DNA from: an uncultured Spirochaetota bacterium
Lineage (GTDB): Bacteria > Spirochaetota > Spirochaetia > SZUA-6 > Fen-1364
Direction of reading: 5' to 3'
Assembly (NCBI GenBank): GCA_963781885.1
Contig: CAWAHW010000002.1
Coordinates: 896,001-960,000, forward strand
Length of the DNA stretch: 64,000 nt
The number at the start of each line of letters is the position of its first letter. The first letter of the stretch is position 1. The notes beneath the pieces were generated by a model. The model searched no databases. It had not been told where the DNA came from and saw only the letters and a list, made by a program, of their open reading frames with translations. The translations under genes and the position numbers were made by a program. Of the stretch, positions 1 to 64,000 are shown in pieces.

Positions 1-198
1 GAGTCCTGTCGCCGCGGCCAGGTGGAGCAGGCGGCGCGATGGCTTGCCCGCGTCGGCGTGGAGGTGCCGCGGGGCGCCGACGGCCGGCCGCTCCATGAAA
101 TCGAGATCAGCCCGCTCTTCGCGCCGGACCCCGAGGCCCTTGCCGCGCGGCGGGGAATCCTGAAGGATCGCATCGATGAGGACACGCTCCTGGTTTAG
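1..198 (+). CDS. C-terminal fragment, probable UDP-sugar pyrophosphorylase (UAP/UDPGP type 1 family)
   Basis: Frame 1 open from window edge: ...QAARWLARVGVEVP...HEIEISPLFA...DEDTLLV*, resembling the EISPL C-terminal motif of this family; not in ORF track (no start). Confidence 0.55.
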   Translation, partial: ESCRRGQVEQAARWLARVGVEVPRGADGRPLHEIEISPLFAPDPEALAARRGILKDRIDEDTLLV

Positions 199-1477
199 CT
201 TCGCTTCTCTTCTGTTCCTGATGGCAGCCTCGGTCGGCGGCGCGCAGGCGTCGGGTCTCGGAGCCGCTGTCCCCCCCGCCGCGCTCCCGGAAAACTGGGA
301 GGCGCGGCAGGCCATGCAGGACACGATTTTCGCCCCGCTCGACGAGGTCGCGCGCGCGCGGCAGACCGTCCTCACCCAGACCGGCGGCACGCGCGTTTCG
401 TTCCAGCACGACGCGCAGTCCGACGCTCTATACCTGATTTTTGCGAACCAGGAAGCCGGGGGCTATCCGCTGGACGGCGCCGGCACGTACATCATCAAGC
501 GGAGCCGGAGGGACGGCACGTTCGTGCAGGCGAAGATATTCGTGCAGGACGGCCCGGGAAGCTATCTGCGCCTCTTTCCCAGCGGCGACCGCACGCAGAT
601 GGACGTGTACCTTTTCGGCCAGCCCTTCCAGACGGGCATCGCGCTGCCGTCTGCTTTCGCGCGCCTGCTCACGGCGCCGGTGGCCAGCATCATCGACCTG
701 AGCGCAGCGTCCGTGGACTGGAACGTCGTGCTCGCCCCGGCGGGGCGCACGTCCGGGGACGCGCGCATCGAGGCAATGGTGCAGACGCTGCGGGCAAGGC
801 TGCCGGCTTTACGCGACATGGACGATGGGGCGATGGACGCAAGCGGCCGCATGGTCTACATCGCCACCGGGCAGCCGGCGGGAAAGGGCGGGTTCAACTG
901 CTCGGGTTTCGCGAAGTGGGTCATCGACGGCCTCTACGCGCCGCTTACGGGGACGGACACCGACATCGCGATGCTGAAGTCGCGCAATGCGGGAAAGAGC
1001 CACCCGTGGGCGTCCCGCTTTGAGGAGGAGCTGGACCCGTATTTCGGCCTGGACTGGAGCCGGGGGCTCGCGCGTGCAATGGTTCAGGCACGCACCGGCA
1101 GCGCCCCGTCTGACGGACAGATCGACGTGCGGGATTCGCGCCGCGTGCCGTACGTGCGCGACGTCGGCTACCCGGTGCCTCTCTTGCAGTACGCGCTGTA
1201 TTTCCTCGCGCGCGAGAACCCCGGCGAGATTTACATCGGGTCCGTCAATGCACCGTCGGCTCTTGCCGTTTCAGAAGGGACGCCGACGCTGCGCCAGCAC
1301 CACCACGTCATCGTGCTCTTCCCGTATTTCGACGGCAAAGGCGTCTTCCAGGTGTCGGTCATGGAGCGGAACAAGGAAACGAGCCTCGCGTCGCTCAGCC
1401 GTCGTTATGGCACGGAGTTCGTGCATCTGGTCCATGTCGACTCGGACGGCCCTTTTACGCCGCCGCAAATTGAATAA
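176..1477 (+). CDS. Exported hypothetical protein with possible papain-like (NlpC/P60-type) Cys-His motifs
   Basis: 433 aa, signal peptide, GFNCSGFAKW and HHHVIVL motifs. Confidence 0.75.
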   Translation: MRTRSWFSFASLLFLMAASVGGAQASGLGAAVPPAALPENWEARQAMQDTIFAPLDEVARARQTVLTQTGGTRVSFQHDAQSDALYLIFANQEAGGYPLDGAGTYIIKRSRRDGTFVQAKIFVQDGPGSYLRLFPSGDRTQMDVYLFGQPFQTGIALPSAFARLLTAPVASIIDLSAASVDWNVVLAPAGRTSGDARIEAMVQTLRARLPALRDMDDGAMDASGRMVYIATGQPAGKGGFNCSGFAKWVIDGLYAPLTGTDTDIAMLKSRNAGKSHPWASRFEEELDPYFGLDWSRGLARAMVQARTGSAPSDGQIDVRDSRRVPYVRDVGYPVPLLQYALYFLARENPGEIYIGSVNAPSALAVSEGTPTLRQHHHVIVLFPYFDGKGVFQVSVMERNKETSLASLSRRYGTEFVHLVHVDSDGPFTPPQIE

Positions 1478-1507
1478 CACAAGGAGCCGGAGTATCATCT
1501 ATACATA

Positions 1508-4399
1508 ATGGTTGCATTCATCCTGTGTATTCTTCTGTTCGTGGGCGGCGCGCAACCGGTCGCCGCTGCCCCCGCGGAAAGCAGCATGTTCGCGGAAGCC
1601 GAGAGCCGCTACCTGGGCAAGAACTACGCCGCGGCACTCGAGGAGTACACCGCATTTCTCGCGGCATACCCGCTGTCCGAACGGGTCGCCGACGTGGAAT
1701 ACCGACGCGCGGTCTGCCTGTATCGTCTTGCGCGCTACGGCGACGCCGTCCGGCTCATAGGCGGCATCGAGATCCGCTACCGCACGACCCGGTACTTCGC
1801 GTATGTCCCGCTCTGGAAGGGGCTGTCGCTGTACGCGCTGCAGAGCTATGCCCTCAGCGTGGAGAGCCTGGATGCCTTCCTTTCCGGGCCGCCCGACCCG
1901 GAGTTCACGCCGCAGGCGCTCCTGCACAAGGCCCTTGCGCTGGAGGCTCTTTCCAATGATGCAGACGCCCTTGCCAGCCTGAAGACAGTCGTCTCCGACT
2001 ACCAGAGCTCGCGGCTCTTTCCCTATGCCGCGGTTCTGCTCGGATCGCTCCTGCAGAAGCAGGCCGCGTTCCCCGACCTTCTCTCCCTCACGCAGAAGAC
2101 GGATGCAACCGGCTTCCCCGAGCCGTGGAAGAGCCAGTTCCTCCTCCTGCGCGCCGAGGCCTTGTGGCAGTCCGGTCGCCAGGATGATGCCCAGCCGCTG
2201 TACATCCAGCTCGTCGGCGCGGCGGACGACGTCGCGCTCGTTGCCTACGAAAGGCTCTTCTCCAATGCCCAGCGCAAGCAGGACCTGCAGGGCATGCGGG
2301 ACCTGACGCAGGCCGCGGAGGCCCGTTTTGCCGGACGCACCGCCGTGCTGTCCGACCTGTGGACACGGGTGGGGGCGGAGAGCTTCCGCCAGGGGAATCT
2401 TGACCTCGCGGACGCGTTCCTGCGCCGGGCCTGGAATGTCCGGCAGGACGCGCCGGTCAATGAGGCGGTGCCCATCTATCTGGCGGAGATCCTGATCGCG
2501 AAAAAGGATCCCGTGGCGGCGCGCCAGATCCTCACGGATTTTCTGGCGATGGGAAAGCCCGGCACGGGCGCCGCCATCATCCGGCTCGGGGACATCAGCC
2601 TCACGGGCGATGACTTTGCCACCGCCGCCGGGTATTACGCGCAGTTCAGGACCGCTTTCCCCGACTCCCACCGCGCGCCCGAGGCCGGCTACCTGCTTGC
2701 GTACTGCTTCTTCCGCCAGGGCAAGGGCGACGACGCCGCGCGCCTGGTGGATGAGCTTCTGCGCCAGGACGTGGATCCCGGGCTGCGCCAGCAGGTGGCG
2801 CGCCTGCAGATCGTGCTCTTCAACGGCGCGCGACAGACCACGCAGGCTGCCGACGCGCTGAAGGACTACGTGACGCGGTATCCCACGGACCTGAGGTCGC
2901 GCCTGGACTACCTGAAAGCCCTCTTCATCTTGAAAAAGAATGACGAGATCGTCACGGAGGCCGACTCCGTGCGCCGGCAATTCCCCGGCATCGATTCACA
3001 GGATCCGTACGCGGCAATCGTCGTATCCTATCTCCGGGGGCTCTCGTTGATCGCCGCGAAGGACTACGCGCACGCGACGGCAGACCTCGCATCCATCACG
3101 CCCGAGATCGCGCAGAAAAACGGTCTTGCCGTCATCGTTCCCTACGCGCGCTACTACCTCGGATGGGCCTATCTGCGGATGTCCGATTTCCCCCACGCCG
3201 CCCAGGTCTTCGACGACACGGCGGCGGCGTTTCCCACGCATGAGCTCGCGTCCATGGTGACCTATCTCGCGGGGTGGTCCCACTTCAGCGCCGGTGACTT
3301 CGACCAGGCCGCAGCCGCTTTCGCCGCGGTGCCCGGCCGCGGCGGACAGGGCGAGCTCGCGCAGAAGAGCCTCTATCTCTATGCCAAGAGCCTCCTGAAC
3401 GAGAAGAAGCGCGACCAGGCGGTGCCGGTGCTGGCGGGCATTGCGGACGCCACGCCACCGTCTCCCTGGGCCGCCGATGCGCTGTTCGACGAGGCGGGTG
3501 CCCTCTCGGACCTCGGGCAGACCGCGCAGGCGGCGGCCGCCTACCGCAAGCTCACCGACGCCTTCCCCGACAGCCCGCTGCGGGAGGAAGCCTTCTACCG
3601 GCGGGCGGACACGTTCTTCACGCACGGCATGTGGCCCGACGCGCGCGCCGCCTTCGACGACTACCGCACGCGATACCCCAAGGGCAAGCTCGTGGATGCG
3701 GCGCTGTACTGGGGCGGCCAGGCGGCGCAGAACGTCGGCGAAGGCATGGCCGCGGCGCTGCTCTGGGAGCAGCTTCTTGCGGGCTACCCCGACAGCACTT
3801 TCAGGAGCCCCGCGCTCCAACAGACCGCGGAGGCCTATGCGAAAACGCAGGCGTACCCGCAGGCTCTTGCCCTGTACATGCAATTCATCAAGGAGTTTCC
3901 CGACGATGCCCGGGCCGCGCGCGCCGACATCCGCGCCGAGCAGATCAGGCTCCTGGCAGGCGGCGAAGGCGACCGCGAATCGGCGCTTTCCGCCATCATC
4001 GCGCGCGAGACGGGCGACAAGAAGAGGCAGGCGACCATCGACCTAGCGAAGCTCTACATCTACAGTGGTGACAAGAGGGCCGACGCCGGCTACGCGCTCC
4101 TTGTGCCCGTCGTAAAGGAGGGCAATCCGCAGGGTGCGCCGCAGGCGCAGATGCTCGTCGGCGAATACTACTACCGCAAGGGAGACCTCGCGGAGGCGGC
4201 GCGGCAGTTCCTTGCCGTGGTGCTTCTTGCGAACGTGGATCCCGATCTTGCCGCCTCGGCGATCTACCGGGCGGCGGAGATGATGCAGCTCGCGAAGAAT
4301 CCCGACCAGGTGGCTGCCCTCGTGAAGAGACTGGAGTCGGGCTTCCCCACCTCGCCGTGGACGGTGAAGTCCCGGCTCCTGCTGGGAGGCGCCCGATGA
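1508..4399 (+). CDS. Large periplasmic tetratricopeptide repeat protein (BamD/CpoB-like repeats)
   Basis: 963 aa, signal peptide, many helical repeats ending YPxS/FPxS. Confidence 0.9.
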   Translation: MVAFILCILLFVGGAQPVAAAPAESSMFAEAESRYLGKNYAAALEEYTAFLAAYPLSERVADVEYRRAVCLYRLARYGDAVRLIGGIEIRYRTTRYFAYVPLWKGLSLYALQSYALSVESLDAFLSGPPDPEFTPQALLHKALALEALSNDADALASLKTVVSDYQSSRLFPYAAVLLGSLLQKQAAFPDLLSLTQKTDATGFPEPWKSQFLLLRAEALWQSGRQDDAQPLYIQLVGAADDVALVAYERLFSNAQRKQDLQGMRDLTQAAEARFAGRTAVLSDLWTRVGAESFRQGNLDLADAFLRRAWNVRQDAPVNEAVPIYLAEILIAKKDPVAARQILTDFLAMGKPGTGAAIIRLGDISLTGDDFATAAGYYAQFRTAFPDSHRAPEAGYLLAYCFFRQGKGDDAARLVDELLRQDVDPGLRQQVARLQIVLFNGARQTTQAADALKDYVTRYPTDLRSRLDYLKALFILKKNDEIVTEADSVRRQFPGIDSQDPYAAIVVSYLRGLSLIAAKDYAHATADLASITPEIAQKNGLAVIVPYARYYLGWAYLRMSDFPHAAQVFDDTAAAFPTHELASMVTYLAGWSHFSAGDFDQAAAAFAAVPGRGGQGELAQKSLYLYAKSLLNEKKRDQAVPVLAGIADATPPSPWAADALFDEAGALSDLGQTAQAAAAYRKLTDAFPDSPLREEAFYRRADTFFTHGMWPDARAAFDDYRTRYPKGKLVDAALYWGGQAAQNVGEGMAAALLWEQLLAGYPDSTFRSPALQQTAEAYAKTQAYPQALALYMQFIKEFPDDARAARADIRAEQIRLLAGGEGDRESALSAIIARETGDKKRQATIDLAKLYIYSGDKRADAGYALLVPVVKEGNPQGAPQAQMLVGEYYYRKGDLAEAARQFLAVVLLANVDPDLAASAIYRAAEMMQLAKNPDQVAALVKRLESGFPTSPWTVKSRLLLGGAR

Positions 4400-6033
4400 G
4401 GCGGCACGTCCTCGCATTGACGATTGTTCTGATTTTTGCTGCCGGCGTCCTTTCCGCGCAGGCGGCAGGCTCGGCGCAGTCCGCTGCGCCGGCAAACCCT
4501 CCGGTCGGGCCGGGGGAGCCGGAAATGGTCATGCCGCAGGTCATCCTGCAGATTGAAGACCTCAGCGTCGAAAAGGTGGAGGCGCAGCTTCCGCCCGAAG
4601 AGGAGCTGCTTCCGCCGGAAAGGTCCATCCCTGTCCTCAACGAAGGCGACCTTGCGGTGGGAGAGCCGCAGATACCCGTCGCATCCGTGGACACGGAGGG
4701 AACCGCGCCGGCGGGCAGCAATCGCTTCCTCTCCACGGACGTCGAGCTGGGCGCCGGCATGCTCAACCAGATCATGGGAACCGTGGCTTTGAAGACGCTC
4801 GGCCAGGACCCGCGCTTCTCCCTGCAGTTCCACCATGAAACGCTCGACGGCTTTGCGTTCAAACCGGCGGGATCGGGATTCAACCTCCGCAACGACAGCC
4901 TTGACGGCGACGTGAAGCTCAGGATCGGCGGCGTGGACACGGACGTCGCGGGCAGCTTCCTTGAAATGGAAAATGGCCTCCAGGGGCAGTCACCTTTTGT
5001 GGCAGCCTTGTCGCGGAGGCTCGATGCAACCGCGGCCTTCACCGGATCGCCCCTGGAATGGCTCACGTTGAACGCGGGCTTCGACGGCGGCTACGATTCC
5101 CTGACCCTCGAAAGCACGACTCCCGCGCCGTTGGGCGTCACCGGGTTACTCCTCAAGCCGTCCCTTTCGGCAGAGGCGCATGTCGGCAGCGTGAAGCTCG
5201 GGCTGGATACGAGCTACACATACCGGGCCGGCACGAGCGTCATCGCGGACTTGCAGCGCTACACGGCCAATGCATCCTTTAGCGCAACTCTTTCAGCGCC
5301 CTATTCGTTCAGCGCCGTCGGCGGCTGGTTCTGGAACAGCGCCGGGCTGAGCCTCTTCAATTTCTCCCTCTCGGCAACGGGCACGCCCCTTGAGTTCCTC
5401 ACCGTCACGCTGGATGGCGGGTACAAGGTCATTCCCTATGACCTGCACGACATCATTGCGTCCAGCGCCTATGCCTTCCCCGGAGCCCTCCAGGACGATC
5501 ACGGGTGGTTCGGCGACGCGTCGGTCCAGCTCAACCTGACCCGGGACCTCGCCCTTTCGGCCAAGATTGCCTACATGAGCTCCCTGGCCATGCCCGTGGG
5601 GGAGACGACGCAGGACCCCGCGACCGGGCTTTTCATCGTGTCGCAAGTGGCCGGCAGCCAGCTCTCCACGGATGCGGGCCTCAACTGGGGCATCACCCCG
5701 GCCTTCTCCGTCTCCGCCACCTGGACGCATCAGTACCTGTTCCCGCGGCCGTTCTTCACGCCGTCGGACACCGTCAACGCCGCGGTCATCGGTCTCGAAC
5801 CGAATGGAAGGTTCGGCGGCAGCGTCTCCCTGCTGGTGAGCCCGACGGCCTCCGACGTGCTGCAGCAGCCGGTCTTGCGCATATCGGGGTTCTGGAAGAT
5901 ATCGGACGCAGTCAAGCTCCAGATCGATGGCGATGACCTGCTTTCGCCTCTCATCCCCGGCGGCCGGTCGGACATTGCGCCGTATGTCACCCCGGGTTTC
6001 CGCTTCACCGGATCCCTCGGCATGAGCCTATGA
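4396..6033 (+). CDS. Putative outer-membrane beta-barrel protein
   Basis: ATG overlaps TPR stop (ATGA); signal peptide; alternating hydrophobic beta-strand pattern through the C-terminus (FRFTGSLGMSL). Confidence 0.65.
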   Translation: MRRHVLALTIVLIFAAGVLSAQAAGSAQSAAPANPPVGPGEPEMVMPQVILQIEDLSVEKVEAQLPPEEELLPPERSIPVLNEGDLAVGEPQIPVASVDTEGTAPAGSNRFLSTDVELGAGMLNQIMGTVALKTLGQDPRFSLQFHHETLDGFAFKPAGSGFNLRNDSLDGDVKLRIGGVDTDVAGSFLEMENGLQGQSPFVAALSRRLDATAAFTGSPLEWLTLNAGFDGGYDSLTLESTTPAPLGVTGLLLKPSLSAEAHVGSVKLGLDTSYTYRAGTSVIADLQRYTANASFSATLSAPYSFSAVGGWFWNSAGLSLFNFSLSATGTPLEFLTVTLDGGYKVIPYDLHDIIASSAYAFPGALQDDHGWFGDASVQLNLTRDLALSAKIAYMSSLAMPVGETTQDPATGLFIVSQVAGSQLSTDAGLNWGITPAFSVSATWTHQYLFPRPFFTPSDTVNAAVIGLEPNGRFGGSVSLLVSPTASDVLQQPVLRISGFWKISDAVKLQIDGDDLLSPLIPGGRSDIAPYVTPGFRFTGSLGMSL

Positions 6034-7015
6034 GCGACCTTGTCATCTCCGACAGCAGCCGCGAGCGAAAGCGCACGTGGACGAGTCTTGCCGTGGCGTT
6101 GGGCCTCCATGCAGGCGTCATCATCCTGCTCGCCTTCGTCGTTCATTGGGGCGTGCGCGTCGTTCCGCCGGAGCCCATCGCCATCGACGTGCAGGTTGCT
6201 GCCGCCACCGCCGCCGATCTATCCTCGGTGCAGTCTGCCGGACAGGGCGGCGCCGCGCTGTCCGTTGCCGCGGTTTCCCAGCCCGCGCACGCAGCCACGG
6301 GCGCCGCCAGCGGAAGCGATTTCGTCATCCCCACGCCGCAGGCTGCACCGACTGACGCGCTCACACCCGCCTCGGGTCCAGCGTTCCAGGAGGCGGGCGG
6401 GAAGACGGGCGCCGCAAGTGCGCTGCCGTCCATGCCCGGGACAGGCGCCTGCCCCCGCAGTCGCGCCCCAGCAGACGGGAAGGGGCATCGGCGCAGGCGC
6501 CGCCGCGGGCGACGGTGCATCCACCCAGCGCAGCGGCAGCGCGGTCGCCGTGAACGGGTCCCCGTCGACGGGCAGTCTCGACCTCACCCAGGTGGACAAG
6601 GCGCTTGCGGGTCGCACGGCCGGAAAGCCCGGCCCGGGCGGCACGGGATCCGGCACGGGCAGCGCGGGCGCGGCAACGGCCGGTTCCGCCGGCGCCGCGA
6701 CCGGCGGAGGAGCCGGCGGCCCGGGCCCCAAGGTGATCTGGGACAAGCCCGAGGTGAATGTCGAGCCGGACACTCATCTCCCGCCCGTCGCCGAGTATCC
6801 CGTCGTGGGTGGGAGAGCAGGGTCTCAGGCTCTCCGTCACCGTCAGCTTCACGGTCCAACCCGACGGCACGATGGTCGCCGTCAGCGTGTGGAACTCATC
6901 CGGCTACGCAGACGTGGACAGCGCCGTCATCGAGGCCATACGCCGTTGGAGATTCAACGCCGCCGCCACCACACCGGTCTCCGGGCGCATTCCCTACGTC
7001 ATCACGACTCGTTGA
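6030..7015 (+). CDS. tonB: TonB family energy transducer (two apparent +1 frameshifts near 6440 and 6760)
   Basis: N-terminal TM with SLAVALGLHA motif, Ala/Gly/Pro linker, TonB C-domain VTVSFTVQPDG...SSGYADVDSAVIEAIRRWRF spread across three frames. Confidence 0.75.
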
Positions 7016-7041
7016 CACGCGTATTTTCCCGTCCCCACGCG

Positions 7042-7071
7042 TTGACATCCGGGGTCCCCTGACGCTACTAT
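7042..7071 (+). promoter_or_regulatory. Putative sigma70 promoter
   Basis: TTGACA-18-TACTAT upstream of RBS GGAGG and ATG 7101. Confidence 0.55.
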
Positions 7072-7100
7072 TGAAGTGAAAAAACCCTGGGGAGGGGACA

Positions 7101-9941
7101 ATGATTTTCTCAATCGGTGACCTGATCACCCTTGTCGTCGTCCTTCTCATTCTTGTCATCTACCGTGCGCTGGACAGAAGCAACAGATCCCTCGAAAAGC
7201 TGAAGAGATTCAGCGACAAGATCACGGAGAACCTGTCGGCGCTCGTGCAGGAGAAGACCGCGGAGGTGAAGGAGCTTTCCGTCGAGCTCCAGGCGAGCCT
7301 CAAGCTGGGCAAGGACGTTGTGGCGCGCGCCCGGAGCGTCGAAGAGATTCTCGATACGCGTAGCGCGGACGTGGAGGCCATCCAGGAGCGCTTCGTGGAA
7401 TACGACAAGACCCTCGCGGAGCTCACTGCCATGTCCGCGCGCGTGGACAAGAACCTGCTGCGCATCCGCGATGAATCGGAGTTCGTCGACGGCGTCGAGC
7501 GCCGGATCGGCGAATCTTCCAAGCGCATGGAGTCCATCGAGCAGCGCATCCCCGGCATGGAGAAAAGCTTCGCGGAGCAGTGCCGGGACGGCCTGGAAGC
7601 CGCGCGGGAGGAGGTCCTCTCCGTCGTGGAAAGGAAGGTCGCGGCGCTCGACGCGAGCCTCGTCGACGCGGAAAAGAAGGTGAAGGACTTCTCCGCGTAC
7701 ATGGCGCGCCTGGAGGCGCGCGAAGAGCAGACGGAGAAGGAGCGCGTCGCGGCGCTGGCGAAAACCCTGGATGCATTCGATGCGGACCTGCGCGGCAAGC
7801 TTTCGCAGGCGGCGAAGAAGGGCGAGTCCCTGGAGGACGAGGTGTTCGCCCGTCTCACCGCGCGGATCGCGGAAGACGAAACGGCCGTCGGAAAAAGCAT
7901 CGAAGCGCTGGAAGCGCGCGTCGCCGACTACCAGGGTGACGTGGACTACCGCGTGAAATCGCTGGAGGAAGCGAACGCCGACATCGACGCGATGCGCGCG
8001 TCGCTTACAGAGACGATGGAGCGCATGGCGGGCGGCATCCGCGGGGAGATGAAATCTCTAGGCGCGAATCTTGTCGCCGGCTGGACCTCGGAGATCGCGG
8101 CTGCTTCCACCGCGCGCGAGCAGCTGCGCGCCGGCATGGGCGAGCTGGAGACGGGACTGGCGGCGCTGAAGACGCGCGCGTACCAGGACGTGGAGAGCAA
8201 GCTCTCCGTCTTCGAAGACGAGTTCTTCGTGGATCTGCGCGCGCGCTCCGCCGCGATGCAGGAAAAGCTCGTGGCGTGGCAGGCGGACATGGAAAAGCGC
8301 GCCGCCGATTTCGAAACCGAGGTCAAGGAACGCGTCGCCGCCGCCGACGAGTCGATGCTCGCGCTGCGCGAGTCGCTGCGCGCCGACACGGAGAAGGCCA
8401 AGAAGGATGCGTCGCTCGCGTTTGAGAAGGACCTTGCCGGCGTGCGGGACACACTGGAATCGGGCACACGCAAGATGCACCGCGAGATAGAGGCGGGGCT
8501 CAAGGAGCTCTCCGGGGAGCTGGATGCCGGCCGCAAGGAGCTTGCCGAGCTCTTCGATGCGTCACGGGCGGAGGTTGCCGTCTGGGAGGGCAGGGCGAAG
8601 CAGCAGCTCGCCGAGACGGAGCTTGCCATCGCGGAGCGCATCTCCTCGCTTTCCACGGATGCATCGTCCTCCATCGGCTCGCTCCGCGACGCCTTTGCGG
8701 CGCAGAAGGAAGACCTCCTGGTCTCCACGAATGAAGAGCGCATGTCGTTGCGCAAGGAGCTCTCCGACATGGGAGAGGCTATTGCCTCCTACAAGTCGGA
8801 GATGGGCAGGTCCACGGAATCCGCGATGGAGTCGCTTCGCGGCCAGATGGATGCCTTCCAGGTGGAAAGCCAGAAGAAGCTCCGCGACCTGCAGACCGAC
8901 GTGGAGGCGCGCATCAAGGAGCACAAGCAGCAGCTCGCCGACGCGCGGGAAAAGTCGGACGCCCTCCAGGAGAAGCTCTTCGGCAAGATCGAGGAGAGCT
9001 ACCGGCTCCTGTCGGTGAACATCGGAGAGATCGACAAGCGGGTGAAGAACTTCATGTCGCAGACACGCCTTTTCGAGCGCGCCGATTCCCTGAAGGCGGC
9101 GCTGGAGGGCACGATCGACGAGATGAAGAAGGAAATGGCGAAGCTGAACGCGGAGCGCGCGGAGATCGTGGAGATCGAGGTGCAGCTCACAAAGACGCGC
9201 AAGGTGGCCGACGAGGTGTCGGGGAAGCTCACGCGCTTCCTCACGGAGAAGCGCCGCATCGAGGACATGGACGGGGAGTTCAAGAAGATCATTGCCCTCT
9301 CGCGCGACGTCGACCTGAAGCTCGACACCCTGTCCACCAGCAGCGACGCCCTGCAGCAGATCCAGGCCAAGGTCCGCCAGTTCGAGGAGATGGGCAAGGC
9401 GGTGGAAGGCGGTTTCGAAAGGCTGGAAAAGAAGAAGGAAATACTTTCCATCACGTCGGAAGGCGTGGACAGGAACTTCCAGAGGCTGGAAGGCATCGAG
9501 AAGACGCTCCAGGACGCCGACAAGGCCGCCCTCGATCTTTCGGGCAAGATCATGTCCCTGCAGTCGGAGTACAGCCTCCTGGCGAGCAACAAGAAGGACG
9601 CGGAGACCGCGATGGAGACCGTGGGCAAGCTCGGCAGCATCATGGTGGAGCTGGAAGGACGCCTGGAAAAGGCCCAGAGCTCGCGGGAATGGATGGCGCG
9701 CACGGAAACGCGCTTCGAGGAGATCGGCCGGCAGGCCCAGGAGCAGGTGCGGCTCCTGGAAAGCATCGTGAAGGCGGAGACGAAGAAAGAGAAAACCGAC
9801 CGCGGCGCGCCGCCCATGGACAAGAGGGAGACGGTGGTGAAGCTGTCCCACCAGGGATGGTCGGTGCAGGAGATATCCCGCGTCACGCAGTTGAGCAGGG
9901 GCGAGGTGGAGCTGATCCTGGAGCTCGCGCCCAAGGTCTGA
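7101..9941 (+). CDS. SpiroCoCo-like long coiled-coil protein with N-terminal TM and C-terminal HTH
   Basis: 946 aa; TM then LDRSNRSLEKLKRF; E/K-rich heptads; C-terminal GWSVQEISRVTQLSRGEVELILEL. Confidence 0.85.
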   Translation: MIFSIGDLITLVVVLLILVIYRALDRSNRSLEKLKRFSDKITENLSALVQEKTAEVKELSVELQASLKLGKDVVARARSVEEILDTRSADVEAIQERFVEYDKTLAELTAMSARVDKNLLRIRDESEFVDGVERRIGESSKRMESIEQRIPGMEKSFAEQCRDGLEAAREEVLSVVERKVAALDASLVDAEKKVKDFSAYMARLEAREEQTEKERVAALAKTLDAFDADLRGKLSQAAKKGESLEDEVFARLTARIAEDETAVGKSIEALEARVADYQGDVDYRVKSLEEANADIDAMRASLTETMERMAGGIRGEMKSLGANLVAGWTSEIAAASTAREQLRAGMGELETGLAALKTRAYQDVESKLSVFEDEFFVDLRARSAAMQEKLVAWQADMEKRAADFETEVKERVAAADESMLALRESLRADTEKAKKDASLAFEKDLAGVRDTLESGTRKMHREIEAGLKELSGELDAGRKELAELFDASRAEVAVWEGRAKQQLAETELAIAERISSLSTDASSSIGSLRDAFAAQKEDLLVSTNEERMSLRKELSDMGEAIASYKSEMGRSTESAMESLRGQMDAFQVESQKKLRDLQTDVEARIKEHKQQLADAREKSDALQEKLFGKIEESYRLLSVNIGEIDKRVKNFMSQTRLFERADSLKAALEGTIDEMKKEMAKLNAERAEIVEIEVQLTKTRKVADEVSGKLTRFLTEKRRIEDMDGEFKKIIALSRDVDLKLDTLSTSSDALQQIQAKVRQFEEMGKAVEGGFERLEKKKEILSITSEGVDRNFQRLEGIEKTLQDADKAALDLSGKIMSLQSEYSLLASNKKDAETAMETVGKLGSIMVELEGRLEKAQSSREWMARTETRFEEIGRQAQEQVRLLESIVKAETKKEKTDRGAPPMDKRETVVKLSHQGWSVQEISRVTQLSRGEVELILELAPKV

Positions 9942-9982
9942 AGACGGGAGGCCGTGAGCTCCTGTCAGCCCTCCGAAAGTGC

Positions 9983-10011
9983 TTGACCTGAAGGGGCGCC
10001 ATCTTTACATT
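9983..10011 (+). promoter_or_regulatory. Putative sigma70 promoter of grpE-dnaK-dnaJ
   Basis: TTGACC-17-TACATT. Confidence 0.6.
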
Positions 10012-10045
10012 TTCACTAAACCTATTCTCTCTCCAGGCGGTACTG

Positions 10046-10768
10046 ATGTCGAAAAAGAAGGACCAGGAAGAGGTCTCTGAGGGGTCGCAGAATGCCTCCG
10101 CGGCAGGCGGGAAAGCCAGCGCGGGAGGAGACGCAGCAAAGGCGGGACAGAAGCCGGTCGCGGAGCCGTCCGGTGCGGCGACGTCTGTCCCCGGGGCGTC
10201 TGAAGCCGCCTCGGCCGGCCCCTGCGAAAGCGCGGAAGACCGCATCGCCGCCCTGGAAGCAGAGACCGCGGACCTGAAAGACAAGCTCCTGCGCAAGCAG
10301 GCGGATTTTGAAAACTACCGCAAGAGGATGCTCCGCGAGAGGGAAGATTCTACACGGTATTCCAACGCCGCGCTCCTTTCCGACATCATCGGGCTGATCG
10401 ACGATTTCGAGCGCGCCATCAAGTCCGCGGAAGAGTCGCACGACTTTCCCACGTTCCTCCAGGGCATCAGCATGATCGAAAAGCAGTTCATCGAGATGCT
10501 GGAGAGCCGTTGGGGGCTGAAGCGCTTCTCTTCGGTTGGCGAAGGCTTCGATCCCAACCGGCACGAGGCAGTCCTGCGCGTCGAAGGACCGTCCACGACA
10601 AAGCCCGTGGTGGTGGAGGATTTCCAGAAGGGCTACTTCCTGCACGAGCGCGTCCTGCGTCCCGCGCGCGTGAAGGTGATGGTTCCGGGCACCGGGCCCG
10701 CTGCTGCCGCGTCGCCGGAGCACCCGGCTGAAAACGTTCCGGACGAGCCGACCGGGACAGGGACGTAA
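10046..10768 (+). CDS. grpE: Nucleotide exchange factor GrpE
   Basis: [21 protein letters not shown]...[10 protein letters not shown]. Confidence 0.97.
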
Positions 10769-10779
10769 GGCGCGCGGGC

Positions 10780-12693
10780 ATGGGAAAGATCATCGGCATA
10801 GACCTGGGAACCACCAATTCGTGCGTCGCCATCATGGAAGGCGGCCAGCCCGTTGTGATCCCCAACTCCGAAGGACAGCGTACCACTCCCTCCATCGTCG
10901 CGTTTACGGACAAGGGCGAGCGCCTGGTGGGTCAGCCGGCCAAGAACCAGATGATCACGAATCCCGACAGCACCGTCTACTCCATCAAACGCTTCATGGG
11001 CAGACGATTCGACGAGGTGAAGGAGGAGATCGACAGGGTCCCCTTCACGGTGAGCGAATCGGGCAATGACGTGCGCGTCCAGATTCGCGACTCGCTCTAT
11101 TCCCCGCCGGAGATTTCCGCGGCAATCCTCCAGAAGATGCGCAAGACCGCGGAGGACTATCTCGGGGAGCCGGTCACGGACGCGGTCGTCACGGTGCCGG
11201 CCTACTTCAACGACGCGCAGCGGCAGGCGACAAAGGACGCGGGCAGAATCGCCGGGCTGGACGTGAAGCGCATCGTGAACGAGCCCACGGCGGCGGCTCT
11301 GGCCTACGGCCTGGACCGCGGCGGCCGCGAGGAGACCATTGCCGTCTATGACCTGGGCGGCGGCACGTTCGACATCTCCATCCTCGAGCTGGGCGACGGC
11401 GTCTTCGAGGTGAAGTCCACCAATGGCGACACGCACCTGGGCGGCGACGATTTTGACCAGCGCATCATCGAATGGCTCGTCGGCGGTTTCAAGAAGGAAA
11501 CGGGCATCGACCTGATGCGGGACCGGATGGCGCTCCAGAGGCTCAAGGAGGCCGCGGAGAAGGCCAAGATAGAGCTTTCCAGCACGCAGACCACCACGAT
11601 CAATCTCCCGTTCATCACGGCCGACCAGACGGGTCCGCGCCACCTCACGCAGACACTCACGCGTGCCCGGCTCGAGCAGCTCCTGGACGATCTCTTTGAG
11701 AAGACGCGCGGTCCCTGTCTCCAGGCGCTGCGCGATGCGTCGCTGAAGGCGGAGGCTATCGATCACGTGATCCTCGTCGGGGGCTCCACGCGCATTCCCG
11801 CCGTCCAGGCGATCGTGAAGGAGATCTTCGGCAAGGAAGGAAGCAAGGGAGTCAACCCCGACGAAGTGGTGGCTGTCGGCGCCTCCATCCAGGGCGGCAT
11901 CCTGGGCGGCGAGGTCAAGGACGTTCTCCTGCTCGACGTCACACCACTGTCGCTGGGCATTGAGACTCTGGGCGGCGTGTCCACCCGGTTGATCGACCGC
12001 AATACCACCATCCCCACGCGAAAGGCGCAGACTTTTTCCACCGCGTCCGACAGCCAGACCGCGGTTTCCATCCACGTCCTGCAGGGCGAGCGCGAGATGG
12101 CAAGCCAGAACCGGACCCTCGGCAGGTTCGATCTCGTCGGCATCCCCCCCGCCCCCCGCGGCGTCCCGCAGATCGAGGTTGCATTCGATATCGACGCCAA
12201 CGGCATTGTCCACGTCTCCGCCAAGGACCTGGGCACGGGCAAGGAGCAGAAGATACGCATCGAAAGCTCGTCCGGCCTCTCGGAGGACGAGATCAAGCGC
12301 ATGGTGAAAGAGGCGGAGTCGCACGCCGCGGAGGACCGCCGGGAGCGGGAGCGGGCGGAGATGCGCAACGCCGCGGATTCGCTTCTCTACGCGACGGAAA
12401 AGTCCCTTCGCGACCTCGGGGAAAAGGCGCGGTCGTCGGACAAGGAAGCCATTGAGAGCGCGGCGGCGGAGCTTCGCGCGGCACTGCAATCGGAGGACCC
12501 GGGCCTCATCAAGGGCCGCATGGATGCGCTGCAGCGCGCGGCGTACGTGTTGGCCGAAGAGGTGTACAAAGAGCCGCAGGCAGCGGCGACCCCCGACAAC
12601 GGCGCGACCGGTGGCGCGGAGAAGCAGAAGCGCCGCGCCCGCAAGGACGGCAGCGACCGCGGCGATGACGTCGACTACGAGGTGGTCGAGTAA
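10780..12693 (+). CDS. dnaK: Chaperone DnaK
   Basis: [32 protein letters not shown]. Confidence 0.99.
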
Positions 12694-12696
12694 TCG

Positions 12697-13833
12697 ATGG
12701 CAAAAAGAGACTTTTACGAGGTGCTCGGCGTCCAGAAGGGCGCCTCCCGCGAAGAGATCAAGAAGGCCTACCGGCAGCTCGCCATCAAGCATCATCCGGA
12801 CCGCAACCCGGACAGCAAGGACGCGGAGGAGAAGTTCAAGGAGGCCACGGAGGCCTACGAGATACTCGCCGACGACCACAAAAGGCAGGCATACGACCAG
12901 TACGGCATGGCGGGGCTCAAGGGCATGGGCCAGCCCAGCGCCCAGGATTTCTCCTCCATCTTCCAGGGGTTCGAAGACATATTCGGCGACGTGAGCGGCA
13001 TCTTCGATTCCTTCTTCGGCGGCGGCGGGCAGCGGCGGCGCTCGGGCGGCCGGGGCAACGGGCAGCGCGGTTCCGACCTGCGCTACGACATGGAAATCAG
13101 CTTCCTGGAGGCCGCATTCGGCGTCAAGAAAGAGGTCACCTATGCCCGCGCGGAGCGCTGCGACGCGTGCAAGGGCACTGGTGCGGACAAGGACAGCGGC
13201 CGCAAGCTGTGTCCCACCTGCGGCGGCTCCGGCCAGGTGCGGCGGAACTCGGGCTTTTTTTCCATCGCCTCGACCTGTCCGAGCTGCAACGGGGAAGGGG
13301 AGATCATCGAGCGGCCGTGCTCCGAATGCCGGGGCGTCGGCACGCTGCGAAGGTCGCGCACCATCACGATCACCATCCCCGCCGGCATCGAAGACGGGAA
13401 GCGCTTGAGCCTTGCGGGGCAGGGGGACGCGGGATCAAACGGCAGCCACGACGGGGACCTGTACGTGTTCCTGAAGGTGCAGCCGCACGAATGCTTCGAG
13501 CGTGACGGCAAGGACATCTACTGTGCCATCCCCATCTCCATCACGCAGGCCGCACTCGGGGCCGATATCCAGATCCCGACGCTGGACGACAAGACGGTGA
13601 AGATCAGCGTTCCCGCCGGCACGCAGAACGGCCGCATCCTGCGGCTCCGCGGTGAGGGGATACCGGAGCTGCATTCCACGAGCCGTCGCGGCGACATGTA
13701 CGTCAAGATCATTGTGCGCGTGCCGACGAAGCTCAGCGGAAAGATGCGGGAGCTGCTAAAAGAGCTTGCGGCGGCAAATGGTGAAGACGCCACGCCGCGT
13801 CCCATTCCCCTTTCAGAGCTGAAACAGCAGTAG
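12697..13833 (+). CDS. dnaJ: Chaperone DnaJ
   Basis: J domain HPD, G/F region, four CxxCxGxG repeats. Confidence 0.99.
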
Positions 13834-13899
13834 CGGCGCCTGCCGCAAGCGCCACGGCAGCGCAGGGCAGCGCACCGTTGCGGCCGGCGTGATTCGTCC

Positions 13900-13928
13900 T
13901 TGACCCGGCGGAAGCGCGGCCATACAAT
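13900..13928 (+). promoter_or_regulatory. Putative sigma70 promoter
   Basis: TTGACC-17-TACAAT before the histidine kinase gene. Confidence 0.55.
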
Positions 13929-13940
13929 CCGTTTCAGAAT

Positions 13941-15332
13941 GTGCAGATCAAAATGTCGGTGATGCCGTGGATCGCCGGCGCGGCGACCCTGAAGGCCGGT
14001 ATCTGCTTTCTTCTCGCCGCCCAGGTGCTCCTGGTGATCGTCCGCGTGCGTGCAGACTTCATCCGTATCGAGCACCTGCTGCTCTGCTTCTTCTGCGCTG
14101 CCCTTGCGGCGGCCGTCATCATGCGGCCGGCGGGCTTCCCCCGTCCAATCGTGCTCGTCCTTGTCGATTGGGCAGCAGCGGGCTTTCTATTGCGGGCGCG
14201 GCGCATGCACGGGCTGGCATTGTGGTCAGGGGCAAGCGCGGCGGTCATCGGGCTCTTCCTGCTCACCGGTGTCATGGGCTTTGGCAAGACGCTGCCCTTC
14301 CTTCTTCTGAGCGCCTTTGCCCTCCTGTCCCTGTCCGCCGTGCCGCTCGCGCTTCTTTTGCGCATCCATCGGGAAAGAAGGACCCCGGAGGCACTGGTGG
14401 CTTTTCTGGCGGGAGCCTTGTGGCTCGCGGCGGGCGCGGCGGACACCTGCCTGCGCGCAGCCGGCAGCGCACCGCTTTTCCTTTCATCCGTGGCGGTGCT
14501 CGCAATGACGTGCTGCACGGGCTGGCTTATCTTCCAGCAAGGCTACCCGCTGCAACCCGGCTGGGACGGGGCCCTTCCCGCCGTGTTGCCGCATGATATC
14601 GCCGGTGCCCTCTCCGCGCGTCTCCTTGCAAGCGAGACCGCGCTTTCAGTCCAGAACAGGCTCATCGGGTCGGGCATACTCGCGGCAGGTGCGGCGCACG
14701 AGTTCAAGAACACACTGTCTCACGTGAGCGCTGCCGCGCAACACGGCTTGACGCTTCCCGATGCAGAGGGCAAGGACGAAAGCCTGCGCCTCATCATCGA
14801 TCACATTCGGGCGGGCCGCGACTCCGCCGTGGAAGTGCTGGAAAGGATCGCCGCCTCGGGCGACGAGGCGCCGCGCGTCATCGACGCGGCCCGCGACATG
14901 GCGCGGCTCATCCGCATGTGCCAGGCCGCCTTCCGCCCGCTTTCGGTTGCAATAGAATCCGCGCTCGATCCCGGTGTCCTGTTCCGCGCCCGCCGCTCGG
15001 ACGTGGAGCTGGTGCTCCTCAACCTGCTGCGCAATGCCGCTGATGCCGGCCGGGATCCACCCCATGGCGGGCTTTCCCGCATCACTGTGCGCGCCCAGGT
15101 CCAAAATGATGCGGCGGTGATCGAGGTGAGCGACGACGCGGGCGGCATTCCGGAAGAGCACCTCCACCGTCTCTTCCGACCCGGCGTCTCCCAGACAGGC
15201 GGCACCGGAGTGGGGCTGTATCTTTCCCGCAATCTCGTGCAAGCAAATGGCGGAACGATGGAATACCGGCCGATTGAGGGCGGCAGCATGTTCCGTCTTG
15301 TGTTTCCGGCGGCGTCGAACGGCGAGCAGTGA
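13941..15332 (+). CDS. Membrane-bound sensor histidine kinase
   Basis: Multi-TM N-terminus; H box AAHEFKNTL, N box NLLRNA, G boxes DDAGGI and GTGVGL; start uncertain. Confidence 0.85.
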   Translation: MQIKMSVMPWIAGAATLKAGICFLLAAQVLLVIVRVRADFIRIEHLLLCFFCAALAAAVIMRPAGFPRPIVLVLVDWAAAGFLLRARRMHGLALWSGASAAVIGLFLLTGVMGFGKTLPFLLLSAFALLSLSAVPLALLLRIHRERRTPEALVAFLAGALWLAAGAADTCLRAAGSAPLFLSSVAVLAMTCCTGWLIFQQGYPLQPGWDGALPAVLPHDIAGALSARLLASETALSVQNRLIGSGILAAGAAHEFKNTLSHVSAAAQHGLTLPDAEGKDESLRLIIDHIRAGRDSAVEVLERIAASGDEAPRVIDAARDMARLIRMCQAAFRPLSVAIESALDPGVLFRARRSDVELVLLNLLRNAADAGRDPPHGGLSRITVRAQVQNDAAVIEVSDDAGGIPEEHLHRLFRPGVSQTGGTGVGLYLSRNLVQANGGTMEYRPIEGGSMFRLVFPAASNGEQ

Positions 15333-15355
15333 CCCTGGTCCAATGGCATCGAAGT

Positions 15356-15397
15356 AAAAAAATGGGGCTGTCCTCGAATAGCTCCTGGGACAGCCCC
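15356..15397 (-). terminator. Intrinsic terminator
   Basis: GGGGCTGTCC...GGACAGCCCC inverted repeat with A7 on the left (U tract on minus strand), downstream of the lipoprotein gene. Confidence 0.75.
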
Positions 15398-15428
15398 TTC
15401 CTGATTTAATGCCGGTGGAATCTCTAGT

Positions 15429-16031
15429 CTAGTACATTCCTACCGCGGCCCCTTCATAGTCGTAGTAATCAATGTATGCGTCAATAGTCTTGTTGTCCAT
15501 GCCGCTCAGGCTGATATTGGAGGTCCAGCCATTGTTATAAAAGTCTGCGGTTCTGCGGCCCGAGTAGTCTTGGTTGCTCTGATAAAACTCCGCAGGGTCC
15601 CAGACGCCTGTTTCATCCGTATCCAACCAAACCCTGACCGTGTAATTCCCGTCCGCCACCGCCGGGAATGTGACAGTGACGGGATATCGCCCTGCCAGGT
15701 AGTGATAGTAGATATCGGTGTAAGTGTAGTCCGGCTGGTATCCCGTGGTCTTGCCGGCGTACTGCTCCTTGTGAGCAACGACCGTATGGTTGCTGTTGTC
15801 GATCAGATCGATATCAACCTTACTGTATCCATCGGAGCCCCAAGGATACGACACGTAGTTAGGATCGGTCCAGAGATACGCTTGGACGTTCAGGGTGCTG
15901 TTGTTCGTCACCGTCGTTCCATGTCCAGTCTCGTTGGGGAATAGGTTCTCGAGTATCTGATTGCAGCCTGCAAGAACGAACATTGCAGCCAGCGCCAGTA
16001 CGAGAATGGGTAGTATTTTCTTGATCTTCAT
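15429..16031 (-). CDS. Lipoprotein of unknown function
   Basis: MKIKK + hydrophobic stretch + lipobox LAGC; Tyr/Thr/Asn-rich beta-type body; RBS GGAGG; lower GC. Confidence 0.85.
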   Translation of the reverse strand: MKIKKILPILVLALAAMFVLAGCNQILENLFPNETGHGTTVTNNSTLNVQAYLWTDPNYVSYPWGSDGYSKVDIDLIDNSNHTVVAHKEQYAGKTTGYQPDYTYTDIYYHYLAGRYPVTVTFPAVADGNYTVRVWLDTDETGVWDPAEFYQSNQDYSGRRTADFYNNGWTSNISLSGMDNKTIDAYIDYYDYEGAAVGMY

Positions 16032-16043
16032 TTCCTGCCTCCC

Positions 16044-16619
16044 TTAGAAGTAGAAGGTCAAATAAATGGCCGGAACCAGACCGCCGGTGAGATCACTCAG
16101 GGCCTTGGTTCTTGTACTGGAGGAGAACAGACCCCCAATCGTCGAAGTCAGGAGCTCAAAGGAGCTGAACGCAGAGGTTCCTGACACGCCAACTCCCCAC
16201 CAGCCAAAGTTCAGGCCTCCGGAAAGTCTAAGGTTGGCGCCCCAGCTTCCATTGCTGGGCCCTTCGCCGTTGTAGAAGTAGACGTAGTTGGTGCCAATTT
16301 CGGCCGCGAGCTCAAAAGGTCTAAGCTTGAATCTTAGCCCCGCGTCAAAATAGTTGATGAATCCGGGGACATACCAGCCCGTCAGGCTATTCATGGTAGC
16401 TGAGTTTATCGCCAGCGAGTCCCAGCTTCCCGTGAGAATAAACCAGTCGTACGCTGCATGAAATCCGAGAATGGAGTCAGTGCTTGAAGCTTGATTCTGC
16501 AGGAATGACGTAGATGTCCACGACATGCCCAGCTCGAGCTGCGACGGCCTGGCAAATGCCGAGGGAACCGCCAGCGCCAGAAGCAGGACTACTGCCAAAG
16601 GCACCAAAATCTTCTTCAT
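16044..16619 (-). CDS. Putative small outer-membrane beta-barrel protein
   Basis: RBS AGGAGG then MKKILVPL signal peptide; amphipathic strands; C-terminal YLTFYF. Confidence 0.75.
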   Translation of the reverse strand: MKKILVPLAVVLLLALAVPSAFARPSQLELGMSWTSTSFLQNQASSTDSILGFHAAYDWFILTGSWDSLAINSATMNSLTGWYVPGFINYFDAGLRFKLRPFELAAEIGTNYVYFYNGEGPSNGSWGANLRLSGGLNFGWWGVGVSGTSAFSSFELLTSTIGGLFSSSTRTKALSDLTGGLVPAIYLTFYF

Positions 16620-16671
16620 GAAATTGCCTCCTACGCTCCCCTGACCGGGGAGGATTAGTGTGCTTGTCAAT

Positions 16672-16680
16672 ATTATAACA
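16672..16680 (-). promoter_or_regulatory. Extended -10 promoter
   Basis: Minus strand TGTTATAAT (TGn + TATAAT) about 50 bp upstream of the 16619 start. Confidence 0.55.
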
Positions 16681-16767
16681 CCCAGCGTCTCCAAAACCAA
16701 CACCACCCTGCATCCGCGCAATCTTTGCCTTGATACGCCCGCGCCCCCGCTGATACTATGAGGCTGG

Positions 16768-17853
16768 ATGGGCCTCACGATTCTCGCCATCAACCCTGGC
16801 TCGACCTCCACGAAGTGCGCGATCTACAGGGACGCGGAAGAAGCATGGAAAAAGGGGGTTTCGCACGCACCGGAGGACCTGGGGCGCTTCCGGCGCCTCC
16901 AGGAGCAGCTTGCATACCGTACGGCCGCCGTGCGCAGCGGCCTGCAAGAGTCTGGCATACCCCTGTCAGAGATATCAGCCATTGTTGGAAGGGGGGGCCT
17001 CCTCAAGCCCCTGGAAGGCGGCGTCTACGAGGTCAATGACCGCATGAAGGCCGATCTTGTCGCCTGCAGGTACGGGATCCACGCATCCAATCTCGGTGCT
17101 CTCATCGCTGATTCGCTCGCATCGGAGCTTGGGGTCCGGGCATTCATCGTCGACCCGGTCGTGGTGGACGAGCTTGCCGACGTTTCGCGCTTTTCCGGTA
17201 TTCCCGAGATTCCTCGGCGGTCGATTTTTCATGCCCTCAACCAGAAGGCCGCGGCCAAGAGGGCTGCGCGATCCCTTGGCAAGCCGTATGCCGACTGCAC
17301 GCTGGTGGTCGCGCATCTCGGCGGCGGCAGCTCCATCGGCCTGCACCTGCGGGGCCGGGTCGTCGACGTGAACAATGCGCTGGATGGGGATGGGCCGTTC
17401 TCCATCGAGCGCGCGGGCACGGTTCCCGCGGGGGACTGGATGCGGTGGGTCCTCTCGCACCAGCACGACCCCGAGGCCCTTCAGCTCAAGCTCACGGGCA
17501 GAGGGGGATTGGTGGGGTACCTGGGGACCAACGATTTCCCGTCAATCGAATGCTCCGCGGAGGGAAAAGGCCCGCTGGACGCGGCGCGCTCGGACCAGCT
17601 CATCCATGCCCTGTGCTACCAGGTGTCAAAGGCGATAGCAGGGCTCGCCGCCTTTACCAACGGGGCCGTGGACGCTGTCGTGCTCACCGGCGGCCTTGCC
17701 TTTTCGCGCCGCGTGGTCCGGGAGATCACGGAGCGCGTCTCATTTCTCGCTCCGGTGCTTGTCTTTGCCGGCGAGAACGAGCTGGAGGCGCTCGTCATGG
17801 GGGTGCGGGAGGTGCTCCTGGGAGAAACCGATGTCCGAACGTATGAGGGGTGA
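16768..17853 (+). CDS. buk: Butyrate kinase
   Basis: ILAINPGSTSTK, GRGGLLKP, HASNLG, FHALNQKA, DVNNALDGDGPFSIERAG. Confidence 0.95.
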   Translation: MGLTILAINPGSTSTKCAIYRDAEEAWKKGVSHAPEDLGRFRRLQEQLAYRTAAVRSGLQESGIPLSEISAIVGRGGLLKPLEGGVYEVNDRMKADLVACRYGIHASNLGALIADSLASELGVRAFIVDPVVVDELADVSRFSGIPEIPRRSIFHALNQKAAAKRAARSLGKPYADCTLVVAHLGGGSSIGLHLRGRVVDVNNALDGDGPFSIERAGTVPAGDWMRWVLSHQHDPEALQLKLTGRGGLVGYLGTNDFPSIECSAEGKGPLDAARSDQLIHALCYQVSKAIAGLAAFTNGAVDAVVLTGGLAFSRRVVREITERVSFLAPVLVFAGENELEALVMGVREVLLGETDVRTYEG

Positions 17854-17857
17854 GGAA

Positions 17858-18283
17858 ATGACAAGTGGAATGCCACGGCAGGCCCGGCGCACAAAGGTCG
17901 TGGACGGGAGGATGCAGTATCGCATCATCGCCGTGCTCCTGGCGACCATCGTCGGTGGGCTGCTTCTCTTTGGCGTCGTGGTCGGGCTGATTGCCTTGTG
18001 GGCGCGCGGCACCGGGCAGGGCCCTCTGGGACCGGAGCTCCGCCGCATCCTTCCCGCGCTCCTGGTGAACGACCTTCTCATCATGATCCTCCTCATCATC
18101 GTGGGCATCGTCATGACGCACAGGATCGCGGGGCCGGCGTTCCGCATGGAGGCAGACATCGACCGCGCGCTGGCGGGCGAGCGCGGCGTCCGCGTCCGTC
18201 TGCGCCGGGGCGATGCGCACGCGGATCTCGCGGAAAAGGTCAACCAGCTCCTTGAGCGTATCGACGACGCGCACCAGGGCTGA
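17858..18283 (+). CDS. Small two-TM membrane protein with HAMP-like C-terminus
   Basis: Two TM helices then THRIAGP...VRLRRGD...LAEKVNQLL; start chosen after GAGG. Confidence 0.7.
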   Translation: MTSGMPRQARRTKVVDGRMQYRIIAVLLATIVGGLLLFGVVVGLIALWARGTGQGPLGPELRRILPALLVNDLLIMILLIIVGIVMTHRIAGPAFRMEADIDRALAGERGVRVRLRRGDAHADLAEKVNQLLERIDDAHQG

Positions 18284-19315
18284 TCAGCCCCTCCATCCCT
18301 ACACGCGGAAATACCTCGGCTCCAAGCGGCAGCTCAAGGACTGGCTGGCGCAGACCATGATCGCGCGCGCGGGTCTGCCGCGCTCGTTCCTGGACGGCTT
18401 CTGCGGCACTGGCGCGGTGGGTATTGCAATGGCCGGACGCGGCGTACCGCGCGTGGTGGCCGTGGACAGCCTGCGGTCCAACTGCGCCATCCTGCGCGGC
18501 TTCACGCGGGAGAGCCCCCGGATCGGGGAGCTGATGCGCGCGCTCAATGAGCTTCCCCCGCGGTCGGGGTATATCACCCGCGGCTTTGCCGGCACCTACT
18601 TCACGGAATCCAACTGCGCGCGCATGGACGCGGTGAGGGAGGGCATCGCCGAGCATGGCCGCGCGCGGGGAGATCACCGAGGTCGAGCACGACATCCTCC
18701 TTGCGAGCTTTCTTCTTGCCGCGGACAGGGTTGCCAACACGCTCGGGCAATACGACGCATTCATGAAAAACATCGCCGGCAGCAGCATGGTCGACGGGCG
18801 GCATGTCGTGGACGAGCGCGTCCAGACGGCCTTTGCCCTGCGTCCGCTGGATCCGCTGCCCGGTGGGGTTGAGGTCATCGAAGAGGACATGCTTTCCGCC
18901 GCGGCGCACATCGAGGCGGATGTCGCCTATCTGGATCCGCCGTACAATCACCGGCAGTACTGCGACAATTACCACGTGCTGGAGAATCTGGCCCGCTGGG
19001 AGAAGCCGCCCCTTTCCGGCAAGACGCGGAAGTTCGACCGCACGGGGCTGAAGAGCCCGTTCTCAAGGCGCGGCAAGGCTGCCGAGGCGCTGCGGGTGCT
19101 GGTGGCGCGGGTACGCGCTCCGCACATATTCCTCTCCTACAGCTCGGAGGGCATCCTGCAGCGGACGGAGATCGAGGCCATTCTCTCGGCACGCGGCGAC
19201 GCTCTGGTGCTCTGAAATTCCCTACCCCGTCTTCGGCAACGGAGCCGGGGTGTCTGCCCGGCGCACGGTCACCGAGCTCCTCTTCCATCTTTCCGTGAAA
19301 GGCGCGGCCTCATGA
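18252..19315 (+). CDS. DNA adenine methyltransferase, D12/Dam-FokI-like family (two apparent +1 frameshifts near 18655 and 19212)
   Basis: KYLGSK, DGFCGTG (motif I), YLDPPYNHRQY (motif IV), FLSYSSEG; reconstructed stop overlaps next ATG; start uncertain. Confidence 0.8.
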
Positions 19316-20170
19316 GAAGGGCCAAGAGGGAGCTGGTCGACGCCGATGGAAAGTCGCGCGGCTACTATTCCGAGGACAACGCGGTCAATGACCTTACGGG
19401 TCGCGAGTGGGTCTTCTGGACGCGCTCGGTCATCACGAAGCCGTATCCGCCAAACATGCAGCACAAGCTGCGCAGCGAGCACGGCGGCCAGAAGCCGCCC
19501 GAGCTCTGCGCGGACCTCCTGCGCGTCTTCACGAAAAAGGGGCAGACGGTGCTCGATCCTTTCATGGGCGTGGGCGGCGTGCTTGCTCGGTGCGAGCCTG
19601 GCAGGATGCGGCGCGGTCGGCGTGGAGATCAATCCCCGGTGGATCGAGATTTACGGGGAGGTCTGCGCGAAGGAAGCCCTCGCACCCCAGCAGGTCATCC
19701 AGGCCGACGCGCGCGTGGCCCTGCGGGAAATGGCGGGCCAGTCATTCGACTGCATCCTCACCGACGTCCCGTACTGGACGATGGATACCGCCTCGCGCTC
19801 GCGCGGCACGTACAAGAAGGTGGGCCAGGAGGCCCGGCCCGTACGCGCGAGCAAGCTGTCGTCATTCGGGACCCCCTATGGCAGCAAGGCCGAATGGTTG
19901 GAGGCGATGGCGGAGGTCTTCACGCTCGCCGCGGGCATGCTGCGCATGCGTGGGTACCTGCTCACATTCATCGGCGACATGTACCGGGACAACTGTTACC
20001 ACTGCCTCTCCGCCGACCTTGCAGGGGCGCTGTCGGCCATTCCCGGTCTTGTCTGGAAGGCAAACCTCGTCTGGTACGACGTGTCGAAGAAGCTGCACCT
20101 CTACGGCTACCAGTACTCCTACATCCCTTCGCTGATCCACCAGAACATACTCGTGTTCCGCAAGGAATGA
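19312..20170 (+). CDS. Amino-methyltransferase, probable N4/N6 DNA methylase (apparent +1 frameshift near 19582)
   Basis: HGGQKPPEL, VLDPFMGVGG, GVEIN, LTDVPYW, HQNILVFRK. Confidence 0.75.
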
Positions 20171-20241
20171 CGGCGCGCGGCAGCCTCCAGCGGCGCCAAT
20201 GCCGCGAACTGAACTTTATGGACCCGCCTGTCGATGGAAGG

Positions 20242-20658
20242 ATGATGACCATCCGCCATATGCTCACCGTCGCCGTCGCGGCGTTCGTCCTCAGTCTGTC
20301 CGTCGGCGCCCAGACGGCCCCGCTGGTGCCGGCAACGCCATCAGTGGACACCAAGGGCCCGCCGAACGGCGTGGTCGAGCTGGACCGCAACGGGGACGGG
20401 CAAATCGACTATCGGGTCATCTACGATCAGGCGGGAGTCGTTGCGCGGGAAGAGATGGACTTCAACTTCGACGGCAAAATGGATACATTCTATTATTACA
20501 AAAGCGGGGTGCTCCAAAGGGTCGAGATCGATTCGAAGAACACCGGCAAGATAGATATCTGGGTCTACCTGCTCGATGGGAAGTACGTCCAGCGCTACGA
20601 GCGGGATACCGACGGGGACGGGAAGCCGGACCTCGTGCGCACATTCAACGGGGGTTGA
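20242..20658 (+). CDS. Exported protein with DxDxDG-type repeats
   Basis: Signal peptide; DRNGDGQID, DFNFDGKMD, DSKNTGKID, DTDGDGKPD. Confidence 0.75.
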   Translation: MMTIRHMLTVAVAAFVLSLSVGAQTAPLVPATPSVDTKGPPNGVVELDRNGDGQIDYRVIYDQAGVVAREEMDFNFDGKMDTFYYYKSGVLQRVEIDSKNTGKIDIWVYLLDGKYVQRYERDTDGDGKPDLVRTFNGG

Positions 20659-20661
20659 TCG

Positions 20662-21405
20662 TTGCCCGAGCATGTTTTCGGCTTTCATTCCATAGAGGAG
20701 GCGCTGCAGAAGAGCGCCGGCACCTCCACGCTCCTTCTTTCCCGGGAGAGCCCGCGTATCGGCCAGATACGCCAGCTCGCGGAGAAAAAAGGCGTGCCGA
20801 TCTCCGAGGTGGAGGACGGCGAGCTCACGCGGCTCTGCGGATCGGAGGCGCACCGCGGCGCGCTGCTCGTCATCGAAAGGCCCTCCGCGTCCCAGAAATC
20901 CAGCCTCAAGCATCTGTTGCGCGGCGTGGAGGGGGAGACGGCTCTCGTGCTCGTGCTGGACGGCATCACCGACCCGCAGAATCTCGGCGCGATCCTCAGG
21001 TCCGCCGACCAGTTCCGCGTCGACATCGTGGTGATCCCTTCGCGCCGTTCCGCGCAGGAGAACCAGACCGTGAGCAAGGTGTCCTCCGGCGCCAGCGAGT
21101 ACATCCCGCTGGCGGTCGTGCCGAACATCGCCGCGGCCCTTGAGATGCTGAAGGAGAGCGGCTTCTGGATTTTCGGCGCCGATGCGGAAGGCGAGCTCAC
21201 CGACGGCCTGGACCTGAAGGGGAAGGTGTGCATCGTCATGGGCAGCGAGGGGGCAGGGCTGCACCGACTCGTGCGTGAAAAATGCGATTTCCTCGTGAGC
21301 ATTCCCGCGGCGGGTCACGTGGACTCTTTCAACGTTTCGGTGGCAGCCGGGATCCTTCTCTTCGAAGCGCGCCGCCAGCAGGGTTTTCCGCACATCAACG
21401 CATAA
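20662..21405 (+). CDS. rlmB: 23S rRNA (Gm2251) 2'-O-methyltransferase, SPOUT family
   Basis: FGFHSIEEAL, LDGITDPQNLGAILRSA, MGSEGAGL, SFNVSVAAGILLFE. Confidence 0.92.
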   Translation: MPEHVFGFHSIEEALQKSAGTSTLLLSRESPRIGQIRQLAEKKGVPISEVEDGELTRLCGSEAHRGALLVIERPSASQKSSLKHLLRGVEGETALVLVLDGITDPQNLGAILRSADQFRVDIVVIPSRRSAQENQTVSKVSSGASEYIPLAVVPNIAAALEMLKESGFWIFGADAEGELTDGLDLKGKVCIVMGSEGAGLHRLVREKCDFLVSIPAAGHVDSFNVSVAAGILLFEARRQQGFPHINA

Positions 21406-21422
21406 TTTTTTTCCCAAAGTAC

Positions 21423-21468
21423 TGGACAGTTGCACGATACCGTGCTACATTAAAACCGACCGGTCGGT
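21423..21468 (+). promoter_or_regulatory. Promoter with perfect 14-bp palindromic operator (likely TetR autoregulation)
   Basis: TGGACA-17-TACATT followed by ACCGACCGGTCGGT (21455-21468) over the predicted start site. Confidence 0.7.
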
Positions 21469-21492
21469 CTGTTTTCGCTGGAGAGAGGAAAA

Positions 21493-22110
21493 ATGCAAGT
21501 CAGAAGCGAAGAGACGCGCAACAAGATAATCCAGAGCAGCGTGAAGCTCTTCGCGGACAAGGGCTATGACGCAACGGGCGTCGCGGAGATCTGCGATGCC
21601 TCTGAGGTCAGCAAGGGCGCTTTTTATCACCACTTTCCCAGCAAGCAGTCGCTCTTCGTCGAGCTGCTGAGGGACTGGCTCAACGGGCTCGACGTGGAGC
21701 TGGGGCTTGTCATGAGCAAGGCACGCAGCGTGCCGGAAGGGCTGACCGCCATGGCGGGAGAGACCCGGGGCGTGTTCAGCGGCGCGGACGCCAGGATACA
21801 GCTCTTCTTCGAGTTCTGGCACCAGGCGCGGCGTGACCCTGAAATCTGGAAGGAGTTCATCGCTCCCTATCGACGCTACCAGGACTATTTTGCCGGCATC
21901 GTGGAGAAGGGGATCGCGGAGGGCTCCATCAAGCGAGTCGACGCGAAGGCCGCGGGACAAACGCTCGTTGCGCTGGCCCTCGGCATCGTCATCCAGGGCG
22001 TCGTGGATCCCACGGGCGCTTCGTGGGACCGGGTGATGAGGGATGCGGTTCATTTCCTTCTCACGGGAATATCGAAATCAACCCCTGCGGCAACGCAGGA
22101 GGGGAGGTAG
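21493..22110 (+). CDS. TetR/AcrR family transcriptional regulator
   Basis: LFADKGYDATGVAEICDASEVSKGAFYHHFPSK. Confidence 0.95.
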   Translation: MQVRSEETRNKIIQSSVKLFADKGYDATGVAEICDASEVSKGAFYHHFPSKQSLFVELLRDWLNGLDVELGLVMSKARSVPEGLTAMAGETRGVFSGADARIQLFFEFWHQARRDPEIWKEFIAPYRRYQDYFAGIVEKGIAEGSIKRVDAKAAGQTLVALALGIVIQGVVDPTGASWDRVMRDAVHFLLTGISKSTPAATQEGR

Positions 22111-22113
22111 GCT

Positions 22114-23952
22114 ATGGTTCTGGTGACAGGGGCCGCGGGCCATGTGGGAACGGCATTGGTGCGGGAGCTGGTCGGCCGCGGAGAGAAGGTCCGCGTGTTC
22201 GTCCTTCCCGACGAGGATATCTCGAGTCTCAATGGCATCCCGCTTGAAGTGGTGAAAGGCAATGTCCTGGACAGGGAATCCCTGCGCGCCGCGATGGCGG
22301 ACATCAACGTCGTCTATCACCTTGCCGGCATCATCTCGATCATGCCGGGGCGCAACGCCCGCATGCGGCAGGTCAATGTGGTCGGCACGTCGAACGTGGC
22401 GCGGGTTTCGCGCGAGTCCGGTGTCCGGCGCATGGTGTACGTGAGCTCCATCCACGCCCTGTCCCGGCCCCGCAAGGGCATCGCCATCACGGAAGGCGTC
22501 CACTTCGATCCGCACAACGCGGCAGGAGAATACGATCAGACCAAGGCGGAAGCATCCCTCGCGGTGCTCGCCGAGGTGGAGAAGGGTCTGGATGCGGTGA
22601 TCGTATGCCCCACGGGCATCATCGGGCCGTACCACTACCGCGGGGGCTCCCCTATGAGCAGCCAGATGCGCACGTGGATGAAGCCGGGATGGCATCTCAC
22701 GATAAACGGGCATTTCAACTTCGTCGACGTGCGGGACGTCGCGCGCGGCATGGTACTGGCCGCGGCGCGCGGCAGGAAGGGAGAGGCGTACATCCTTCGA
22801 GGCGCGCGCATCTCCGTGGCGGATCTCCTGAGGATGGTGCGCCAGGTCACCGGCCGGAAAGGCGTCGACATCCTCGTGCCCTTCCGCCTTGCGCTTTTCG
22901 GCGCATCGTTTTCCGCCATCCATGCGCGGCTGTGGAAGACCCGGGTTCGTTTCACCCGATACGCGCTGGAAACACTGGCGAGCAACTCGGACATCTGCGG
23001 GGATAAGGCAGCGCGTGAGCTTGGCTATGTGCCCCGGCCCATCGTTGAGACGGTCACGGAAACCGTCCGCTGGCTGGCGGACAATCCCGAGCAGCCGATG
23101 CAGGTCGCGGCCCCCGCGCCGCGCACGGCGTCCGTCGCTGCCCGTCCCGTCGTGAAGGGCCGGCCGCGCGTCGCCGTGGTGACGGGTGCCTCCAGCGGCA
23201 TCGGGGCGGTGACGGCCCAGAGTCTTGCCGCGCTCGGCTACCGCGTCCTGCTCGTGGCGCGCAGCCGGGAGAAGCTCCAGGGGGTCGCGGGGTCGATCGA
23301 GGCGGCCGGCGGTGAGGCGGAAGTTCTCGCGGTGGACCTTGCGCGCCCCGAAGGCGTCCGCGCCGTCTACGACCGCGTCATCGAGCGCGGCGAGGGAATA
23401 GACGTCCTGGTCAACAATGCCGGCTTCGGCTGGTACGGGTACGCCTCGGACATGCCCGCCGACATCGTGCGGGAGATGATACAGGTCAACAACGAGGCGC
23501 TTGCGCAGCTCATCATGATGTTCCTGCCGCTCATGCGGGGCAGGGGCCAGGGTCACGTCATCAACGTCAGCTCCATCGTCGGCGGCTTCCCCAGCCCCTG
23601 GGCGGCGCTGTACTCGGCAACGAAGTCCTTCATCGACTCGCTCTCCACGGCGCTCTATCGCGAGCACCGGGGCACGGGCGTGCATGTCTCCGCGGTGCGG
23701 CCCGGCCCTGTCGTGACGGACTTCTACCGCGCCGTCACGCAGAGATCGCAGGGCCGATCGATACCCGTCGGACGCTCATCCGTCCGTCCCGAGGTGGTGG
23801 CCGCGGCGATCGTCAACCTGCTGCGCAGGCCGCGGCGCGCCGTGTACGTGCCGCGCAGGTTCAGCGTCCTTCCGTGGGTCGAGCTGGGATTCGGCTGGCT
23901 GTACGACCGGGTGGCGGGCATCCTCCTGCGGCGGCAGGGCTCGCAGGCATAG
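22114..23952 (+). CDS. Fusion of extended SDR (NAD-dependent epimerase/dehydratase, HpnA/DFR-like) and classical SDR oxidoreductase
   Basis: N-domain VTGAAGHVG, YDQTK; Pro/Ala linker; C-domain VTGASSGIG, NNAG, YSATK. Confidence 0.85.
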   Translation: MVLVTGAAGHVGTALVRELVGRGEKVRVFVLPDEDISSLNGIPLEVVKGNVLDRESLRAAMADINVVYHLAGIISIMPGRNARMRQVNVVGTSNVARVSRESGVRRMVYVSSIHALSRPRKGIAITEGVHFDPHNAAGEYDQTKAEASLAVLAEVEKGLDAVIVCPTGIIGPYHYRGGSPMSSQMRTWMKPGWHLTINGHFNFVDVRDVARGMVLAAARGRKGEAYILRGARISVADLLRMVRQVTGRKGVDILVPFRLALFGASFSAIHARLWKTRVRFTRYALETLASNSDICGDKAARELGYVPRPIVETVTETVRWLADNPEQPMQVAAPAPRTASVAARPVVKGRPRVAVVTGASSGIGAVTAQSLAALGYRVLLVARSREKLQGVAGSIEAAGGEAEVLAVDLARPEGVRAVYDRVIERGEGIDVLVNNAGFGWYGYASDMPADIVREMIQVNNEALAQLIMMFLPLMRGRGQGHVINVSSIVGGFPSPWAALYSATKSFIDSLSTALYREHRGTGVHVSAVRPGPVVTDFYRAVTQRSQGRSIPVGRSSVRPEVVAAAIVNLLRRPRRAVYVPRRFSVLPWVELGFGWLYDRVAGILLRRQGSQA

Positions 23953-23975
23953 GCGCGGGCCGGGGCCGACAACAC

Positions 23976-24383
23976 TCACTCCCGGTCGGTGCGGAGTATG
24001 CGCTCGGCAAGCAGGACAGCGTTGAGCACTCCCTGCTTGCCGATGCCCATGGTGGCCACGGGCACGCCGCGGGGGAGCTGCAGGATGGAGAGAAGCGCGT
24101 CGATGCCGGAGAGCGAGCCCGACACCAAAGGTATGCCGATGACGGGCAGCTCCACGAGTGACGCAACAATGCCCGGCAGGGCCGCCGAAAGACCGGCAGC
24201 CGCAATGACGATCCTGTAGGAAGCAGCCTCCTGCCTCAGAAAATCGACCAGTTGCTCGAGGTTGCGGTGCGCGGAGAGCACCTTGAGCTCGAAGCTCATT
24301 CCCTTTTCCGACATGAGCTCGAGCCCCGGCTCCATCGCCGGCGTATCGGATTCCGACCCGATGATGACAAGCACATCTTTCAT
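23976..24383 (-). CDS. purE: AIR carboxylase/N5-CAIR mutase
   Basis: IIGSESD, SAHR, AAAGLSAALPG, PVIGIP, QLPRGVPVAT; start at MKDVL overlapping purD stop. Confidence 0.93.
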   Translation of the reverse strand: MKDVLVIIGSESDTPAMEPGLELMSEKGMSFELKVLSAHRNLEQLVDFLRQEAASYRIVIAAAGLSAALPGIVASLVELPVIGIPLVSGSLSGIDALLSILQLPRGVPVATMGIGKQGVLNAVLLAERILRTDRE

Positions 24384-25657
24384 GGCATTCCTCCGAAAAA
24401 CTTCCTCCCGATATCGCGTCGAAACCATGCCCCGTCGAAGCTGACGCGTTCCGCTGCCCGGTAGGCATTTCGGGAAGCTTCCACGAGGTCGCGGCCCGTC
24501 CCGACGGCGGTGAAACACCTTCCGCCGCCCGTGCGGATGTCGCCGTCAGGGCCTCTGACCGTGCCCGCGTGAAAAAGCACCGCGTCGGTGCCGGCGAAAT
24601 CAGGGAGAGGCGCCACCCGCGCGCCTTTTTCCGGGTTGTCGGGGTAGCCCCTGCTCGCCACAACGACGCCGAGCGCGGCGCCCGGCGCGCCCGCAGGCGA
24701 TGCAGCCCGGCCTGAATGCTCCGCCAGCGTCCCGCCCGCCATCGCTGCCACCAGCTCCCCGAGATCATGACCGAGCATGGGCATGAGGACCTGGGTCTCG
24801 GGGTCCCCGAACCTCGCGTTGAACTCGAGAAGCTTCGGCCCGGCCGCGGTGATCATGAGACCGAAATAGAGCACGCCGGCATAGCCCAGGCCCTCGCGCT
24901 TCAGCGCCGCATAAGTTGGCTCGACCACCTCCCGGCGGATGCGGTCCATCAGGCCGGCGTCCACCCACGGCACCGGGCAGATCGAGCCCATGCCTCCCGT
25001 GTTGGGACCCTTGTCCCCATCCAGGGCCTTCTTGAAATCCGTGCAGGGCGGCAGGACCATGAAATCCTTCCCGTCGCTCAGGCCGAATATGGAGACCTCC
25101 CAGCCTTCCAGGAACTCCTCGACGAGCAGGACGTCACTTTTCAGTATTGCGCGGCCGAATGGGACGAGGTCTTCCACGCGTGAGGACTCGAGCACGCCCT
25201 TGCCCGCCGCAAGACCGCTCTTCTTCACGACCAGGCGTCTGCCCTGCGCCGCGCGCACGCGGCTCTCAAACAGGAGAGGATCGGAGAACTCCTCCGCCAG
25301 AGCCGTGGGCAGCCCGTTTCTCTGCATGAAAGCCTTGGAAAATGACTTGCTCGATTCGAGGCGCGCCGCGCTGGCACAGGGACCGACGGCCGGGATCTTC
25401 TCCTGGGCAAGGTAATCCACGACGCCGTCCGCAAGCGGGCCCTCGGGGCCGACGAAAACGCAGTCGATGCGATTCACCCGGCAGGCATCGGCAATCGTGT
25501 CGAAGCGGGCAGGATTCACGTCGGGCAGATTCTGCGCGCAGGAGCCCGTTCCCGCATTGCCCGGGCCGACAAAAACCTTTTCGATGCTTTTCCCCCGCGC
25601 GAGCCTCCAGGCCAGGGCGTGCTCCCGGCCGCCCGACCCGAGCACGAGCACCCTCAT
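24380..25657 (-). CDS. purD: Phosphoribosylamine--glycine ligase
   Basis: GSGGREHAL, GLAAGKGV, GPNTGGMG, EFNARFGDPETQ. Confidence 0.97.
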   Translation of the reverse strand: MRVLVLGSGGREHALAWRLARGKSIEKVFVGPGNAGTGSCAQNLPDVNPARFDTIADACRVNRIDCVFVGPEGPLADGVVDYLAQEKIPAVGPCASAARLESSKSFSKAFMQRNGLPTALAEEFSDPLLFESRVRAAQGRRLVVKKSGLAAGKGVLESSRVEDLVPFGRAILKSDVLLVEEFLEGWEVSIFGLSDGKDFMVLPPCTDFKKALDGDKGPNTGGMGSICPVPWVDAGLMDRIRREVVEPTYAALKREGLGYAGVLYFGLMITAAGPKLLEFNARFGDPETQVLMPMLGHDLGELVAAMAGGTLAEHSGRAASPAGAPGAALGVVVASRGYPDNPEKGARVAPLPDFAGTDAVLFHAGTVRGPDGDIRTGGGRCFTAVGTGRDLVEASRNAYRAAERVSFDGAWFRRDIGRKFFGGMP

Positions 25658-26247
25658 GGACGCGCCCCCGACGCGCTCATCCCGTCAAGGCCATCCAGGA
25701 GCTCCAGGACGACGCGCGGGAACCATTCGTGCTCCAGCGCGTGGATGCGCTCTTCGATCTGCTCCCGGCTCTCCGTGTGCGCACGTGTGAAGGACTTCTG
25801 GAGCAGGATGGGCCCGGTGTCCACACCGGCATCGACCCTGATCACGGAGATGCCAAGCTCGGCATCGGCGGAACGGAAGCTCTCATCCAGCGCGTGCGCG
25901 CCGGGATATTTCGGCAGCAGGCTGGGGTGGAGATTCACGATGGGGCCCTTGAAGGCGTCGATGAACCACGGCGTCAAGAGCCTCATGAAGCCGGCGAGCG
26001 CCACCATGTCCACGCCGCGCCGCTCGAGGTGGCGCACGATCTTCTTCTCGATGACCTGGCGTTCCACGCCCTTGTAGCTCACCTCCACCGTCTGCACGCC
26101 CAGGCTCGTGGCGCGCTGGAGGACAGGAGCGCCCTCCACGTCGCAGAGGAGGAACTCGATGCCGTGACGGCGCGCCTGCAGGAGCGCCGCTGCCAGCGCG
26201 ACGAAGTTGCTCCCCGTGCCCGATGCAAAGACGGCAAGCCGCGCCAT
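25654..26247 (-). CDS. purN: Phosphoribosylglycinamide formyltransferase
   Basis: ASGTGSN, LAGFMRLL, NLHPSLLP, VDTGPI. Confidence 0.96.
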   Translation of the reverse strand: MARLAVFASGTGSNFVALAAALLQARRHGIEFLLCDVEGAPVLQRATSLGVQTVEVSYKGVERQVIEKKIVRHLERRGVDMVALAGFMRLLTPWFIDAFKGPIVNLHPSLLPKYPGAHALDESFRSADAELGISVIRVDAGVDTGPILLQKSFTRAHTESREQIEERIHALEHEWFPRVVLELLDGLDGMSASGARP

Positions 26248-27197
26248 CAGTCGAGCACTCCGATGTCCAGGAGCTCGAATCCCTCCTGCCGCGCCAGGGC
26301 GTGCAGCGCGCCGGCATCGGCGGCGTGGGCGATCATGGCGATGCCGACGCCGAGATTGAAGACGGAGCGCATCTCCTGGTTGGAGACATCGCCCGCCTTC
26401 CTGATCTTTTCAAAGATGGGGGGTACGGGCCAGTCGAATGTGAAGCGCGGCGTGCATTTATCCGGAATGACGCGCTGAAGGTTGCCGTAAAGCCCCCCAC
26501 CGGTAATGTGCGCCGCGGCGAGCAACTTCTTGGAGGCGATGAGCGCTCCCAGCTCGGTGGCGTAGATCCGGGTCGGGACGAGCATTTCCTGCCAGGCGGC
26601 CCGGTCGCTTTGCGGTATCGCCTTTCGCGCCAGCGACAGGCCGTTGGAATGTATGCCCGTCGAGGGCAGCCCCAGGATCACGTCACCTGCGCGGATCTCA
26701 TCCTTGCGCGGCAGCATGTTTGATTTCTCCGCGATCCCCACTGCGAAGCCCGCAAGATCGAAGTCCTCCGCGTCGTAAACGTCCGGCATCTCCGCGGTTT
26801 CCCCGCCCCCGAGGCTGCACCCTGCCAGCTCGCATCCCTTCACGATCCCCCGCATGAGCGCGTGCAGACGCGTCTCGTCGATCCTTCCGCAGGCGATGTA
26901 GTCCAGAAAAACCAGGGGGCGCGCGCCGCAGACAAGGAGATCGTTCACGTTCATCGCCACGAGGTCGATGCCGATCGTGTCATAGATGCCCAGCGCGCGC
27001 GCCACGAGCAGCTTCGTGCCGGTTCCGTCCGTCGTCGTCATGAGGACGGGCGAGGTGAAGCCAAGCGTGTCCAGGGCCAGGGCCGAGGAAAAGCCGCCGA
27101 TGCCGGCATCCACGGCCTTCGACTTGATGCTCTTGATGAAGTCGACGAACCGGTCGCCGCGGTCGATGTCCACCCCTGCTTCCTGGTAGGTCTTCAT
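26247..27197 (-). CDS. purM: AIR synthetase
   Basis: YQEAGVD, DGTGTK, GGETAEMP, GIHSNG, HITGGG. Confidence 0.97.
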   Translation of the reverse strand: MKTYQEAGVDIDRGDRFVDFIKSIKSKAVDAGIGGFSSALALDTLGFTSPVLMTTTDGTGTKLLVARALGIYDTIGIDLVAMNVNDLLVCGARPLVFLDYIACGRIDETRLHALMRGIVKGCELAGCSLGGGETAEMPDVYDAEDFDLAGFAVGIAEKSNMLPRKDEIRAGDVILGLPSTGIHSNGLSLARKAIPQSDRAAWQEMLVPTRIYATELGALIASKKLLAAAHITGGGLYGNLQRVIPDKCTPRFTFDWPVPPIFEKIRKAGDVSNQEMRSVFNLGVGIAMIAHAADAGALHALARQEGFELLDIGVLD

Positions 27198-27241
27198 GCG
27201 CGCTCCTTGAAGGCGATATCACCGGCGCGGGCCGGGCGGTC

Positions 27242-28642
27242 CTATCTTTTTCTGCTCACCGGCGCATCAGTGACCGGGCACGGGTAAGAGCCAGAGAAGC
27301 AGGCGGTGCAGTAGTCCCCGGGGTTCGGCACGCATCGGCGCAGCTCGTCCAGCGACAGGAAACGCACGGAGTCCGCGTCGATCTCCCGGGCGATCCCGTC
27401 GGGATCGAGCCGATTGGAGATGAGCTCTTCCTTGGTCGGTATATCGATGCCGTAGAAGCAGGGAAACCGGATGGGCGGGGAGGACATCCGCAGGTGCACC
27501 TCGCGCGCCCCTGCTTCGCGCAGCAGCCGCACGATCTGGCGCGACGTGGTGCCGCGTACAAGCGAATCGTCCACCACGGCCACGCTCCTGCCCGCGATGG
27601 CTTCCCGCACGGGATGCAGCTTCATGCGCACGCCCCACTCGCGCATGGCGACCGTGGGCTGGATGAAGGTGCGGCCCGTGTAGTGGTTGCGCTGGAGACC
27701 CAGCTCGAGGGGCACGCCTGAAGCCTGCGCATAGCCCAGGGCCGCGCTGTTGCCGCTGTCGGGCACGGCGATCACGATGTCGGGCCTGATGGTGTCGGTG
27801 CGCGCGAGCATCTCTCCCATGCGCTTGCGCGCCATGTGCACCGATTCGCCGTAGACCACCGAGTCGGGCCGGGCAAAATAGATCAGCTCGAAGATGCAGT
27901 GCGCGCGGCGCCCGACCTCCGCGTGCGGCAGCCGCTCGGAGCTCACGGTCGTCCCGTCCACGGTGACGAGCTCACCCGGGGCGATCTCCCGGATGTCGCG
28001 CGCTTCGAACATTTCCAGCGCGCAGGTCTCCGAAGCGATGATGACCTGTCCGTCACGCGTGCCCATCACCAGAGGGCGGAAGCCGTACGGGTCGCGCACG
28101 GCATACATCCTGGCGTCATGCATCATGAGGAAGCAGTACGCGCCCTGTATCTCCCGCAGGCATTCGATGAGCGCGTCCTTGAATGTCGGCTGGCGCGACC
28201 GGGCGATCATGTGGAGGAGGAGCTCCGTGTCCGAGGTGCTCTGGAAAATGGAGCCCTCCGCGACCAGCTTCCGCTGCAGCTCCTCTGAATTGGAGATGTT
28301 GCCATTGTGGGCAAGGGAGATTTCGCCCTTGCTGCACGACACGACGATGGGCTGCGCGTTTTCCAGCTTGTTCGTGCCCTGGGTGGAGTAGCGCACGTGC
28401 CCGATGCCCAGCCGCGATGAGTGCGTCTCAGAAAGATAGTGGGAGAGCGCCTGCGTGACCATGCCGACGCTGCGGTACGACCTGATGCGTCCATGCCTCT
28501 GGTAGGCAAGACCCGCGCTTTCCTGGCCCCTGTGCTGGAGTGAGAACAGCCCGTAGAAGAGCAGCTCGGGCATGTTGACCTCCTCTCGCGAGGAGATGCC
28601 CACGATGCCGCAGTGATGCCGGAGCGATTCGCCGTCTTCCAC
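27242..28642 (-). CDS. purF: Amidophosphoribosyltransferase
   Basis: Short propeptide then CGIVG, QHRGQES, GHVRYST, VDDSLVRGTT; GTG start at 28642 preferred. Confidence 0.96.
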   Translation of the reverse strand: MEDGESLRHHCGIVGISSREEVNMPELLFYGLFSLQHRGQESAGLAYQRHGRIRSYRSVGMVTQALSHYLSETHSSRLGIGHVRYSTQGTNKLENAQPIVVSCSKGEISLAHNGNISNSEELQRKLVAEGSIFQSTSDTELLLHMIARSRQPTFKDALIECLREIQGAYCFLMMHDARMYAVRDPYGFRPLVMGTRDGQVIIASETCALEMFEARDIREIAPGELVTVDGTTVSSERLPHAEVGRRAHCIFELIYFARPDSVVYGESVHMARKRMGEMLARTDTIRPDIVIAVPDSGNSAALGYAQASGVPLELGLQRNHYTGRTFIQPTVAMREWGVRMKLHPVREAIAGRSVAVVDDSLVRGTTSRQIVRLLREAGAREVHLRMSSPPIRFPCFYGIDIPTKEELISNRLDPDGIAREIDADSVRFLSLDELRRCVPNPGDYCTACFSGSYPCPVTDAPVSRKR

Positions 28643-28648
28643 GCCGGA

Positions 28649-28702
28649 ATGAAACACAAAAGGGGGGTGCGAGTCAACACGGCCACGGTACCCCGTGGCA
28701 TT
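28649..28702 (-). promoter_or_regulatory. purF promoter with upstream palindromic motif
   Basis: Minus strand AATGCCACGGGGTACCGTG, 6 bp, TTGACT-17-TTTCAT. Confidence 0.55.
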
Positions 28703-28738
28703 CAGAACGGCGCTGCCGGCTTGACGGCGCCGGCGGGG

Positions 28739-29416
28739 TCAGCTCTTCTTCACCTTGCGGATGTCCTTCAGGTAGTTGTAAACGGTGAATTTCGTAACAC
28801 CCATTTTCCTGGCCAGGACGTCCACGGAGCCTTTCAGGTTGAAGAGGCCCTGGACGTAGAGCTCGTGGACGATCCGCCTGTTTCTTTCTATCGATGAAAC
28901 GCCGCTCATGATGGAGAACCTTTGGACGGCTGAGCGGTACGAGTTCTCTATGAGATTTTCCGCGGTGGGCGAATAATGCTCCGCGATCTTCGTGCCCGGC
29001 ACGTCCTGCCCGATGGCCGGGAAGGTTGCCAGGAGGTCGACGAGCGACCCGGACAGGTTGAAGTTGATGCAGAGAAAGCCGATCAGCTTACCCCTTCGAT
29101 TGCGGATACATGTGGTGACGGAATGCACCACCTTGCCGCCGGACACCGTTGAGGTATAGGGCCCGATAACATCCGAATCGTGGGTTTTCGATTCGTTCAG
29201 GACCCCCAGGGCGAGATCGGTAAGGGGCGCACCCACCTTCCGGCCCGTCACATGCCCGTTGACGATCTTGATCACGGAATGGGTCGGATCTTCGAGCGAA
29301 TGCACAACGACCTCTGTTTCGCTCCCGAAACAGCGCGCGATGCCGACCGCGATGTTTGCATAGTTGCTCAAAAGCGACTTCTCTTCCGCCGAAAACTGTT
29401 TTTTAATGTTTTCCAA
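28739..29416 (-). CDS. YheO/DauR-like regulator (PAS_6 + HTH_22)
   Basis: EVVVHSL, NGHVTGRKVGAPLTDLAL, GFLCINF, GLFNLKGSVDVLARKMGVTKFTVYNYL; TTG start inferred. Confidence 0.9.
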   Translation of the reverse strand: MENIKKQFSAEEKSLLSNYANIAVGIARCFGSETEVVVHSLEDPTHSVIKIVNGHVTGRKVGAPLTDLALGVLNESKTHDSDVIGPYTSTVSGGKVVHSVTTCIRNRRGKLIGFLCINFNLSGSLVDLLATFPAIGQDVPGTKIAEHYSPTAENLIENSYRSAVQRFSIMSGVSSIERNRRIVHELYVQGLFNLKGSVDVLARKMGVTKFTVYNYLKDIRKVKKS

Positions 29417-29482
29417 TGTGTCGGTCCCCCGACTCCTAATATAGCGTTCGCCTTCCACAAAGCAAGCCGTCAATTCAAGAAA

Positions 29483-29544
29483 GACAAAATATTTGAAACA
29501 ATCAACAAAATTGTCTTGACAACCCATTGCGTCGGGCATATTCT
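29483..29544 (+). promoter_or_regulatory. ABC operon promoter with conserved 39-bp box
   Basis: GACAAAATATTTGAAACAATCAACAAAATTGTCTTGACA then 17 bp then TATTCT; box repeated at 35071. Confidence 0.75.
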
Positions 29545-29743
29545 ACGGAACGAAAAACAGGAAAGGGCGGCGCGTCGCGGTCCTATCCGGTCTGGACGAA
29601 AAGGTTGGAGCAGGGAAGATGATGGGCGAACAATCATGCGCAGGGTTGTTTCGGCGGTGCCGGCCGGAGGCGCGTCGCGCTCAATCGAACTGACGTTGGC
29701 GTTCTACCGAAAGGTTGAAATCAATCAGAGGAGGTCGGAGAAA

Positions 29744-31075
29744 ATGAAGGTTTCTGGGAGAGTAATAACTCTGGCGAATGTGCTCCTGGTCTCGTGTCTG
29801 CTGTGCGCGCCTGTCGTCGCGCAGACCTCGGGTTCCGGAGCCAAGGCGACCATCACCTTTGCGGCCAGAACTGAAACCGGCAACGTGATGGAAGCCCGCA
29901 ATCTCAGCCTGGCAAGATTCGCCGCAAAGTATCCCAATATCACCGTCAAGAGGGAAGAGATGCCTCAGACGGACTTCTGGATCAAAATCACCGCGGAAAT
30001 CGCGGGCGGACAATGCCCCGATGTGATTTCGCTCCCGTACCTGGAGCAGGCCGTGACCTTCGCGGGAAAGGGTCTGCTTGAACCCCTCGATGCGTACATT
30101 GACGGTTCCAGTGGCCTGGATCGAAAGGATTGGATTCCGGAGCTGAGCAACATGGGTGTATACGGCGGCAAACAGCTCGTCCTGCCGGTGGCATTGATGA
30201 CAACGGGTCTCGGCTACAACAAGGACATGTTCGACAAGGCCGGCGTCGCTTACCCGACCGCAAACTGGACGTGGGATGACATGCTGGCCGCCGCAAAGAA
30301 GCTGACCTTGGATGACAAGGGCAGGAACGCCGGGGATCCCGCGTTCAATCCCGACAAGATTGTCCAGTGGGGCATCTATACCTGGTGGTGGAACTCGGAT
30401 TTCGATCTCTACCTGTGGACCTTCGGCGGCAACTGGCTGAGCGAGGACGGGAAAACGTGCCTGCTCGACAGTCCGCAGGCGCTTGCGGCCCTTACGTTCT
30501 ACGGCGACCTCACGCAGAAATACCACGTTGCACCCTACCTGCGTGAGCTGGCACCGGCCCACGGGCATCCGGCCATGATGCAGAAACAGGTTGCAATGGC
30601 GTTCATCGACATCGGCAACATCGCACTGGTCGATGGCGCCGGCATCAACTGGGGCATGGCTCCGATTCCCTTCAAGAAGGACGTTGGCAAGCGCGCGGCT
30701 TTTCTGTACGGGGACGGCGTCGCCATTCTCAAAGGGGCCCAGAACAAGGCCGCAGGCTGGGAGCTTGCAAAATGGCTTGCGGGCCCTGACATGGATCCGC
30801 AGCTCGCAAAGGCCGGCTATGGCTTCCCGCCCTACAAGTCCGCCATGGCCCGGCTGGCATTCAGCCCGAAGGTGAATGTCCTGCTCGACATGGTGCAGAA
30901 AGGGTGGACGCGCGCCATCCGCGCGACCGACTACCAGGGCATGGTCGTCACTCCCTGCAACACACTCATGGAAAGCGCGCTTGCAAAAGGGTCGAGGCCC
31001 GACTACAAGGCCCTGCTCCAGCAGGCCACCGCGCAGTGCACGCAGGCCATTCAAGATGCACCGCCACTGCAGTAG
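29744..31075 (+). CDS. Carbohydrate ABC transporter substrate-binding protein
   Basis: RBS GGAG, signal peptide, GLLEPLD, YNKDMFDKAGVAYPTANWTWDD. Confidence 0.9.
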   Translation: MKVSGRVITLANVLLVSCLLCAPVVAQTSGSGAKATITFAARTETGNVMEARNLSLARFAAKYPNITVKREEMPQTDFWIKITAEIAGGQCPDVISLPYLEQAVTFAGKGLLEPLDAYIDGSSGLDRKDWIPELSNMGVYGGKQLVLPVALMTTGLGYNKDMFDKAGVAYPTANWTWDDMLAAAKKLTLDDKGRNAGDPAFNPDKIVQWGIYTWWWNSDFDLYLWTFGGNWLSEDGKTCLLDSPQALAALTFYGDLTQKYHVAPYLRELAPAHGHPAMMQKQVAMAFIDIGNIALVDGAGINWGMAPIPFKKDVGKRAAFLYGDGVAILKGAQNKAAGWELAKWLAGPDMDPQLAKAGYGFPPYKSAMARLAFSPKVNVLLDMVQKGWTRAIRATDYQGMVVTPCNTLMESALAKGSRPDYKALLQQATAQCTQAIQDAPPLQ

Positions 31076-31082
31076 GAGCTGA

Positions 31083-31132
31083 CACTCCCGGCGATGAAGG
31101 TGGCCCCCCGGGGTCACCTTCATCAGGGAGTG
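31083..31132 (+). other. Intercistronic stem-loop after the binding-protein gene
   Basis: GATGAAGGTGGCCCC/GGGGTCACCTTCATC stem plus outer CACTCCC/GGGAGTG; no U tract, likely mRNA stabiliser. Confidence 0.65.
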
Positions 31133-31142
31133 CTGTCGCGCA

Positions 31143-32048
31143 ATGTCAATCGCAAAGCCCTACAGACATTCGACTTTTGAGCAGGCAAAGATGCGGGCGG
31201 TGGTTCTTTTCCTCGCGCCGGCATTGATCATCCTGGTCGTCTTTTCCGTTGTTCCCACACTTGCCGCAGTTGTGCTGAGCTTCATGAAGTGGGACATGCT
31301 CAGCCCCATGAAGTTCAACGGGCTTCGCAACTATTCCCAGCTGCTGGGGGATACGCGCTTCACGGCATCACTGGTGAACACGATCTATTACGTCTGCGGC
31401 TTTGTGCCCTTGTCCGTCATCTTCTCGCTTTTCGTCGCGCTGCTCCTCAATGAAAAGTGGCTGCGCGGCAAGCAGGTCTTTCGCGTCCTCTTTTTCATTC
31501 CCGTGGTCGTCTCGCTCATCGCGGTGGGAATGATCTGGAAATGGATCTACAACCCCGCTTTTGGATTGTTGAACCAACTCCTCGCGCCACTGGGGATTTC
31601 GCGCCAGTTCTGGACGTTGGATCCCGCGCTGGCGATCCCGTCGCTCGTCGTCATGAGCACCTGGCAATGCTTCGGTTACAACGTGGTGATATTCCTGGCG
31701 GGCCTGCTGGCAATCCCCATGGAGCTCTACGAGGCCGCCGCCGTCGACGCGGCCAATGCCGGCCAGCGGTTCCGTCTCATCACCTTCCCGTTGCTCGCGC
31801 CGACCACGATCTTCGTCGTCATCATCTCGGTCATCTCCTCATTCCAGGTTTTTGACCAGATACTCATCCTGGGAGACGTCGGCACGCCTCCCAAGAGCCT
31901 CGTCGTTACGGTTTACTATCTCTATGAGATGGCCTTCGGCTCGTTCAAGATGGGGTATGGAGCCACCATCGGCATCGTCCTTTTCCTCTTCATTCTTGTC
32001 ATCTCGATCCTGCAATACCGGTTCTATGCGCAGAGGTTCGAGAAATGA
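31143..32048 (+). CDS. Carbohydrate ABC transporter permease
   Basis: FLAPAL, GLRNY, EAA loop LYEAAAVDAA, FQVFDQI. Confidence 0.93.
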   Translation: MSIAKPYRHSTFEQAKMRAVVLFLAPALIILVVFSVVPTLAAVVLSFMKWDMLSPMKFNGLRNYSQLLGDTRFTASLVNTIYYVCGFVPLSVIFSLFVALLLNEKWLRGKQVFRVLFFIPVVVSLIAVGMIWKWIYNPAFGLLNQLLAPLGISRQFWTLDPALAIPSLVVMSTWQCFGYNVVIFLAGLLAIPMELYEAAAVDAANAGQRFRLITFPLLAPTTIFVVIISVISSFQVFDQILILGDVGTPPKSLVVTVYYLYEMAFGSFKMGYGATIGIVLFLFILVISILQYRFYAQRFEK

Positions 32049-32897
32049 GCTCCGTCAAGGCCGCGCTGCCGCCCCGCGCCATTCTCGGAAGAACGATCGT
32101 CTACGTCTTTCTGATCGCGCTGTCCCTGGTGACACTGTTTCCATTTCTCTGGATGCTCAGCACGTCCCTGAAGACCGAGGGCCAGGCAATCGCGATGCCG
32201 CCGCAGCTGATGCCCCACCCGTTCCGTTTCCAGAACTACGTGGAGGCATGGAATCTGCTCCCCTTTGCCCGCTTCTACCTGAACACCGCCGTCATCTCCG
32301 TGGCGACTGCGGCCGGTGCGGTGCTTCTGAGCGCCCTTGCCGGCTGATGCGCTGGCCAAATACCGGTTCAGAGGGCAGCAGGCGCTCCTCATGTTCTTCA
32401 TCGCCACGATGATGGTTCCCTATTTCGTGAACCTTGTCCCGGTCTATGTCTTGCTGGCGAAGCTGAAATGGCTGGACACCTATCATGGGTTGATCGTGCC
32501 GCAGCTTGCGAAGCCTTTCGGGATCTTTCTGATGCGGCAGTATCTCGTGAGCATCCCCTCGGAGTATATCGAGGCTGGACGCATCGACGGCGCCTCCGAG
32601 TATCGCATCTTCGGGCGCATCGTCATGCCCCAGTGCCTGCCCGTCCTCGGCACGTTGACGCTCTTCTTCTTCGTCGGGACGTGGAACTCCTTCATGTGGC
32701 CCCTGATCGTCACCAACAGCATGAACATGCGGACGGTGACCGTGGGCCTTGCGATGCTTTCGGGAGGCAACAATCGGACGCAGTATGCCCTGCAGATGGC
32801 CGCGGCGACGGTGGGCATGATGCCCGCCATCATCGCCTTTCTCATATTCCAGCGATACCTGATCCAGGGGATCGCGTTGACCGGATTGAAAGGGTGA
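32045..32897 (+). CDS. Carbohydrate ABC transporter permease (apparent +1 frameshift near 32346)
   Basis: PFLWMLSTSLK in first frame; EAGRIDGASE, WNSFMWPLIV, FQRYLIQGI in second; removing one base restores AGYALAKY. Confidence 0.85.
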
Positions 32898-32901
32898 CCG
32901 C

Positions 32902-34038
32902 ATGAGCAATCTTGCCGACCTGTCGCGCCTCAGGAACTATCGATCAAAGAAGCTATCCACGTGGGACCAGACGGGGGGCAATCATGACTTCGTCGTGATC
33001 CCCGCCGGCGCGACGCATCGGCTGCCGGAGATCAAGGGCCCGGGGTGCGTCACCCACATCTGGATGACGGTGGCGTGTGAGGACCTCCTTTATCCGCGCA
33101 AGATGATCATCCGCGCCTACTGGGACGGTGAAGAAAACCCCAGCATCGAGAGCCCGCTCGGCGATTTTTTCGGCGTCGGCCACGGGCAGGTGACCAGCTT
33201 TGTTTCAGCGCCGCTTGCGATGGTCTCCGCCGAGCCTCCGCTGCACAACCGTGCGGCAATGAACTGCTTCTTTCCCATGCCCTTCGCCAGCTCCGCCCGT
33301 TTCGAGATCACCAATGAATGCAGCCGGGACGCCTGGGCGTTTTTCTATCACATCAGCTACGAATTGTACGACGCGCCGCTGGACGCCAATCAGGGGCGCT
33401 TTCACGCCCAGTGGCAGCGGGAAAACCCGTGCCAGGGCTGGGGTGATTTCGGGGTTGCCGATCCGTACCCGTCCTTCCGCACGCACACTGCTGCTGAGCC
33501 GCTGTGGGACACGCCGAATCTCGACGGGGCGGGCAACTACGTCATCCTGGATGCCGTGGGGCGCGGGCATTTTGTCGGCTGCAACCTCAGCGTGCACAAC
33601 ATCACCAACAAGAGCTACACGTGGTGGGGCGAGGGGGATGAGATGATCTTCATCGACGGCGAGCCCTTTCCCCCGTCGATCCATGGTACCGGCAGTGAAG
33701 ACTACTTCTGTTTTGCCTTCTGCCTGCCGGGCAAGCTCAGCACGCCCAATTTCGGCTGTTCCCTGTCCGGTGACCCTCGCAACATGACGGGCAAATGGAC
33801 CCTCTACCGTTATCACGTGGAATCCCCGATAAACTTCCAGCGCTCCATCCGCGTCACCATCGAGCACGGGCACGCGAACAATCGCTCGGACGACTATGCG
33901 AGCGTTGCGTACTGGTATCAGGCGGAGCCTCACCGTGCCTTCCCGCCGATCCTGCCGGTTGCACAGCGCCTGCCGCGGCCAGATCTGCCCCTTCAACTCC
34001 CCGACTGGGAACGGCGCGACCGGCCCATCATCGAGTAG
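32902..34038 (+). CDS. DUF2961 / glycoside hydrolase family 172 protein
   Basis: GPGCVTHIWMT, PLGDFFG, NCFFPMPF, WWGEGDEMIFIDGE, GTGSEDYF, TIEHGHAN. Confidence 0.9.
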   Translation: MSNLADLSRLRNYRSKKLSTWDQTGGNHDFVVIPAGATHRLPEIKGPGCVTHIWMTVACEDLLYPRKMIIRAYWDGEENPSIESPLGDFFGVGHGQVTSFVSAPLAMVSAEPPLHNRAAMNCFFPMPFASSARFEITNECSRDAWAFFYHISYELYDAPLDANQGRFHAQWQRENPCQGWGDFGVADPYPSFRTHTAAEPLWDTPNLDGAGNYVILDAVGRGHFVGCNLSVHNITNKSYTWWGEGDEMIFIDGEPFPPSIHGTGSEDYFCFAFCLPGKLSTPNFGCSLSGDPRNMTGKWTLYRYHVESPINFQRSIRVTIEHGHANNRSDDYASVAYWYQAEPHRAFPPILPVAQRLPRPDLPLQLPDWERRDRPIIE

Positions 34039-34041
34039 GCC

Positions 34042-35038
34042 GTGGCCGCCGGCGAGACGATCATGTACCACGAGCCCGGGACGACGCGACGCTTCTGGAT
34101 CGATACCGACACGGCATCTGACGACGCGGTGGCCATTCTCATGGCTCTGCGCTGGCCGGGCGTGCGGGTGGAAGGAATCAGCATTGTTGCCGGCAACGTC
34201 CCGGTGGAACAGGGAAGCATCAACGCCCGCTACACCGTGGAGTTGTGCGGCGCCGATGTACCCGTTCATGAAGGGCTGCACAAGCCGCTCGTGCGGCCGG
34301 CGCGTGATGCGCGCAGCTTCCATGGCTCCGACGGCATGGGGGAGATGCATTATCCGCCGCCGTCGCGCCCGGCGTCCGGCACAGACGCCGTGTCGGCGCT
34401 GCTGTCTGCCTTCGAGCAGACCCCCGGCGCAACTGACGCTGGTGACGTTGGGGCCTCTCACCAATATTGCGACGGCTCTCTGCCTTGAGCCGCGGCTGGC
34501 GCTATGGGTGAAACATTGCGTCGTCATGGGTGGTGCGGCCTGCACGGTGGGAAACGTCACCCCGGCCGCAGAATACAACGTGTGGTGCGATCCCGAGGCG
34601 GCGCATGTCGTCTTTCACTCCGGAATGCCCATCCTGATGGTCGGGTGGGAGATGTGCCGCGGGGAAGCGAACGTCATGGACGCCGACATTTCCTCCCTGC
34701 GGGCACTTCGCTCGCCGTACGCCGATTTCGCCCTTGACTGCAACCGCAGTATCTATGCGGGCAACCGCGCCAAGTACCACGACGCCGGCATCCCGCTCCC
34801 CGATCCGGTGACCATGGCCGTTGCTCTGGACCCTTCCATTTGCGTCCGCAGGAGCTCGTGCTTCGTCGAGGTGTCTCTTGACCAGGACCTGACCCGCGGC
34901 ATGACGGTCGTCGATCAGCTTGGCGTGCTGAAGCGCCCGGCAAACCTGGACGTGTGCTGGGAGATCGATGTCGCGCGGTGGAAAAGAGCGCTCGCCGCGG
35001 CGCTGAACGCGGGGAGCGTCGTCCCCCCGGGCCGTTAG
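34042..35038 (+). CDS. Nucleoside hydrolase, IU-NH family (apparent +1 frameshift near 34428)
   Basis: IDTDTASDDAVA, HGSDGMG, LGPLTNIA, GNVTPAAEYNVWCDPEAA, LPDP. Confidence 0.88.
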
Positions 35039-35070
35039 GGCGCCCGCCGCCGCGTCCGCGTAGCAGCGAT

Positions 35071-35132
35071 TACAATATATTTGAAAAAATAAAATAAATT
35101 GTATTGACAGCGATCCGCCGTTGGAATAGTGT
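35071..35132 (+). promoter_or_regulatory. tnaA promoter with conserved 39-bp box
   Basis: TACAATATATTTGAAAAAATAAAATAAATTGTATTGACA then 17 bp then TAGTGT. Confidence 0.75.
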
Positions 35133-35201
35133 GCGTGTCGGCCGAAAGGCTCGCCGGCGGGGCGCGGTCCGGGAGGAGGGTGCACCGTGACAGGAGCAGT
35201 G

Positions 35202-36578
35202 ATGACCATGAGAGCCGAACCGTACAAGATCAAGATGGTCGAGTCTATCAGCCAGATCCCCGCCGGGGAGAGACGGAGGAAGATCGCGGAGGCAGGGTAT
35301 AACGTGTTTGCCTTGAAGGCGGAGGACGTTTACATCGACCTGCTGACCGACAGCGGGACGGGCGCAATGAGCGACGCGCAGTGGGCGGCCATGATGCGGG
35401 GCGACGAGGCCTATGCCGGAAGCAAGAGCTACTTTCATCTGCACGACAGTTGCCGCGAAATCACCGGCTACCCGTTCATGGTGCCCACGCATCAGGGTAG
35501 GGGGGCGGAGAATGTCCTGTTCCCCCTCCTGATCGCGCGGGGCCAGTATGTTCCCGGCAATATGCATTTCGACACCACCATGGCGCACATCGAGCGCTGC
35601 GGCGGCATACCGGTCAACTTCGTCGTGCAGGAGGCCTTCGACACGACGACATACCATCCTTTCAAAGGCAATATCGACGTTGAGAAGCTGGAGAAGTTCA
35701 TCGTGGAGAAGGGCGCGCACCGCTGCGCGTTCATCCTCGTGACCGTGACCTGCAACAGCGCGGGCGGGCAACCCGTGTCGATGCAGAATCTCCGCGCCGT
35801 CAGGAAGCTCGCGGAGAAGCACGGCATCAGGCTCTTCATGGACGCCGCCCGGTTCGCGGAGAACGCTTATTTCATACGGCAGCGGGAGGAAGGTTTTCAG
35901 GACAAGAGCATCGGGGAAATCGTCCGCGAGATGTTCGCCTGCGTCGAAGGCTACACCATGAGCGCCAAGAAGGACGGCCTTGTGAACATTGGCGGGATGA
36001 TCGGTATCCGGGAAGACCGGGAACTGTTCGAGCTTGTGCGATCGAGCCTCGTGCCCGTCGAAGGCTTTCCCACGTACGGAGGCCTGGCCGGTCGCGACAT
36101 GGAGGCCCTGGCAGTCGGCTTGCGCGAAGTCGTGGATGAGCAGTACCTGGAATCGAGGATCGGGCAGGTCGAGCTCCTGGGAAAGCGGCTGCAGGAGGCG
36201 GGGATTCCCATCCAATGCCCGGTGGGCGGGCATGCGGTATTCGTTGATGCGAAGAAGTTCCTGCCCCACATTCCCTATCATCAGTTTCCCGCCCAGGCCC
36301 TTGTCGTGGAGGTGTACCTGGAAGCGGGAGTGCGCGCAGTGGAGGTGGGCTCTTTTCTCCTGGGCAGGGACCCGCTCAGCGGTTCCCAGCTAGAGTCACC
36401 GCTGGAGCTCGCGCGGTTGACCATTCCGCGGCGCGTCTATACCGACAATCACCTTGGCGTCGTTGCCGACGCGCTCGTGAATATCTACAAGCGCCGCGCG
36501 CAGATCAAGGGCCTGCGGATCACGCATGAGCCCAAAGTCCTGCGCCACTTCACCGCCTGCCTTGCGCCGGTGGAGTAA
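35202..36578 (+). CDS. tnaA: Tryptophanase (PLP beta-eliminating lyase)
   Basis: [22 protein letters not shown] (PLP Lys), LRHFTA (tyrosine phenol-lyase has SGKKD and LRFFTA); start 35187-35208. Confidence 0.9.
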
Positions 36579-36657
36579 GGGACGTCCGCCGCAGACGGCG
36601 CGGGGCGTGTCCGCCGATGCCTCACGACACTTTGAGCGCATGGCTGCCGGTCTTCCG

Positions 36658-37650
36658 CTACTCCCGGAGGTAGCTTTCGACAATCTCCTCGTACTCGCCG
36701 ATGCTTTCCGCCTGGACGACGCTCTGGCGGAGCAGGGAGCCGCCCTCCATCCCCTTCGTGTAGGCCACGAAATGCTTCCGCATGTCGCGGCAGGCCTTCA
36801 GCTCGCCCACCGATTCCGCGAGCAGCCGCAGATGCTGCATGGCCGTGGAGAGGCGCTCCCCGGCGTCGAGGCGCGCGGCGACGCCGCTTCCCGACAGAAG
36901 CTCGATCGTCTGGGCGAAGATGAAGGGGTTGCCCAGGCAGCCGCGCGCGAGCATCACCCCGTCGCAGCCGGTGCGTCTCAGCATGTCGGCGCAATTGCCG
37001 GCCGTGAAAAGATCGCCGGACCCGAAGACGGGAACCGCCGCCGCCTGCTTGAGCGCGCGGATGTGCTCCCACTGTGCGGTGCCGGAGAATGCCTGGGCGC
37101 GCGTGCGCGGATGCAGGGTCACCAGCGAGGCGCCTGCCCGGATCGCGGCGTCTGCGCATGCAAGGTAGGTGAGGGAGGACGAGGTGTCGCCGAGACGAAG
37201 CTTCACCGACAGCGGCAGGTCCGTCTCCGATCTCATCGCGGCGACGATGGACCCGATCAGCGACGGGCTGCGCATCAACGCGGCTCCGCAGTCGGCCTTC
37301 AGGACCTTGGGGACCGAGCATCCGCAGTTCAGGTCGATGATCGCGGGCCCGAGGGGGACGATCCTGCGCACCGCCGCGGCGGCCGTGGTCGGCGCCGACG
37401 CGAAGAGCTGGAAGCCGGTCAGTTTCTCGTTGGGCGCCGTGCGCAGCAGGCGGAGCGTCGTGGCATTGTTCCGCGCCAGCGCGTCGGCGGATACCATCTC
37501 GGTGAAGCAGAGACTGGCGCCGTGACGCACGCAGACCGAGCGGAATGCGGCATCCGTGTACCCTGCCATGGGCGCAAGCCACACGTTGCCGGGCACGTCG
37601 AGTGAGGAGACGCGGACCGGGTGGTAGGGGCCCGGATCAGGACAGTCCAA
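36658..37650 (-). CDS. dusB: tRNA dihydrouridine synthase
   Basis: LAPMAGYTD, TEMVSA, IDLNCGC, HPRT, GVMLARG; start uncertain. Confidence 0.9.
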   Translation of the reverse strand: MDCPDPGPYHPVRVSSLDVPGNVWLAPMAGYTDAAFRSVCVRHGASLCFTEMVSADALARNNATTLRLLRTAPNEKLTGFQLFASAPTTAAAAVRRIVPLGPAIIDLNCGCSVPKVLKADCGAALMRSPSLIGSIVAAMRSETDLPLSVKLRLGDTSSSLTYLACADAAIRAGASLVTLHPRTRAQAFSGTAQWEHIRALKQAAAVPVFGSGDLFTAGNCADMLRRTGCDGVMLARGCLGNPFIFAQTIELLSGSGVAARLDAGERLSTAMQHLRLLAESVGELKACRDMRKHFVAYTKGMEGGSLLRQSVVQAESIGEYEEIVESYLRE

Positions 37651-38407
37651 AGACGGTGAGGCTGTTGGCGTACAGGGTCTCGGTCAGCCCTTCCACGGGG
37701 ACTTCCCGCAGCTGGGCGATGAAAGCGGCCGTTTCGTTGATGTAGGACGGCTTGTTGCGCTTGCCGCGGTGGATGGCAGGCACCATGAAGGGAGCTTCGG
37801 ATTCGATGAGCATCCTTTCGACCGGGATCTTTTTCGCCGTGTCCTGGAGATTGCGCGCGTTGCGGTAGGTGACATTGCCGGCGAATGAAATCCACAGATT
37901 CAGGTCCAACGCCTTGCGCGCGTACTCGTAGTCCTCCGAGTAGCAATGGAGAATGCCGCCCCGGCGCGGCAGCCTCTCACGGAGTATCTCCAGCACGTCC
38001 GAGCCTGCGTCGCGATTGTGGATGATGACGGGCAGGTTGAGCTTCTCCGCGAGCTCCAGCTGCCGGATGAAGAGCTCCACCTGCGAGTCCCGATCGCCGA
38101 ACTTCCGATAATAATCGAGACCGATTTCTCCGATGGCAACGACGCGCTCCAGCTTCGTGCCGTCCATGATTTTCGCTTCCCAGTCGTCGCCCGGCTGCTC
38201 CACGGAGGAGGGGGAAACGCCGATGCTATGATAGATCTGCGTCTCGGTTTTCAGGTTTTCGTAGAGTTGCGCAAAGTCGACGAGGTTATTCGAGACCGTG
38301 ACGAGGTGCTGCACCCCTTCCTGACGGGCTTCCTGCACGACAATGAGTTGGTCGATAAGGTCCTCGGTGATAAGACCTATGTGTGCGTGCGTATCGAAAT
38401 AGCGCAT
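37637..38407 (-). CDS. tatD: TatD family hydrolase
   Basis: DTHAH, AIGEIGLDYY, IIHNRDA, ILHCYS. Confidence 0.92.
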   Translation of the reverse strand: MRYFDTHAHIGLITEDLIDQLIVVQEARQEGVQHLVTVSNNLVDFAQLYENLKTETQIYHSIGVSPSSVEQPGDDWEAKIMDGTKLERVVAIGEIGLDYYRKFGDRDSQVELFIRQLELAEKLNLPVIIHNRDAGSDVLEILRERLPRRGGILHCYSEDYEYARKALDLNLWISFAGNVTYRNARNLQDTAKKIPVERMLIESEAPFMVPAIHRGKRNKPSYINETAAFIAQLREVPVEGLTETLYANSLTVFGLS

Positions 38408-38466
38408 ACATCTCCGTCACGAAGCGTTTTCGAAAGAGTTCGTTTCTCATCTCTCGATTTCCGCAA

Positions 38467-38608
38467 AGAATATCACGTTGAGAGTGGCAAGTCAAATTTA
38501 TTGTTTCCGGCGCTTTCTGCCGCTCCGGGGACGTTTTTTCCCCCGCGGAGACCTTCCCGGCGACGAATTCCAACACCCTTTGACAAAAATCCCGCCCTGT
38601 GGTATTGT
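38467..38608. promoter_or_regulatory. Divergent promoters for tatD and the M23 operon
   Basis: Minus: TTGACT-17-TATTCT (38495-38467); plus: TTGACA-17-TATTGT (38580-38608). Confidence 0.6.
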
Positions 38609-38665
38609 TCGACGGTTTCGCTTATACTATCTGACTGAGATCATCGCCTAGGGAAGGAAGACGCC

Positions 38666-39721
38666 TTGCCTGTCACGCAATACAAGAAGGCCGAGAAGGA
38701 AGTTGCCGACAGAATAGGTAACTGGTTCAGGCGCATCTGGCTCGGCATCGGCAACTTTTTCAAATATATCATGGTGAAGGGGAAGCAACGGTTCACCGTC
38801 ATGCTGATCCCCCACTCGGAAAAGAAGATCTTCAATTTCCAGATCTCCTTCTTTACGTTCATATTCGTCACCGCGGCGCTCAGCATCATCCTTGTAAGCT
38901 TCTTCCTTTTGTCCACGCACTTCACCTATACCAATGAGCAGAACGTCAAGCTCACACAGGAACGGGATTCGCTGGAAAAGACGCTCACAAGCCTCAAGGA
39001 CGAGGTGGCGCTCATCCGGACCGCGGGCAAGCATTTTAAGGACAGCATCGACGGCGCCATTGCGGCAAGCCAGAACCTCGACACCGGGACGCCCGTCACG
39101 GCGACCACCGTCGCGTCGAATTTCACAAGCTTCCCGGAGGACTCCTCCAACTCCGCGGAGGACACGCGGGAGCTTTCCGACCTGAAGACGCTCACGGGCC
39201 TCCTGGGCAGCTCCACCGATGCGCTGGACAGCATCACGAAGGTGATGACGGCGTTCCGCGACCTGATGGCCAATACCCCGACGGGCTGGCCGATCAAAGG
39301 CGCAAAAGGGATCGTCACGACCCGTTTCGGCTGGACCACCAATCCGTTCACGGGTCTGGGGTACATGCACATGGGGGTGGACCTTGCCTGGGCGCTGGGG
39401 ACGCCCATCCTCGCCACGGCGGACGGCACCGTGGAGCAGACGAACTACAGCGACGACCTGGGCAACTACGTCACCATCCGCCACAAGTACGGCTTTTACA
39501 CCCGTTATGCGCACATGAGCGCCTTCGCCGGCAAGCGCAAGGGGGACCACGTGAGCCGCGGAGACGTCATCGGCTACATCGGCGTGACCGGCCTCACAAC
39601 GGGCCCGCACGTGCACTACGAGGTGCGTCTGGGCTCCGCCTACATCAACCCCATGGAGTTCCTCTCCATCGCGCCGGAGAACGCGCCCACCATCAGCGTC
39701 GGCGAGAGGAGCAGCGATTGA
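38666..39721 (+). CDS. M23 family metallopeptidase
   Basis: TM, coiled coil, HMGVD, YAHM, TGPHVHYEV. Confidence 0.92.
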   Translation: MPVTQYKKAEKEVADRIGNWFRRIWLGIGNFFKYIMVKGKQRFTVMLIPHSEKKIFNFQISFFTFIFVTAALSIILVSFFLLSTHFTYTNEQNVKLTQERDSLEKTLTSLKDEVALIRTAGKHFKDSIDGAIAASQNLDTGTPVTATTVASNFTSFPEDSSNSAEDTRELSDLKTLTGLLGSSTDALDSITKVMTAFRDLMANTPTGWPIKGAKGIVTTRFGWTTNPFTGLGYMHMGVDLAWALGTPILATADGTVEQTNYSDDLGNYVTIRHKYGFYTRYAHMSAFAGKRKGDHVSRGDVIGYIGVTGLTTGPHVHYEVRLGSAYINPMEFLSIAPENAPTISVGERSSD

Positions 39722-40158
39722 GCGATACGCACGTCACCGACGATGCATTCATAAACTCGATCATTGGCGAAGGCACGCGATTCAAGGGCGAGTTCGATCT
39801 CAACGGCCTCCTGCGCATCGATGGCGACTTCACGGGCACCATCCGCACGAAAGGCAAGGTGCTCGTCGGCAAGAACGGACGGGCGGAATGCACGATGAAC
39901 GCCGGCACCGTCGTGGTGGGAGGCGTCATCCGCGGTGAGATCGTCTCCACGGAGAAGGTCATCATCCTTTCCACCGGTCTCGTTCTGGGCAACATCACCA
40001 CACCGCGCCTCATCATCGAGGAAGGCGTCATTTTCAACGGCTCCTGCCGGGTGACGACCCCCCCGGAGCAGCCCCCCCGCGCCGCGGCAGTGAACGGACA
40101 GAAGCCCGTGACGGCCCCGCAGAGGGAGGCCGTGGCTCTCCAGGCGCAGAAGCACTGA
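39718..40158 (+). CDS. Bactofilin (polymer-forming cytoskeletal protein)
   Basis: SIIGEGTRFKGEF...LRIDGDFTG...IEEGVIFNGSC. Confidence 0.92.
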   Translation: MSDTHVTDDAFINSIIGEGTRFKGEFDLNGLLRIDGDFTGTIRTKGKVLVGKNGRAECTMNAGTVVVGGVIRGEIVSTEKVIILSTGLVLGNITTPRLIIEEGVIFNGSCRVTTPPEQPPRAAAVNGQKPVTAPQREAVALQAQKH

Positions 40159-40174
40159 AGAGCCCGCCGGGCAC

Positions 40175-40660
40175 ATGGCGCGCATCGATTCCCTGGGAGA
40201 ATCGTACCAGTATCCCGTCCCCGACAGAAAGAAGACCGGCCGCAAGGAGAAGGCGACGCGCCGCGGTTTCTCCGATCTCGTCGAATCCGCCGCGGAATCG
40301 GGGGAGGCTTCCACCGACGACTTTTCCGAGGGCAACCGGCGCCGCGGAATCGAGGAGATGCTGGACGCGGTGTTCGCCGCGGGCGACGCGCTGAAGAAAT
40401 CCCCCACCCTGGAATCCATCAAGGACTACCGGCAGAAGGTGAAGGATTTCGTGACGTACGCGGTGCGTCACAGCATCGCGGTGGAGGAGACGACCTCGGG
40501 CGCCAACATCCTCAAGCGGAAGCGCTTCACGCTCGTGAAGGTGATCGACGAGAAGCTGGAGGCGCTTGCGGCATCGGTCCTGGCCGCGCAGACGGAGCAG
40601 CTGGCGCTCCTGGCGCAGATCGACGAAATCAACGGCCTGCTCGTGAACCTCATGTCATGA
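40175..40660 (+). CDS. YaaR/DUF327 family protein
   Basis: GDALKKSPT...YRQKVKDF...IDEKLEALA...IDEINGLLVNL. Confidence 0.85.
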   Translation: MARIDSLGESYQYPVPDRKKTGRKEKATRRGFSDLVESAAESGEASTDDFSEGNRRRGIEEMLDAVFAAGDALKKSPTLESIKDYRQKVKDFVTYAVRHSIAVEETTSGANILKRKRFTLVKVIDEKLEALAASVLAAQTEQLALLAQIDEINGLLVNLMS

Positions 40661-40682
40661 GCGGCCCCTCAGGGAGCATGGT

Positions 40683-41693
40683 GTGATGAGCGACGACGAC
40701 GAGATGATGGACGATCGGGTGGAAGACCGCATGGAGGACGCGCCACCCGTTGACGACGAGCCGCGGCCGTCAACGGGGACGGCGCTGCCCGCCGCACCGC
40801 GCGCGGAAGGCAGCGCGCCCTGGCGCGTGAAGATACTCTATTCCAGCGCCACGGAGTTCTGCGAGGCCCCGGAAGGGATGGACATCGCGGTGGGGACGAT
40901 GATCGTAGTTCCCACCCGCTACGGCAACGAGCTGGGCAAGGTGCTCGGCCGGGAAACGGATTCCGGTGACGTCGGCGCGGAGGTGCGGACGATCGTGCGG
41001 GTGGCGGCCGCCGCCGACCTCTCCCGGGTCCAGGACAACGAGATGAAGCAGGACAAGGCGTACGCCCTCTGCCGGGAGAAGATCGCGGCGCGCAACCTCG
41101 AGATGAAGCTCGTGAGCGCCCATTACCTTCTGGACGAGCAGAAGATCCTCTTCCTCTTTACGGCGGACAGCCGCGTCGACTTCCGCGAGCTCGTGAAGGA
41201 CCTCGTCTCGGTATTCAAGATGCGCATCGAGCTGCGGCAGATCGGCGTGCGTGACGAGGCGCGGGTGGTGGGCGGCCTGGGCATCTGCGGCCGCGCGCTG
41301 TGCTGCAATGCCATCACCGACCGGCTGCGCCCCGTGTCCATCAAGATGGCAAAGGAGCAGAATCTCACGCTCAATTCGATGAAGATATCCGGACCCTGCG
41401 GCCGGCTCCTCTGCTGCCTCTCCTACGAGTTCGACGTCTACAAGGAGGCGCGCCAGAGTCTGCCCTCCATGGGCACCCGCGTCCCCTACGAAGGGGAGGA
41501 GTTCAAGGTGACGGAGTTGGACGTGCTTGCCCGCCGCGTGCGCTTCCAGAGCGAGTCCGGACGGGTGATCGACGTCGGATTCGATTCGCTTCTGCGCAAC
41601 CCCTCCACCCAGGCGTGGGAAATGCGGCCGCGCGTCGGGTCGTCGGGGTCTGCCGCCGAAACGGGTCCGGCGCGGCCCGACGCCGCGCACTGA
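40683..41693 (+). CDS. PSP1/RicT (YaaT) family protein
   Basis: RVDFRELVKDL, RIELRQIGVRDEA, GICGRALCC, KISGPCGRLLCCLSYE. Confidence 0.92.
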   Translation: MMSDDDEMMDDRVEDRMEDAPPVDDEPRPSTGTALPAAPRAEGSAPWRVKILYSSATEFCEAPEGMDIAVGTMIVVPTRYGNELGKVLGRETDSGDVGAEVRTIVRVAAAADLSRVQDNEMKQDKAYALCREKIAARNLEMKLVSAHYLLDEQKILFLFTADSRVDFRELVKDLVSVFKMRIELRQIGVRDEARVVGGLGICGRALCCNAITDRLRPVSIKMAKEQNLTLNSMKISGPCGRLLCCLSYEFDVYKEARQSLPSMGTRVPYEGEEFKVTELDVLARRVRFQSESGRVIDVGFDSLLRNPSTQAWEMRPRVGSSGSAAETGPARPDAAH

Positions 41694-41705
41694 ACGCCGT
41701 CCCGC

Positions 41706-43118
41706 TCAGTCGGTGATCTTTTCTCCCTTCAGGAGCGCATCCATCTTTGCGAGCATGCCGCCCACCTGCGCTTTCGTGAGGGCGAACTCGTTCACGCCGT
41801 TCACGAATATCGCGTCGAAGTCCCGGTCGTAGGGGGCGTAATCCACGCGCACGGACTTGCCGACCCCCTTGTTGAGCGTGTATGTCACCGAGGCCTCCGG
41901 CTTGTCCGGCACGCTGCGCGCCACCTCGCCTTCGACCTGCAGGCTGATGACGGCCTGGTAGAACTTCTTGAAGTTGTCCTCGTCGGCCTTCCTGCCGTCC
42001 ATGGTGTAGGAGGCGACGACCTGGTCGGGATCGCCGGCCTTGTCGGCCTTTTTCGTCGTGCGGGTGATCGTGAAGACGTGGCTCGTCCCCGCGGCGGCGA
42101 TCTCCAGCTTGTCCACGTCGTCGATATTCGGGATGAACGTGAACTTGTCGATCACGGAGAACGGCTTCAGGTCCAGGAAGCTCACCGAGGAAGTGTCGGT
42201 GAGGTAGACCGTGGGCTGGCCCTTGATCATGAAATAGGTCTGCGTCCCTTTCTGGGCGCCGAAGATGAAGTCGACGGTGTTCGACTTGTCGCGCACGATT
42301 GCTTCACCGCTGGGCCGCGTGAGCCCGTACGGGGCGAGGTTCTTCGGATTGTCCACCGCGAAATCGGAGATCGCAACCAACTGCGTCCCCTTGATGACCT
42401 TGTCCTGCTGCTGGGAATCCAGCCCGCGCTGGATCCGGTAGGGCTGGGTGACGATGTACTGGCCGAAACCGAGCTGGTAGCTCTTTGTCTCGTCCGCGGT
42501 CTTTTGCTTCACCTCGAGGACCGTCCCGTCGTGGAGCAGGAGCTTCACGTACGTGATCTCGTCGTAGTTGAGCGCCGGGGCGATCGTCTTGGAGCGCAGG
42601 TCGTTCGCCGTCCAGTGGTAGTGCTGGCCGTTGTTCATCCATACCGTATAGACCTTCAGGTCGCCTTTCACCTGCAGGTAGTAGGTGTTGCCGGCATCCG
42701 TCTTGTTCCCGAGGTAGAGCGTGTGCGTGGTGCCGTCCTCCCAGGTCGCGGTGGCCGTCGCTTGGGGAGGGTTCAGGCCGTACTTCGCAAGGTCCGTGGG
42801 ATTCTCATCGATGGTGCGTTCCGCCGTGAGGGCGGAGAAGCTGCTGAGAAGGTCGTCCGTGTTGGAGGTGTCCAGCGCTCCGACGACCGGCGGATCCGTC
42901 ACCCACGCGCCGTTCTTCTTCTGGAGCGTGAGCGTTCCTTCGGCCCGGCCGCCAAGAACGATCTTGACGATCTTGTCCTTGTCGCCCTGGGACAGCGACG
43001 GCGTTGGGGGCGTGGCGGCAGCCGACACAGGCTTCGGCCGCGAAATGATGAAATAGGCGCCGATGATCGCCGCCAGGACGACGACAACGACGCCGAGCGT
43101 CCAGACCCTCCTGCTCAT
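41706..43118 (-). CDS. DUF4340 domain protein
   Basis: N-terminal anchor MSRRVWTL; two repeats with LAKYGLNPP / LAPYGLTRP; follows GldG-like gene. Confidence 0.8.
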   Translation of the reverse strand: MSRRVWTLGVVVVVLAAIIGAYFIISRPKPVSAAATPPTPSLSQGDKDKIVKIVLGGRAEGTLTLQKKNGAWVTDPPVVGALDTSNTDDLLSSFSALTAERTIDENPTDLAKYGLNPPQATATATWEDGTTHTLYLGNKTDAGNTYYLQVKGDLKVYTVWMNNGQHYHWTANDLRSKTIAPALNYDEITYVKLLLHDGTVLEVKQKTADETKSYQLGFGQYIVTQPYRIQRGLDSQQQDKVIKGTQLVAISDFAVDNPKNLAPYGLTRPSGEAIVRDKSNTVDFIFGAQKGTQTYFMIKGQPTVYLTDTSSVSFLDLKPFSVIDKFTFIPNIDDVDKLEIAAAGTSHVFTITRTTKKADKAGDPDQVVASYTMDGRKADEDNFKKFYQAVISLQVEGEVARSVPDKPEASVTYTLNKGVGKSVRVDYAPYDRDFDAIFVNGVNEFALTKAQVGGMLAKMDALLKGEKITD

Positions 43119-44578
43119 AGATGACGTCTCCTCATCCAGACCATGAAACCGGCCCCGAGGATCAACAGGGGAATGAGAATGACCACGACGCCCGAAAGGA
43201 TGAGCGCCCAGAGGCTGCTGATGTTCAGCCGCATTGTCTGGAGGCTCTTCGGACGGATGGTGAGGCTGTCCTTCTGTCCCTTCAGCCACCCCAGGGTATT
43301 CATGAAGAAGTCCCCATTGCCCGGGATGGCCGCGGTGAGCGACTGCGCGAGGAACCTGATGTCCCCCACGACCACAACCTGGGTGTCGGGCGCGCCCGGC
43401 TGGCTGGCCGGGTCCGTGATGGCCACGGCGAGCGTGAACGGTCCCGCGACGTCCCCGGGTTGGCGGTCCGGGGAGGTGGCGTGCTGGACGTCGCGCTTGC
43501 CGTATGACTTGCTCGACGAGGTGAGGAGAGGCTCGATCTTCAGGCTCTTCTTTTTCAGGTCCAGCGTTTGGATGGACTGGGACCAGGCAAGAACGACGTC
43601 GTAGTTGTTCGCCCGCAACGGGCTGTTGATGTCGTGGTACTCCAGCGTCGGGATGATATAGGCGGGGTTCTGCGTCGCGATCTTGTTCGTGTCGCCTTCC
43701 ACGACGACGATGCCCTGCACCTGCACGCCGTAGCTCTTGAGCAGCTCGGCGAGGTTGGGATACTGGTTGTCGTTCTGGAACACGTCGAAGAGGAACTCCG
43801 CGCGTCCGCCGGCGGCAAGGTACGCCCGCAGCTTGTTCGCGTCATCCGCGGTCAGGTCGTTCTTCGGCGCCAGCACGAGCACGATGTTCGCGTCATCCGG
43901 CACCGCCTTCGCCGTGAGGAAATCGAGGCTCTTCACCTCGTAGTTCTCATTCGCGACGGCCGACGTGAGCCCCAGGGAGTCGATGGTCTGCTCGCCGTGC
44001 CCCGCCAGCATATAGAGCGTCACGTTCTTCTGCGCCGTCACGTACAGCACGGCGGCCGTGACGCGCTGCTCCACGGAGAGCGACGTGAGCTGCGGCTGGG
44101 AGTTGGGATTGCTCGGATCGTAGTTCGACGTGTCGTAGTTGTACATGTCGTAGGCACCGATGCTCTTGTACTTGGCCCCCGTCGCCACGACCAGCGTGCC
44201 CGCGGCGAGCCCCTGGCCGGTGGGATCGTACTGCTTCGTCCAGCCGGGATTCATCTCGGGATCGATCGTCTGCAGCTTCACGTGCCGGCTGCGCGCCGCG
44301 TACTTTGCCAGTATCGCCTTCACGGTCGGGTCTTCCATGCCGGGCTTCCCGATCGTCGTGATGGTGAGGTCGGATGCCAGCCCGTCGAGGATCTTGTAGG
44401 TCTCTGGCGACAGGGAATAGATCTTGTTCTGCGTGAGGTCGAGCCTGCCGGGGATCTGGTCCACGAGCACGTTGATGGCGATGACCACGGCGAGCCCCGC
44501 GACGATGAGGAGCGTCGCGTAGCCTCCGAACCGGAACTTCCGGCTTTTCAGGGAATCGAAGAGCGATATTTTTTTCAC
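43115..44578 (-). CDS. GldG-like ABC transporter auxiliary component
   Basis: DLTQNKIYSLS, GHGE, APKNDL, NGDFFMNTLGWL, C-terminal TM + RRRH. Confidence 0.85.
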   Translation of the reverse strand: MKKISLFDSLKSRKFRFGGYATLLIVAGLAVVIAINVLVDQIPGRLDLTQNKIYSLSPETYKILDGLASDLTITTIGKPGMEDPTVKAILAKYAARSRHVKLQTIDPEMNPGWTKQYDPTGQGLAAGTLVVATGAKYKSIGAYDMYNYDTSNYDPSNPNSQPQLTSLSVEQRVTAAVLYVTAQKNVTLYMLAGHGEQTIDSLGLTSAVANENYEVKSLDFLTAKAVPDDANIVLVLAPKNDLTADDANKLRAYLAAGGRAEFLFDVFQNDNQYPNLAELLKSYGVQVQGIVVVEGDTNKIATQNPAYIIPTLEYHDINSPLRANNYDVVLAWSQSIQTLDLKKKSLKIEPLLTSSSKSYGKRDVQHATSPDRQPGDVAGPFTLAVAITDPASQPGAPDTQVVVVGDIRFLAQSLTAAIPGNGDFFMNTLGWLKGQKDSLTIRPKSLQTMRLNISSLWALILSGVVVILIPLLILGAGFMVWMRRRHL

Positions 44579-44590
44579 GGCGTTCCTCCC

Positions 44591-45460
44591 TTACACCCAG
44601 CGCCGTTTATCGATCATGCGGATCGTGAGGAAGACGAAAGCGCCGGCAAACGAGATGTAGTAGACGATCGGGCCCAATCCGAGGATCCCCATGCCGAAAT
44701 CGTTGTAGCGTTTCACGAGGGAGAACCAGGAGAGGATCTTCGCGATCAGCCCCGTGAAGAACGGCCGGGAGAAGACGAAGAGAAGGACCACGGCTGCCGC
44801 CGCGAGGACGAATGCCGTGAGGGAGGCGACGAAGCTGCGCGTGCTGAACCAGACCAGCGCCACGAGGGCCGCGCCGAGGACCGCGAGGAAGACGAGACCC
44901 GAGATCGCGTCGCTCGGGACGCTCTGGGAGACGAAGTCGAGGATCCAGATGAGGAGGAGCGCGGCGAACGTCTCCACGGCCGCGATGAGCTGATTGTCGG
45001 TGACCGAGGAGAAGAAGAGGCCGATCGAGATGAAGGCGCATCCCATCAGGAGGAAGCCGATGTAGCCTCCGAATATCTCCCACCAGGCGAGGCCCAGGAG
45101 GGAGAAGAAGCTCATGATGACGGGGAAGAGCAACGTGATGAGGAGCGTGATGACAAAGACGCCCACGGCGGCCAGGTACTTTCCCAGCACGATGCCGGTG
45201 ATGGAGAGCGGGCTCGTGATGAGGAGCTGGTCCGTCTTCTGACGCATCTCCTCGGAGAGGAGCCGCATCGTGAGGATGGGCACGAGGAACAGGAAAATGA
45301 AGGTGAGGTTGCTGAGAACCCCCGTGAAGCTCGGATTGCCCGTGAGGAGGTTGGACAGGGCGAAGAAGACCCCCGCGATGAGGACGAAGAATCCCACGAA
45401 GACGAAACCGATGGGGGAGGAGAAATACGCCTTGAGTTCCCGACGAAGTACCGCAAGCAT
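44591..45460 (-). CDS. ABC-2 permease, GldF-like
   Basis: RELKAYFSSPIGF, TMRLLSEE...TDQLLITSP, IVLGKYLA. Confidence 0.88.
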   Translation of the reverse strand: MLAVLRRELKAYFSSPIGFVFVGFFVLIAGVFFALSNLLTGNPSFTGVLSNLTFIFLFLVPILTMRLLSEEMRQKTDQLLITSPLSITGIVLGKYLAAVGVFVITLLITLLFPVIMSFFSLLGLAWWEIFGGYIGFLLMGCAFISIGLFFSSVTDNQLIAAVETFAALLLIWILDFVSQSVPSDAISGLVFLAVLGAALVALVWFSTRSFVASLTAFVLAAAAVVLLFVFSRPFFTGLIAKILSWFSLVKRYNDFGMGILGLGPIVYYISFAGAFVFLTIRMIDKRRWV

Positions 45461-45461
45461 G

Positions 45462-46409
45462 TCAGGATACCTCCTTTTCGTCCGTGATGAGGTTGAGGAA
45501 GATCTCTTCCAGCGTGAGGTCGAGGGACTTCATCATGAGCAGGGGCAGGTTGCCCCGCGCGAATGCCTGGAATACGTCGCGGCGCACGTCCACGTCCCGT
45601 TTCGCTTCGATCACGAGGTCCACCGTGCCGGGCTCCCGGCTGCCGATGCATTCGGCCTTCACGACGTGCCCCACGCCCCGCGCGACGGCAAGCGACTCCT
45701 GCTCGCCGCCGGCGACGCGCAGGCTCAGACGGTTGTCGCCGGTCATGCCGCGGGAGAGATTCTCCGCGGTATCGCTGGCCACGATCTTGCCCCTGTTGAT
45801 GATGAGCACGCGGCTGCAGACGGCCTGGACCTCGGGGAGGATGTGGGAGCTCAGGATGATCGTGTGCTCCTTTCCCAGGGCGCGGATGAGATTGCGCGTC
45901 TCGATGATCTGCTGGGGGTCCAGGCCGATGGTCGGCTCGTCCAGGATGAGGACGGGGGGCGTGCCGATCATCGCCTGCGCGATCCCGACGCGCTGCTTGT
46001 ATCCCTTGGAGAGGTTCTTGATGAGACGACCCCGCACGTCGGCGATCTTCGTCGCATCCATTGACCGCTCCATGTTCTCCTTGCGGCGCGAGCGGGCGAC
46101 GCCCTTGATGTCGCAGACGAAGGAAAGGTAGTCGCGGACGGTCATGTCCGGGTACAGCGGCGGGAGCTCGGGCATGTAGCCGATCTGCCTCTTCACCTCA
46201 AGCGGCTGCTCGAGGATGTCGTGACCGTCGAGCTTCACCGATCCTTCGGTCGCGGAGAGGTACCCGGTGATGATGTTCATGGTGGTCGACTTCCCGGCGC
46301 CATTGGGCCCGAGGAATCCCAGTATCTCACCCCTGTTCACCGTGAAATTGAGCCGGTCGACGGCCACACGCTGGCCATATTTCTTCGTGACGTTCTCGAC
46401 CTGTATCAA
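45462..46409 (-). CDS. ABC transporter ATP-binding protein, GldA-like
   Basis: GPNGAGKST, LSKGYKQRVG, LILDEPT, SSHIL. Confidence 0.93.
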   Translation of the reverse strand: MIQVENVTKKYGQRVAVDRLNFTVNRGEILGFLGPNGAGKSTTMNIITGYLSATEGSVKLDGHDILEQPLEVKRQIGYMPELPPLYPDMTVRDYLSFVCDIKGVARSRRKENMERSMDATKIADVRGRLIKNLSKGYKQRVGIAQAMIGTPPVLILDEPTIGLDPQQIIETRNLIRALGKEHTIILSSHILPEVQAVCSRVLIINRGKIVASDTAENLSRGMTGDNRLSLRVAGGEQESLAVARGVGHVVKAECIGSREPGTVDLVIEAKRDVDVRRDVFQAFARGNLPLLMMKSLDLTLEEIFLNLITDEKEVS

Positions 46410-46485
46410 GGCGTTCTCCTTTCCATCAGGCTCTGCAGCGGTCTCTCACTCTGACTGTGTGGCAGGAGTATATCAAAAAAGCGCA

Positions 46486-47187
46486 TCATGGGTAGACTCC
46501 CTGCGCCAAATTTACAATTTTCCGCAGATCGTGGAGCATGTACGGGGGCTTCTCCCCCGGTCCGGGCCACGCCGATCCCTCGGGCGCAAACCAGCAGGCG
46601 TCGATGCCGGCGGCGCGCGCGCCGGCAATGTCGGCTGCGGGGTTGTCGCCGATGCACAGGAGATCGGCCGGCGCGATGCCCAGTGCGGCAGCCGCGGCGA
46701 GGAAAAAGCGCGGGTCGGGCTTCGCGATGCCCATCTCTTCCGATATGAGGACCGCGGAGAAATATTCCTCCAGGCCAGATGCCTGCAGCCTTCCCCGCTG
46801 GACGGTCGTGAGGCCGTTCGTGACAAGGCAGAGCTTTGCCACCCGGGCCGCCGCTGCAACGGATTCCCGCGCGTAAGGCATGAGCGGCGCGTGGGAGGCA
46901 AGCGCGGCAAGGTACCGGGCGGAGGTCGCTGCCGGATCGAAGGGAAGGCCAAGGAGCGCGATCAGGTCGGCGAAACGTCCGACTTTGAGCTCGTCAGCCG
47001 TGACCGCGCCCTGCTCGAGTCTCCTCCACCACCCGGCGTTGATGGAGCGGTAGGCGGCGGCGGCCCGCGGAAGCTGACCTTCCGGCACCATCGGCTCGAG
47101 TGTCGCTTCTATCGCGAGGCTCTCTGCCTTCTCATAGTCGAACAGCGTGTTGTCAGCGTCGAGCAGGAGTCCTCGGTACCTTTTCAT
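46486..47187 (-). CDS. YjjG-like HAD nucleotidase
   Basis: DADNTLFDY, VTNG, KPDPRFF, IGDNPAADIAGA. Confidence 0.88.
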   Translation of the reverse strand: MKRYRGLLLDADNTLFDYEKAESLAIEATLEPMVPEGQLPRAAAAYRSINAGWWRRLEQGAVTADELKVGRFADLIALLGLPFDPAATSARYLAALASHAPLMPYARESVAAAARVAKLCLVTNGLTTVQRGRLQASGLEEYFSAVLISEEMGIAKPDPRFFLAAAAALGIAPADLLCIGDNPAADIAGARAAGIDACWFAPEGSAWPGPGEKPPYMLHDLRKIVNLAQGVYP

Positions 47188-47263
47188 CGGGGGTCCCATG
47201 ATGGTCGGAAATCCTCCCCGTTGCAAGTGGGCGGCAGGCGCCCGGCAGACCGGCCAGGGGGCC

Positions 47264-47291
47264 TTGACTTTTCCCCTGCAATCCGTAAATT
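47264..47291 (+). promoter_or_regulatory. Putative promoter of the small Cys-rich gene
   Basis: TTGACT-16-TAAATT. Confidence 0.5.
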
Positions 47292-47357
47292 TTGCACGCT
47301 TCGCCCGCAGTCCAGAGGAAGCGCGGCGGAAATCCAGGAAAAGGAGGTTGACACACA

Positions 47358-47534
47358 ATGGCCGAGGTTTTGAGCAAAAACGCGAGGGTGGGAATCGTCA
47401 CCCAGAAGTTCTTCTGCACGTGCGGCGGCGAGGTGAAGATGAAGCTCGTTTTCGCCAAGGGGAAGCTTCGCAACACCGCGGAGTGCGAGAAGTGCCATCG
47501 CCAGGAGCGCAAGCCCAGCGATTTCAAGGCATAG
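47358..47534 (+). CDS. 58-aa putative zinc-ribbon protein
   Basis: AAGGAGGT RBS; MAEVLSKNARVGIVTQKFFCTCGGEVKMKLVFAKGKLRNTAECEKCHRQERKPSDFKA; followed by terminator. Confidence 0.85.
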   Translation: MAEVLSKNARVGIVTQKFFCTCGGEVKMKLVFAKGKLRNTAECEKCHRQERKPSDFKA

Positions 47535-47548
47535 GGCGCTTCATTGCC

Positions 47549-47575
47549 ACCCATCCTGAAGGATGGGTTTTTTTT
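47549..47575 (+). terminator. Intrinsic terminator
   Basis: ACCCATCC-TGAA-GGATGGGT followed by T tract. Confidence 0.9.
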
Positions 47576-47592
47576 GCGCCGCGCCGTGGAGC

Positions 47593-48402
47593 TTACGCGC
47601 GCAGGCGTTTCTGCCTGTCCTCCCGGCGCCATGCATCGACCTGCGCAGAAATCTCCATCTGCATTTTTCCGAGGAGCTCGACGACGGCCCGCTTTCCCCG
47701 GGGAGGAGAATAGAGGGTCAGGGGCTTCACGCGGTAGTGCGTGCCGCGGAGATTCGTCAGTATCTTCCATACCTTGGAGATCGAGTACCCGCCATCAACG
47801 GCCACGGACAGGACCGGCATCGGCTCCGCTTCCAGGATGATGCGCACCGCGCCGGCCTGAAAATCCCTCACGCGTCCCGTCCGCGACCGCGTTCCCTCGG
47901 GAAACACCACGGGACAGTAGCCCTGGCGCGAGAGTGCCGCCAGACGCCGGAGCTCCGCGTGTCCCTTTCGGTAGTCGCCGGTGCGGCTGATGAGGGCGCT
48001 TTGCCCCACGCGGAGCATGCGGGAGACCATCGGCACGCCCCGGCCAAGCTCCTTTTTGGAGACGTAGCGCACGACGCTCCGGGGGAAGGCAAGCGCGAGG
48101 GCGGGGATGTCGACGAGGCTCTGGTGATTGGAGACGACCATGAAGACCGGGGGAAGCGCCCCGCGATAATGTTCGAACTCCGTCTTCATGCCGCCCATCA
48201 TGCGCGCGAGGATGAACAGCCGCCGGGAAACCGTCTGCTGGTAGCGCGTGATGAGGTCCATGACGAACGCGGGGCGGAATATCATCACGAGGATCAGATG
48301 GATCTCCGCCCGAATGAAAATGGCAAGAACGCAAAGGACCACAAACGCCGCCATCATGCTACGTGCGGGTGCTCCCTTCCGTTCCGGACGGAGTTGCGAC
48401 AT
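47593..48402 (-). CDS. Lysophospholipid acyltransferase (PlsC-like)
   Basis: NHQSLVD, VSKKEL, FPEGTRS; start uncertain. Confidence 0.88.
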   Translation of the reverse strand: MSQLRPERKGAPARSMMAAFVVLCVLAIFIRAEIHLILVMIFRPAFVMDLITRYQQTVSRRLFILARMMGGMKTEFEHYRGALPPVFMVVSNHQSLVDIPALALAFPRSVVRYVSKKELGRGVPMVSRMLRVGQSALISRTGDYRKGHAELRRLAALSRQGYCPVVFPEGTRSRTGRVRDFQAGAVRIILEAEPMPVLSVAVDGGYSISKVWKILTNLRGTHYRVKPLTLYSPPRGKRAVVELLGKMQMEISAQVDAWRREDRQKRLRA

Positions 48403-49324
48403 TCGTGCGGCCGTTGCCATCAAAGCGCGGCATCCTTCGACCTTCCAACGCGGCGGCCACCGCGCGGATGAAGCCGGCGTCCGTCCCGCAGCAGCCTCCG
48501 ACCACGTCAACGCCGTCCCGCACCAGGCGCGGCACGTAGGAGGCGTATTCGTGGGCGCACAGGGGGTAGACCACGCGTCCCCCCACGATCTGCGGGATGC
48601 CGGCGTTCGCCTTCATCCAGATCGGCAGGGTGGTGAGGCTGCGCAGGATCGGGGCGAGCGGCACGAACTGCTCGATCCCCGCGCCGCAATTCGCGCCGAT
48701 GAGCGAGGCGCCTGCCTCCTCCGCCCGGCGCACGCACACCTCCGGCGGGTTTCCCATCATCGTGCGGTAGCCGCGTGGTGTGGCGTTGTACGACATGCTC
48801 GCCACGACGGGCAGGTGCGTCGTCTCGGCGGCGGCGCGCACCGCAATGGCCATCTCCTCCACGTCGGTCATGGACTCTACGACGATCCAGTCGACGCCGG
48901 CCTGCGCGAGCGTCGCGGCCTGCTCGGCGAAGACGTCGTGGAGCTCCGCCGCGCTCACCTCGCCGAGGGAGATGAATCGCGCGGTGGGACCCATGTCGCC
49001 GGCGACGATTGCCGAGCGCCCGATCACCTCACGTGCGAGCGCGGCGGCCGCGGTGTTGATCTTTGCCACCTGGTCGGAGAGGCCATGCGGTTCCAGGCGG
49101 AATCTGTTGGCGCCGAAGGAATTCGTCAGCACGATGTCCGCGCCCGCCTCCAGGTAGTCGCGCGTCACCTCACGGACGATGTCGGGGTGGAGGAGATTCC
49201 ATTCATCCGGCGGGCATCCCTGCATGAGGCCGCGTTTGAAAAACTCCGTCCCCCACGCCCCGTCGGCGAGCAGCACGGTGCCTTTTTCCCAGGTTTTTCC
49301 GCGGACATCCATACCGCCCGTCAT
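48359..49324 (-). CDS. Homocysteine S-methyltransferase family protein (stand-alone MetH N-terminal domain)
   Basis: DGAWGT, YLEAGADIVLTNSFGAN, GANCG, ANAGIP, GGCCGT. Confidence 0.9.
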   Translation of the reverse strand: MTGGMDVRGKTWEKGTVLLADGAWGTEFFKRGLMQGCPPDEWNLLHPDIVREVTRDYLEAGADIVLTNSFGANRFRLEPHGLSDQVAKINTAAAALAREVIGRSAIVAGDMGPTARFISLGEVSAAELHDVFAEQAATLAQAGVDWIVVESMTDVEEMAIAVRAAAETTHLPVVASMSYNATPRGYRTMMGNPPEVCVRRAEEAGASLIGANCGAGIEQFVPLAPILRSLTTLPIWMKANAGIPQIVGGRVVYPLCAHEYASYVPRLVRDGVDVVGGCCGTDAGFIRAVAAALEGRRMPRFDGNGRTNVATPSGTEGSTRT

Positions 49325-49380
49325 AGTAGTGAATCTGCTTGCTTGTGAAAAGGATGATATTCCATTAGGCTTGCCGCATA

Positions 49381-50541
49381 ATGGCGGTCTTTCTTATCGC
49401 TTTCGCGGCGGCGGGCGCGCTCATCCTCACCATCCATGTCGCTCTCGCCGCCGGCGTCGGGCGCGCCCTGCGCGCCGAAAGCCGCCGAAAGAGCCCCGCG
49501 CGCCCGGGCACGCCGGTGACGGGCGCGGCGCTTCCCGTTGCCGAGGTCATCGTGGCGGTGCGCGACGAGGCGGCGCGGCTTCCCCAGCTCCTTGCATCCC
49601 TGCAGGCGCAGACGGCGGACTGCCTTTTTCTTCTGGTCGACGACAGGTCGACGGACGACACGGGGCGCTGCCTCGACGAGTTCTGCGCGTCGATGGGTCC
49701 GCGCGCGCGCGTGATCCACAATCATGACGAGCCGATCGGTCTCACGGGCAAGCAGGCGGCGCTCGACCTAGCCTTTACAGAGGCGAAAGGCGAGATCCTC
49801 GTCTTCACCGACGGTGACTGCCGCGTGCCCTCTACCTGGGTGGAGGAGCTTGCCGGCCATTTCGACGACCCGAAGGTCGGAGTGGTGCTCGGCCGCATCG
49901 AGCTCCCCGAGGGAGAAAGCTTCCTGGCGCGTTTCCAGGCATTCGAGCAGCCCCTCATCAACCAGTACAATTTCGGCGCCGTGGGGCTCGGCATGCCGAT
50001 GGGCTGCTTCGGCAACAACATGGCCGTCCGGGGGGCAGCGGTCAAGGAGATCGGCGGCTTTCGCAGTCTCGGTTACGCGGTGACCGAGGATGCGCTGCTC
50101 CTGGAGGCGCTGAACCGCCAGGGGGGCTGGCAGGTCAGGGTCTGCACGGCAGCGCGCGCCGCGGCGGTCACGGCGGCCAAGACGACCTGGAAGGACTACG
50201 CCAATCAGCATGTGCGCTGGAACAGCGGCGCGCTCTTTGCCACGGACCTCCTCTCCCGCTTCTTTTACTGGTTCGTCGTGCTTTTCTACCTGGTCGGGAG
50301 CATCGTCGTGAGCCCCCTCGGTTTCCTGAACTGGCGGGTGCCCGTGCTCTCCCTGAATGCTTTTCTCAGCATCGGCATTCTTGCGGTCGTAAGCGGAGTC
50401 TACGAAGGGAAAAGGCGGGTTCCCTACTACCTTCGACTCCTCCCGCACCTTTTTTTCTTCGGTTTTTTCTACAGCTTCATCACCGTGCGCGCCCTTTTCA
50501 AACGGCCCTTCGAATGGAAAGGCGCCTCGATGCGCCCCTGA
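49381..50541 (+). CDS. Glycosyltransferase family 2, membrane-bound
   Basis: DDRSTD, GKQAAL, TDGD, TED, QHVRW; flanking TM helices. Confidence 0.9.
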   Translation: MAVFLIAFAAAGALILTIHVALAAGVGRALRAESRRKSPARPGTPVTGAALPVAEVIVAVRDEAARLPQLLASLQAQTADCLFLLVDDRSTDDTGRCLDEFCASMGPRARVIHNHDEPIGLTGKQAALDLAFTEAKGEILVFTDGDCRVPSTWVEELAGHFDDPKVGVVLGRIELPEGESFLARFQAFEQPLINQYNFGAVGLGMPMGCFGNNMAVRGAAVKEIGGFRSLGYAVTEDALLLEALNRQGGWQVRVCTAARAAAVTAAKTTWKDYANQHVRWNSGALFATDLLSRFFYWFVVLFYLVGSIVVSPLGFLNWRVPVLSLNAFLSIGILAVVSGVYEGKRRVPYYLRLLPHLFFFGFFYSFITVRALFKRPFEWKGASMRP

Positions 50542-51291
50542 TCAGGTCCGGGGCCAATTCCGCGCGAGCAGCTCCCGGAACGAATCCGGCGTGAGAAGCG
50601 CGACATGCGCGCGGAGCCATTCCGCCTGGACGTAGCCCCAGGTGGCCAGATACGGCATGATCCGTGGGTTCGTATTGTCGCTGATGGCATCGATCTGGTC
50701 TTCCACGAAAATCGCCCGTTCGAATCCACCCTGCATGCGGAGACGCTCGACAGCGGCGAGCTTCGGCTCGCCCTCGCTGTGGATGATGCGCTCCTGCGGC
50801 AAGGCAATGCCCTGCGCTCCCAGGATCTCGGCGATGAAGGGCGGCCGTTTCGTTGAAAGGACGCAAAGAACCGCGCCCGCCGGGAGACCGGCGATGCCCG
50901 CGGCAACATGCGGGTAGATTCGGTTCATCCGCAGCCAGCCGTCCCTGTCCGCCTTCAGGAGGGAAGCGCGCGCTTCGTAGAAAAGATGCATGAATCGCTC
51001 CATCCTGCCCGATCCTGCGCGTCGCGCCTCTTCGTCGAACTGCGCCTGCGAGCCGATGGAAACGCCGTCGTCCACGAGCTTCTGGATAAGGACGAAATCC
51101 TCACCCGACCGGACAAAAGGACGCAGACGGGCGAAAGCGGCGTGCGCCTCGCTGCTGGCGGCGGGTGCGGCGCCCTGCAGGAAAAGATCATGGTAGGCCG
51201 TCCATGACGACGCGAAGCATTCCTCGATGGAGTCGCAGATAACCCCGTCGAAGTCCAGCACCAGGAGCGACGGAAACCGGCTCACGCGCAC
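50542..51291 (-). CDS. HAD superfamily hydrolase
   Basis: LDFDGVICDS, LSTK, FVED, LATWGY. Confidence 0.85.
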   Translation of the reverse strand: MRVSRFPSLLVLDFDGVICDSIEECFASSWTAYHDLFLQGAAPAASSEAHAAFARLRPFVRSGEDFVLIQKLVDDGVSIGSQAQFDEEARRAGSGRMERFMHLFYEARASLLKADRDGWLRMNRIYPHVAAGIAGLPAGAVLCVLSTKRPPFIAEILGAQGIALPQERIIHSEGEPKLAAVERLRMQGGFERAIFVEDQIDAISDNTNPRIMPYLATWGYVQAEWLRAHVALLTPDSFRELLARNWPRT

Positions 51292-51380
51292 GCCTCCGGC
51301 TCCACACTACTTGAAATGCCTCTCACGCGGAAGAGGCGCGGGAGTGTACGTCCGCGGCGACTTCCGCTATACCTGTTGCC

Positions 51381-52760
51381 GTGAAGAGGCTCATCTACAG
51401 GGATTTCCTCGGCCATTTCGATGCAAAGGGGCGGCTCGCCTGCGCGTGCGGCAGCATCCACAACCTCCAGACCCGATCCGTCCTCGTCTCCGGGGATGCG
51501 CTGGAAGAATCGACGCAGCTGCTGGCGGAGAGCAAGGGCAGCGGTGTCCGGCTCTGGGTATTGAGCGACACGAATACAGAGGCTGCCGCAGGGGCGCGAT
51601 TCAAGAGCGTCGTGCGCGCGGCGCGGGTCGTGTCGCGCGTCCTGCAGGGCACGCCTCGCGTGCGTCCCACGGAGGAGCTCGCCCAGGAGCTCGCGCGGGA
51701 GGTGGGCGGCGCATCCGTTGACCTCATCGTCGCGGTGGGCAGCGGCGTCATTTCCGACCTTGGCAAGCGCGTTTCGCTCCTGTCGGGTGTGCCCAACTGG
51801 TGCGTGGCCACGGCTCCCTCGGTGGACGCGTATGGTTCGGCGACGGCGGCGATCGACGTCAGCGGCTACCACGGCGCCGTGCCCTGCCGCGTCTCGGAAG
51901 TGATCGTTGCCGACCTGGACGTGATAGGCCGCGCCCCGCGCGTGATGTTCCAGGCCGGCCTGGGCGACCTGCTGGCGAAGTTCATCGCACACATGGACTG
52001 GAACCTCGCGGCCGTGATGACCGGGGAGGCCTACTGTTCCCTGGCGGCCGACACCGCGCTGGAGTCGGCGCGTGCGGCGCTCGATGCCGCCCGCAGGCTC
52101 GACGATGAGCCGGCGGAGGCCACGCGTACGCTCATGGATGCCGGGCTGAGCTCATCGTTTGCGATGCAGGCAACTGCCGGGTCGCGTCCGGCTGCCTCGG
52201 CGGAGCACACCCTCGCGCACTTCTGGGAAACGGCGCATTCGTCGGGTCGGGAAGACCTGGATCTGCACGGCATCCTCGTCGGGACGGCGAGCCGCATTGT
52301 TCTGCCCCTCTACGAATCGTTCTACAAAAGGCTGGAAGGATTCACGCCCGATGTGCCGCGGCGGCTCGCGAGCTACGACGCGGAGCCTTCATGGCGGGAA
52401 GGCCTGGCGAACGGCCTCCGTCCCTTTCTCTCGAAGATCGAAGAGGAGATGTCACGGCGCGTCTTCGACAAGGCCGTGCTTGCCGGGCGGCTTTCGACCT
52501 TCGTCGAAAAGAGACGGTCGATCATCCAGAAGGGACAGGAAATGCTCGGGGAGCTGGCTTCCTCGGTGAAGGTGCTGGAAAAGATCGGATGCCCTTTCAC
52601 GGTGAAAGATCTCGCCATACGCCGGGAGAACGTCCTCCTGCCGCTGCGGAGCATCCGTCTTCTGCGCCGGCGCTATTCGAGCTTCGACCTCGCCTATGAG
52701 CTGGGCATCGAAGAGTCCATCGTACGGGAGGCCGAAGGCAATCCTGCCCTGGGTGAATGA
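51381..52760 (+). CDS. sn-glycerol-1-phosphate dehydrogenase family (AraM/EgsA-like)
   Basis: CACGSIH N-terminus, VGSGVISDLGK, TAPSVD, AGLGDLLAK, SAEHTLAH, LHG. Confidence 0.82.
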   Translation: MKRLIYRDFLGHFDAKGRLACACGSIHNLQTRSVLVSGDALEESTQLLAESKGSGVRLWVLSDTNTEAAAGARFKSVVRAARVVSRVLQGTPRVRPTEELAQELAREVGGASVDLIVAVGSGVISDLGKRVSLLSGVPNWCVATAPSVDAYGSATAAIDVSGYHGAVPCRVSEVIVADLDVIGRAPRVMFQAGLGDLLAKFIAHMDWNLAAVMTGEAYCSLAADTALESARAALDAARRLDDEPAEATRTLMDAGLSSSFAMQATAGSRPAASAEHTLAHFWETAHSSGREDLDLHGILVGTASRIVLPLYESFYKRLEGFTPDVPRRLASYDAEPSWREGLANGLRPFLSKIEEEMSRRVFDKAVLAGRLSTFVEKRRSIIQKGQEMLGELASSVKVLEKIGCPFTVKDLAIRRENVLLPLRSIRLLRRRYSSFDLAYELGIEESIVREAEGNPALGE

Positions 52761-53216
52761 TCAGATCTGGAAGTCCTGGCCTGCTTCCAGGTGAGCGAAT
52801 ATCTTCTTGCCGTTTTTTTCCATGATGTCCTTGAGCGTGACATTCGTGAGGTAGTCTTCCATCGTCTTCTGCAGCCCGGTCCAGATGTCATGCGCGGGGC
52901 AGGGCTCGGGCCTGTCGCAAAGGGTCTTCCGCCGGAGCGTGCAGGGCGTGAGGCCGTGCGTCTCCCCGACGGCCTGAAGGATGTCGTGGACGGAGATCTC
53001 CGCGGGCTTGCGGTTCAGCACGAAACCCCCGCCGGGGCCTCGCACGGACCGGATCAGTCCCGCCTTCTTGAGCTTGAAGAAGATTTGCTCGAGAAACTCC
53101 GACGAAACCTTTTCCTCGCCGGCGATGGAGCCGATGGAGACAGGGCGATTGTGGTTGGTCATCGCCAAGTTGATGACTGCGCGAAGACCGTATCTGCCCT
53201 TGCTGGTGATTCTCAT
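52761..53216 (-). CDS. Rrf2 family regulator (IscR-like, three Cys)
   Basis: KGRYGLRA, LEQIF, SVRGPGGGF, C-x6-C-x5-C-x2-H. Confidence 0.92.
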   Translation of the reverse strand: MRITSKGRYGLRAVINLAMTNHNRPVSIGSIAGEEKVSSEFLEQIFFKLKKAGLIRSVRGPGGGFVLNRKPAEISVHDILQAVGETHGLTPCTLRRKTLCDRPEPCPAHDIWTGLQKTMEDYLTNVTLKDIMEKNGKKIFAHLEAGQDFQI

Positions 53217-53298
53217 CCTTTTATCGACTCCGTATAGATATATTATTGCGCTTGTTAGATATTATCAACTGGTAGCGCTCAATGGGCGGCGAAATCAC

Positions 53299-55437
53299 AT
53301 GAATATCGGCTCCCGACAATCGGCTTTCATCGTCCTGACCGCTCTGCTTTTCGTTCCGATCCAGGCTGAGGCCGCCTTTCCCGGCGCTCTACCGGTGAAT
53401 CCGGTGCAGGCGCGGCTCGTGCCGGAGGTTCTTTCGGTGAAAGCGGGCGCGCCTTTCACCGTCGCCCTCGAGCTTGAAATCAGACCCGGCTGGCACGTCT
53501 ACTGGGAGAACCCGGGCGATTCGGGTCTGCCGACAAAGCTGGAGTGGCAGCTCCCTCCCGGTTTCCGTGCCGGGCCCCTTTCGTGGCCCGTGCCGCAGAG
53601 ATTCGATTCCCCGGGCGCCGTCACCTTCGGCTATGCCGACAAGGTCCTCCTCCTCACGAAGATCACGCCGCCCGACACGCTCTCCACCGACGCACAGGTC
53701 GTCTTGAAAGCGCGCGCGGAATGGCTTGCCTGCCAGGTGGAATGCACGCCGGGCGCGGCATCTCTTGAGACGAGCCTGCCGGTGACGGTTGGAAATCCAT
53801 TGCCTGATCCGGCGTGGACACATCGTTTCGAGGCTGCCCGGGCGTCCATCCCTGTTTCCGCGCCCGGCTCGAGCTTCCATGCAACGGTCGCGGCCGGCCG
53901 ACTGGACCTGCATGCCGAAGGCCTCGTGTTGCCCGCCGACGCCCAGGCGTCTTTCTATCCCGAAGATCCGGGCGTCCTTTCTATGTCGACCCCGCAGCCC
54001 CTGTCGCGCGTTTCCTCGGGTTTCGATCTTCGGCTTCTTCAAGACGTCGGCGCGCAGACCCCGGACCGGTTGCGGGGCGTGCTTGTTGTCACCGCGCCAG
54101 GGCAGGCCAGCCCTCGGGGCGTCCTGGTCGATGCGCAGGTGACGCCCTCGTCTGCATCGGCCGCGGGCTTTCCCGGTCTGCCCGGGTTCCTGCTGGCGCT
54201 CCTTTTTGCGTTTGTCGGCGGGGTGATCCTGAACCTCATGCCGTGCGTGCTGCCGGTCATCTCCCTGAAAGTGCTCTCACTGGTCCGGCAGTCGCAAGAA
54301 GAGGGCAGGAGGGCGCCTGTCCACGGAATGCTCTTCGCAGGGGGCGTGCTCCTTTCATTCTGGGTCATGGCTGCGCTTCTTGCAGGGGCGCGGGCCGCGG
54401 GCAGGCTGCTTGGCTGGGGATTCCAGCTTCAGAGCTCCGCGGTCGTGGTGGCGGCCGCGGCGCTTTTTTTCCTCATCGCGCTGAATCTCCTGGGCGTCTT
54501 CCAGCTCGGGATTTCTTTCACCCGTTTGGGCGGCCTGCTTCGCGGAAGGACAGGTGCAGCGGGATCCTTTCTGAGCGGGCTTTTCGCCGCGATCGTCGCC
54601 ACGCCGTGCACGGCGCCGTTCATGGGTGCCGCCCTTGGCTATGCGCTTTCCAGACCACTGCCCGTGGTTTTCGGTGTCTTCACCGCGCTGGGCATCGGTA
54701 TGGCTGCCCCGTACCTGATTCTGGCGGCGGCGCCCCGGCTGGCCGCGGGGCTGCCGAAGCCGGGACCGTGGATGGAAACGCTCCGCCAGGTCATGGGCTT
54801 CCCCATGCTCGCCGCCGTGATCTGGATGCTCTTCGTTCTCTCAGGGCTTGCGGGCGGCACCGCAGTGATCGCGCTTCTTGCAGCGCTCCTTGCCGCGGGC
54901 ATCGGCGCGTGGGCGTGGGGGCGCTGGGGCGGCATCGATCGATCCCGTCGCACGCGGCTGCTCGCGGGTGCGTGTGCGCTCGTGCTCGCGGTGGGCGGTC
55001 CGGTCGGCGCCGCCGAATACGGCCGCGCGCTCCAGGTTGCGCCGGAGGCCGGCCTCTCGCAGGCGCCGAGCCCGGCCGCCGCAGGGTGGGAGGCGTGGAG
55101 CCAGGATCGCGTGGACCAGCTCCGCCGGGACGGCGTTCCCATTTTCGTCGATTTCACCGCGCGCTGGTGCCTGAGCTGTCAGGTGAATGAAAGGGTCGCG
55201 CTGGCCAATGATGCCGTCATGAAGCGCTTTGCCGCGCTGGGAGTTCACCTGCTGCGCGCGGACTGGACCGCGGGAAGCGACTTGATCGCCGCCGGGCTGT
55301 CGTCATTCGGCCGCGCGAGTGTTCCACTCTACGTCTACTACCCGTCCCATGCCGACGAGCCCGTGCTCCTGCCCGAGCTCCTGACGCCCGGGATCGTGTT
55401 GAGCGCGCTGGATCGACAGGTCCGAACCTCGGACTGA
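53299..55437 (+). CDS. dsbD: Protein-disulfide reductase DsbD family
   Basis: GWHVYWENPGDSG, CQVEC, NLMPCVLPV, TPCTAPF, WCLSC. Confidence 0.9.
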   Translation: MNIGSRQSAFIVLTALLFVPIQAEAAFPGALPVNPVQARLVPEVLSVKAGAPFTVALELEIRPGWHVYWENPGDSGLPTKLEWQLPPGFRAGPLSWPVPQRFDSPGAVTFGYADKVLLLTKITPPDTLSTDAQVVLKARAEWLACQVECTPGAASLETSLPVTVGNPLPDPAWTHRFEAARASIPVSAPGSSFHATVAAGRLDLHAEGLVLPADAQASFYPEDPGVLSMSTPQPLSRVSSGFDLRLLQDVGAQTPDRLRGVLVVTAPGQASPRGVLVDAQVTPSSASAAGFPGLPGFLLALLFAFVGGVILNLMPCVLPVISLKVLSLVRQSQEEGRRAPVHGMLFAGGVLLSFWVMAALLAGARAAGRLLGWGFQLQSSAVVVAAAALFFLIALNLLGVFQLGISFTRLGGLLRGRTGAAGSFLSGLFAAIVATPCTAPFMGAALGYALSRPLPVVFGVFTALGIGMAAPYLILAAAPRLAAGLPKPGPWMETLRQVMGFPMLAAVIWMLFVLSGLAGGTAVIALLAALLAAGIGAWAWGRWGGIDRSRRTRLLAGACALVLAVGGPVGAAEYGRALQVAPEAGLSQAPSPAAAGWEAWSQDRVDQLRRDGVPIFVDFTARWCLSCQVNERVALANDAVMKRFAALGVHLLRADWTAGSDLIAAGLSSFGRASVPLYVYYPSHADEPVLLPELLTPGIVLSALDRQVRTSD

Positions 55438-55481
55438 TCGAGAGCGCCGGCCCACGCACGCGCGCCTTCGACGCGCTCGGA

Positions 55482-55535
55482 AATGCCACGGAATACCGTG
55501 ACTGGATTGACCCTCCCCATGGGCGCAACTATAAT
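55482..55535 (+). promoter_or_regulatory. gltX operon promoter with upstream palindromic motif
   Basis: AATGCCACGGAATACCGTG, 6 bp, TTGACC-17-TATAAT. Confidence 0.65.
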
Positions 55536-55591
55536 CGTTCAACACTTTTCGCAAAATGCCACGAAATGCACGGGGTACCGTGCATGATACC

Positions 55592-57100
55592 GTGGCCGAT
55601 TCGGGAGGCTCACCCGTGGGCGTTCGCGTGCGATACCCGCCGTCACCGACGGGCTTCCAGCACATCGGGAGCGTGCGAACCGCGCTGTACAACTACCTCT
55701 ATTCGCGCCGCACGGGCGGCACGTTCGTGCTGCGCATCGAGGACACCGACCGCAAGCGCTTCGTGCCGGAGGCGCTCCAGGACATCTACGACACGTTCGC
55801 CTGGCTGGGCTTCCATTGGGATGAAGGTCCGGACCTCGGCGGCCCCCATGCGCCGTACTTCCAGTCGGAGCGCACCGAGACGTATCGGAAGTACGCCGAC
55901 GACCTGCTCGCCCGCGGCCTTGCCTACCGCTGCTTCTGCACGGCCGAGCGCCTGGACGCCCTGCGCGCGCAGCAGGAGGCGGCAAAGACGGGTGCGCCCG
56001 GGGACCAATCCACCCAGGGGTACGACCGTCACTGCCGCAATCTTTCGGAATCCGAGCTGCGCGCGGCGGAGGCATCAGGTGCGCCCTCCGTGGTGCGGCT
56101 GAAGATCCCTCTGGAGGGGAGCACGACCTATCGCGACATCCTGCTCGGCGAGATCACGGTGGAGAACAGGACGATCAATCCGGACCCCGTGCTCATCAAG
56201 AGCGACGGCTTTCCCACCTACCATATGGCAAATGTCGTGGACGATCACCTCATGGAGGTGAGCCACATCATGCGCGGCCAGGAGTGGCTGCCGTCGGTCC
56301 CGGTGCACCTCATCCTCTACAAGGCATTCGGATGGGAGCCGCCGGTGTTCTGTCATCTGCCGATGGTCATGGGCAAGGACGGGCACAAGCTGTCCAAGCG
56401 ACTGGGCTCCACCAGCGTGCGGGACTTCCGCAGCCAGGGGTACCTCCCGGATGCGCTCCTGAACTGCATCGCGATGGTGGGATGGTCGTACGACGATTCA
56501 CGGGAGCTCTTCAGCCTCAAGGACTTGGAGGAGCTCTTCGACATCTCGCGGCTCACGAAGTCCCCCGGGGTGTTCGACTACCAGAAGCTGGAGTGGTTCA
56601 ACGGCATGTACATCCGCGCCAAGACCACAACGCAGCTCGCCGCGCTCATCAAGCCCTTCATGCAGCAGGCCGGGCTTCCGGCGGACGACATGACGATGCT
56701 CGAGGGAGTCGCCGGGCTGGTCCAGGAGCGCGTGAAAGTGCTCTCCGAGGTGCCGGCCATGGTGCGCTTCTTGTTCGAGGACCCGGCCGTTCCTCCCGCG
56801 GAGGAGCTGCTTGCAAAGAAGGTGGAGCCTGCCCGGGCGGCGGAAGCGATGAAGCGTTTAGTTGCCGTCCTGCCGGAGCTCTCCGGCAGTGACGAACAGG
56901 CGGAGGCGCGCCTGCGCGGGCTTGCCGACGAGCTGGGCATGAAGCTGGGCGACCTGCTCATGCCGTTGCGGGTCGCCGTCACCGGCTCCAAGGTGTCCCC
57001 GCCGCTCATCGCGAGCATCCGGGTGATGGGAATTGCGGCCGCGCGCAGGCGCGCCGAGAAGGCGCGTGTCGTGCTGGAAGAGTTCGCAGCAAGGAGTTGA
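55592..57100 (+). CDS. gltX: Glutamate--tRNA ligase
   Basis: PSPTGFQHIGS, LRIEDTD, RGQEW, KLSKR; start uncertain (55556-55617). Confidence 0.96.
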   Translation: MADSGGSPVGVRVRYPPSPTGFQHIGSVRTALYNYLYSRRTGGTFVLRIEDTDRKRFVPEALQDIYDTFAWLGFHWDEGPDLGGPHAPYFQSERTETYRKYADDLLARGLAYRCFCTAERLDALRAQQEAAKTGAPGDQSTQGYDRHCRNLSESELRAAEASGAPSVVRLKIPLEGSTTYRDILLGEITVENRTINPDPVLIKSDGFPTYHMANVVDDHLMEVSHIMRGQEWLPSVPVHLILYKAFGWEPPVFCHLPMVMGKDGHKLSKRLGSTSVRDFRSQGYLPDALLNCIAMVGWSYDDSRELFSLKDLEELFDISRLTKSPGVFDYQKLEWFNGMYIRAKTTTQLAALIKPFMQQAGLPADDMTMLEGVAGLVQERVKVLSEVPAMVRFLFEDPAVPPAEELLAKKVEPARAAEAMKRLVAVLPELSGSDEQAEARLRGLADELGMKLGDLLMPLRVAVTGSKVSPPLIASIRVMGIAAARRRAEKARVVLEEFAARS

Positions 57101-57102
57101 GA

Positions 57103-58488
57103 ATGGCGGAGAATGAGAAGAAGGCGCCTGGCGCAGCAGCCGATGTCGTCGCGGAAGAGGTCACCATGGACAAGCTGGTGTCCCTCTGCAAGCGCCGGGG
57201 ATTCATATTCCCCTCCAGCGAGATCTACGGCGGTCTTGCCTCCGCCTGGGACTACGGCCCCATGGGCGTGGAGCTGAAGAAGAGGATCCAGGAGTTCTGG
57301 TGGCGCCAGATGACGCAGCTCAACAGCAACATCGTGGGGCTCGATGCCGCCATCATGATGCACCCGCGCGTCTGGGAGGCATCGGGTCACGTTGAAAACT
57401 TCACCGACCCGCTCATCGACTGCAAGACCTGCAAGCACCGCTTCCGCGCCGACCAGGTTCCCGAAGAAAACATGAAGACCCACAAGTGCCCGGACTGCGG
57501 CTCCGCCACTCTCACGGAGGCCCGCAAGTTCAATCTCATGTTCACGACGCACATGGGCCCCGTGGAGGACGACGGGGGCCTGATCTACCTGCGGCCTGAA
57601 ACGGCGCAGGGCATCTATGTGAATTTCAAGAACGTGCTGCAGACCGGCCGCGTGAAGGTTCCCTTCGGCATTGCGCAGGTGGGAAAGGCCTTCCGCAACG
57701 AGATCACGACGAAGAACTTCATCTTCCGCACGTGCGAGTTCGAGCAGATGGAGATGCAGTTCTTCGTGCATCCGTCGGAGGACATGAAGTGGTTCGAGCA
57801 CTGGAAGGAGCGCAGGCTCCAGTACTACCTGGACCTCGGCGTGCGCAAGAGCAAGCTGCGCTTCCACCAGCACGGACCCGACGAGCTGGCCCACTACGCA
57901 AAGCTCGCCTTCGACATCCAGTACGAGTTCCCCTTTGGCTGGAAGGAGCTGGAAGGCATCCATAACCGCACCGACTACGACCTGAAGCGCCATACCGAGT
58001 TCTCCGGCAAGGACCTCACGTACCTGGACGAGGTGAGCCACGAGCGCTACATCCCCTACATCATCGAGACGTCGGCGGGTCTCACGCGCACGGTCCTCGT
58101 CGTGCTGTCGGATGCGTACGACGAAGAAGTCGTGGAGGGGGAGAAGCGCGTCGTGCTGCATTTTCACCCGCGTATCGCGCCGATCACCGTCGGCATATTC
58201 CCGCTCGTGAAGAAGGACGGGCTTTCCGAGCTCGCGCGGAAGCTTGACGACGAGCTGTGTGAGGACTTCCGCACCTTCTATGACGAGAGCGGTGCGATCG
58301 GCCGGCGCTATCGCCGGCAGGACGAGGTGGGCACGCCTTTCTGCGTGACGCTGGACTACCAGACGAAGGAGGACCAGACGGTCACCATCCGCTACCGCGA
58401 CTCGATGGAGCAGGTGCGCGTGAAGATGGCCGACATTGCCGCAACGCTGAAGAAGGCGATCAAGGACTATCGGAGGGTCGGGGAATGA
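57103..58488 (+). CDS. glyQS: Glycine--tRNA ligase, alpha2 type
   Basis: LRPETAQGI, GKAFRNEI, FRTCEFEQME, IGRRYRRQDEVGTP. Confidence 0.97.
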   Translation: MAENEKKAPGAAADVVAEEVTMDKLVSLCKRRGFIFPSSEIYGGLASAWDYGPMGVELKKRIQEFWWRQMTQLNSNIVGLDAAIMMHPRVWEASGHVENFTDPLIDCKTCKHRFRADQVPEENMKTHKCPDCGSATLTEARKFNLMFTTHMGPVEDDGGLIYLRPETAQGIYVNFKNVLQTGRVKVPFGIAQVGKAFRNEITTKNFIFRTCEFEQMEMQFFVHPSEDMKWFEHWKERRLQYYLDLGVRKSKLRFHQHGPDELAHYAKLAFDIQYEFPFGWKELEGIHNRTDYDLKRHTEFSGKDLTYLDEVSHERYIPYIIETSAGLTRTVLVVLSDAYDEEVVEGEKRVVLHFHPRIAPITVGIFPLVKKDGLSELARKLDDELCEDFRTFYDESGAIGRRYRRQDEVGTPFCVTLDYQTKEDQTVTIRYRDSMEQVRVKMADIAATLKKAIKDYRRVGE

Positions 58489-59752
58489 GCGGCGAAATGC
58501 GCGGAGTGCCGCGCAGCTCGGTTTTCGACACGCTGAAGGAGCGGGGCTTCGTCAGCCAATGCTCCAACGAGGAGGGCCTGCGGAAGCTGCTGGACACCGA
58601 AAAGGTCACGTTTTACATCGGTTTCGATCCGACGGCGGAGAGCCTCCACATCGGACACCTCCAGCAGCTCATGTTCATGGCGCACCTCCAGAGGGCCGGT
58701 CACCGGCCCATCGCCCTGGTGGGAGGCGGAACAACGCGCATCGGGGACCCCACCGGCCGCACGGAGAGCCGCAAGATCCTGCCCGTCGAGACGATCGCCG
58801 CCAACTCTGCGCTCTTCCGCGCGCAGATCTCCCGGTTCCTCGATTTCGCGGAAGACCGCGCGCTCATGCTCGACAATGCGGAGTGGCTTGCGCCGCTGAA
58901 CTACATCGAGTTCCTCCGCGACATCGGGCGGCATTTCTCCGTGAACCGCATGCTCTCCTTCGAGACCTACAAGATGCGCATGGAGACGGGGCTCTCCTTC
59001 ATCGAGTTCAACTACCAGATCCTCCAGTCCTACGACTATCTCGTGCTCTACAGGAAGCACGGCTGCCGGCTCCAGATGGGCGGCGACGACCAGTGGGGCA
59101 ATATCGTGGCGGGAATGGACCTCATCCGCAGGGTGGAGGGCGTGGAGGCGTTCGCGCTGACGTCGCCGCTCATCACCCGGTCGGACGGCAAGAAGATGGG
59201 AAAGTCGGAAGGGGGGGCGCTCTACCTTGCCGCGAACCTCGTGAGCCCTTACGAGTTCTACCAGTTCTGGGTCAACATCCCCGACGCCGATCTCCCGCAG
59301 TTCTTCCTGCGCTTCACGTTCCTGCCGGTCGCCGAGGTGAAAGAGCTCTGCGCCGCGAAAGATTCGGGTATCAACGACGTGAAACGCAGGCTGGCGATGG
59401 AGATCACGACGCTCGTGCACGGCGCGGAGGCGGCCGCGAGCGCGGCAGGCGCCGCGCGCGCGGCATTCGAGACGGACGGCGCCGGCGGACCCGGCGACCT
59501 TTCCGGCGTTCCCACGGTGGACGTGCCCCGTGCCGAGCTTGAAAAGGGCATGAATGTCGTGGATCTTTTCGTGCGCTCCACGCTCTGCGCGTCGAAAAGC
59601 GACGCACGACGGCTCGTGAGCCAGGGCGGCGCCTATGTGGGCCGCACGAACGTGACCGACATTGAGGCACGCATCGGCATCGATGCGGCGGAAGGGGGGA
59701 GCATCCTCCTGCGGGCCGGAAAAAGAGGTATTATCGCATCAGGCTGACGTGA
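58485..59752 (+). CDS. tyrS: Tyrosine--tRNA ligase (probable 1-base deletion in A run near 59722)
   Basis: GFDPTAESLHIGH, QMGGDDQWGN, KMGKS; adding one A gives the usual RAGKKRYYRI end with stop at 59752 (as read, stop at 59747). Confidence 0.96.
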
Positions 59753-59779
59753 GCGCAGAGGGCATCGAGGCGGGAGGCG

Positions 59780-60322
59780 ATGAAGAGGCTCCGGGAAACC
59801 GATCTCGGAAGATACGTGACGTCGATCGCGGGAACCGTGCACCCGGTGCGGGCGATATTCGAAATCTGCGGCACCACGCTCTTCGCCATTCCCTTCCTTG
59901 CCGCATTTGCCATGACGCGCTCCGCGCCGGTCTACCTCTACCTCGTCTATCCGCTGCTCTTTCTCGTGTCGCATTTCGTCTGGTTCCGCCTTCCCTCGGT
60001 TGACCGACGGGTACGCTGGCTGCTGTTCTGGCTGACGCTCACCGTCGTGGCCGCACTGGGCGCCGGCTACATGTTCTGGAGCTACAAGGAGGCGGCCGCC
60101 CGCGGCAGCAGCTTCCCGGCCCAGGGCATCTTCGCGATTCCCCACTGGGTGAGCCCGAACATCGACGTGCCTTTTCCCACGGCGGCCGCGTATTTCCTCG
60201 TGCCTTCGGGCGCCGGTGCGGCGGTCTACTGCCTCGTCCTCTCTCTCTTCCTGCGCATCTACGGCAGGTTCCGCGCGGAGGAGCATCGCCGACGCACTCC
60301 TTTGGACAGGCCGAAGCAGTGA
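59780..60322 (+). CDS. Hypothetical membrane protein (about 4 TM)
   Basis: RBS GGAGG, hydrophobic segments, stop overlaps lnt start. Confidence 0.7.
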   Translation: MKRLRETDLGRYVTSIAGTVHPVRAIFEICGTTLFAIPFLAAFAMTRSAPVYLYLVYPLLFLVSHFVWFRLPSVDRRVRWLLFWLTLTVVAALGAGYMFWSYKEAAARGSSFPAQGIFAIPHWVSPNIDVPFPTAAAYFLVPSGAGAAVYCLVLSLFLRIYGRFRAEEHRRRTPLDRPKQ

Positions 60323-62244
60323 CCTCCGAGATACTGTATATCGGTCTGCTCTGCCTGCACGCCGCGTGCATCATCCCGTTCGCCGTGCGCCTCGTCCGCC
60401 GACGCGGCTTCCGCAAGCTGCCGCTCGATCCGCTTCTTCTCCGCGCGCCCGAGCTTCTCTTTTCGATCACGGCCGTCTTTTTCCTTTTCACGTTCATCTA
60501 TGCAACCAACGCGAATATGGACTACGTCCAGCGATTCATGGCGTCGCACGGCAACCTTCGTCTTGCGCCGAACAGCACGCAGGAGCGCCGGTCGGCTCTC
60601 ATTCGATTTCTCCCCCTTCTGCTCCTGGACGCGGCGTGGTACGTCATCCCGCGTCTCGGAAGGCAGTCGAGGATACGCCCCGCCCTCGGCGTCCAGAGCG
60701 CCGCAGGCGTATGGTCGCTCGGCCTGGCCGTTCTTTCGGGGCTGCTTTCGGCCTTCTCCTTTCCCTCTTTTCTGCGGACGGCGGGTCTTCCGGCGCTCGG
60801 GTGGATAGCACTCGTGCCTCTTTTCCTCGCCCTGAGCGAGGCATCGCTTCCGCTGGGCATCTTCTACGGGACTCTTGCGGGCCTTTTACAGACGATGATT
60901 TCCAACTACTGGCTGGGCACATTCAACCTGCTCACGCTCCAGTTCGTCAGCGTCGTGACGCTCGTGGAATACATCCCCTTCATGGCGCTCGCAATGCTCC
61001 TGCTGCGGCCGGCGGATCGCCTCGGCTTCCTTGTCTTTCCCGCGGCTTGGACGGTCTTCGACTGGGTTCGTTCGATGGGATTCCTCGGCTATCCATGGGG
61101 CATGCCCGGCGCCTCCCAGTACGCGGTCCTGCCGGTGATCCAGATCGCCTCACTGACCGGCGTGTGGGGCGTCACGTTCGTCGTGGTCCTCGCGAACGCG
61201 GCCATCGGCTGGTACCTACATGCCGCCCTGACGAGGGAGAGGCCGGGAGCCGCGGCGGGCGTCACTCTCGCCATCGTGCTCGTCTTTACGCTGGGCTTCG
61301 GCGCCGTACGCGAAACACAGGAGGCGCGCGCGGCACCGGCGCCCCGGTCCGTGCGGCTCGCCCTCATCCAGCAGAACTCCGATCCCCGCAAGGACGACTA
61401 CCGCGCAACGTTCAACACGCTGCGCAGGCTGACCGACCAGTCTTTGCCGTCGAAGCCCGACCTCATCGTCTGGTCGGAAACTGCGTTCGTGCCGAACATC
61501 CGTCGATGGAGCCAGGAGGACCCGAGTATCTACTCCTACGCCGCGCTCGTGCGGGACTTCCTCGCGTACCAGAAATCGGTCGGGCGATGGCTCCTGACGG
61601 GAAATGACGACTACAGCCTCCGCGAGCTGCCGACGGGCGAGGAGCGCCTCGACTACAATGGGACGGTCCTTTTCTCACCCGTTGGCGCGCGGGTGGATAC
61701 CTATCACAAGATCCATCTCGTTCCCTTCACGGAATATTTCCCGTACAAGAAGCAGCTCCCCGGCATCTACAAGCTCTTGCAGAGCTTCGATGCCTATCTC
61801 TGGGAGCCGGGCGACAGGCGGGTCGTATTCCAGACTCCCGGATTCTCCTTCTCCACGCCGATCTGTTTCGAGGACGTTTTTCCCGATGACGTACGGCGAT
61901 TCGTCGCGGAGGGCGCCCAGGTGATCCTGAATCTCTCCAACGACTACTGGTCGCTCACGGACACCGAGGCGATGCAGCATGCCGCGAACGCGGCGTTCCG
62001 CGCGGTGGAAAATGGCCGACCCCTTGCCCGCGCATCGGCGTCGGGCCTCACCTGCCTCATCGCTCCGGACGGCCGCATCCTTGCGCGAAGCCCCTTCTCC
62101 ACGGAGGCGAGCCTCGTCGTGGACGTCCCCCTCCGTCCCGCGGTGGAGACGCTGTACACGCAGTGGGGTGACTGGCTCCCGCCCGTGCTCGGAGCTTTCC
62201 TGCTGATCCTTTTCGTGGGGGGATTCATCTGGCGAAGGCCGTAG
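60319..62244 (+). CDS. lnt: Apolipoprotein N-acyltransferase
   Basis: GYPW, WSET, KIHLVPFTE, ICFED, SNDYW, RAVEN. Confidence 0.92.
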   Translation: MTSEILYIGLLCLHAACIIPFAVRLVRRRGFRKLPLDPLLLRAPELLFSITAVFFLFTFIYATNANMDYVQRFMASHGNLRLAPNSTQERRSALIRFLPLLLLDAAWYVIPRLGRQSRIRPALGVQSAAGVWSLGLAVLSGLLSAFSFPSFLRTAGLPALGWIALVPLFLALSEASLPLGIFYGTLAGLLQTMISNYWLGTFNLLTLQFVSVVTLVEYIPFMALAMLLLRPADRLGFLVFPAAWTVFDWVRSMGFLGYPWGMPGASQYAVLPVIQIASLTGVWGVTFVVVLANAAIGWYLHAALTRERPGAAAGVTLAIVLVFTLGFGAVRETQEARAAPAPRSVRLALIQQNSDPRKDDYRATFNTLRRLTDQSLPSKPDLIVWSETAFVPNIRRWSQEDPSIYSYAALVRDFLAYQKSVGRWLLTGNDDYSLRELPTGEERLDYNGTVLFSPVGARVDTYHKIHLVPFTEYFPYKKQLPGIYKLLQSFDAYLWEPGDRRVVFQTPGFSFSTPICFEDVFPDDVRRFVAEGAQVILNLSNDYWSLTDTEAMQHAANAAFRAVENGRPLARASASGLTCLIAPDGRILARSPFSTEASLVVDVPLRPAVETLYTQWGDWLPPVLGAFLLILFVGGFIWRRP

Positions 62245-62954
62245 CAGCCCGCGTCGCAGAGCTGTATGAGACGCTGCGCGCGGCCTACGGGCAGCAGGGC
62301 TGGTGGCCCATTCCGAGCCTTGCCGGCAGACCAGGTTTCGACGAGCGCGGATACCACCCCGGCATGTACGGTCAGCCGCTTTCTTCCAAGGGCCGGTTCG
62401 AGGTTGCACTCGGGGCGATCCTCACGCAGAACACCGCGTGGACGAACGTGGAGAAAGCGCTCGCGCGCCTGCACGCGGCGGGAATCGGGCTGCCGTCCGA
62501 CATCCGCGCGCTGAGACGTGAGCGGCTTGCGGGCCTGATCCGTCCCGCGGGGTACTACAACCAGAAGGCGCGAAAGCTCGCGGGGATTGCGCGGCTCTTC
62601 GGCACGCCCGGCGCGCTCACCCTGAAAGGGGCACCGACGCGCGAAACCCTTCTCAGGCAGTGGGGCATCGGTCCCGAAACGGCCGACTCGATCCTGCTCT
62701 ATGCGTTCAGAGTGCCGGTCTTCGTCGTCGATGCGTACGCGAGGCGCATTCTGGAAAGGATCGGGCTCATCCCGGGGAGGGCAGGCTATTCCGAGATCCA
62801 GGCGCTTTTCCACGCGGCGCTGCAGCCCGATCACGCCCTGTACAATGAGTTTCACGCGCTTCTTGTGGAGCATGCCAAGCAGCATTGCCGTGCGAGGCCG
62901 GTCTGCGCCGGGTGTCCCGTGAGATCCTGCGGCTACCGCGCCGCCAACCCTTGA
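62229..62954 (+). CDS. Endonuclease III-related HhH-GPD protein
   Basis: YGQQGWWP, GAILTQNTAW, GIGPETAD, VVDAY, C-x5-C-x2-C-x4-C; homology extends upstream of ATG 62364. Confidence 0.85.
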   Translation: MAKAVAARVAELYETLRAAYGQQGWWPIPSLAGRPGFDERGYHPGMYGQPLSSKGRFEVALGAILTQNTAWTNVEKALARLHAAGIGLPSDIRALRRERLAGLIRPAGYYNQKARKLAGIARLFGTPGALTLKGAPTRETLLRQWGIGPETADSILLYAFRVPVFVVDAYARRILERIGLIPGRAGYSEIQALFHAALQPDHALYNEFHALLVEHAKQHCRARPVCAGCPVRSCGYRAANP

Positions 62955-64000
62955 TTGCTCGGAAAAAAACGGCGACACTCCATGCTCAATGGCTCGTAAC
63001 CGGCGGTTCCTGCATCGTCGTCTGCGGACATCTCTGTCTCGACATGATCCCTGGCTTTCGACGTGACACCGCGCGGGACTGGTCGCGCCCGGGACGTCTG
63101 TCGATCGTGGACGCGGCGGTGATCGCCACGGGCGGGGCCGTTTCCAATGTCGGCCTCACGCTGGACAGGCTGGGACTGCCCGTGCGCCTGGTCGCCAAGC
63201 TGGGAAACGATCCACTCGCGCGACTGACGCTGGAAAAGCTCGGCGGCGTATCGGAAAAGACGCGCGGCGTGCGCCCCGTGGAAGGCGAGACAACATCCTA
63301 CAGTTTCGTGCTGAACCCGCCGGGCGTCGACCGGATCTTTCTGCACTGCCCGGGGGCGAACGACACGTTCACGGACGACGACGTCGACGACTCTCACCTG
63401 CGCAATGCGGCCATTTTCCATTTCGGCTACCCGCCGCTCATGAAGCGCATCTATTCCGACGGTGGAGAGTGCCTGGAGCGTCTCCTCACGCGCGCACGCG
63501 CGGCCGGTGCCCTCACGTCGCTGGACATGGCCCTTCCCGATCCCGAAAGCCCTGCCGGCCGCGTGGATTGGGGGGCATATCTCGCGCGGGTCCTCCCGCA
63601 CGTGGATCTTTTCGTTCCCAGCGTGGAAGAGCTTTTTTTCATGACGGACAGGGACGGATTCGCGCGGCTTTCCGCCGATGGAGGCGGGGAGGCGATCATA
63701 CGCGGCGCCGCATTCTCAGAGCTCCGGCGGCTTGCCGACCACGCCATCGACAACGGAGTGCGCGCCGTCCTCATCAAGCTGGGCGACAGGGGGGCATACC
63801 TGCGCACCGGTCCAGCCGGTCTTTCCCACGACGGCGTTCTGGTCACGCCGCGAGCTCTACACGCCCGTCTTCAGCGTGCCTCATGTCGGCGGGACCACGG
63901 GCGCGGGGGATTCGACGATTGCCGGCTTCCTTGCCTCCGTGTTCAAGGGGCTTCCGCCCGAGGAGGCGCTCACCATGGCGGTCGCGGTGGGCGGCTGCTG
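62951..64000 (+). CDS. PfkB family carbohydrate kinase (runs off window; apparent +1 frameshift near 63830)
   Basis: VCGHLCLD, TGGAVSN, HFGYPPL, IKLGDRG, GTTGAGDSTIAGFL; start uncertain. Confidence 0.85.
   Translation, partial: MIARKKTATLHAQWLVTGGSCIVVCGHLCLDMIPGFRRDTARDWSRPGRLSIVDAAVIATGGAVSNVGLTLDRLGLPVRLVAKLGNDPLARLTLEKLGGVSEKTRGVRPVEGETTSYSFVLNPPGVDRIFLHCPGANDTFTDDDVDDSHLRNAAIFHFGYPPLMKRIYSDGGECLERLLTRARAAGALTSLDMALPDPESPAGRVDWGAYLARVLPHVDLFVPSVEELFFMTDRDGFARLSADGGGEAIIRGAAFSELRRLADHAIDNGVRAVLIKLGDRGAYLRTGPAGLSHDGVLVTPRALHARLQRASCRRDHGRGGFDDCRLPCLRVQGASARGGAHHGGRGGRLL

Follow-up and report, generated by a model that had tools for sequence, protein, structure and literature searches.

The window is a 64,000-nucleotide stretch of DNA from an uncultured Spirochaetota bacterium. 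The genome has a size of 4,643,512 bases and a G+C content of 61-64% per contig. In the window, the interval between purF and dus holds a lineage-specific insertion of ~7.9 kb, and purF adjoins dus-tatD without an insertion in 7/7 of the genus relatives examined. The insertion contains a regulator gene, two similar boxes termed a and b, and both of the putative target units. Its genes are the following.

28706..36655, no strand: insertion between purF and dus, delimited by comparison with genus relatives
28739..29416, minus strand: regulator of 225 aa, PAS_6 + HTH_22 (YheO/DauR/HeuR family), TTG start
29744..31075, plus strand: ABC substrate-binding protein (SBP_bac_1 / SBP_bac_8), from domain search
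31143..32048, plus strand: ABC permease 1 (BPD_transp_1), from domain search
32045..32897, plus strand: ABC permease 2 (BPD_transp_1), in two frames, with an in-frame TGA at 32345-32347
32902..34038, plus strand: DUF2961 protein (DUF2961 domain, E 2.6e-81)
34042..35038, plus strand: inosine-uridine-preferring nucleoside hydrolase family gene, in two frames, with the break near 34420-34430
35202..36578, plus strand: beta-eliminating lyase of the tryptophanase / tyrosine phenol-lyase family, with a possible alternative GTG start at 35187

The regulator is composed of an N-terminal YheO-like PAS domain (PAS_6, PF08348; E 7.1e-37, 126 bits against a cut-off of 27) and a C-terminal HTH_22 domain (PF13309; E 6.5e-15, 55.3 bits against a cut-off of 29.6). 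This domain pair bears out the initial annotation, which had placed the first box between the operon and a divergent YheO/DauR-type regulator. An alignment with 27 homologues extends over its full length and covers a conserved [VI]S[RK][YF]T[VI]Y motif. A sequence search for a solved structure (E up to 0.01) returned 0 matches. The whole genome encodes one HTH_22 gene, the neighbor of box a, and the regulator was found in 0/40 of the relatives searched. Domain annotation of the island genes reveals no second regulator gene. By these comparisons, the regulator, both boxes, and the target units were gained jointly and recently on one island.

The five genes from 29744 to 35038 make up the operon that was initially described as ABC/GH172/nucleoside hydrolase. 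The gene families are as described, DUF2961 being glycoside hydrolase family 172 (GH172), with furanosidase activities. The permease 2 and nucleoside hydrolase genes are frameshifted in the assembly, which may reflect either decay of the regulon or indel errors in the sequence.

The lyase was originally called a tryptophanase. Membership in the TnaA/TPL family stands, and the narrower name is not supported. The protein scores below the equivalog cut-offs of both curated TnaA models (TIGR02617, 605.9 against 825.8; NF053783, 625 against 750) and below that of the tyrosine phenol-lyase model TIGR02618 (625.6 against 720.7). It passes only the subfamily model PRK13238 (714.7 against a cut-off of 285). 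Matches in the PDB are similarly close for tryptophanase (558 bits) and tyrosine phenol-lyase (551 bits). These scores place the lyase no nearer to tryptophanases than to tyrosine phenol-lyases, and the label used here is TnaA/TPL family only.

Boxes, promoters, and leaders

Boxes a and b and the promoters that they adjoin are arranged as follows.

29483..29521, plus strand: box a, a 33-bp candidate operator followed without a gap by the -35 TTGACA (29516-29521)
29483-29497, plus strand: unit L of box a, core CAAAATATTTG at 29485-29495
29501-29515, plus strand: unit R of box a, core CAACAAAATTG at 29503-29513, after a 3-nt spacer from unit L
29516..29544, plus strand: putative sigma-70-type promoter of the ABC/GH172/nucleoside hydrolase operon, TTGACA-17-TATTCT, from a consensus scan
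35071..35109, plus strand: box b, laid out as box a, with the -35 TTGACA at 35104-35109
35071-35085, plus strand: unit L of box b, core CAATATATTTG at 35073-35083
35089-35103, plus strand: unit R of box b, its inner half degenerate and lacking the inner CAA
35104..35132, plus strand: predicted promoter of the TnaA-like gene, TTGACA-17-TAGTGT, assigned by eye

The two 39-bp segments are identical at 32/39 positions in an ungapped alignment, and both terminate in TTGACA. Re-alignment confirms the sequences, their match, and the TTGACA ends given in the original description of the pair, and its setting in a GC-rich genome also holds. A repeat search also pairs the boxes, at 84% over 38 nt (family D3). 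Each box is made up of two 15-bp imperfect palindromes with centers 18 bp apart and the strong half-sites facing outward. The units fit the pattern CAA-N5-TTG, with dyad and repeat symmetry present. Arm complementarity is 10/15 in box a and 12/15 in box b, and a third value obtained alongside is 9/15. The outer dyad had been read as co-varying (G..C in one box, T..A in the other). This difference amounts to a single event, and a related box described below has a mixed T..C pair, so the covariation adds no support. The 18-bp center spacing would put two dimers on different faces of the helix, which counts against a paired-dimer operator.

Box a is upstream of the regulator start codon, at a distance of 67 bp, and abuts the -35 hexamer of the divergent operon. 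The operon transcription start is inferred to be near 29551, which places box a at about -68 to -36. The promoter of the TnaA-like gene, with a predicted start near 35139, has a weak -10 (3/6 match) and has no entry in the consensus promoter scan. The box-to-promoter geometry is identical at boxes a and b. Even with no regulator, an A+T-rich tract ahead of a perfect -35 would by itself serve as an UP-like element.

A riboswitch or attenuator reading of the leaders is rejected. Rfam returned no match over 28500-37000 at E up to 1, and the leader folds have z-scores of 0.17 and 0.59, the latter belonging to the lyase leader of ~60 nt. Ahead of the lyase gene no separate short leader ORF is seen.

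Occurrence in the genome and beside regulator homologues

In this genome, the next best match to either box is 26/39 (both strands of 4,643,512 bases, 16,000 of them N). A box that precedes many unrelated promoters, the contrary case raised in the initial annotation, is excluded, since the genome scan finds two copies and both are at island promoters. Weaker 39-mer matches at C1:347412 and C2:1064959 were set aside, as they belong to other promoters preceded by A+T-rich tracts. Genome-wide there are six sites of the strict core, CAA-W5-TTG, and two of these are in the boxes. The other four are single units, at C1:51157, C2:934493 (position 38493 of the window), C2:1154697, and C4:678936. Two of the three whose context was examined are inside coding sequence, and all four are counted as chance, ~3.7 being expected from base composition.

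Among the regulator homologues whose DNA was compared, the closest is 50% identical and is encoded on the metagenome contig L104; the homologues P0002-P0008 are 50-53% identical. The L104 box matches both a and b at 28/39 and directly adjoins the TTGACA of a gene for a binding protein, divergent from the regulator. Across 247 loci (2,823,990 bases), no other site matches both boxes as well, the next best reaching 26. Specific C and G positions conserved between boxes a and b are kept in it. The L104 binding protein shares 26% identity over 54 aa with that of the window and is not orthologous to it, which indicates that the box tracks the regulator and not the target gene.

The repeat unit is found more widely. 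Upstream of 122 non-redundant regulator homologues, 30,202 bases contain 18 strict cores, compared with 5 in 201,517 other non-coding bases and 33 in 1,070,901 coding bases. The unit is thus ~24-fold denser upstream of the homologues than in other non-coding DNA, an enrichment whose significance is optimistic because the core pattern was chosen after some loci had been viewed. The extended family consensus is TTACAA-W5-TTGTAA. Strict-core loci belong to both collections (8/65 of the genome set and 9/57 of the metagenome set), and the CAA/TTG palindrome has a spacing peak at 5. Other XYZ-W5-rc(XYZ) palindromes that contain G or C are present in at most 4 loci each, and the strict core is present in 17/122, which implies that in most of the family the sites are degenerate or of another kind.

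A matrix built from the 18 foreign sites ranks the left unit of box b first and the left unit of box a second genome-wide, under two background models. With one mismatch allowed, a 12-mer from the boxes has 44 matches in 1.10 Mb, of which 5 are no more than 150 bp upstream of a regulator gene. In the metagenome set, 7/25 matches are within 200 bp upstream, in windows that cover 15,143 of 530,214 bases. Plain 8-mer enrichment served as a lead only, since near-identical Aeromonas loci and A+T richness both confound it.

Beta_elim_lyase genes adjoin homologous regulators in six loci (L009, L071, L106, L110, L122, and L196), and SBP_bac_1 transporters do so in three (L104, L004, and L121). In further spirochaete loci, RidA mostly comes next after the regulator, and the boxes are arranged differently. 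The complete two-unit box is seen only in the window and in L104. In species-representative genomes, the strict three-way consensus pattern has 0 matches; the loose two-unit pattern has 6, about the number expected by chance, and 0/6 have a regulator homologue within 3 kb. A first pattern scan gave two matches in Firmicutes MAGs (L002 and L003), which were assigned to chance as tblastn found no regulator homologue. A seeded EM motif search drifted into G+C-rich noise and was discarded.

A candidate operator and a proposed regulon

Both boxes are probably operators of the island's PAS_6-HTH_22 regulator and would define one small regulon. The same proposal was made in the initial annotation, and it is supported in silico by the L104 box, the enrichment of the unit, the single family member in the genome, and the joint gain of the parts. 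At both promoters, the region from about -68 to -36 would be bound by two regulator dimers or by a tetramer. As box a is in the intergenic region between the divergent genes, control probably extends to the promoter of the regulator itself. The PAS_6 domain would sense a small molecule that switches all units together, and the co-regulated genes would encode a sugar-type ABC importer, a GH172-type furanosidase, a nucleoside hydrolase, and a TnaA/TPL-type lyase. Control may be exerted by repression that is lifted by an inducer, which has a somewhat better than even chance, or by activation, which has slightly less than an even one.

Among the alternatives, the boxes could be genuine operators of another protein encoded elsewhere, such as a nucleoid-associated or global factor. 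Box a does contain AATCAACAAAATTG, which resembles an IHF-type core, with a spacing that is off by one from the consensus. Box b lacks an IHF-like core, two copies in the genome ill suit a global factor, the island encodes no other candidate regulator, and the motif accompanies PAS_6/HTH_22 genes in different phyla. This reading is unlikely.

A promoter cassette copied within the island would leave a likeness that is historical, with no shared regulator binding. The two copies are 5.6 kb apart on one acquired island and have equal -35 hexamers and -35 to -10 spacing, as such a relic would. The identity, however, falls from 82% in the box to 35-45% directly outside (14/40 in the left 40 bases and 18/40 in the right 40 bases). 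A likeness that ends at the box edges points to constraint and not to a neutral duplicate. A similarly laid box also stands beside a 50% identical regulator and a non-orthologous gene, where neutral DNA would be randomized, and a duplication relic is accordingly quite improbable.

Least probable of all, and given very little credence, is generic promoter architecture, in which the A+T-rich tract is an UP-like element for the RNA polymerase alpha subunit without a specific regulator: UP elements are likewise A+T-rich tracts directly upstream of the -35 (about -40 to -60), the position of the boxes (about -36 to -68) and their A+T richness fit, and 41 genome sites have TTGACA preceded by a 33-mer of at least 66% A+T, but the a-b identity of 26/33 is far outside the 820 pairwise identities among these sites (mean 10.7/33, sd 2.9, next highest 20), and the boxes differ from UP elements in this pairwise identity, in conserved C/G positions that extend to L104, in dyad units whose strict core is so scarce in the genome, and in the specific enrichment of the unit beside regulator homologues of unrelated phyla.

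The preferred reading, an operator of the island's own regulator, can be compared with known systems. In Escherichia coli, tnaCAB is controlled by the TnaC arrest peptide, Rho-dependent attenuation, and CRP. Both cases concern the control of a tryptophanase-family gene, but the window lyase has neither a leader peptide nor a structured leader, and initiation control by a dedicated regulator is predicted. DauR of Pseudomonas aeruginosa belongs to the same family as the window regulator and is a local, ligand-responsive regulator of dauBAR, for D-arginine catabolism. A Pseudomonas homologue locus (L077) has TTTTGTTGAAATATCAAC upstream, which is unit-like and is arranged differently. A literature search, with supplements outside its scope, found no DauR operator and no YheO-RidA link.

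HeuR (Cj1387c) of Campylobacter jejuni is also made up of PAS_6 and HTH domains and is reported to be a local factor that binds a target promoter region (PMC5111405, PMC4519771). The two-domain architecture is the same as that of the window regulator. The targets of HeuR, haem/iron uptake and flagellar modification, are unlike the window genes. HeuR was initially grouped with controllers of amino-acid genes, a placement that does not hold, as it governs haem uptake (PMC5111405). The authors of that report describe its specific binding site as still to be identified, which leaves no motif for comparison (PMC5111405). More generally, the literature search found no published motif for the YheO/DauR/HeuR family.

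A broader proposal is doubtful and is put forward tentatively. The PAS_6/HTH_22 family, which typically governs RidA-linked amino-acid catabolic modules, may have TTACAA-W5-TTGTAA as its general operator unit. Here, a mobile 7.9-kb cassette would couple CUT1-type ABC import and de-glycosylation (GH172, nucleoside hydrolase) of a furanosyl or N-ribosyl conjugate to TnaA/TPL-type beta-elimination of the freed aromatic amino acid. A glycosylated compound resembling tryptophan or tyrosine would then be catabolized by a hitherto undescribed route.

The principle, in which a local regulator acts through a shared operator, is ordinary. The tie between a sugar-type uptake and hydrolase operon and a tryptophanase-family lyase is unexpected and would point to an uncharacterized substrate. 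The YheO/DauR/HeuR family is widespread and poorly known, and the boxes represent a first candidate operator for it. With defined units, two natural copies, and the L104 copy, this candidate makes regulon prediction for the family testable.

Two matching boxes and their predicted promoters

The region is composed of one regulator gene of the YheO/DauR/HeuR type and two transcription units, each preceded by a copy of the same box.

28739-29416, minus strand: regulator with PAS_6 and HTH_22 domains; probable TTG start, from alignment with 27 homologues
29483-29521: box a; predicted promoter TTGACA-17-TATTCT, from a promoter consensus scan
Downstream of box a: SBP_bac_1 binding protein
Downstream of box a: two BPD_transp_1 permeases, the second at 32045-32897
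Downstream of box a: DUF2961 protein, which we take to be GH172
Downstream of box a: IU_nuc_hydro nucleoside hydrolase, 34042-35038
35071-35109: box b; predicted promoter TTGACA-17-TAGTGT, read by eye
Downstream of box b: Beta_elim_lyase

The 39-mers of the initial annotation are exact at both coordinates. They are 32/39 identical without gaps, and both finish in the consensus -35 hexamer TTGACA. The genome totals 4,643,512 bases over 7 contigs, each 61-64% G+C, with 16,000 bases as N. A repeat search returned the pair at 84% over 38 nt. Scanning the whole genome on both strands with either box recovered the other at 32/39, the next best match reaching 26/39, so the suggestion that the box might precede many unrelated promoters fails. 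A fairer null was made up of 41 genome sites where the 33 bases before TTGACA are 66% A+T or more. Their 820 pairwise identities have a mean of 10.7/33 (sd 2.9); boxes a and b share 26/33, and the second-highest pair shares 20. The similarity is real, not due to chance, and sharply bounded, since flank identity drops to 14/40 on the left and 18/40 on the right.

The box b promoter was not listed by the consensus scan because its -10 matches at only 3/6 positions. If transcription begins where the -10 hexamers predict, each box occupies roughly -68 to -36. Over its 33 bp the box reads as an imperfect inverted repeat, whose arms are complementary at 10/15 positions in box a and 12/15 in box b. 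Of the half-sites, the outer pair, (G/T)ACAA and TTGT(C/A), is strong and the inner pair weaker. Each box is better described as two 15-bp CAA-N5-TTG units with centres 18 bp apart, a non-integral number of helical turns that counts against an operator.

The strict core, CAA-W5-TTG, occurs six times genome-wide, and two of these are the left units of boxes a and b. The other four are consistent with chance, as base composition predicts about 3.7. Two of the three at C1:51157, C2:1154697, and C4:678936 are inside coding sequence. The fourth, CAAATTTATTG at 38493-38503 of the window (C2:934493), is located between tatD and the M23-peptidase gene, 3.4 kb past box b; as a single unit without a partner, it is also consistent with chance.

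The leader of the binding-protein gene, of roughly 190 nt, carries an exact 11-nt direct repeat, GGCGCGTCGCG, whose copies at 29569-29579 and 29669-29679 are offset by 100 bp. An Rfam search of 28500-37000 gave zero matches, leader folding showed no unusual stability (z-scores 0.17 for the binding-protein gene and 0.59), and no TnaC-like leader peptide was seen before the lyase gene.

The box in loci of homologous regulators

The nearest protein homologues of the regulator are 50-53% identical. The one compared as DNA is L104, a 2.2-kb metagenome contig (50% identity). Unconstrained DNA would not be alignable at 50% protein identity. The L104 regulator is also divergent from an ABC binding-protein gene, and the intergenic region contains TACAAAAAAGTTGCAGGGGTCAAATATATTGTC followed directly by TTGACA. 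This box matches boxes a and b at 28/39 each, the highest joint score across 247 loci totalling 2,823,990 bases (runner-up 26, in A+T-rich loci). Because the window and L104 binding proteins are non-orthologous (26% identity over 54 residues), the box tracks the regulator rather than the target gene. L104 carries T...C outermost, so the outer-dyad covariation once proposed (G..C vs T..A) falls.

A 12-mer from the box, with one mismatch allowed, has 44 matches in 80 genome loci (1,098,630 bases), five of them in the 150 bp preceding the regulator gene (L081, L007, L026, L034, and L036). In 80 metagenome loci (530,214 bases), 7 of 25 matches fall within 200 bp upstream of the regulator, windows that total 15,143 bases. 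Of 122 non-redundant regulator upstream regions, 17 contain the strict core and 105 do not. Control palindromes of the same shape containing G/C each occur in at most 4 of the 122, and the spacing peak is 5.

Strict core density by type of DNA
Upstream of regulator homologues: 18 sites, 30,202 bases, 0.60 per kb
Other non-coding DNA: 5 sites, 201,517 bases, 0.025 per kb
Coding DNA: 33 sites, 1,070,901 bases, 0.031 per kb

The core pattern was picked after some loci were viewed, so the nominal Poisson P overstates significance; more weight belongs to the control palindromes and to the agreement of the two collections (8/65 and 9/57 loci). The extended unit consensus is TTACAA-W5-TTGTAA. A matrix from the 18 foreign sites alone ranks the left unit of box b first and that of box a second genome-wide under two background models. 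Phylogenetic footprinting around homologues, suggested initially as a check, thus favors the operator through the L104 box and the core, which is densest upstream of regulator homologues.

The complete two-unit box was found in the window and L104 only. Among species-representative genomes, the strict consensus pattern had 0 matches and a loose two-unit pattern had 6, none near a regulator homologue. Spirochaete loci other than the window arrange the units differently. In L152, two cores spaced 19 bp apart stand within G+C-rich DNA. Treponema-like MAGs (L004, L190) possess a related A+T-rich box, AAATAAATTTAATTTT..AAAATA plus TTGACA, in another arrangement. It precedes RidA and binding-protein promoters. 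The L190 copy is downstream of the regulator, and L004 has the box twice (7640-7700 and 8200-8240), mirroring the two-promoter layout of the window.

Boxes a and b are probably operators of the adjacent regulator, the genome's one HTH_22 gene. The claim of one operator and one regulon is supported computationally, by the L104 box, core enrichment, and this sole gene. A site for another protein is unlikely. A neutral promoter duplicate is less probable still: it would account for two similar copies, but the flanks are dissimilar and the box recurs in L104 before a non-orthologous gene. A generic UP element is highly improbable given how far the pair exceeds the 41-site null.

An acquired block and its gene neighborhoods

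The regulator had no match in 40 relatives (E up to 1e-20). In all seven genus relatives with the region compared, purF is followed by dus-tatD-M23. Against the closest relative aligned (purF 94% identical), about 7.9 kb, roughly 28706-36655, is inserted in the purF-dus spacer. Regulator, boxes a and b, and the two transcription units all lie on this insertion, which those relatives lack, and so were gained, or are kept, as one module. No integrase or transposase is present within the insertion. The two junctions share a resembling short stretch of G+C-rich sequence (GCTGCCGG-like), perhaps by chance. The second permease (in-frame TGA at 32345-32347) and the nucleoside hydrolase (shift near a C5 run, 34420-34430) are each broken across two frames, reflecting either early decay of an acquired operon or assembly indels.

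The lyase, originally named a tryptophanase, passes the NCBIfam tryptophanase subfamily model and fails both the TnaA and tyrosine phenol-lyase equivalogs; among solved structures, tryptophanases and tyrosine phenol-lyases match it equally well (558 and 551 bits). A second TnaA/TPL-family gene, C3:60335-61693 (locus L189), is 51% identical to it and is the copy common to genus relatives. The relatives' lyases (49-51% identical to that of the window; 35% in one same-order relative) correspond to this second copy. Top-ranked matrix matches include no box-like site there.

Neighbors were scanned at 34 loci (97 ORFs from 150 listed and 199 called, with distant or overlapping ones dropped). A RidA (Ribonuc_L-PSP) gene adjoins the regulator in 21 of them (L111, L109, L118, L105, L119, L116, L112, L121, L107, L125, L122, L004, L114, L133, L124, L110, L007, L129, L128, L005, and L009), usually followed by amino-acid transporters, aminotransferases, serine dehydratase, or Beta_elim_lyase. 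The island has no RidA gene, and a literature search found no link between YheO-type regulators and RidA. Both target types of the window recur beside this regulator clade, since Beta_elim_lyase adjoins it in L009, L071, L106, L110, L122, and L196 (L106 and L196 could come from a single organism, their upstream DNA being near-identical) and SBP_bac_1 transporters in L104, L004, and L121. In L009, a Spirochaetales MAG, a gene (65-1117) encoding a cucumopine-synthase C-terminal domain is located just upstream of the regulator-RidA-lyase cluster, a hint that the clade's substrates are opine-like or are conjugated amino acids.

Sign of control and significance

Class I/II-type activation would fit the unit centres near -61 and -43. 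Repression of a UP-assisted promoter would fit equally well, given that the box directly adjoins a perfect -35 and the -10s are weak. In L081 (Desulfobulbaceae; tandem units CTCAAATTTTGTTGAC and CTCAAATATTTTGTTGACA) and L007 (TTCAAATTTTTTGTTGACA), negative autoregulation is suggested by the overlap of the unit with the -35 of the regulator gene itself. DauR is a repressor. For HeuR, several iron-uptake transcripts are reported to be lower in the mutant, which suggests an activator (PMC5111405). Here repression is only slightly favored, and activation is almost as likely.

As a system this is ordinary: a local regulator and its candidate operator. Its interest lies in giving a regulator family that is poorly characterised a first concrete candidate operator, and in the unexplained pairing of metabolic genes on one compact, acquired island.
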